DNA from: an uncultured Thermoplasmatales archaeon
GTDB taxonomy: Archaea; Thermoplasmatota; E2; UBA202; DSCA01
Assembly (NCBI GenBank): GCA_964514975.1
Contig: CAZESS010000023.1
Location: 1-27,253, forward strand
Reading direction: 5' to 3'
DNA length: 27,253 nucleotides
In this document: piece by piece, positions 1-27,253 of the stretch
How positions within the stretch are numbered: position 1 is the stretch's first letter
How the letters are laid out: each line of letters begins with the position of its first letter
Translations under genes and position numbers: made by a program
Notes under the pieces: model-generated
What the model was told of the DNA's origin: nothing
The model's database searches: none
Seen by the model: only the letters and a program-made list of their open reading frames with translations

Positions 1-186
1 CTGGCTTTTCACCGAGGTCACATAGCTCCGCCCATCAACATCACGCAAATCATACGAGCCCGGCAGCCCCGCACCCATGGTGCCGCTCTGCCGGGTGTCA
101 GCGCTGCCCGTAACGGCAAACCATGGCCCCGCCGCCAGCGCCGCCACCACACATATCGCTACAAGAACATTGACGCGTCGGAACAT
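1..186 (-). CDS. Secreted papain-family (C1A) cysteine peptidase, N-terminal part; gene runs off the left edge
   Basis: Not in the ORF track. Hand translation from the ATG at 186 gives MFRRVNVLVAICVVAALAAGPWFAVTGSADTRQSGTMGAGLPGSYDLRDVDGRSYVTSVKSQ. This is a signal peptide followed by the C1A mature N-terminus pattern LP-x-x-[YF]-D-x-R...YVT-x-VK-x-Q. A TTTTATA box lies about 25 nt upstream on the minus strand. Confidence 0.8.
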   Translation of the reverse strand, partial: MFRRVNVLVAICVVAALAAGPWFAVTGSADTRQSGTMGAGLPGSYDLRDVDGRSYVTSVKSQ

Positions 187-290
187 ATATCAGCTAAAAG
201 CCGGCACTATAAAAGCGTTGGCGTCTGCTCTCATGATGACTCCATCTCCATGCATGACCCATGCCATGAGCATGCACCATTCTTGGCGTC

Positions 291-1826
291 CTACAGCAGC
301 TTCAGGTAGCGTAGCGACACACGGGCGGTGTTGCCCGCATAGTCATGGGCGACCACCACGAGCTCATGCCTGGCTGGCACAGCGGAAACGGGCAGCGCCA
401 CCGAGCCGTTGCCATAGCTAAAGCCGGCAGCGGTACCGTCGACATAAAAGCGAAGGCACTGCACCGCATAGTCATCGCTCGCCGTTGCGACGGCGTCCAA
501 CGACCCAAGGATGATTGTCGATCCGGAGGGCATGAGCTCCCTGCCGAACAGATACAGCTGGTCCTCCACCGGCTGCACGAGCCGCACGGATGGCGCCGTG
601 TTGTCCGGAGCATCGGCCGATTCGCCCAATGGCACCACGTACAGCGGCAGATATCCCGTGTCGAGCGACAGCGCAGCGCGCATCCTCCCGGCGTCAAGCG
701 CCCCGATGAGAGTGCCGGACAGGTTCCACGCCGTCGCCTCCAGCAGCGCGGTGTAGCCAGCGGCGGCTGCCTCATAATGCCAGGGCCAGGGATACCGCAT
801 GTCGACCATGCTCGTGTTGAGCACGGGCACGATGACCAGCGGCGCCGAGGAGACAAAAAAACGCGAGGCTGCAGCAATGGCATCGCGGCGGTCCTCGCTT
901 GCATGCACCGCCATGGCATGCTCGTCGGGCAGATATTCATAGACGCCGGTGGCGTTGCAGCACAGGATGCGCAGCGGATACGTCCCATGGGAGCTGGGCA
1001 CCGTCCGATGCCGCCGGTCGTTGATTTTGTCGACATAGTAGGAGCTGCCATAGGACGACCAGACAAGCTGGGTCTGCTCCCGCCGGGACAGCGAGCCCTG
1101 CCAGGCAATCGCCTCGGCACGCCCGCCGATGGCCGCTGACAGCGACGTCGACGAGTTCACCGGAACGGGCAGACTCGATGCAAGCGGCTCGTAGGAAAAC
1201 CGGTATGCCTCAGCAGGATAGCCGAGCGGCATGATGACCATGGGCTCCTCATACGGGGGCAGCCCGATGAGGCTGAGCTGGGCGACCTCGCTCGCCGTGG
1301 TGACCGTTCCCAGGCCGAGCGCGTTGGCAGCATAGTAGACGTTTTGCCCAATCTGTCCGATGTTCGCCCCGGCCACGTTTTCGCTCGTGCAGCGCTGCCG
1401 GTCCCAGACGATGCCGAGCTTGACAGCGGCGGTGTCATACTGTCCCACCCCCCGGTAATCGCCCTGCCGATACATAACCAGCGAATGGTTGCCCGGGTCA
1501 TACCGGTAGACACCGTTTTCCATGAGCACATAGATGTGCAGGCCATAGGTCGCCGCGACGGGATGGATGCTCCGCTGCCCATCGCCGCCGTAGGCATGCC
1601 AGAGCACCGTCGACAGCGCCTGCATGCTCACCTGCTCGTCGGTGAACGCCCGGACAGACATCCGCCGGCAGATGGCCTCCTCGAGCGGCATGTCAATCTC
1701 CTGCGGCGCCGGCAAATCCTTGTTCTCATCGTGACGCCCGGCGCTGCCATGGGGTGCATGCAGCGCCGGTAGCAGCAGCAGGCAGACCATGACCACGGCC
1801 GCGACGCGTATCGCTGTGTTTCCCAT
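291..1826 (-). CDS. Exported tandem SagB/ThcOx-like nitroreductase-family protein with a C-terminal Ig-like domain
   Basis: Hydrophobic signal peptide (IRVAAVVMVCLLLLPALHA). Nitroreductase motifs LEEAICRRMSVRAF, IGQNVYYAANALGLGTV, RHRTVPSSHGTYP and LLEATAWNL. C-terminal DNTAP...FYVDG...AHDYAGN beta-sandwich. Start moved to ATG 1826, with TTTAAA about 30 nt upstream. Confidence 0.8.
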   Translation of the reverse strand: MGNTAIRVAAVVMVCLLLLPALHAPHGSAGRHDENKDLPAPQEIDMPLEEAICRRMSVRAFTDEQVSMQALSTVLWHAYGGDGQRSIHPVAATYGLHIYVLMENGVYRYDPGNHSLVMYRQGDYRGVGQYDTAAVKLGIVWDRQRCTSENVAGANIGQIGQNVYYAANALGLGTVTTASEVAQLSLIGLPPYEEPMVIMPLGYPAEAYRFSYEPLASSLPVPVNSSTSLSAAIGGRAEAIAWQGSLSRREQTQLVWSSYGSSYYVDKINDRRHRTVPSSHGTYPLRILCCNATGVYEYLPDEHAMAVHASEDRRDAIAAASRFFVSSAPLVIVPVLNTSMVDMRYPWPWHYEAAAAGYTALLEATAWNLSGTLIGALDAGRMRAALSLDTGYLPLYVVPLGESADAPDNTAPSVRLVQPVEDQLYLFGRELMPSGSTIILGSLDAVATASDDYAVQCLRFYVDGTAAGFSYGNGSVALPVSAVPARHELVVVAHDYAGNTARVSLRYLKLL

Positions 1827-1921
1827 GGTTCCCACATTTATATCGTCTGCCGGTTTAAAGGTGTTTGTCACTCTGGGGGAACCCAAAACGTTTTTAGCCA
1901 TGCGGCGTGTTCACTTCTCCG

Positions 1922-2155
1922 ATGAACTACGCCCTTCTTCTGCTGACGGCGCTGGTCGCCTTCGCCTACGGCATGCTGTTCGCGCTGTGGCTCATTTTCG
2001 CCCGGACGGCCAGCAGGGTGGCCAGCCTGCTCGAGGAATACACGGGCCGGTGTCTCAGCCTGGAGGAGGTCTACCAGACGCTGAAAACGATCCTTGACAA
2101 GGCATATGCCGAGCTGGAAGCGGAGAACCATGAGGATACCGAGGCTGGTGACTGA
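1922..2155 (+). CDS. Small hypothetical membrane protein
   Basis: 77 aa with one N-terminal hydrophobic helix and an acidic helical tail. Host-like codon usage. Overlaps the start of the next gene. Confidence 0.6.
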   Translation: MNYALLLLTALVAFAYGMLFALWLIFARTASRVASLLEEYTGRCLSLEEVYQTLKTILDKAYAELEAENHEDTEAGD

Positions 2156-2801
2156 GGCATACGACCAGGTGCACCGCATCTGGCACAACCTGGGCTACCT
2201 GTACAAGTTCCTCGTTTTTATTATCCCGTGGCTCACCGTCGCCCTCTACTTTGCCCTTGTCCTCGAGATACTGCCATCGGCGGAGGCACAAAAATATGGG
2301 GTCTCCGCCGTTGCCTATCTCTTCCCGCCGTTCGGCAAGGAAAGCATCATCCCCTACATGCTCTCATCCGGCGAAGGGCTGTCGCTGCCGGGCTGGCTCT
2401 CATGGGCGGGCGGCAACGTCGTCGGGCCGAAACTGCCGGCATGGAGCGTCTGGAGCATGATCGTCGTCATGGACGTCATCAGCGCCACCATCCTCGCCTA
2501 CAGCTGGTGGTTCGCCGAGTTCGTCATCACGCGCGTCGGGCTGCTCCGCCGGGCCTACCGGGCGCTGCAACGCCGGGCGGAAAAATACCGGAAAAAGCGC
2601 CTGCTCACGTTCAGCCTCCTCATCTTCATGATGATCCCCTTCCAGGGAACCGGGGGCATCAGCACCACCATCATCGCCCGGCTGCTCGGGGTCAGCGCCA
2701 AGCGGACCATCTCCATCGTCTTCGCTGGCTCCCTGATAACCACGACGCTCTGGATTCTCTGGTGGCTGGGATTCCTGAACTTTCTCACCGGGCTTGTATA
2801 A
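2130..2801 (+). CDS. Small multi-drug export family (COG2426-like) membrane protein
   Basis: Several transmembrane segments. FMMIPFQGTGGISTTIIARLLG resembles the family signature FVxIPxPGTGxW...AxLLG. Confidence 0.65.
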   Translation: MRIPRLVTEAYDQVHRIWHNLGYLYKFLVFIIPWLTVALYFALVLEILPSAEAQKYGVSAVAYLFPPFGKESIIPYMLSSGEGLSLPGWLSWAGGNVVGPKLPAWSVWSMIVVMDVISATILAYSWWFAEFVITRVGLLRRAYRALQRRAEKYRKKRLLTFSLLIFMMIPFQGTGGISTTIIARLLGVSAKRTISIVFAGSLITTTLWILWWLGFLNFLTGLV

Positions 2802-2831
2802 CATTTTTATACGGCCCGGGCATTGCCGTCC

Positions 2832-3773
2832 ATGCAGATACTTGTCACCGGCGGCGCCGGGTTCATCGGCAGCCATCTGATAGACACGCTGCTCGAGCAG
2901 GGCCACGATGTCGTCACCATCGACAATTTTTCGTCGGGGCGCCGGGAGTTCATCGAGCACAACCTGGAGAGGGGCCTGCGCCTCGTCGAGGGCGACATGC
3001 TCAACCCCAACCATGTCCGCAAGGCGGTCAAGGGCACCGACCTCGTCTACCATCTCGCGGCCAACCCGGATGTCAGACGTGGGGCAGAGGACACCTACGT
3101 CCACCTCGAGCAAAACATCCTCGCGACCTACCATCTCCTGGAGGAAATGCGGAAGCAGGGCATCGACCAGCTTGGCTTTACCTCCTCATCCACCGTCTAC
3201 GGCGAGGCGGACGAGATACCGACACCGGAGAGCTACGGCCCCCTCGTCCCCATCTCGCTCTATGGCGCTTCCAAGCTCGCCGCTGAGTCGCTCATCGACT
3301 CATACTGCTACACGTTCGACATGCAGGCCACGCTCTACCGTTTCGCCAACGTCGTCGGGCCGCGGAGCACCCACGGTGTCACCTATGACTTCATCCGGAA
3401 ACTGCAGCGCAATCCCGACGTGCTGGAAATCCTGGGGGACGGAAGCCAGAAAAAATCATATCTCTACATCGACGACTGCATCAAGGCGATGCTGCACGGC
3501 ATAGAACACGGCAGCGGCCGCGTGAACATTCTCAACATCGGCTCTGAGGACTGGATAGACGTCCGGGGCATCGCCGACATCGTCTCCGACGAAATGGGGC
3601 TCTCGCCCGACTACGAGTTCACCGGCGGCGTCGACGGCGGCCGGGGCTGGAAGGGCGACGTCAAGGTCATGCGGCTGGCCATCGACCGGCTCAAAAAATG
3701 GGGCTGGCAGCCGGAGCATGACAGCGCCGATGCGATCCGGATGACGGCCCGCTGGCTTATCGAGAACCTGTGA
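2832..3773 (+). CDS. NAD-dependent epimerase/dehydratase (UDP-glucose 4-epimerase-like extended SDR)
   Basis: TGGAGFIG Rossmann motif, HLAA, FTSSSTVYG, catalytic YGASK, RFANVVGP and GDGSQ. Confidence 0.92.
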   Translation: MQILVTGGAGFIGSHLIDTLLEQGHDVVTIDNFSSGRREFIEHNLERGLRLVEGDMLNPNHVRKAVKGTDLVYHLAANPDVRRGAEDTYVHLEQNILATYHLLEEMRKQGIDQLGFTSSSTVYGEADEIPTPESYGPLVPISLYGASKLAAESLIDSYCYTFDMQATLYRFANVVGPRSTHGVTYDFIRKLQRNPDVLEILGDGSQKKSYLYIDDCIKAMLHGIEHGSGRVNILNIGSEDWIDVRGIADIVSDEMGLSPDYEFTGGVDGGRGWKGDVKVMRLAIDRLKKWGWQPEHDSADAIRMTARWLIENL

Positions 3774-4353
3774 ACTGCTTCGCCACGAGATAGATTTCGG
3801 AGCTGCTTTTCCGTGACGCCTTCGGCGTGAACGGCTTGACCATGTTGAACACCTGGCGTACATCCTCGCGGAAGTCCTCGTAGTCCTCGCCCATGAACAC
3901 CTTGCAGACAAAGTTTCCATTGGGGCGGAGCATCTCCCGGGCGACCTTGAACGCGTTGGAGGCCAGCCAGACGCTCCGCGCCTGGTCCATCGTGTAGTTG
4001 CCCGTCAGGTCGGGTGACATGTCGGATATGACCACATCGGCCTCGTCGACGTGCCGTCTGAGCCGCTTGAGGGTTTCCTCCTCCGTCATGTCTCCCTGGA
4101 TGAAGGTCACGCCGTCTATGGGCTGCATCTGCTGCAGGTCGACCGCGATGACCCTGTCGGCGAGCTCGCCGGCGGCCTGGCTCCATCCACCCGGCGCGGC
4201 GCCAAGGTCGATGACCATGTCGCCCGGGGAGATAACCTGGTATTTTTTTTGTATCTGGAGGAGCTTGTAGGCCGAGCGGGCGCGGTAGCCCTGCCGCTTT
4301 GCTTTTTTGTAGTAGTGCTCGTTTTTGCGCTCGCGGTACCAGCGGGTGGGCAT
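3757..4353 (-). CDS. rlmE: 23S rRNA Um2552 2'-O-methyltransferase RlmE (FtsJ/RrmJ)
   Basis: YRARSAYKL, DLGAAPGGWSQ, VISDMSP, FVCKVF and ASRKSSSEIY supply the K-D-K-E tetrad. Confidence 0.96.
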   Translation of the reverse strand: MPTRWYRERKNEHYYKKAKRQGYRARSAYKLLQIQKKYQVISPGDMVIDLGAAPGGWSQAAGELADRVIAVDLQQMQPIDGVTFIQGDMTEEETLKRLRRHVDEADVVISDMSPDLTGNYTMDQARSVWLASNAFKVAREMLRPNGNFVCKVFMGEDYEDFREDVRQVFNMVKPFTPKASRKSSSEIYLVAKQFTGSR

Positions 4354-5288
4354 TAGAGGACGATGTCCAGGTCGAGCTTTTCAGCCAGTTCCTTGTAGCG
4401 GTTTCGGATAGTGACCTCGGTGACCCCCGCTACATCTGCAACCTCGCGCTGGGTTTTCCGCTCGCCGCACAAAATGGATGCGATGTATATCGCCGCGGCT
4501 GATACACCGGTGGGGCCGCGCCCGGAGGTGAGCTCCTTGTTTTCGGCCTGCTGGAGGATTTCCATGGCCTTGGTCTTGATGTCCTCGCTCAGCGAGAGCT
4601 TGCTGCAGAACCTTGCCGTGTAGTCCTGCGGCGACGTCGGCATGAGCTTGAGCTTGAGCTCGCGGGCGATGAAGCGGTAGGTGCGGCCGATTTCCTTGCG
4701 GTCGACCCTGGATGAGCCGGCGATCTCGTCGAGCGTTCGGGGGACGCCGCACTGGCGACAGGCCGCATAGATCGCCGCAGCCGTCACACCTTCGATGGAG
4801 CGACCCCGGATCAGGTTTTTCTCGACCGCGCGCCGGTAGACCATCGCCGCTGCTTCTCTCACGTTGCGGGAGAGACCCATGTCGGATGAGATGCGGTCGA
4901 GCTCTGACAGTGCCGAGGCAAGGTTGCGCTCGGATGCGCTGCCAACCCGGATGCGGCGCTGCCATTTGCGCAGCCGGTAGAGCTGGGCGCGGTTGCGGGT
5001 GGGGATTGATTTGCCGTAGCTGTCCTTGTTTTTCCAGCCGATCATGGTGGAGAGGCCCTTGTCGTGGACCGCGTAGTTCATGGGTGCGCCGGTTCGCGCT
5101 CGCTTTTCGCGCTGTTCGGGGTCGAAGGCGCGCCATTCGGGTCCCGGGTCGATGTAGGAGTCATCGATAACGAGTCCGCAGTCCTTGCAGACAAGTTCTC
5201 CTCTCCGGTAGTCCTGCACCAGCCGTGTTGAGTCGCATTCCGGGCATTGTTCTATCTCGTCTATCTCGACTTTTTTATTACGTGACAT
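4353..5288 (-). CDS. tfb: Transcription initiation factor IIB (TFB)
   Basis: Zn ribbon CPEC...CKDC, B-reader GPEWRAF, two cyclin repeats, and [26 protein letters not shown]. Confidence 0.98.
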
Positions 5289-5333
5289 GGTATCCCCAAA
5301 GTTTTTAAACGTTTTGCCTCTCGAATAGCGAGG

Positions 5334-5351
5334 TTATATATAAGTATTTCG
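5334..5351 (-). promoter_or_regulatory. Putative BRE/TATA promoter of tfb-rlmE
   Basis: The minus strand reads CGAAATAC-TTATATATAA about 45 nt upstream of the tfb ATG. Confidence 0.6.
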
Positions 5352-5400
5352 TCGCCTATATTAAGGAGAAGGCCCAATATCATGCGCATTGATTACACGC

Positions 5401-5796
5401 CTATCGCCGGCGTTCGTCGAGATGGAACACGTATCGGGTCGGCACCCGCTGCCGCACCCCGCCCCTGTATGAGCAGGTCTCGCACGTGTAGCCCACGGTC
5501 ACCTCCTCGCCCCACAGCGACCGGTTTTTCACCCGGCTGAGGTCGCCGCCGCAGACGGGGCATGCCCGCGCTTTTTTTCCGCCCTCCCGGGAATGCACGT
5601 CGACGCGGGCGAAGTTCGCCCGGGCGGCCAGCATGCGAACGCGTTCCTCGCTGACCGTGTAGCCGTCATCCCACGCCCTGAGCTCCCGCAGCACCTCCTC
5701 CCGGAGCCTCCGCTGCGTGTCAACGGTTCCATGTTCCCGGAGGACCTTGTAAATCGCGACGACGACTTCCTCGCTACTCGGCAGGCGATAGGACAT
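5401..5796 (-). CDS. Hypothetical protein with a helical (possibly wHTH) N-terminus and a C-terminal Zn ribbon
   Basis: CPVCG...CETC pairs in a basic, Arg-rich protein. Start set at ATG 5796 (GGAG immediately upstream, TTTATA about 25 nt upstream). Confidence 0.7.
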   Translation of the reverse strand: MSYRLPSSEEVVVAIYKVLREHGTVDTQRRLREEVLRELRAWDDGYTVSEERVRMLAARANFARVDVHSREGGKKARACPVCGGDLSRVKNRSLWGEEVTVGYTCETCSYRGGVRQRVPTRYVFHLDERRR

Positions 5797-5946
5797 CTCC
5801 TTAAAAACGGCAACGGCCATATAAATGTTGACGGCACCTCGCCACGCTCACATCACCAGCGGCACAAAAAATTCGTCGGCGCATCCGGTGCGTCCTCACC
5901 CCTATCACTCCACGTCAAATCGACCATTTCATACACGCCCCTGCAG

Positions 5947-6996
5947 CTAGGAGGACTGCATCGCCATCGCACGCCCGATGATACGGTCGCAGATAGCCGT
6001 CAGCCAGCCAAGCGACCCGTCATCCCACATCGACACGGGCAGCCGCGGGGACACGTCCCGCAGCTCCTCTACCTCCCGGAGATGCCGGTACAGGGTGCTC
6101 CGGTTCAGGTCGTACAGCGCCGCGAAATCCTTTTTGGACAGCTCCACCTCGCTCCCCCGATGGCCGGTGGCGACAGCCCCACAGGCCAGGTAGAGCGCCG
6201 CGATGCCGAGCCCCTTGCGGCTGTGTTTCTGGCCGGCATATTGCCGCTCAATGGCCTCCATCACCGGGATGCAGACCGCGAACGTCTCCCGCAACACCTG
6301 CTCGCGGAACGCTGCATGGTCGAGGTCGTGCAGGCCGGCCCGCCGCCGGAGATCCCGGAGCCGCTCGTCGTCGAACACGTCCGGGAACCGCCGGTCAATT
6401 CCAACGACATCGGGCATGGCAACCTCCGTCATATCCGACATTTTTTTCGCCTCATCAAAAATCTTGGTCCAGCTGTCAAACACCAGCCGCCAGTTATCCC
6501 GGTCCCGGTAAAACAACCGCAAAAGGTCATCCTTCCGCTCCGCCATGAGACACAGCGCGGTAATCCCCTCCTTGTAGCGGCTGCGCAGCCGCTGAAGCAG
6601 CCCCTTCCGGTACAGCAGCGCCAGCTTCCCGAGCACCTTCTGCTCGATGCGTTCACCCTCCGTCTCCACCTCGCGCCACACCACGCCCTCCACATAGCGG
6701 ACCTTCCTGTTCAGCAGGATGTCGTCGCCCTCAACCAGGTCCATCGGCTCAGGGGACTGCAGCCGCATCGGCTGCTTCTGCACGCCCTCGGGAAGCCCGA
6801 GCAGCCGGAGCGTCCACCGGACGGTTTCCTCGACAACCTGCCGCATCGTAAAGGGGAGCTCTCCGTTGTCCTTGAAGCAGCGCCGGAAATGGTCGATGTG
6901 GCGGGCGACCTCGAACGATGGCTTCCCCCGGGATTCGAGCAACTCCCGCAGTACCTCCTCGTGTTGATAGATGCTGCCGCCGGCAGATCGTGGCAT
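5947..6996 (-). CDS. Hypothetical protein with a C-terminal TFB/cyclin-repeat-like HTH region
   Basis: 349-aa ORF with host-like codon usage. The C-terminal KGLGIAALYLAC...LSKKDFAALYDLNRSTLYRHLREV resembles the TFB repeats. TTTTATG about 30 nt upstream of ATG 6996. Confidence 0.65.
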   Translation of the reverse strand: MPRSAGGSIYQHEEVLRELLESRGKPSFEVARHIDHFRRCFKDNGELPFTMRQVVEETVRWTLRLLGLPEGVQKQPMRLQSPEPMDLVEGDDILLNRKVRYVEGVVWREVETEGERIEQKVLGKLALLYRKGLLQRLRSRYKEGITALCLMAERKDDLLRLFYRDRDNWRLVFDSWTKIFDEAKKMSDMTEVAMPDVVGIDRRFPDVFDDERLRDLRRRAGLHDLDHAAFREQVLRETFAVCIPVMEAIERQYAGQKHSRKGLGIAALYLACGAVATGHRGSEVELSKKDFAALYDLNRSTLYRHLREVEELRDVSPRLPVSMWDDGSLGWLTAICDRIIGRAMAMQSS

Positions 6997-7100
6997 ACGG
7001 CTATAGAAACCCGGGTCGGCTACATAAAACCAGCGGCGCCATGTTTTTAAACAGGGTGCTGGAGGCACGTCATGGAGTAGCGGCATGCATGCTTCCCGGA

Positions 7101-7124
7101 CTGTTCATTAGCCTGTTCATTAGC
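7101..7124. repeat. Perfect 12-bp tandem duplication (CTGTTCATTAGC x2)
   Basis: Read directly at 7101-7112 and 7113-7124, in an intergenic region. Confidence 0.85.
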
Positions 7125-7130
7125 CAGATG

Positions 7131-8387
7131 TTATATCCTGAGCACGAAGGCCTGTATCTCCCGCTCGGCGGTGTTCCCGGCGTTGTTGTAGGCGACGATG
7201 CGGAGGGTTTTTCTGAAAAACGCCCGGTCGTCCCACAGCCAGGTGTAGGGCGCCTGGGCGCTCGTGTTCTGCAGCTCGCCGTCGACGTAGAACTCCACCT
7301 GGTCCATGCCCGAGACGTTATCCGTCGCGTTCACCTCGACCTGGATGTCCCCTATGATGGCGGTGGTGCCGGACACCGTGCTGATGGTATCCCGCCCCCA
7401 CATATAGAGACGACCCTCCACGGGCCTGAAAACGGTGAGCGATGGCTTGCGCTTGTCGATGTTCACGGCCACCGATTGCTCGGCCTCCTCATTTCCGGCG
7501 TTGTCAACCGCGTAAAAGGAAACATTGTGTTCGCCGTTTTCGGTCAGCGTGAACGGATCGGTGTAGGTGTTCCATGTCCCGTTGTCGACCCGGTAGCTGA
7601 TTCCGGATACGCCCGAGGTGGCATCGGTCGCGTTCAGGGTGACGGTCACGTTGCTGCCATACCAGTCCCCGTTTTCCTCGCCGTCAAGGTCAACCGTGGT
7701 GGAAGGCGGGGTGTTATCAACGATGAAGGTGGAGCTGGAGACGTCCTGCGCCGTGTTCCCCGCATCGTCAACCGCTGTTACGCTCGCCTGGTAGCCGGCC
7801 CCGTCTGCAACGCCGGTCGTATCCCAGGAGATCTGGTCGGTATGGGCATCCGGGATGGAATCGATGGTCTGCCATGCTCCGTTGTTCCGGTAGCTCGCCT
7901 CGATGTCCGGGTAGTCGTCGCCGTTGTCGCTCACGCTCCATTCGACGTCGACGGTCCCCGAAAGGTACTCGCCGCCGTCCGGGTACAGGAGGCTCACATG
8001 GGGTGCCGTCCCGTCGACGAACAGACTGTACTCCTGTGTTTGACCGCTGTTGCCCACGGTGTCCTCGGCCTCGATGTGAAACGTCAGCATCCCCTCGTCG
8101 AAGGGACCGATGGTGGCCGCATAGCTGCCCGACGAGCCGGACATTGATGCCGGCGGGTAACAGCTCCCGTCATAGCAGTAGATAAGGTTTACCTCGGCGA
8201 CCCCGCTGTCGTCGGTGACAGTCGCCGAGACGGTGATGGTGTCGCTTTCATCCGGATGCTCGGGCTGCCAGTCCACGTTGCTGATAGACGGCGGCTCGGT
8301 GTCATCCATGCCGTGCGTAGCGAGCGGAAATGCAGCTAGGCAGATGACGGCAATGGCCACACCTGCGGCCAGCTTTTTCTTGAACAT
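7131..8387 (-). CDS. Secreted multi-Ig-like-domain surface protein
   Basis: Signal peptide MFKKKLAAGVAIAVICLAAFPLA. Four beta-sandwich units opened by DTEPP, DGTAP, DNTPP and DKRKP and closed by [AV]x[DN]xxGN. No recognisable catalytic domain. Confidence 0.85.
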   Translation of the reverse strand: MFKKKLAAGVAIAVICLAAFPLATHGMDDTEPPSISNVDWQPEHPDESDTITVSATVTDDSGVAEVNLIYCYDGSCYPPASMSGSSGSYAATIGPFDEGMLTFHIEAEDTVGNSGQTQEYSLFVDGTAPHVSLLYPDGGEYLSGTVDVEWSVSDNGDDYPDIEASYRNNGAWQTIDSIPDAHTDQISWDTTGVADGAGYQASVTAVDDAGNTAQDVSSSTFIVDNTPPSTTVDLDGEENGDWYGSNVTVTLNATDATSGVSGISYRVDNGTWNTYTDPFTLTENGEHNVSFYAVDNAGNEEAEQSVAVNIDKRKPSLTVFRPVEGRLYMWGRDTISTVSGTTAIIGDIQVEVNATDNVSGMDQVEFYVDGELQNTSAQAPYTWLWDDRAFFRKTLRIVAYNNAGNTAEREIQAFVLRI

Positions 8388-8469
8388 ACATCCGTAATAT
8401 ACACCACTTATTAAGTTTAACCATCGTTAAAGTTATTAACGTATGCGGGATACATTGTTCGGTGAACAC

Positions 8470-10377
8470 ATGAACAAAACTGTTGTCTCTGTTCTGGCAT
8501 TAATACTGCTGGTTTTTTCAACCGCTCTGTTTTTTTCAACGGATGCTGACAGTGCTGGCGAAGAAGCCACTAAAGAAACGAGGTCTACCCATACGGTGAT
8601 GGTGGAGGTGGGAACGGCGACATGGTGCCCCAGCTGTCCTGCTGCCAACACGGCATGGCACAACATCTACAGCGGTGGCAGCTATGATTTCGAATACTGC
8701 GAAATGGTGACGGACATGAACTCCGTGGCCGATGCACGCATGGACGAGTACAACATATACTGGGTTCCCACGTCGTACTATGACGGAGGATATGACGTCG
8801 TCACCGGTAGCTCCGGATTGGAATCCGGCCTTTCCGCCGCCGAGCAGCGGACCGTCTACGACATCGACGCCGCCATCACAAGCTGCACATGGCTGGGTAA
8901 CGCATCCATCGGCATCGACGTCAGCGTGACAAACAACGAAGCCACGACCTACCACGGGTCGATAAAGGTCTACACCATTGAACTGGTGTCTTCCATGTGG
9001 AATGATTACAATGGGAACCCCTACTACCATGCCTTCCTTGACTTCCCCATAGAGCAAACCGTGTCTATCCCCCCGGGGGACACATATGCCACCGACACCG
9101 TCTGGGACGGGGCCGCAGCGGGCTACCCAGGGATAACCATCGATAACACGCAGGTCACCCTCGCCGTGTTCAACGACACCGTCCACACCGGCTATTCGGA
9201 CCCACCGAGTGGCGCACCATTCAACGCATACTACGTTGACGAGACAACAGCGGCAATGCCCGGCAACGTATCCGACAGCACCCCGCCGAACATCGGCCTC
9301 ATCACGGCGACGCCGCCCCAGCAGGACATGTACGGACATGTGAACCTTACCGTGAACGTCACCGACAACGCCGGCGTCGACGTGGTGAAAGCAATCATCA
9401 ATTACCCGGATGGCTCGTCGGTGAACGAGACCATGACGCAGGTCGCCGGAACCGACACCTACTCCTACAACACGACCTACGACCTGCCGGGCAGCTACCT
9501 GGTCCAGATATGGACGCAAGACGTCAACGGCAACACCAACACATCCTGCTGCCCATTCTATTTCACCATCACCGACATCATCCTCCCGCAAATCCCGGAT
9601 GTGACCGCGACCCCAGCATCGCAGTATGCAGGCGAACACGTGAACATCACCGCGCAGGCCACCGACAACGTCGGCATATCGACGGTAGCCGTCAACGTCA
9701 CCGCTCCCGGCGGCAGCCATACCAACGCCACCATGACACGGATAAGCGGCACCGACACCTACTACTACAACGCCACCTATTTCGCCCCCGGGGCGTATAG
9801 TTTCACGGTCTGGTGCGACGACTGGGAGGGCAACAGCAACATGTCAGGCCCCAACAGCTTCACTATCATGGACGCCACGGTGGACCTGTCCTTTTCCACG
9901 GGCTGGAACCTGATGACGGTGCCCGTCGCCAATGGTTACAACGCGAGCTCGCTTGGCGCGGCAATCCCGGGCTGTAACATTGTGGCCTACTGGAACGCCT
10001 CCGCTGGGATGTTCCAGTCCTATGTGGTTGGCATAACACCGGGCTCGGGCTTCGCTATCGAGGACGGCGTCGGCTACTTCGTATATGTGAACACGTCCGA
10101 TACGTTTTCGGTGACCGGCGCGCCACTGTCAAGCGTTGCGGTTGACCTGTTTACGGGATGGAACACGATCGGCTGGTATGACGCCAACGTGACGAGTGCG
10201 AGCTCGCTCGCCCCGTCGGTGCCCTATTGCAGCATCGCGGCCTACTGGAACGCGTCGAGCGGCACGTTTGAGTCGTACACGGTCGGAGTGACGCCGCCAC
10301 CCGGGTTTACCATTACCAGGGGTATGGGCGTGTTCGTCTATGTCACCACATCGGGCACCTGGAACGGGCAGGGCTGA
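8470..10377 (+). CDS. Secreted protein with a thioredoxin-like CxxC (Omp28-like) domain, two Ig-like repeats and two C-terminal GWN repeats
   Basis: GGTGA Shine-Dalgarno before ATG 8470 and a signal peptide. VEVGTATWCPSCP motif. Duplicated (H)VN[LI]T..TDNxG...GTDTY.YN.TY units and duplicated TGWN...AYWNAS.G.F.SY.VG...G.G.FVYV units. Many NxS/T sequons. Confidence 0.82.
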   Translation: MNKTVVSVLALILLVFSTALFFSTDADSAGEEATKETRSTHTVMVEVGTATWCPSCPAANTAWHNIYSGGSYDFEYCEMVTDMNSVADARMDEYNIYWVPTSYYDGGYDVVTGSSGLESGLSAAEQRTVYDIDAAITSCTWLGNASIGIDVSVTNNEATTYHGSIKVYTIELVSSMWNDYNGNPYYHAFLDFPIEQTVSIPPGDTYATDTVWDGAAAGYPGITIDNTQVTLAVFNDTVHTGYSDPPSGAPFNAYYVDETTAAMPGNVSDSTPPNIGLITATPPQQDMYGHVNLTVNVTDNAGVDVVKAIINYPDGSSVNETMTQVAGTDTYSYNTTYDLPGSYLVQIWTQDVNGNTNTSCCPFYFTITDIILPQIPDVTATPASQYAGEHVNITAQATDNVGISTVAVNVTAPGGSHTNATMTRISGTDTYYYNATYFAPGAYSFTVWCDDWEGNSNMSGPNSFTIMDATVDLSFSTGWNLMTVPVANGYNASSLGAAIPGCNIVAYWNASAGMFQSYVVGITPGSGFAIEDGVGYFVYVNTSDTFSVTGAPLSSVAVDLFTGWNTIGWYDANVTSASSLAPSVPYCSIAAYWNASSGTFESYTVGVTPPPGFTITRGMGVFVYVTTSGTWNGQG

Positions 10378-10406
10378 ACGGGCGCCGCCATATCTGCGCC
10401 GTTTTC
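10378..10406 (+). terminator. Possible hairpin plus T-tract terminator
   Basis: ACGG(G)CGC...GCGCCGT followed by a short T run, directly after the stop at 10377. Confidence 0.35.
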
Positions 10407-10529
10407 AATTCGGTAGGGCGAAGCAGGATAGCATTGCCAGGTAGATGGTATCCGGTCAGCCAAACGGGGTGTGAAGCCTCTGGGGGGGGGGTTTCCAAAC
10501 CTTTTTGTAGCGACAGCCAATCCAGAGAT

Positions 10530-11828
10530 GTGTGGTCACAACTGCTGCAGGCACTCTTCCTTTTGCTGCTGCCACTGGTTTTGCTGGCTGCGCTGCTCGC
10601 CGCATATGTCACCCATCGGGGCATGTTCCGTGCCATCGGGCTGTCACGCCAGGAAATAGGCCTCATCGCCATCGGTCCGTTCGCGGCGATGCTGTTCGAC
10701 ATCCCCGTGTTCATCTACCAGGACTATTTTTTGGCGTTCAACGTCGGCGGCGCCCTGGTCCCCATCGCGCTCTCCGTCCATCTGGCCCGCAAACATGACG
10801 TCGGTGTCCTTCGCCTCGCTCTCGGCACCGCGGTCGTCGCTGTCGCCTCGTTCATGGTCACCCGGGTGACCGACATGGGCGTCGTGGCGTCGTTTCCCTT
10901 TTATCTGCTCCCGTCGATCCTGGCTGCGCTGCTCGCGTTGCTCCTGGCGTCCCGCCGCTCGGTTGCGGCGCCGGGTTATGCCTATGCCATTGCCACCCTG
11001 GGTGTGGTCATCGGCGCTGATTTTTTTCATTTCCCCGAGATTTTCAGCGAGCCGTTCATGGGCTCGGTCGGCGGCGCCGGGCTGTATGACATGGTGTACA
11101 TCGTCGGGTTGCTGGCGCTCTGCCTGGTGCTGCCGTTCATGCACCGGGCTGTCAAACAGCGCTCCTTTCGCAGCCGTGACCCGCATCTGCTGCTGAGACG
11201 GGCGCGCCGCACGTCGGACTGGAAGCTCTCGCGCACCCTCATCGTCCGGGCGGTGCGGGAAAAGCTCGCCCGTCTTGGCTTTACAGGTGACGCTCGGGCG
11301 CTCCGGCGGCTGCTCGGCAGCGCCGCCGCCCGTGATTTCACGGTGCTGCAAACCCATGCGCTGCGGGATGTCGGGGACATCAGGGCGGCCTGGACGACCG
11401 GTCGGTTGCTGCTCGGCTCGCTGGACACGGTGGAGCGCCGCCGCTATGCCTCGGCGCTGGCCCGCGCTGCCGCGTTTTGTGTCGATGCCGTCATCCTGGG
11501 GGTTTTGTCGCTGCTGCCGGCGCTGCTGTCGAGCTTTGGCATGCTGCGGATGTTTTTCGTGTTCTTTTTTTCGCTGCAGTTGCTCTATTTCACGGGCCTG
11601 GAATGGCTGATGGGTATCACGGTCGGCAAGGGTCTGCTCGGGCTCATGGTGACCGATGAGCGCGGCGGCGGCCTGGATTTCATGACCGCGTTCACCCGGA
11701 ACATCATCCGGTTTTTCGACATGCTGCTGCTCGGCTACCTGGTCAGCCTTGTGATGATCGGGTTTTCGGGAAAAAAGCAGCGGCTCGGCGACATCGTTGC
11801 CGGTACAGTGGTGATGAAAAACAGATAG
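10530..11828 (+). CDS. DUF1614-like membrane domain fused to a C-terminal RDD domain
   Basis: DUF1614-type motifs LAFNVGGALVP, LGVVIGAD and SVGGAGLYD. RDD motifs RAAAFCVD, TVGK..LGL.V, RNIIRFFD and QRLGDIVAGTVV. GTG start inferred. Confidence 0.78.
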   Translation: MWSQLLQALFLLLLPLVLLAALLAAYVTHRGMFRAIGLSRQEIGLIAIGPFAAMLFDIPVFIYQDYFLAFNVGGALVPIALSVHLARKHDVGVLRLALGTAVVAVASFMVTRVTDMGVVASFPFYLLPSILAALLALLLASRRSVAAPGYAYAIATLGVVIGADFFHFPEIFSEPFMGSVGGAGLYDMVYIVGLLALCLVLPFMHRAVKQRSFRSRDPHLLLRRARRTSDWKLSRTLIVRAVREKLARLGFTGDARALRRLLGSAAARDFTVLQTHALRDVGDIRAAWTTGRLLLGSLDTVERRRYASALARAAAFCVDAVILGVLSLLPALLSSFGMLRMFFVFFFSLQLLYFTGLEWLMGITVGKGLLGLMVTDERGGGLDFMTAFTRNIIRFFDMLLLGYLVSLVMIGFSGKKQRLGDIVAGTVVMKNR

Positions 11829-11900
11829 AACGGGGGAAAAGGGCAGGTCGTGCCTGCGTGTGTGGGGCATGCGCCCCTGCTGGCCGAAAACGGATGTCGA

Positions 11901-12092
11901 TTACTCTATTATTTCGACGTGCACTGCTTTCGGTCCACGTGCTTCCTCTTTCATGTCGAACTTGACCTTTGTACCTTCGGTTAGCTGCGCGCCCGACTGG
12001 ACGTCGGACTCGTGTACGAAAACGTCTTCCTGTAGTTCATCTGTCTCTATGAATCCATAGGACATCATCCATTTCTTTACTGTTCCTTCCAT
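11901..12092 (-). CDS. Cold-shock domain protein (CspA family)
   Basis: 63 aa, MEGTVKKW..SYGFI...DVFVHES...L.EG.KV.F....RGPKA, containing RNP1 and RNP2. CAGGAG Shine-Dalgarno, and a CTATATATAG box at 12127-12136. Confidence 0.93.
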   Translation of the reverse strand: MEGTVKKWMMSYGFIETDELQEDVFVHESDVQSGAQLTEGTKVKFDMKEEARGPKAVHVEIIE

Positions 12093-12241
12093 AGTAGGTT
12101 GTCTCCTGCCCGCATACCTCACACCCCTATATATAGTTTGCGGATACCCGCATTTCAGGAGGGGCCAACCCCGTGGCAGGGAGGGAGCATGGCTGGTAGT
12201 CTGCATGTCCATGGGAAAAACTATGTATCTCGGCGATATAC

Positions 12242-12799
12242 ATGGATATGGACTGGATGGTCATGGGCGAAGCAATCTGGCTGATTCTGCCCGCCTATCT
12301 GGCCAACGCATCGGCGGTTGTGCTGGGCGGCGGCCGCCCCGTGGACGGCGGCCGGATGTGGCACGGTGCCCGCCTGCTCGGCGACGGAAAAACCTGGCGT
12401 GGGCTGCTCGCCGGTGTCGCCGTCGGCGTGCTCGCCGGCGTCATCATGAGCATCGCCGTTCCAGATACGTATGGTGACGGCGTGGCCGCCATCCCGGTCC
12501 TCGTGGCGCTGCCGCTGGGTGCGCTCTCCGGCGACATGACCGAGAGCTTTCTGAAACGCCGACGCGGCAAAAAAAGCGGTGAAAGCTGGCCCATTGCCGA
12601 CCAGATGGATTTTTTGCTCGGCGCGCTGCTGCTGTCCTATCTGGTCAGCGCGCTGTTCGACGGCAGCGCATCCGACAACTGGTTTCTCCGGCATTTCGGC
12701 CCCTGGCATGTCGGGTTTCTCCTGGTGTTCACCCCGCTTGTGCATTATCTCGCGAACGTGACCGGCTACCTGGCCGGATTGAAAAAGGTTCCCTGGTGA
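12242..12799 (+). CDS. carS: CDP-archaeol synthase
   Basis: PAYLANASAV, GGGRPVDGG, LLGDGKTWRG, GDMTESFLKRR, DQMDF and C-terminal KKVPW. Confidence 0.93.
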   Translation: MDMDWMVMGEAIWLILPAYLANASAVVLGGGRPVDGGRMWHGARLLGDGKTWRGLLAGVAVGVLAGVIMSIAVPDTYGDGVAAIPVLVALPLGALSGDMTESFLKRRRGKKSGESWPIADQMDFLLGALLLSYLVSALFDGSASDNWFLRHFGPWHVGFLLVFTPLVHYLANVTGYLAGLKKVPW

Positions 12800-12800
12800 T

Positions 12801-13094
12801 ATGATGGCTGAGAAAAAAGAGGAAATAAACGAGGAGCTCCGCCAGTGGCTGGAGGAGCACGGCAACGAGATATCCGACGTTGAGGAGGCCGAGGAGCGCT
12901 ATGCTGCCGATGTCTCCGGTCGCTGCGCGATTTGCAAGGCGCGCCCGGCGAAATACCGCTGCGTCAGGTGTGGCAGAGCGATCTGCCCCTCCTGTTTTCT
13001 GGTGCTGTATGGCCTGTGCCGGGACTGCGCGTCTCCGGAGGCGCGGAAGCTGAAAAACGGCGAGAAGGACTACGGCGTTGATATCATAAAGTAG
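12801..13094 (+). CDS. Small zinc-finger protein with four CxxC pairs
   Basis: CAIC, CVRC, CPSC and CRDC after an acidic N-terminal helix. Starts 1 nt after the carS stop. Confidence 0.8.
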   Translation: MMAEKKEEINEELRQWLEEHGNEISDVEEAEERYAADVSGRCAICKARPAKYRCVRCGRAICPSCFLVLYGLCRDCASPEARKLKNGEKDYGVDIIK

Positions 13095-13140
13095 CCGGGG
13101 ATACCAATAACATTTTATGGCCAGGTGATGATACAGATGC

Positions 13141-14220
13141 ATGAGATCGCCCCTGCATGAACTACATGAGGAACTGGATGCGACGTTCACCGAGTTTGAG
13201 GGCCACACGATGCCGCTGCAGTACAGCTCGATACGGGATGAACATCTCGCCGTGCGGCACCATGTCGGCGTGTTCGACGTGTCGCACATGGGCAACCTCT
13301 ACCTGCGGGGCGCCGATGCCGCGTCGCTGGTCAGCCGGCTGACGACCTGCAACCCCGACAAAATCAAGGTGGGCATGGGGTTTTACACAGCCATCCTGCG
13401 CGAGGACGGCACCATCATCGACGACGAGGTGTTCCTGCACACCGGCAGCGACGAATACCTGTTCGTGCCCAACGCTGGCCGGCATGACACGGTCGCGACA
13501 TGGTTCGCCCGGCAGGCCGAGGACATGGATGTCGAGATGGAAAACCGGAGCAGCCAGGACGTCATCCTTGCGGTGCAGGGCCCATCGTCGCCAGAAGTGC
13601 TCGGCCAGGTTGTCGACGCGCCGCTCGACGACCTCAAGCTGTTCGCCTGCACCGGGGTGGACCGGGGCGACCGATGCATCCTCTCCCGGACAGGGTACAC
13701 CGGCGAGCGGGGATACGAGCTGTATGTAACGCCCGGCGCCGCGGGCCGGGAACTGTTCACCGAGCTGCTCGAAGCCGGCGAGCCATATGACATCAGGCCG
13801 GTGGGGCTGGGCGCCCGCGACACCCTGCGCCTCGAAAAGGGCTTCGCGCTGGCGGGCAACGAGTTCGCCGGCGGGCGCACCCCGGTCGAGGCGGGTATGG
13901 GCTGGGCGATACACTGGGACCATGACTTCACCGGGCGGGACGTGCTGGAAAAGCAAAAAGCCGGCGAGCATGACCGGCTCATGTTTCTCCGCTGCACCGG
14001 GCGCGGCGTCCCCCGGCACGGCCACCGGGTCGAGCTGGACGGCGAGCCGGTAGGCATTGTTACCTCTGGCACATTTTCACCCTGCCTTAAAACAGGTATC
14101 GCGATGGCCTACATCTCGCCCGGATTCCAGGACGCCGACATGTATGACGTGGTGGCCAACGACCGTCGCATCCCGGCCAGGTCGGTGAAGCCGCCGTTCG
14201 TCGAAAAGGGAGACTGTTAG
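13141..14220 (+). CDS. gcvT: Glycine cleavage system aminomethyltransferase T
   Basis: MPLQY, VFDVSHMG, GTIIDD, AVQGP, SRTGYTGERGYE, GLGARDTLRLEKG and VTSGTFSP. GGTGA Shine-Dalgarno upstream. Confidence 0.96.
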   Translation: MRSPLHELHEELDATFTEFEGHTMPLQYSSIRDEHLAVRHHVGVFDVSHMGNLYLRGADAASLVSRLTTCNPDKIKVGMGFYTAILREDGTIIDDEVFLHTGSDEYLFVPNAGRHDTVATWFARQAEDMDVEMENRSSQDVILAVQGPSSPEVLGQVVDAPLDDLKLFACTGVDRGDRCILSRTGYTGERGYELYVTPGAAGRELFTELLEAGEPYDIRPVGLGARDTLRLEKGFALAGNEFAGGRTPVEAGMGWAIHWDHDFTGRDVLEKQKAGEHDRLMFLRCTGRGVPRHGHRVELDGEPVGIVTSGTFSPCLKTGIAMAYISPGFQDADMYDVVANDRRIPARSVKPPFVEKGDC

Positions 14221-14224
14221 CGAC

Positions 14225-15184
14225 ATGAAAACCCAGTTTGTTGCAGATCTCGCCGAGGGCGACCGGGTGAACAGCACCTTTGCGGTCAAGTTCACGAAGC
14301 CGCCGAAGGAGTACAAAAACGTGGGCAAGGACGGCGCATGGTTCGAGCTCCGGCTGTCCGACAAAACAGGCGAGATATCCGCGAAGTACTGGGGCGACGA
14401 CGCCGGTTACACCCGCCAGTTGTTCAGGAGCGTCGAAAAAGGCGACGTGGTGTTCATCCGGGGCCGGGTTGTCACCTACCGGGACAAGCGGGAGATCACC
14501 ATCGAGCGGGATGGCATCCGAACATGCCGGGCCGGGGAATACGACCCCATGGATTTCGTCGAGGTCGGCGAGCATGATACTGAACAGCTGATGGCGGAGC
14601 TTATGTCGCTGATGGAAAACGTGGAGCCGCCCTATGACGCGATCCTGGACGCGTTTTTCCATGACAAGGCGTTCGTCGAGGCGTTCACGGCGGCGCCGGC
14701 GGCGATGCACCGGCATCAGAACTACATCGGCGGTCTGCTCGTGCACACGCTGCACGTCGCGCGGATATGCCAGCGGGTCCATGAGCTGTTTCCCTCCCTG
14801 GACTACAGCCTGCTGATGACCGGCGCCATCCTGCATGATGTTGGCAAGGTCAGGGAGTTCGCCGTCGAAACCTCGATAGACATCTCGGAGGAGGGCATGC
14901 TGCTCGGCCACATCCCCATCGGCGCGCAGATGGTCCATGACCGCGTCAGGGAGATAGCGATGCCGGAGCGCGAGGCCATGAAGGTCCTGCATATCGTTTT
15001 GAGCCATCACGGCCACAAGGAATATGGCTCTCCCAAGGAACCGCAGTTCCCCGAGGCCTATGCGGTCTACCATGCGGATGAGCTCGATGCAAAGGTCGAC
15101 TACGCCCGGATGATAAAGGAAAACGCGGAGACCGAGGACCTCTGGCTGTGGAAGCGGAACATGGGTCACATCTACCTGAAATAG
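14225..15184 (+). CDS. YhaM-like 3'-5' exoribonuclease (OB fold plus HD domain)
   Basis: N-terminal OB fold (L.DKTG.I.AK.W), then PAA..HQ...GGLLVHT, LHDVGK, GMLLGHI, SHHG..EYGSP and HADELDAK. Confidence 0.9.
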   Translation: MKTQFVADLAEGDRVNSTFAVKFTKPPKEYKNVGKDGAWFELRLSDKTGEISAKYWGDDAGYTRQLFRSVEKGDVVFIRGRVVTYRDKREITIERDGIRTCRAGEYDPMDFVEVGEHDTEQLMAELMSLMENVEPPYDAILDAFFHDKAFVEAFTAAPAAMHRHQNYIGGLLVHTLHVARICQRVHELFPSLDYSLLMTGAILHDVGKVREFAVETSIDISEEGMLLGHIPIGAQMVHDRVREIAMPEREAMKVLHIVLSHHGHKEYGSPKEPQFPEAYAVYHADELDAKVDYARMIKENAETEDLWLWKRNMGHIYLK

Positions 15185-15223
15185 GAGAGAAAAAACACAT
15201 ATACCAGGGGGTATTATCGGCCT

Positions 15224-16162
15224 GTGCACAAGGACATCTGGCATGTGGTAGCCCTGTTCGGCGGCGCCGTCGCCGTGCTCCTCCTCGGCCATCTGCTGTT
15301 TATGAGCACCGCGGAGGAAACGTTCGATGCCCTCGTGTCGATACCCCTGTTTGCGGGATTGCTCCTCCTCGGCGCCGGCTTTTTCCTCCGGCAGCGGGTG
15401 CGCCATCTCGTCACCGCAGCCGGCTGGCTCGTCTTCGGTGGCTTCTGGGCGACGCAGCCCGGCTACCTCTATGTGAAGGAGGCCGGCGACATCGTCAACG
15501 CGTCGCTGTGCACCGCCGGCGTGTTCTTGCTGTTCTACCTCGGCTACCATGCCTGGCTGTCCTACCGCCGCGATGAAGAGGTGCATGCGCTGTCGTTCAT
15601 CACCGGCGCCACCTTTGTCTCCGGGTTTTTTTATTTTCTCATCGACCGGCTGGAGGAGCTCTCCGGCGTGCTGGTCAAGGTCGTTGCCGACCAGACGGTC
15701 TGGGTGATGCAGCGATTTGGCTACGACGTCGTCGCCGGCTCCATACAGTATGGCGACTCGGTGTCCGTCCCGGTTTTTTTCAACGGCTGGCCGTCGGTCG
15801 ACATCATCCTGGCCTGCACCGGCCTCCAGTCCATCATGATATTTATCGGGGTCATCGTTGCGCTCCGCGGCGTTGACCGGGGACGCCGCCTGAAGGCGTT
15901 TCTGGCGACGGTTCCCGTCATCTACGGGCTGAACATCGTCCGGAACGTCGGCGTCATATTTGGCGTCGAGGTGCTCGGCGCATCCTTTTACATGATGCAC
16001 AACGTCGTGGGCAAGGCCGGCTCGCTCGTCGCCCTGATCGTTCTGGCCTACATCGCCTTCGAGATACTGCCCGAGCTCTACGACAACATCATGGATTTGT
16101 TCGACCTGCCGAAACGGGAGGGGCCGGTTGAGCGAGCGCTGCAGCGCCCGGGGAAACGATGA
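15224..16162 (+). CDS. artA: Archaeosortase A
   Basis: Multi-pass membrane protein with the exosortase/archaeosortase motifs ILACTGLQS (catalytic Cys), LNIVRN (Arg) and FYMMHNVVGKAGSL. GTG start. Confidence 0.88.
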   Translation: MHKDIWHVVALFGGAVAVLLLGHLLFMSTAEETFDALVSIPLFAGLLLLGAGFFLRQRVRHLVTAAGWLVFGGFWATQPGYLYVKEAGDIVNASLCTAGVFLLFYLGYHAWLSYRRDEEVHALSFITGATFVSGFFYFLIDRLEELSGVLVKVVADQTVWVMQRFGYDVVAGSIQYGDSVSVPVFFNGWPSVDIILACTGLQSIMIFIGVIVALRGVDRGRRLKAFLATVPVIYGLNIVRNVGVIFGVEVLGASFYMMHNVVGKAGSLVALIVLAYIAFEILPELYDNIMDLFDLPKREGPVERALQRPGKR

Positions 16163-16755
16163 TCGCGCATGGCTGCAGGCACATCGCCATGGCGCCGCTG
16201 CCGTTCGCCCTGCTCTCCGTCGCTCTTTCGTTTCTCGACCCGGTCTTTGTTTTTCCTGCGCTTGTCCTCCTGCTCCTCCAGCTCGTTTTTCTGCTGTTTT
16301 TCCGTGACCCTCGCAGGGTCGTTGGCGACGGCGTTGTGTCCCCGGCGGACGGCGTCGTCGTCGAGGCAGACCGCCATGTTTCCATTTTCATGAACCTCTG
16401 GAACGTCCATGTCAACCGGGCGCCGCTGCGGGGTGTCGTCATGTCGATGGAGCACACCCCGGGTCGGCATGCCCCCGCATTCCGGGAACGGGGCGACAAC
16501 GAGCGCCTCCGTATCATGCTGCGGACGGAGCACGGCGACCTCCATGTCGTCCAGATAGCTGGCCTGGTCGCGCGGCGCATCGTGCCCTACATATCCGGGG
16601 GCGAGGTCGTCGAGAAGGGGCAGCGCATCGGTATCATCCGCTTTGGCTCCAAGGTGACGGTGGAGCTGCCCGACGGCGCGACGCCGTCCGTTGTGCCAGG
16701 GGACAGGGTCAGAGCCGGCCAGACAATCGCCCGTCTCGGCGTTGCGACGGGATAA
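16159..16755 (+). CDS. psd: Phosphatidylserine/archaetidylserine decarboxylase proenzyme
   Basis: FFRDP, SPADG, IFMN..NVHVNRAP, NER, QIAGLVARRI and the IRFGS self-cleavage site. ATGA overlap with artA. Confidence 0.92.
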   Translation: MIAHGCRHIAMAPLPFALLSVALSFLDPVFVFPALVLLLLQLVFLLFFRDPRRVVGDGVVSPADGVVVEADRHVSIFMNLWNVHVNRAPLRGVVMSMEHTPGRHAPAFRERGDNERLRIMLRTEHGDLHVVQIAGLVARRIVPYISGGEVVEKGQRIGIIRFGSKVTVELPDGATPSVVPGDRVRAGQTIARLGVATG

Positions 16756-16796
16756 TTTTAAAAATCGGCTGACGATGTATGCATGGGAGGTATTAC

Positions 16797-18152
16797 ATGA
16801 CGCAATCCGGATATCGGGCTGTGGCGGCGGGGATAGTGATGCTTTTTTTCGGCATGACGCTTGTTCCATCCGTGGGGCCAATCGCTGTGCATCATGCTGA
16901 AACGGACACATCTTCAGTGATGCAGACAGCAACGGATGAGCTGCCGCCGCCCCGGGATGTCGACATGTCGCTCGAGGAGGCCATCTGCCGGCGGATGTCC
17001 GTCCGGGAGTTCACCGATGAAGCCGTCGATGAGCAGGCGCTGTCGACGGTGCTCTGGCATGCCGGTGGCCGCCGCGATGACGGCCGGACGTTTCCCGCGT
17101 TCGGCGAATATCATGCATGTGAGCTCTATGTGCTCCTCGAGGACGCAGCCTACAGGTACAACGCCACGGGTCATTCGCTCACGCTGTACAAGGAGGGCGA
17201 CTACCGGGGCAGCGTGGGCTGGCAGTACGAGGCACCCGTGGTGCTGTGCCTGGTCTGGAACATGACCGCCGCGGGTGAGCACATCGCATCCGCGCAGGTC
17301 GGCGCCGTCTTCCAGAACGTCGCCTGGACGGCCGCCGCTCTCGGCCTTGGCACCGTGGTCACCGGCGAGTACCCGTCGCCCATCAACACCGTGCTCGGCG
17401 TCCCGGAAACGGAGGACGGCATGATCATCATGCCGCTCGGCCATCCCGTCCATGACTATGACTTCCGCCATCGGCCCTGGTGGCTGTCGCTGCAGCCCCG
17501 CCCCGCGATTGGCGACCTCTCTCTGACCACGGCGATACGGATGCGGGAGGAAACATCGACGCTGTCCGGAGCCCTCACCATGGAGCAGCAGAGCCAGCTC
17601 GCCTGGTCGTCATATGGCATGTCGCTCTACCTCGACCGCAGCCAGCAGGAAAAAAACTCGGTCGCCAGGCATCGTACCGTGCCCAGCGCGCATGGTTACT
17701 ATCCCTTCGAGATATATGTCGCCACGGCAGACGGCATCTACCGCTATTATCCCAACCTGCTCACCGAGCTCAACTGGTATCTCCGGTTTGCGCCCGTCGA
17801 CTTTTTCGGTCTCCCCGTCCTGACGGGCATGCGGCAGATGGCCGAGGGTGACCATCGCGGGGGCATCGCCGGGGCATCCCATGAGGCGGTGGCATCGGCG
17901 CCATTGAGCGTTATCGCCGTGCTCACCGTGGACCGCACCCGGCCGGAATGGTACGACGACCTGTCCGGCGGCTTCATCCGCTACATCTGGCACATGGAGG
18001 CCGGCGCCGCCATGTACAACGTTTTGCTGGAGGCAACGGCCATGGAGCTTTCATCGAACGTGTATGCCGTTGACGACGACACAGCGGTCATGGCTGCCAT
18101 CGGCCTGTCCGGGGACTACGACCCGATGTACATTGCGGCCGTGGGAGAATAA
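16797..18152 (+). CDS. Exported tandem SagB/ThcOx-like nitroreductase-family protein, paralogue of 291..1826
   Basis: GGAGG Shine-Dalgarno and signal peptide (YRAVAAGIVMLFFGMTLVP). LEEAICRRMSVREF, QNVAWTAAALGLGTV, RHRTVPSAHGYYP and HMEAGAAMYNVLLEATA. Confidence 0.8.
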   Translation: MTQSGYRAVAAGIVMLFFGMTLVPSVGPIAVHHAETDTSSVMQTATDELPPPRDVDMSLEEAICRRMSVREFTDEAVDEQALSTVLWHAGGRRDDGRTFPAFGEYHACELYVLLEDAAYRYNATGHSLTLYKEGDYRGSVGWQYEAPVVLCLVWNMTAAGEHIASAQVGAVFQNVAWTAAALGLGTVVTGEYPSPINTVLGVPETEDGMIIMPLGHPVHDYDFRHRPWWLSLQPRPAIGDLSLTTAIRMREETSTLSGALTMEQQSQLAWSSYGMSLYLDRSQQEKNSVARHRTVPSAHGYYPFEIYVATADGIYRYYPNLLTELNWYLRFAPVDFFGLPVLTGMRQMAEGDHRGGIAGASHEAVASAPLSVIAVLTVDRTRPEWYDDLSGGFIRYIWHMEAGAAMYNVLLEATAMELSSNVYAVDDDTAVMAAIGLSGDYDPMYIAAVGE

Positions 18153-18324
18153 CGGGGTATGGCCGCGAAAACGGGGCAGAACCCTGTTTCGGAGCTCACC
18201 CGGACGCTGGGCGGCGACCTGCGCTGTAGGTGGTCGATCCGGCATCCGGTTATCCGTCGTCTTCGGCGATGTATCCATCATGCAGCCGTATGTTCCGCCG
18301 GGCGGCCAGACCCGAACACACGTT

Positions 18325-18337
18325 AAAAAGAAAAAAA
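18325..18337 (-). terminator. Oligo-T archaeal terminator
   Basis: The minus strand reads TTTTTTTCTTTTT about 14 nt after the stop of 18351..19142. Confidence 0.55.
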
Positions 18338-18350
18338 GGGAAATCGGGGA

Positions 18351-19142
18351 CTATCGGACCCAGATGCCGTTGACGTGGGCGACGAGCAGCCCGTGTTCGA
18401 CGCTCGCGCCGTCCACCATCACCGAGGTGCCGACCAATCCGTCCAGTTCGCTGCGGAGCGGTTCCAGCGTGCCGTCGCCGTCGATGTCGCTCCGGGACAT
18501 GCCCTGCCGCGGGAGCAGCAGCCGGGTGCTGTCAACCATGTAGGTGCCATTAACGGTTTCCAGCGTGCCTTCGAGCTCCATCACGGTGACCTCTCTCGGC
18601 ACGCGAAGCCAGATGCCGTTGACGTGGCTCACGTACAGGGTGTCGTTGCCGACGACGCCGTTGACCTTCACCGAGGTGCCGACCAGTTCTTGCAGCTCGT
18701 CCCCGACATGTTCGTATGCTCCGTCGCCATCGTAGTCGCTCCGGGCCATCCGGTCCATGAACAGCTCGCTGCCCAGGTAGAGCACCGTCCCCTCGATGGA
18801 ATACGTCTCCGTGTCGTTGTCATAGCCCAGGACGCCCTCCAGCCGCGTGAGATCCAGATAGTTTTCTGCCAGGCGAGCGCCATACTGCATCTGATGCCGG
18901 TGCTGCTGCATCATCCTGCCATGCACCCGGTCCTGTATCCGGTCGCGTATCCGCTCCCGGAGCCACCGCCCGGGTCCTGTCCCTCCTTCGTTGCCTGTAT
19001 CGTTTTCAGTGTCGTCGGCTCCTCTCCCGACGCCCAGCATGCGATATCCATCTGCGAGCTCGACGCCGATCACTCCTGCAGACACCAGCCCCGCACATCC
19101 AATCAGGCCGGCCAGGGCCAGCGCGATATATTTTCGTTCCAT
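18351..19142 (-). CDS. Secreted or membrane-anchored protein with two tandem repeats, each containing DxDGDG
   Basis: N-terminal hydrophobic helix and an Arg/His/Gln/Met-rich linker. The repeats LEG.L...Y....T.L...M[AS]RSD[YI]DGDG..E....EL..LVGTSV.V.G......L.V.HVNGIW.R occur twice. GGTGA Shine-Dalgarno. Confidence 0.8.
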   Translation of the reverse strand: MERKYIALALAGLIGCAGLVSAGVIGVELADGYRMLGVGRGADDTENDTGNEGGTGPGRWLRERIRDRIQDRVHGRMMQQHRHQMQYGARLAENYLDLTRLEGVLGYDNDTETYSIEGTVLYLGSELFMDRMARSDYDGDGAYEHVGDELQELVGTSVKVNGVVGNDTLYVSHVNGIWLRVPREVTVMELEGTLETVNGTYMVDSTRLLLPRQGMSRSDIDGDGTLEPLRSELDGLVGTSVMVDGASVEHGLLVAHVNGIWVR

Positions 19143-19187
19143 GGTGGTTTCACCGATATGTGACACGACGCCGTCCAATATATTGAT

Positions 19188-19231
19188 TTACCCAAAAGAA
19201 GCCCAAATCATGCCCAAATCTCTCCCGATTT
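19188..19231 (-). promoter_or_regulatory. 11-bp-period direct-repeat array (candidate transcription-factor binding sites) upstream of a TATA-like box
   Basis: CCCAAA at 19191, 19202 and 19213, and CCCGAT at 19224. AATATATT at 19177-19184 lies between the array and the ATG at 19142. Confidence 0.55.
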
Positions 19232-19680
19232 TATTCCATGCTCAGGATGACGAGGATGACCAGCGCCATGGTCTCGAACACGTGCGGCAGGATGACGAAC
19301 GGCCCCAGGCCGAAGAAGGTGTAGCCGAACAATGTGTGCAGCAATGGCAGCGACAGGAGCGACTGGACGAGCATGACGCCGATGAAAAACATGAGCCCGA
19401 GCATGAAGTTCGACTGCGTAGCCATATAGGTCTGCAGGTAGACCCCGAGCAGTCCAAGGAGCAGCATGATGTTCACCGTGATGAGGATGCTGCCCGTGTA
19501 GTAGCGAAGGACAAACCGGGCGGGCAGCTCCTCGTCCGGCGGGGGACGCCACCCCCGGCGCTCCACCTGCTCCTTGGCGAGCGACAGCGAGACCGAGGAG
19601 AGAACCATGCCGAGCACGATGCCGATGACGATGAGCAGAGCAACCAGGCCAAATGCTTTCGTGATGTCTTTTTCCGCCAT
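19231..19680 (-). CDS. Hypothetical four-TM membrane protein associated with the wHTH regulator
   Basis: Four hydrophobic segments, a GAGGTGA Shine-Dalgarno, and a start 14 nt after the wHTH stop. Confidence 0.8.
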   Translation of the reverse strand: MAEKDITKAFGLVALLIVIGIVLGMVLSSVSLSLAKEQVERRGWRPPPDEELPARFVLRYYTGSILITVNIMLLLGLLGVYLQTYMATQSNFMLGLMFFIGVMLVQSLLSLPLLHTLFGYTFFGLGPFVILPHVFETMALVILVILSME

Positions 19681-19694
19681 TCTTTCACCTCATT

Positions 19695-20000
19695 TCATTC
19701 ATTGTTTTTGATGTTTTTCCCAATTTGTGCCCAAATCTTTTCAAACGTTTCCACGTGCTCCTCGAGCAGGTCCGAGGGAAAATACATCGTGCCATAGCCG
19801 GAGCCCATGGTGGTCACCAGGCTGTTTTTCTGCAAAACCCGGAGATGATGCCGGATGGTCTTGTAGTCAAGGTCGAGCGCCTCTGAGAGCTCGTTGGCGT
19901 TCATGGGTCGTTCCCGCAGCTGTGTGATGATGCGGCCGCGGTTCAGCCCGCCGGAGCTCCCGGCCAGCAGCCACCAGAGCAACTTCTTCGCCGGTTTCAA
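19695..20000 (-). CDS. ArsR-like winged helix-turn-helix transcriptional regulator
   Basis: LLWWLLAGSSGGLNRGRII...RPMNANELSEALDLDYKTIRHHLRVL..NSLV...GYG.MYF. TTG start, with TTTATG about 25 nt upstream. Confidence 0.88.
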   Translation of the reverse strand: MKPAKKLLWWLLAGSSGGLNRGRIITQLRERPMNANELSEALDLDYKTIRHHLRVLQKNSLVTTMGSGYGTMYFPSDLLEEHVETFEKIWAQIGKNIKNNE

Positions 20001-20059
20001 GCACAGGCAATAACCGGCTTCGTCATAAATTATTTGTTATCTATTGTTCCGCCGTCCGG

Positions 20060-21235
20060 CTACATCAGCACGTTGAACAGGTAGCCGAGGAGGAGCACCT
20101 GTGGCACCGTGATGACGGGGAGCCACAATGCCGCTTTTTTGCCGATGTTCTGCCAGATGAGCCCTATCTCCGTGTAGTCGGTGGCGACGCCGGCCATCAG
20201 GAAGGTGAAGCTGTTGCCGAAGGCGCCCGTCTGCCGGAATATTTCGAAGGCCAGCGGGGAGCTTCCCTCGGAGCAGACCTCGATGACGGTGGCGAAGAAC
20301 AGGGTGACGGCCAGGCCGAGCAGCGTGGGGCCCATGTAGTCGACGAACAAATCGTGGGGGATGTAGCCCCGGGCGAACGAGGCCATGAGCATGCCGACGA
20401 TGAGCCACCACATGACCATTTTGGTGAGCGACCAGGCTCCCTCCAGCGTTCCTCGCGCTGCATCGGCAACGTTTTCCCGGGTGAACTCGAATGTCTGCCA
20501 CCGCCGCCGGATGTCATCCAGCACGGAGAAATCGGTCAGCACAGGGGTGTCCTCGCCGTGTTCGCATTTCCCGCATTCCACCATGCCATGGCGTTCCAGT
20601 GCCTGGTAGGCCAGGCCGGTTGTGGTGGCGATGACCAGCGCCGAGATGATGATGAGCAGCGCGTTGAGGCCGAAGAAGCCGAACAGGAGCACGGTTATCG
20701 GCAGGTTTGCCCAGGGAGATGCGAGCAGAAACGCGATGACCGACGACGTGCTGGCGCCTTTTTTGTAGAGCTCGATGGAGATGGCCAGGATGCCGTGGGA
20801 GCAGGCGCTCATGAGAAAGCCGAAGAGGATTGCATAGCTGATGGTGCGTTTTTGGTGACGGGAGAGATATTTTTCGATGTAAGTGCGCGGCACAAAGCGG
20901 TCGATGACGCCGCCGATGAAAAAGCCGAGCAGGATGGCCCACCAGATGAGCTCCAGGTAGTCGATGAACGCCTCGTAGAAGGGACGGAGCGGCTCATAGA
21001 GGTATCCGGCCAGGAGCAATACCGCGGTTGCCGCGGTGACGATGAACAATCGCTGCCGGTACCATGGCGTGCCGCCCTCGATGGTGCAGCTCGGACAATA
21101 TGATTGCTCCTCGGGGATGCCATGTTGTTCCTCGTATTTGCGGATGCAGCGCTCGCAGCAGAAATAGTGGCCGTGGGCCGGGATGGTGCCCTGCATCCCG
21201 CAGATGGGATCTGTTGTATCCACTGAGTTATTCAC
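20060..21235 (-). CDS. ArsP/DUF318-type permease with an N-terminal YHS/TRASH metal-binding domain
   Basis: DPICGM...YFCCERC at the N-terminus. Transmembrane motifs SACSHG, AFLLASPWAN, EVCSEGSSP and FLMAGVAT. GTG start with TTTATAT upstream. Confidence 0.85.
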   Translation of the reverse strand: MNNSVDTTDPICGMQGTIPAHGHYFCCERCIRKYEEQHGIPEEQSYCPSCTIEGGTPWYRQRLFIVTAATAVLLLAGYLYEPLRPFYEAFIDYLELIWWAILLGFFIGGVIDRFVPRTYIEKYLSRHQKRTISYAILFGFLMSACSHGILAISIELYKKGASTSSVIAFLLASPWANLPITVLLFGFFGLNALLIIISALVIATTTGLAYQALERHGMVECGKCEHGEDTPVLTDFSVLDDIRRRWQTFEFTRENVADAARGTLEGAWSLTKMVMWWLIVGMLMASFARGYIPHDLFVDYMGPTLLGLAVTLFFATVIEVCSEGSSPLAFEIFRQTGAFGNSFTFLMAGVATDYTEIGLIWQNIGKKAALWLPVITVPQVLLLGYLFNVLM

Positions 21236-21311
21236 AATAGTTAACCGCCTGGCGATATAAAAGATGTTTGGCTGGCCGGCGGGATTTTATACGTCTTTCC
21301 GTTCAAGACAC

Positions 21312-21785
21312 ATGGCCTTCCGCTATGACACGCTTGCCTCGCCGATTGGTACCATCTACATCATTTTCGACGAGATGGGCGTCCACCGCATCTGCCTGTC
21401 CGGCGACAGCTTCCGCCGGGACTTTGCGGGGCTGAAGCCCGCCGAGCAGCCCATCGCCCGCCGGCAGCTCCGCGAATATTTCCTTGGAGAGCGGCGCACG
21501 TTTGAGCTCCCATTGCTCGTCTACGGCACCGATTTCCAGAGCAGCGTCTGGCGCACGCTCCGCACCATTCCCTACGGGGAGACGCGCAGCTACGGCTGGG
21601 TCGCCGAGCAGATAGACAAGCCGGAGGCGGTCCGGGCCGTTGGCACCGCCGCCGGGGACAACCCCGTACCCATCGTGATACCATGCCACCGGGTCGTCAA
21701 AAGCAACGGCGACATCGGCGGCTACAGCGCCGGCGTGGAAAAAAAGCGCTGGCTGCTTGAACACGAGCGAGGAAAACATCTATAA
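21312..21785 (+). CDS. ogt: Methylated-DNA-[protein]-cysteine S-methyltransferase
   Basis: SPIG, GTDFQ..VW..L..IPYGETRSY, AVRAVG, NPVPIVIPCHRVV and KRWLLEHE. TTTTATA about 27 nt upstream of the ATG. Confidence 0.96.
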   Translation: MAFRYDTLASPIGTIYIIFDEMGVHRICLSGDSFRRDFAGLKPAEQPIARRQLREYFLGERRTFELPLLVYGTDFQSSVWRTLRTIPYGETRSYGWVAEQIDKPEAVRAVGTAAGDNPVPIVIPCHRVVKSNGDIGGYSAGVEKKRWLLEHERGKHL

Positions 21786-21807
21786 GCCCTGCCATCGTTA
21801 TGATGCG

Positions 21808-24561
21808 ATGCTTGTCAACGTCTCCCCTGACTACCTGTACTGGACCGACCATGTTCAGCCCATCGAGGACCGGCATGCCCCCTATTTTATCGCGCTGCCG
21901 CCGTCCGGGATGGACGCGGGGGAGGCACGGAAAAAGGTCGCCGCCGAGCTCACCGGCGACGAGCGGGTGGAGCGCATCGGCGAGCTGGAAACCTATCAGT
22001 CGTTCTGGCATCCCGGGGTGCAGCGCCCCGCCTTCAAGGTCTATACGACCAGGAGCTATCATGTTCCATCGGTGAGCGACGACGTCTTCCGGCTGGGATT
22101 GTTCAGCGCCGAGCACGACATCCCCTACCACGAGCGGGCGTTGACCGACCTGGCAGCCGAGGGAACCTGGGTGTTCGACAGCCAGGGCGAGGAGCAGACG
22201 CTGACGGTGACCGCCTACGACATCGAGATGACCGAGTACGGGGACAAAAAACATGTGCCCATCGACATCATCGGCTACCGGCAGTTCGACGTCTCCTTCA
22301 TCTCGGAGGAAGACCTGGACAGCGAGGATTTCATGTTCCAGTTCACCTCGTTCCCCGAGCAGCTCGATGGCGAGGTCGAGCAGCTCGTTGCGCATGACGA
22401 GGCCGAAGAGGTCGAACAGTTGTTGCGGATATGCGACGTGCTCCAAAACACGGACATCGTCACCGGGCACAACATCATCGGGTTCGACAACCTGCAGATA
22501 TACGAGCGCATCATGCATCTTTTGCAGCACTGCTCGACGATTTCCGGCGACGAGGCAAAGCGCTTCCGTTCCTATCTGGAAGGCTATGCACGGCAGGACC
22601 GCTCCTTCCATTTCGGGTCGCCGCAGCAGACCGCGATTTTTTACCCGGCGAGCTTCGACACCTACCAGGCAGCCCGGAAGTTTTACTCGCTGGACAGCTA
22701 CACGCTGGGCAGCGTCGCCTCGTTCCTCGGCGTGGACATCGCCGACCGGGTGGAGCTCTCCCCCGACGAGATGGCCCTTGACGAGCGGACCATGCGCTAC
22801 AACCGCCAGGACGTCATGGAGCAGGCGGCCATCACGCTGTATCTGCTGCAGCAGGCGCTCCCCCTCTCGTTTACCACGGGGATGCCCTTCGAGCTATTGC
22901 TGTCCTCCGGCGCGACCAAGATGTGGGACTACATGGCGATGATCAGGGCCGCGCGGCACAAAAAGCTGATGCCCGCTATCTGCCGGGCGCAGAGCGTCGC
23001 CGCCGGCATCCGGGATCTGGGGGGCAGCAAGGAGGAAATCGCCGCCGGCGCACGGGACAGCGAGCCGTCGAAGCAGGTGATGCGCGTCGCCAAGTACGGC
23101 GAGGAGATGCCCGACTGGGTTGAATACCCGTTTCTGCTGTATGACCCGGAGAGCGAGGATACGGGCTACCATTTCCCGGGCGGGATGACCATCAAGCCGA
23201 ACCGCGACGCTGACTCCGACTACGTGCCATGGTACCATGTCGTGGTTGCCGATGTCGGCGCGATGTATCCGACCATCCTGAAGGCGGTGAACGCCGGCGC
23301 TGACACCGTCCGCCTCGCCCGCGAAAACGAGACACCGGATGACTGGGTGTGGCTGAAGGAGCTGCCGGAGGCCTTCCACGACCTCGGGTTTGCCATCCGG
23401 CCGGCCGAGGAGGAGTACACCGACAAGGGCTGCATGGTCGGCGTGCACATCGACGAGCAGCCCGGCCTGGTCAACCTGGCGATGACCGGCATCCTGAACT
23501 TCATCGGCAAAATCAAGCGGGACATGCAGCGGGCGTCGGGGGAAGAGCAGCGCCGCCTGAAGATGATGTATCAGTCGCTGAAGGGCGCCCGGAACGCCGG
23601 CACCCATGGCATCCTGTCGGCGCCGCGTGTCAGCTGCCGCCAGTTCAATTTATGGGGCGCGGCTTTGATTACGACGATGGGCCAGTACATTCTGAACGAC
23701 ACGCTCAACATTCTCAACGACCGCGGCGCCAGGGTCGTCTACGGGGACACCGACGGCATCTACATCGGCTGCTCCCGCTCGATGTCGCAGGAGCTCGCAG
23801 CTGCGCTCGATGTTCCAGCTCCGGAGGAAAACTGGATCATTCCGCCATCCGAAGCATTAAACGCGATACGCTTCTGCAACCGGAAGTGGCGCGACGAGCT
23901 TAAGTATGAGGAGTTCGAGCTGGAGCCCGAGGAGCATGAGGCCATGATTTTCGTCAAGCACAAAAACTATCTCATCTTCGACGTCCAGGACGGCACGCTC
24001 CGCCTGACCACCAAGGGGAACAACTTCAAGGGCAGCGACAAGCCCAACATCGCCCGCATCGTCCTGGCGGACATCATGGCCGACGTGCTGCGGGAAAACA
24101 CGAGCTGGACGAGCGAGGAGGAGGCGCGGCGGAACATCAAGACGTCGCTGAAAAAGCAGACCCATGAGCACGTGGAGGCGCTGGACATCGAAAGCTTCGA
24201 CCTCGACGCCTTCACCCTGGTGCAGTCGGTGCAGCCGCCAGGCCGGTACAAGCCCAACCCGGATGGATCGATGTCCGTCTACGGGGAGCGCGCGAAGGCG
24301 CTGCAGCGCCTGATCGGCTCCATCTCCGCCCGCCAGAAGTTCAAGTTCGTGGTCACCAAGAAATCGCTGCCGGGCGTCAAAAACCCGACCAAGAGCTCGG
24401 TGAAGCCCATCCATTACATGTACCCGTTGAAGCTGCTGGACAGCCGCCGGCAGATAGACATGGACTGGTACACCGACATGATCAAGAGCTACGTCCGCGG
24501 CGCCTTCGGCCTCCGCGATCTCGACCTCAAGGAACAATATGGCCTGGACGCCTGGATGTAG
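21808..24561 (+). CDS. polB: Family B DNA polymerase (divergent) with a 3'-5' exonuclease domain and a C-terminal PIP box
   Basis: ExoI AYDIE, ExoII GHNIIGFD, ExoIII YNRQD, FPGG, region II DVGAMYP, region III QSLKGARNAGTHG, region I YGDTDG, KHKNY and C-terminal QYGLDAWM. Start inferred at ATG 21808 (917 aa). Confidence 0.9.
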   Translation: MLVNVSPDYLYWTDHVQPIEDRHAPYFIALPPSGMDAGEARKKVAAELTGDERVERIGELETYQSFWHPGVQRPAFKVYTTRSYHVPSVSDDVFRLGLFSAEHDIPYHERALTDLAAEGTWVFDSQGEEQTLTVTAYDIEMTEYGDKKHVPIDIIGYRQFDVSFISEEDLDSEDFMFQFTSFPEQLDGEVEQLVAHDEAEEVEQLLRICDVLQNTDIVTGHNIIGFDNLQIYERIMHLLQHCSTISGDEAKRFRSYLEGYARQDRSFHFGSPQQTAIFYPASFDTYQAARKFYSLDSYTLGSVASFLGVDIADRVELSPDEMALDERTMRYNRQDVMEQAAITLYLLQQALPLSFTTGMPFELLLSSGATKMWDYMAMIRAARHKKLMPAICRAQSVAAGIRDLGGSKEEIAAGARDSEPSKQVMRVAKYGEEMPDWVEYPFLLYDPESEDTGYHFPGGMTIKPNRDADSDYVPWYHVVVADVGAMYPTILKAVNAGADTVRLARENETPDDWVWLKELPEAFHDLGFAIRPAEEEYTDKGCMVGVHIDEQPGLVNLAMTGILNFIGKIKRDMQRASGEEQRRLKMMYQSLKGARNAGTHGILSAPRVSCRQFNLWGAALITTMGQYILNDTLNILNDRGARVVYGDTDGIYIGCSRSMSQELAAALDVPAPEENWIIPPSEALNAIRFCNRKWRDELKYEEFELEPEEHEAMIFVKHKNYLIFDVQDGTLRLTTKGNNFKGSDKPNIARIVLADIMADVLRENTSWTSEEEARRNIKTSLKKQTHEHVEALDIESFDLDAFTLVQSVQPPGRYKPNPDGSMSVYGERAKALQRLIGSISARQKFKFVVTKKSLPGVKNPTKSSVKPIHYMYPLKLLDSRRQIDMDWYTDMIKSYVRGAFGLRDLDLKEQYGLDAWM

Positions 24562-24805
24562 ACCGCGGGCAGCCCGACCACAAGGAGGAAAACCCTCCGC
24601 CATGTAGACCACCCGTTGTTTAGACATTTCTAACCACACTGGAAGCCAGATGAGCGCGGGACGGCTGGATGCCATTGCCGGGCGGTATGGCCACCGGTTC
24701 ATCTCTCCCAATGTGCCAGACGATGTTCCCGTTGCGAACACTGTTTTCCGTCCGCTGCATCCCTCGGCGGGGAATGACATATAAACTCAGTGATATTTTC
24801 CCGGC

Positions 24806-25585
24806 ATGGACTACGCGGAGCTCACCTGGAAGGACGTCGAGCAGCTCGACCCGGACACCATCTTCTTCCTCAGCGTGTCCCCCATGGAGGCCCACGGCCC
24901 GCATCTCCCCCTCGGGACAGACCTGTATGTCGCCCGGGAGATAGAACGCCGCACCATGCACCGCCTCGAAAAAGAGCACAGCGTGGTGTCGCTGCCGTCG
25001 CTGCCCGTCGGCGCCTGCCGGATGGCCCGGGATTTCCCGGGGAGCATGTCCATGGACTGGCGGACGGTCCGCGACACCCTGACCGAGCAGCTCAGGCTCA
25101 TCGCCGACATGGATTTCTCATATCTCATGCTGCTGACCTTCCACATGGACCTCCACCACATCAAAGCCATCCACGCCGCCATGAAACAGGCCGCCCGCCG
25201 GGGGCTCACGGTCTGCGAGCCGCTGACCCCGCACTTCTACCAGGGAACGCTCTGGCCGCCCATGGACGAGGGCGAGGTGCACGCCGACGCCAAGGAAACC
25301 TCGCTGGGCCTGGCATTGTTCCCCGAGCTGCTGCACAACTGGCAGGAGCAGCCCCCGGTCGACGTCGACGTCGGCGGCCCGGCTGCGCTGTACCATACCA
25401 TGCGCGAGCTCGGCGCCGAGCAGGGCTACGTGGGCACACCCTCCAGGGCAACCCGGGAGTACGGCGAGATGTTCATGGAGCAGATGACCGACATCTGCGT
25501 CGATGCAGCCCGGGCGCTGCACGCCGGCGAAGCGCTACCGCGGCTGCCCGCCCGAATCAGGCTCCTCTTCCGCTTCGTTCGGTGA
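24806..25585 (+). CDS. Creatininase/creatinine amidohydrolase family protein
   Basis: ELTW, EAHGPHLPLGTD, FPGS, HADAKETS and GYVGTP..AT.E.G. ATATAAA about 25 nt upstream. Confidence 0.88.
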   Translation: MDYAELTWKDVEQLDPDTIFFLSVSPMEAHGPHLPLGTDLYVAREIERRTMHRLEKEHSVVSLPSLPVGACRMARDFPGSMSMDWRTVRDTLTEQLRLIADMDFSYLMLLTFHMDLHHIKAIHAAMKQAARRGLTVCEPLTPHFYQGTLWPPMDEGEVHADAKETSLGLALFPELLHNWQEQPPVDVDVGGPAALYHTMRELGAEQGYVGTPSRATREYGEMFMEQMTDICVDAARALHAGEALPRLPARIRLLFRFVR

Positions 25586-26293
25586 CCCCAGCCACTCGCA
25601 CATATATGTGCGGCATTGCCGGAGGCAGGCGTCGTTGTCCCACGGCTGCACGGCGGGCTCCTCGCCGGCAAAGCGGGCTATCGCAGGGAGCGCCCTGACC
25701 ACGTTGTCCACGATGGTGACATCGGCGGACAGAGCGGTGCGGGACAGCGGGTTGAGATCAATGGCGACAACTGTTTTTCCCATGTCTTTCAGGGCCTGGC
25801 AGCGGTCGCCGTCTTCGAGCGGCACCAGGACGACGTCGGCGGCGGCGATACCCTGGCTGCTGCATCTGCCCCGGTCATGGTCGAGCCCCGGGATGCGCGC
25901 GTCGGCGTCTCTGCCGAGCACCGATGTGGCGCCGTGTTCTTCCAGCAGCCCGATGATACTGTGTATCCGCTCGTCGGTGCGATGGAACAGGTTCACCTCG
26001 AGGACGGCGCCGGTCGCCCCGGCGAGCTCCACGCATGCCCCGGGAGCCAGTACGGCCGTGTTGCCGTTCACCGAGATAACCGGATGCGCGGCATGGAGCA
26101 TGCGGGCCGCCGCCGCTTTCTCCGCCGATGCGGCAGGAGGAACGGTTCGTTCGCCGAGCAGGTAGTCGAATGCTTCGCCGCGGCCGTGGGCGATGAGACC
26201 CGTCGGGTGGACGATGCCCCGGGCGACGCCGTCCGCCACCTGTTCGCGCATGACGAGGGAATCATACCGGGGATGCGACGGTGGAATCGACAT
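25535..26293 (-). CDS. 4-phosphopantoate--beta-alanine ligase (archaeal phosphopantothenate synthetase)
   Basis: IPPSHPRYDSL, GLIAHGRGEAFDYLLGE, PVISVNGN, EVNLFHRT, VLVPLEDGDR, IDLNPLSRT and TIVDNVVRA. TTTAAA about 25 nt upstream of ATG 26293. Confidence 0.93.
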   Translation of the reverse strand: MSIPPSHPRYDSLVMREQVADGVARGIVHPTGLIAHGRGEAFDYLLGERTVPPAASAEKAAAARMLHAAHPVISVNGNTAVLAPGACVELAGATGAVLEVNLFHRTDERIHSIIGLLEEHGATSVLGRDADARIPGLDHDRGRCSSQGIAAADVVLVPLEDGDRCQALKDMGKTVVAIDLNPLSRTALSADVTIVDNVVRALPAIARFAGEEPAVQPWDNDACLRQCRTYMCEWLGSPNEAEEEPDSGGQPR

Positions 26294-26471
26294 ATACGAG
26301 TATCCGCCCCTGCGTTTAAAACCTTGTTTTTTCTGTGTATGCCAGCGTTGATCTCTGAACGGGGCCACATCCCTATATGGTTGCCCGGAATGAAATGTCC
26401 CCTATTTTCTTGACCTCTATTTGTCTAAATTAAATCATAATATATAAAAATATTATTTACATTATACATTT

Positions 26472-27005
26472 ATGTCTCAACCGACACCCACTGGACTTAC
26501 CCTTACAGAAGGTGAGCAAGTCATATGGTATGGAAGAAGAAGCTGGAAAAGCTTATGGGGCTGGTTTGTAGCCTTTATCTTCACGATATGGTTTTATGGG
26601 TTAGGTATAATTTTTCTGTTGGCTGCAATTATCATAAGATATTCAAGCGAATATGCAATTACAAACAAACGAGCTTACTCAAGATACGGATTAATTTCCA
26701 GAAAAACAAATGATGCCTCTTTTGAACAAATAACAGATACCTCATTTTCTCAAGGCATTATAGGAAGGATATTAAATTTTGGCGATGTAGGCGTAAATAC
26801 GGCTGGCTCTGCGGGTTTTGAAATAACATATAAAGGAGTGAGCAACCCGAAGCCTTTACTTAGCAAAATTCAAAACGCGAAGAAAAGGAAAGCCCAATAC
26901 ACCAGAAAGGAAGAACGCATTGAACGTCTTCGAGACAGATACTACACAGGAGAGATTTCTAAGGAGAAGTTTGAAGAGGCTATCCGAAAAATTAATGAAG
27001 AATAG
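26472..27005 (+). CDS. Membrane-flanked bacterial PH-domain (bPH_2-like) protein with a SHOCT-like C-terminus; AT-rich
   Basis: Two TM helices, then Y.ITNKR....GLISR......I......QG..GRILNFGDV...TAG, then C-terminal L......GEISKEKFE. About 35% GC in the lines I counted. Confidence 0.8.
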   Translation: MSQPTPTGLTLTEGEQVIWYGRRSWKSLWGWFVAFIFTIWFYGLGIIFLLAAIIIRYSSEYAITNKRAYSRYGLISRKTNDASFEQITDTSFSQGIIGRILNFGDVGVNTAGSAGFEITYKGVSNPKPLLSKIQNAKKRKAQYTRKEERIERLRDRYYTGEISKEKFEEAIRKINEE

Positions 27006-27031
27006 TTTTCTATCTCCTTTCCTTATGTGTT

Positions 27032-27173
27032 CAGGCCGGGAATACTGCGTGGTCTGGAGCGGAGCGGAAGACCCGCAGATGAGAGGCCTGCTCATCTTTT
27101 AAACATCCGACCTGATAATGTGTCTGTCGCGCGCGGCAGACCATACAGGTCTGCCCGTGGGATGGCGCGACAG
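27032..27173. repeat. Two long imperfect inverted repeats (REP-like or structured non-coding element)
   Basis: Hairpin 1: CAGGCC/GGCCTG, CTGCG/CGCAG, GGTCT/AGACC (27032-27090). Hairpin 2: CTGTCGCGC/GCGCGACAG, GGCAGACC/GGTCTGCC (27124-27173). Confidence 0.65.
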
Positions 27174-27253
27174 GATACAAAAGACTATGAAAGATATGAC
27201 CCAAGTTTGACACTTTGCACAGCTAATTTTGCCGAGTTTTGCCGGGAAAATTA

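Follow-up and report, generated by a model that had tools for sequence, protein, structure and literature searches.

Motif B is among the most conserved motifs of family-B DNA polymerases (PolBs); its canonical form is KxxxNSxYG, and its Tyr lines the nascent base pair. Motif A of Pol epsilon resembles DV-x-x-MYP, and the genes of archaeal PolB3 enzymes carry inteins at motif-B and motif-C sites. Among the less familiar archaeal groups, B8 goes back to Kazlauskas, Krupovic, Guglielmini, Forterre and Venclovas (2020, NAR 48:10142; PMC7544198). The sections of that study covered here report B8 from Thermoplasmata/Thermoplasmatota hosts labelled 'DHVEG-1', in all of whose MAGs it occurs, and its absence from Thermoplasma acidophilum; the group is placed in an EpsilonN-like clade and not with B1-3 (PMC7544198). 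Motif logos for each group are given, according to its legend, in Figure 4, and the peculiarity of B8 motif B and the function of the group are not discussed in those sections (PMC7544198).

Membership in group B8

The window analysed here, the whole stretch of 27,253 nucleotides, holds a complete polymerase gene (Table 1). Its start was set at the ATG at 21808, from which the N-termini of 23 homologues align; a longer alternative open reading frame begins with a TTG at 21757. A Pfam scan of the product returned DNA_pol_B (PF00136, 1.3e-13; 51 bits, cut-off 23) and DNA_pol_B_exo1 (PF03104, 5.2e-9; 36.3 bits, cut-off 23), placing it in family B. The best score against the NCBIfam PolB models was 36.7 bits, in scans that do not cleanly separate the PolB groups. 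The GC content of the gene is that of its surroundings, and no tRNA was found in the window.

By sequence comparison the polymerase is a new species-level member of group B8, a clade that is already catalogued. Five related loci (LSSI01000056.1, MTNE01000098.1, MUGE01000120.1, QMSS01000105.1 and QMST01000002.1), each 51-60% identical to it over residues 1-917 or 2-917, coincide with B8 rows in the part of the published supplement covered here (PMC7544198). In a quick IQ-TREE phylogeny (41 rows; small and unrooted), 13 diverse B8 rows formed one clade with an SH-aLRT of 100 and a stem of 1.06, apart from four B3-like rows and from the B2 rows; for the reference rows, labels apart from B8 and B2 were assigned on the basis of their motifs and NCBIfam scores. 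The nearest non-B8 relatives include one named cluster, a Bathyarchaeota hypothetical protein. The initial annotation had proposed a distinct PolB clade: its distinctness is borne out by the tree, but the clade is not an unrecognised one; it is the B8 of Kazlauskas et al. (2020), for no member of which was a biochemical study found in the literature searched. For annotation, the gene is an ordinary, standard PolB of its lineage, in a group published in 2020.

Conserved motifs and predicted structure

Motif conservation was followed in two alignments, A1 with 24 sequences and A2 with 36 sequences reaching down to 29% identity, and motifs were counted in the best 120 of 512 homologues with E <= 0.001. 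Each motif quoted in the initial annotation lies where it had been placed in the 917-aa translation, and these motifs are far beyond chance. DVGAMYP and YGDTDG were both found in 120 of those best 120 homologues. As claimed, all exonuclease and polymerase carboxylates and the steric-gate Tyr are intact here, and they are conserved in A1, in A2 and in the best 120 homologues. Because all catalytic residues are conserved, the protein is not of an inactivated PolB2 type, in agreement with the earlier reading; very probably it is active as a polymerase and proofreads by means of a functional 3'-5' exonuclease.

Table 1. Features of the polymerase locus, with positions in the window and residues of the 917-aa product.
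Feature	Position	Strand	Residues or motif	Basis and conservation
O6-alkylguanine-DNA alkyltransferase gene (Ogt/MGMT), upstream	21264..21785	+		Pfam DNA_binding_1 1.6e-35, Methyltransf_1N 1.1e-7
Complete group-B8 family-B DNA polymerase gene	21808..24561	+	917 aa plus stop	Stop-free translation
N-terminal domain with uracil-pocket counterparts	21808..22182	+		Pfu PolB (3a2f_A) profile alignment
PYF		+	25-27	Translation
AEHDIPYHERALTD		+	101-114	Translation
Exo I	22219..22227	+	D138-I-E140 (YDIE = 137-140)	Invariant in A1; at least 90% in A2
Exo II	22468..22491	+	H221-N-I-I-G-F-D227-N228 (GHNIIGFDN = 220-228)	Alignments; HNxxxxDN in 120/120 best homologues (of 512)
Exo III	22798..22812	+	Y331-N-R-Q-D335	D335 invariant, Y331 at least 90% (36 sequences)
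B8-specific insertion between exonuclease and palm domains	22960..23157	+	~385-450, with R-V-x-K-Y-G-E-E-M-P-D-W block	A1, model
YHFPGG		+	454-459	Translation
Motif A, catalytic Asp and steric-gate Tyr	23251..23274	+	D482-V-G-A-M-Y487-P-T (482-489)	D482, Y487, P488 invariant (36 sequences)
Motif B (region III)	23569..23610	+	Y588-Q-S-L-K592-G-A-R595-N596-A-G598-T-H600-G601, YQSLKGARNAGTHG (588-601)	Alignments
Motif C	23740..23757	+	Y645-G-D647-T-D649-G650	D647, T648, D649, G650 invariant (36 sequences)
KxY-type motif	23956..23970	+	K717-H-K-N-Y721	H718, K719 invariant; N720, Y721 at least 90% (36 sequences)
Thumb motif	24016..24039	+	G737-N-N-F-K-G-S-D744 (KGNNFKGSDK = 736-745)	Alignments; G737, K745 invariant (36 sequences)
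C-terminal PIP-like box, directly before stop	24535..24558	+	Q910-Y-G-L913-D-A-W916-M917	Sequence pattern

Motif B departs from the canonical form: KGARNAGTHG keeps the Lys and the Asn, has Ala for Ser, carries one extra residue and has His where Tyr is expected. Across the 36 sequences, K592, R595, N596, H600 and G601 are invariant, and A597, G598 and T599 are conserved in at least 90%; RNAGTHG was found in 109 of the best 120 homologues (of 512) and RNAG(A/S)HG in the other 11. The initial annotation had singled out this motif for a conservation check, and it proved to be strictly kept family-wide in these 36 sequences. RN(A/S)GTHG is the fixed B8 form of motif B, a family hallmark rather than a change that this organism acquired recently. 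Orphan relatives have RNAIYG or RNAAFG at the same site. In relatives, inteins sit between G598 and T599 in motif B and between D647 and T648 in motif C, which speaks for activity.

How the deviation is described depends on the alignment. The proposed one-residue insertion with His for Tyr is the more parsimonious solution and the one that MAFFT gives, and the readings of the orphan relatives agree with it, but the HMMER profile alignment to Pfu PolB differs: there G598 aligns with the NSFYG Gly, and two residues would be deleted, the Tyr being lost with them. In the AF2 model, a helix at 578-597 is followed by a break at 598-599 and a second helix at 600-603. Since the Tyr is absent from motif B and the fingers helix is predicted to break at G598-T599, dNTP handling may differ from that of B3 enzymes. 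A further peculiarity is the B8-specific insertion, in which K422, R426, K429, Y430, G431, E433, M434, P435 and W437 are invariant in A1; it is modelled as four short helices with a pLDDT of ~90, and no counterpart was found in the profile alignments to B3 chains.

The AF2 model as a whole has a pLDDT of 91.3. Its best Foldseek matches were the KOD, 9N, Tgo and Pab B3 polymerases, with a target-normalised TM-score (TMt) of ~0.73, and VIA-align Z values were 25.0 against Pab PolB, 21.9 against Sso Dpo1 and 18.1 against Pol epsilon; the predicted fold most resembles those of the archaeal B3 and B1 enzymes. The archaeal style ascribed to the N-terminal domain was likewise borne out. Residues P36/Y37, V93/P94, E111-F116, R119 and D123 of Pfu PolB, named as uracil-pocket residues in the passages of a further study covered here (PMC2241895), are all paired with counterparts in the profile alignment to 3a2f_A, and these counterparts are all invariant or at least 90% conserved (A1, A2). 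Such conservation does not prove uracil sensing, because Pol epsilon, according to the same passages, retains some of the pocket without being a uracil sensor (PMC2241895).

The C-terminus matches the PIP pattern Q-x-x-[LIM]-x-x-[FYW]-[FYWLM]. In A1, Q910, G912, L913, D914, W916 and M917 do not vary, and an ending of the form Q-x-x-L-x-x-[WF]-[MLF] was found in 120 of the best 120 homologues (of 512); as a sequence pattern, the PIP-like tail is present and conserved, as had been claimed. Residues 908-917 have a pLDDT below 50 in the model, which fits a flexible peptide. A predicted complex of residues 868-917 with the genome's own PCNA (alignment A3 for PCNA, A2 for the polymerase; three runs) reached a median score of 0.56 (0.66, 0.51 and 0.56) as compared to 0.01 for the best control, a result rated as weak support for binding. 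Of 157 solved complexes, 116 attain the pass mark, as do 2 of 215 mismatched pairs, and only 18 of those 157 solved complexes, plus both passing mismatches, lie at or below 0.60; because PolB-PCNA complexes have been solved (e.g. 3a2f), the pass may reflect likeness. At least 70% of the contacts agreed across the runs, and partner pLDDT was at least 48.

Genome context and cellular role

Within the window's class, 103 of 105 genomes carry the B8 gene, as do both genomes of family f18, and it was found in none of 293 genomes from the other families of the phylum that were searched. Nearly all of the 80 related loci that were kept are labelled as Thermoplasmatota, Thermoplasmata or Thermoplasmatales MAGs, with a few under Methanobacteriota, Halobacteria, Euryarchaeota or 'archaeon'. 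In the class, the gene is mostly single-copy and often the only PolB. The initial annotation had left to be checked whether a second, canonical PolB and a PolD accompany it. In this genome (98.9% complete), PF00136 and PF03104 match this gene only, and no other PolB was found; both PolD subunits, DP1 and DP2, are present and intact, and PCNA is present. A PolB2 query from another genome of the collection (G078) found none here, and matched in 50 of 111 class genomes and in 2 of 35 in the window's order. Nor was a Y-family polymerase found in this genome.

Upstream, the co-oriented Ogt/MGMT gene ends 22 nt before the polB start, and the two are probably co-transcribed; a look-up of RNA evidence for positions 21200-24700 listed no entry. 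Of the 80 related loci, 5 keep this linkage, each from one of the closest relatives. A conserved operon partnership was rejected, as other members have unrelated housekeeping neighbours. The flanks carry ordinary chromosomal genes, for example those for ribosomal L10/L12, TFIIB, GcvT and CDP-archaeol synthase.

We consider it likely that B8 supplies one Thermoplasmatota class, by vertical inheritance, with its chromosomal PolB, and that the enzyme here is a full-length, active and proofreading polymerase that does a PolB3-like job beside PolD while tethered to PCNA. A housekeeping role is argued because the proofreading domain is intact and because the gene is near-universal and mostly single-copy in the class and the sole PolB found here. 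Working beside PolD (DP1 and DP2) and PCNA, the enzyme would do what PolB3 does in other PolD-bearing archaea; its C-terminal box would provide the tether to PCNA; its synthesis would be accurate and proofread, in lagging-strand or gap-filling and repair contexts; and its N-terminal pocket would probably detect uracil or hypoxanthine in the template before these reach the active site. The analogy with B3 function rests on architecture and gene content rather than on close kinship, because B8 falls within the EpsilonN-like clade in the published phylogeny.

The altered motif B invites another reading, the one put forward in the initial annotation, namely a specialised polymerase in which the inserted Gly and the His for Tyr reshape the nascent base-pair pocket, giving fidelity, lesion bypass or nucleotide selectivity unlike those of B3. 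We judge this unlikely. The invariance of H600 and the conservation of G598 in at least 90% of the 36 sequences, the predicted fingers-helix break at 598-599 and the HMMER alternative that would delete the Tyr are all consistent with it; with neither PolB2 nor a Y-family enzyme found here, damage tolerance would fall to PolD or B8, and the neighbouring MGMT gene could hint at a repair bias. However, no more than 5 of 80 loci show the MGMT linkage, the exonuclease for proofreading has stayed intact and conserved, unlike that of PolB2, and near-universal presence in the class, often as the only PolB (PolB2 in 2 of 35 genomes of the window's order), fits a general-purpose enzyme.

Being the only PolB found, conserved class-wide and ending in a PIP-like tail, B8 could also be imagined as the main leading-strand replicase, with PolD displaced from that role. 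Yet this genome has the two PolD subunits in intact form, and the published survey, in the sections covered here, names PolD as the main replicase in archaea outside Crenarchaeota and Marsarchaeota (PMC7544198), which makes such a displacement very unlikely. The very low PolB scores (51 bits in Pfam, at best 36.7 bits in NCBIfam) and the inteins of relatives might instead suggest a homologue that has lost catalysis or serves structure alone, or else a polymerase acquired from a virus or mobile element; this is extremely improbable, given that all catalytic carboxylates are conserved, that the flanks are housekeeping genes and the GC content equals that of the surroundings, and that inheritance is vertical at class level. 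A viral origin was rejected when, of 24 viral stretches matching a peptide pattern, none was confirmed as a relative by tblastn.

Taking B8 as the housekeeping PolB of its class, we see a doubtful but possible further step: B8 enzymes may be the first natural proofreading housekeeping PolBs without the motif-B Tyr in the nascent base-pair pocket, having a Gly-induced break of the fingers helix and a His instead. Their tolerance of nucleotides and templates (modified bases, ribonucleotides, alkylated or deaminated templates) might then be measurably different, and where PolB2 and Y-family enzymes are not found, B8 might be the sole candidate for damage tolerance besides PolD. B8 is a widespread, whole polymerase group with a strictly fixed departure from the PolB motif-B Tyr, for which bench work was not found in the literature searched. 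Characterising one member would test how essential this Tyr is, might supply an enzyme whose substrate tolerance is of practical use, and would close a gap in what is understood of replication in archaea beyond the model groups.

Comparison with other family-B polymerases

The PolB3 enzymes (Pfu, KOD, 9N, Tgo, P. abyssi) are the best solved-structure match, both by profile (Pfu, 2e-21) and by fold. The two groups share the uracil-pocket residues, an intact exonuclease, the DTDG motif C, a Q-x-G-L-x-x-W tail and the motif-B and motif-C intein sites, and both coexist with PolD. Identity to PolB3, however, is only ~17%, and ~140 residues are extra here, including the insertion at 385-450. RNAGTHG stands here for ANSxYG, DVGAMYP for DFRSLYP and, in the thumb, GNNFKGSD for GLExxRRD; with these differences at NSxYG and GLExxRRD, and a position outside the B3-like rows of the tree, the protein is not a PolB3.

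Pol epsilon, near which the published phylogeny sets B8 in its EpsilonN-like clade (PMC7544198), is a weaker fold match (Z of 18.1 versus 25.0 for B3), and did not appear in the top 60 profile matches out of 91. Profile and fold comparisons both rank B3 and B1 above Pol epsilon, an order that speaks neither for nor against the EpsilonN-like placement. The motif-C Glu described, in the sections covered here, as a synapomorphy of PolEpsilonN, B10 and G3 (PMC7544198) is absent from B8.

PolB2, the Dpo2-type translesion polymerase, is likewise a divergent PolB. According to the same sections it is without the conserved Exo I, Exo III and first motif-C Asp (PMC7544198), all of which B8 keeps; neither these losses nor the D(K/R) motif of PolB2 is seen in this polymerase, and the real PolB2 of the class is a separate gene of ~745 aa. 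Set beside the B8 members described in the published sections (PMC7544198), this polymerase belongs to the same gene family and host range and matches their length of ~950 aa, being ~40 aa shorter than the SM1-50-type B8.

Motif B across an isolated polymerase family

The polymerase gene occupies a single long open frame (window 21757–24561, +) and encodes a 917-aa protein from the ATG at 21808. We place the start there because the N-termini of 23 homologues line up at this codon, which bears out the gene coordinates of the initial annotation; each motif it quoted was likewise found at its position in the translation. Pfam returned both family-B domains as weak matches (DNA_pol_B, 1.3e-13; exo1, 5.2e-9), no NCBIfam polymerase model came near its cut-off (top score 36.7 bits), and the top PDB match in a single-sequence search was Sulfolobus Dpo1 (E 2e-4).

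At E ≤ 0.001, a word-indexed protein search revealed 512 proteins. The top-ranking 120 are each at least 51% identical to the window polymerase and mostly full length; those bearing names come from Thermoplasmata, Thermoplasmatota or Euryarchaeota MAGs. Among these 120, the motif B that the initial annotation had singled out as rewritten (NAGTHG) proved conserved, reading RNAGTHG in 109 and RNAG(A/S)HG in 11, while DVGAMYP, YGDTDG and a C-terminal Q-x-x-L-x-x-[WF]-[MLF] are present in all and the exonuclease motifs are nearly invariant. When 1.84 billion cluster representatives were searched exhaustively with HMMER, 132 matched at E ≤ 0.001 (54 at E ≤ 1e-30), with K-x-x-R-N-[AS]-G-T-H-G kept in full-length members down to 32% identity; an alignment of 36 sequences, extending down to 29% identity, shows no variation at K592, R595, N596, H600, G601, D482, Y487, D647 or D649. 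Past ~E 1e-55 the HMMER ranking shows a gap, after which ordinary PolBs appear, scoring E 1e-11 to 1e-4 and carrying NSxYG in its canonical form. Together, this conservation and the gap indicate that the motif is the hallmark of an isolated family; a polymerase with an RNAGTHG-type motif B is not a lone oddity.

Membership and distribution of group B8

Archaeal PolB groups B4–B10 were defined by Kazlauskas et al. (2020; PMC7544198), who assign B8 to an EpsilonN-like clade, report it in every 'DHVEG-1' MAG, and list Thermoplasma acidophilum with B4 and without B8; their supplementary table allows B8 entries to be matched by contig and coordinates. Our scan for relatives, with one genome per species, took 211 pattern matches to 179 relatives, of which 80 were kept. 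Five of the 80 coincide in position with entries given as B8 in that supplement: LSSI01000056.1 (SM1-50; match 3535–6396, row 3534–6405), MTNE01000098.1, MUGE01000120.1, QMSS01000105.1 and QMST01000002.1. Since these five are full-length relatives with 51–60% identity to the window polymerase, its B8 membership is shown directly.

In a quick, unrooted IQ-TREE analysis of 41 rows, 13 diverse B8 rows formed one clade (SH-aLRT 100, stem 1.06), apart from B3-like, B2, Pol II-like and eukaryote-like rows, the labels of rows other than B8 and B2 being our own, from motifs and NCBIfam scores. The distinct PolB clade proposed by the initial annotation thus stands as a clade, but not as one new to science: the window polymerase adds a new species-level member to a group on record since 2020. 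Searches of the freely accessible literature turned up neither a paper, other than Kazlauskas et al., that mentions group B8 in connection with PolB nor any biochemical work on B8. The B8 clade adjoins three long-branched orphan PolBs (SH-aLRT 96) of ~680–760 aa: P0198 (named a Bathyarchaeota hypothetical protein), P0202 and P0240. They share the B8-type Exo II (GHN....DN), carry RNAIYG, RNAAFG or RNNLTHG at motif B, and could represent intermediates, or else a group sister to B8.

The B8 gene was found in 106 of 401 genomes of the phylum, with 103 of 105 in the window's class, 2 of 2 in family f18 and 0 of 293 in other families. A second PolB of ~745 aa, which in SM1-50 is listed as B2 (PMC7544198 supplement), occurs in 50 of 111 class genomes but only 2 of 35 of the window's order. 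The window's own genome (1.96 Mb, 98.9% complete) encodes PolD (DP1 and DP2) and one PCNA; searches of it found neither this B2-type protein nor any other PolB (with the threshold relaxed to E ≤ 10, PF00136 and PF03104 still match nothing but this gene), and no Y-family polymerase.

Housekeeping genes lie on either side of polB (TFIIB, FtsJ, CDP-archaeol synthase, GcvT, phosphatidylserine decarboxylase, phosphopantothenate synthetase), its GC content is that of its surroundings, and no viral relatives were confirmed. A TATA-like 'gatataaaag' lies immediately 5' of the ATG of the upstream ogt. Elsewhere in the window, the low-GC stretch could be foreign DNA, and the Ig-like-domain proteins are probably surface proteins.

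Features of the window accompanying the polymerase gene
Feature	Position	Strand	Remarks
Nitroreductase-family protein, 536 aa	291–1901	-	two matched domain stretches; unusually long
Large protein with bacterial Ig-like domains	7131–8387	-	divergent pair with next; Big_7, Big_13, faint DUF4625 in the pair
Large protein with bacterial Ig-like domains	8443–10377	+	divergent pair with previous
Nitroreductase-family protein, 457 aa	16779–18152	+	two matched domain stretches; unusually long
ogt (O6-alkylguanine-DNA alkyltransferase)	21264–21785	+	ends 22 nt before polB start
B8-specific insertion in polB	22960–23157	+	residues ~385–450; invariant K-Y-G-E-E-M-P-D-W block
Low-GC stretch	26300–27000		GC 0.32–0.42 vs ~0.61 elsewhere
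Bacterial PH domain (bPH_2) ORF	26472–27005		near contig end, inside low-GC stretch

Predicted role of the enzyme

The best-supported reading is that the window polymerase is an active, proofreading, PCNA-tethered PolB partnering PolD. The enzyme would polymerize and proofread, be held to PCNA, and work beside PolD in the manner of PolB3 elsewhere. Its C-terminal QYGLDAWM matches the PIP pattern, is conserved in homologues and is disordered in the model; a predicted complex of this tail with PCNA from the same genome was weakly supported. One B8 member, P0124 (1235 aa), has a very acidic C-terminal extension of ~290 aa that follows the apparent usual PIP-like position and ends in a zinc-ribbon-like CPNC...CPRC; in PMC7544198, Zn-binding C-terminal domains are reported for groups B6 and B10 only.

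Unusual fidelity or bypass properties are a possible alternative, suggested by the fixed His and Gly of motif B, by the fact that no other polymerase for translesion synthesis was found in this genome, and by the neighbouring ogt. Against it, the exonuclease is conserved, the gene is near-universal across the class, and the ogt–polB pairing is limited to 5 of 80 related loci, the closest five (L005, L006, L080, L029 and L008). The Pfu uracil pocket comprises Y7, P36/Y37, 90–97 including V93, 111–116, R119 and D123 (PMC2241895); its counterparts by profile alignment, P25/Y26, V86/P87, E102–Y107, R110 and D114, are all invariant or nearly so. Uracil sensing by the window polymerase is nevertheless a prediction, because Pol epsilon partly keeps the pocket yet does not sense uracil (same source).

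Predicted structure and solved polymerases

The AlphaFold2 model, built from a 36-row alignment, is confident (mean pLDDT 91.3, pTM 0.84). In it, the fingers helix (578–597) is followed by a two-residue break (G598-T599) and a short helix (600–603). Two alignments of motif B compete: MAFFT would set N-A-[G inserted]-T-H-G against N-S-x-Y-G, with His for Tyr, an arrangement backed by the orphans' RNAIYG and RNAAFG, whereas the HMMER profile places G598 opposite the Gly of Pfu NSFYG, which would delete the Tyr.

Inteins favour functionally critical sites. Relatives carry them at two fixed positions, in motif B between G598 and T599 (RNAG|S...HN|THG) and in motif C between D647 and T648 (YGD|S...HN|TDG). 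In the class's other families, many B8 genes have inteins at these sites (loci L094 and L095 of genomes G084 and G110; proteins P0122, P0131–P0133, P0135, P0145, P0149, P0151, P0159 and P0161), and some have both, which lengthens the open frame to as much as 1857 aa; polB of the window has none.

The first 50 PDB matches in Foldseek were all archaeal B3 polymerases (target-normalised TM-score ~0.73, ~17% identity), and the family profile ranked Pfu PolB first among PDB sequences (2e-21), mainly via the N-terminal domain. Independent structural alignment against representative structures gave Z scores of 25.0 for P. abyssi PolB, 21.9 for Sso Dpo1, 20.4 for P. calidifontis PolB3, 19.8 for Pol delta, 19.7 for E. 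coli Pol II, 18.1 for Pol epsilon and 15.8 for RB69. Thus, among solved polymerases the closest relatives belong to B3 and B1; Pol epsilon matches B8 more weakly than does the B3 enzyme of P. abyssi. This proximity to B3 and B1 neither contradicts nor corroborates the published EpsilonN-like placement. The B8-specific insertion is confidently modelled as four short helices and, in contrast to B8, the aligned B3 chains have no counterpart of it.
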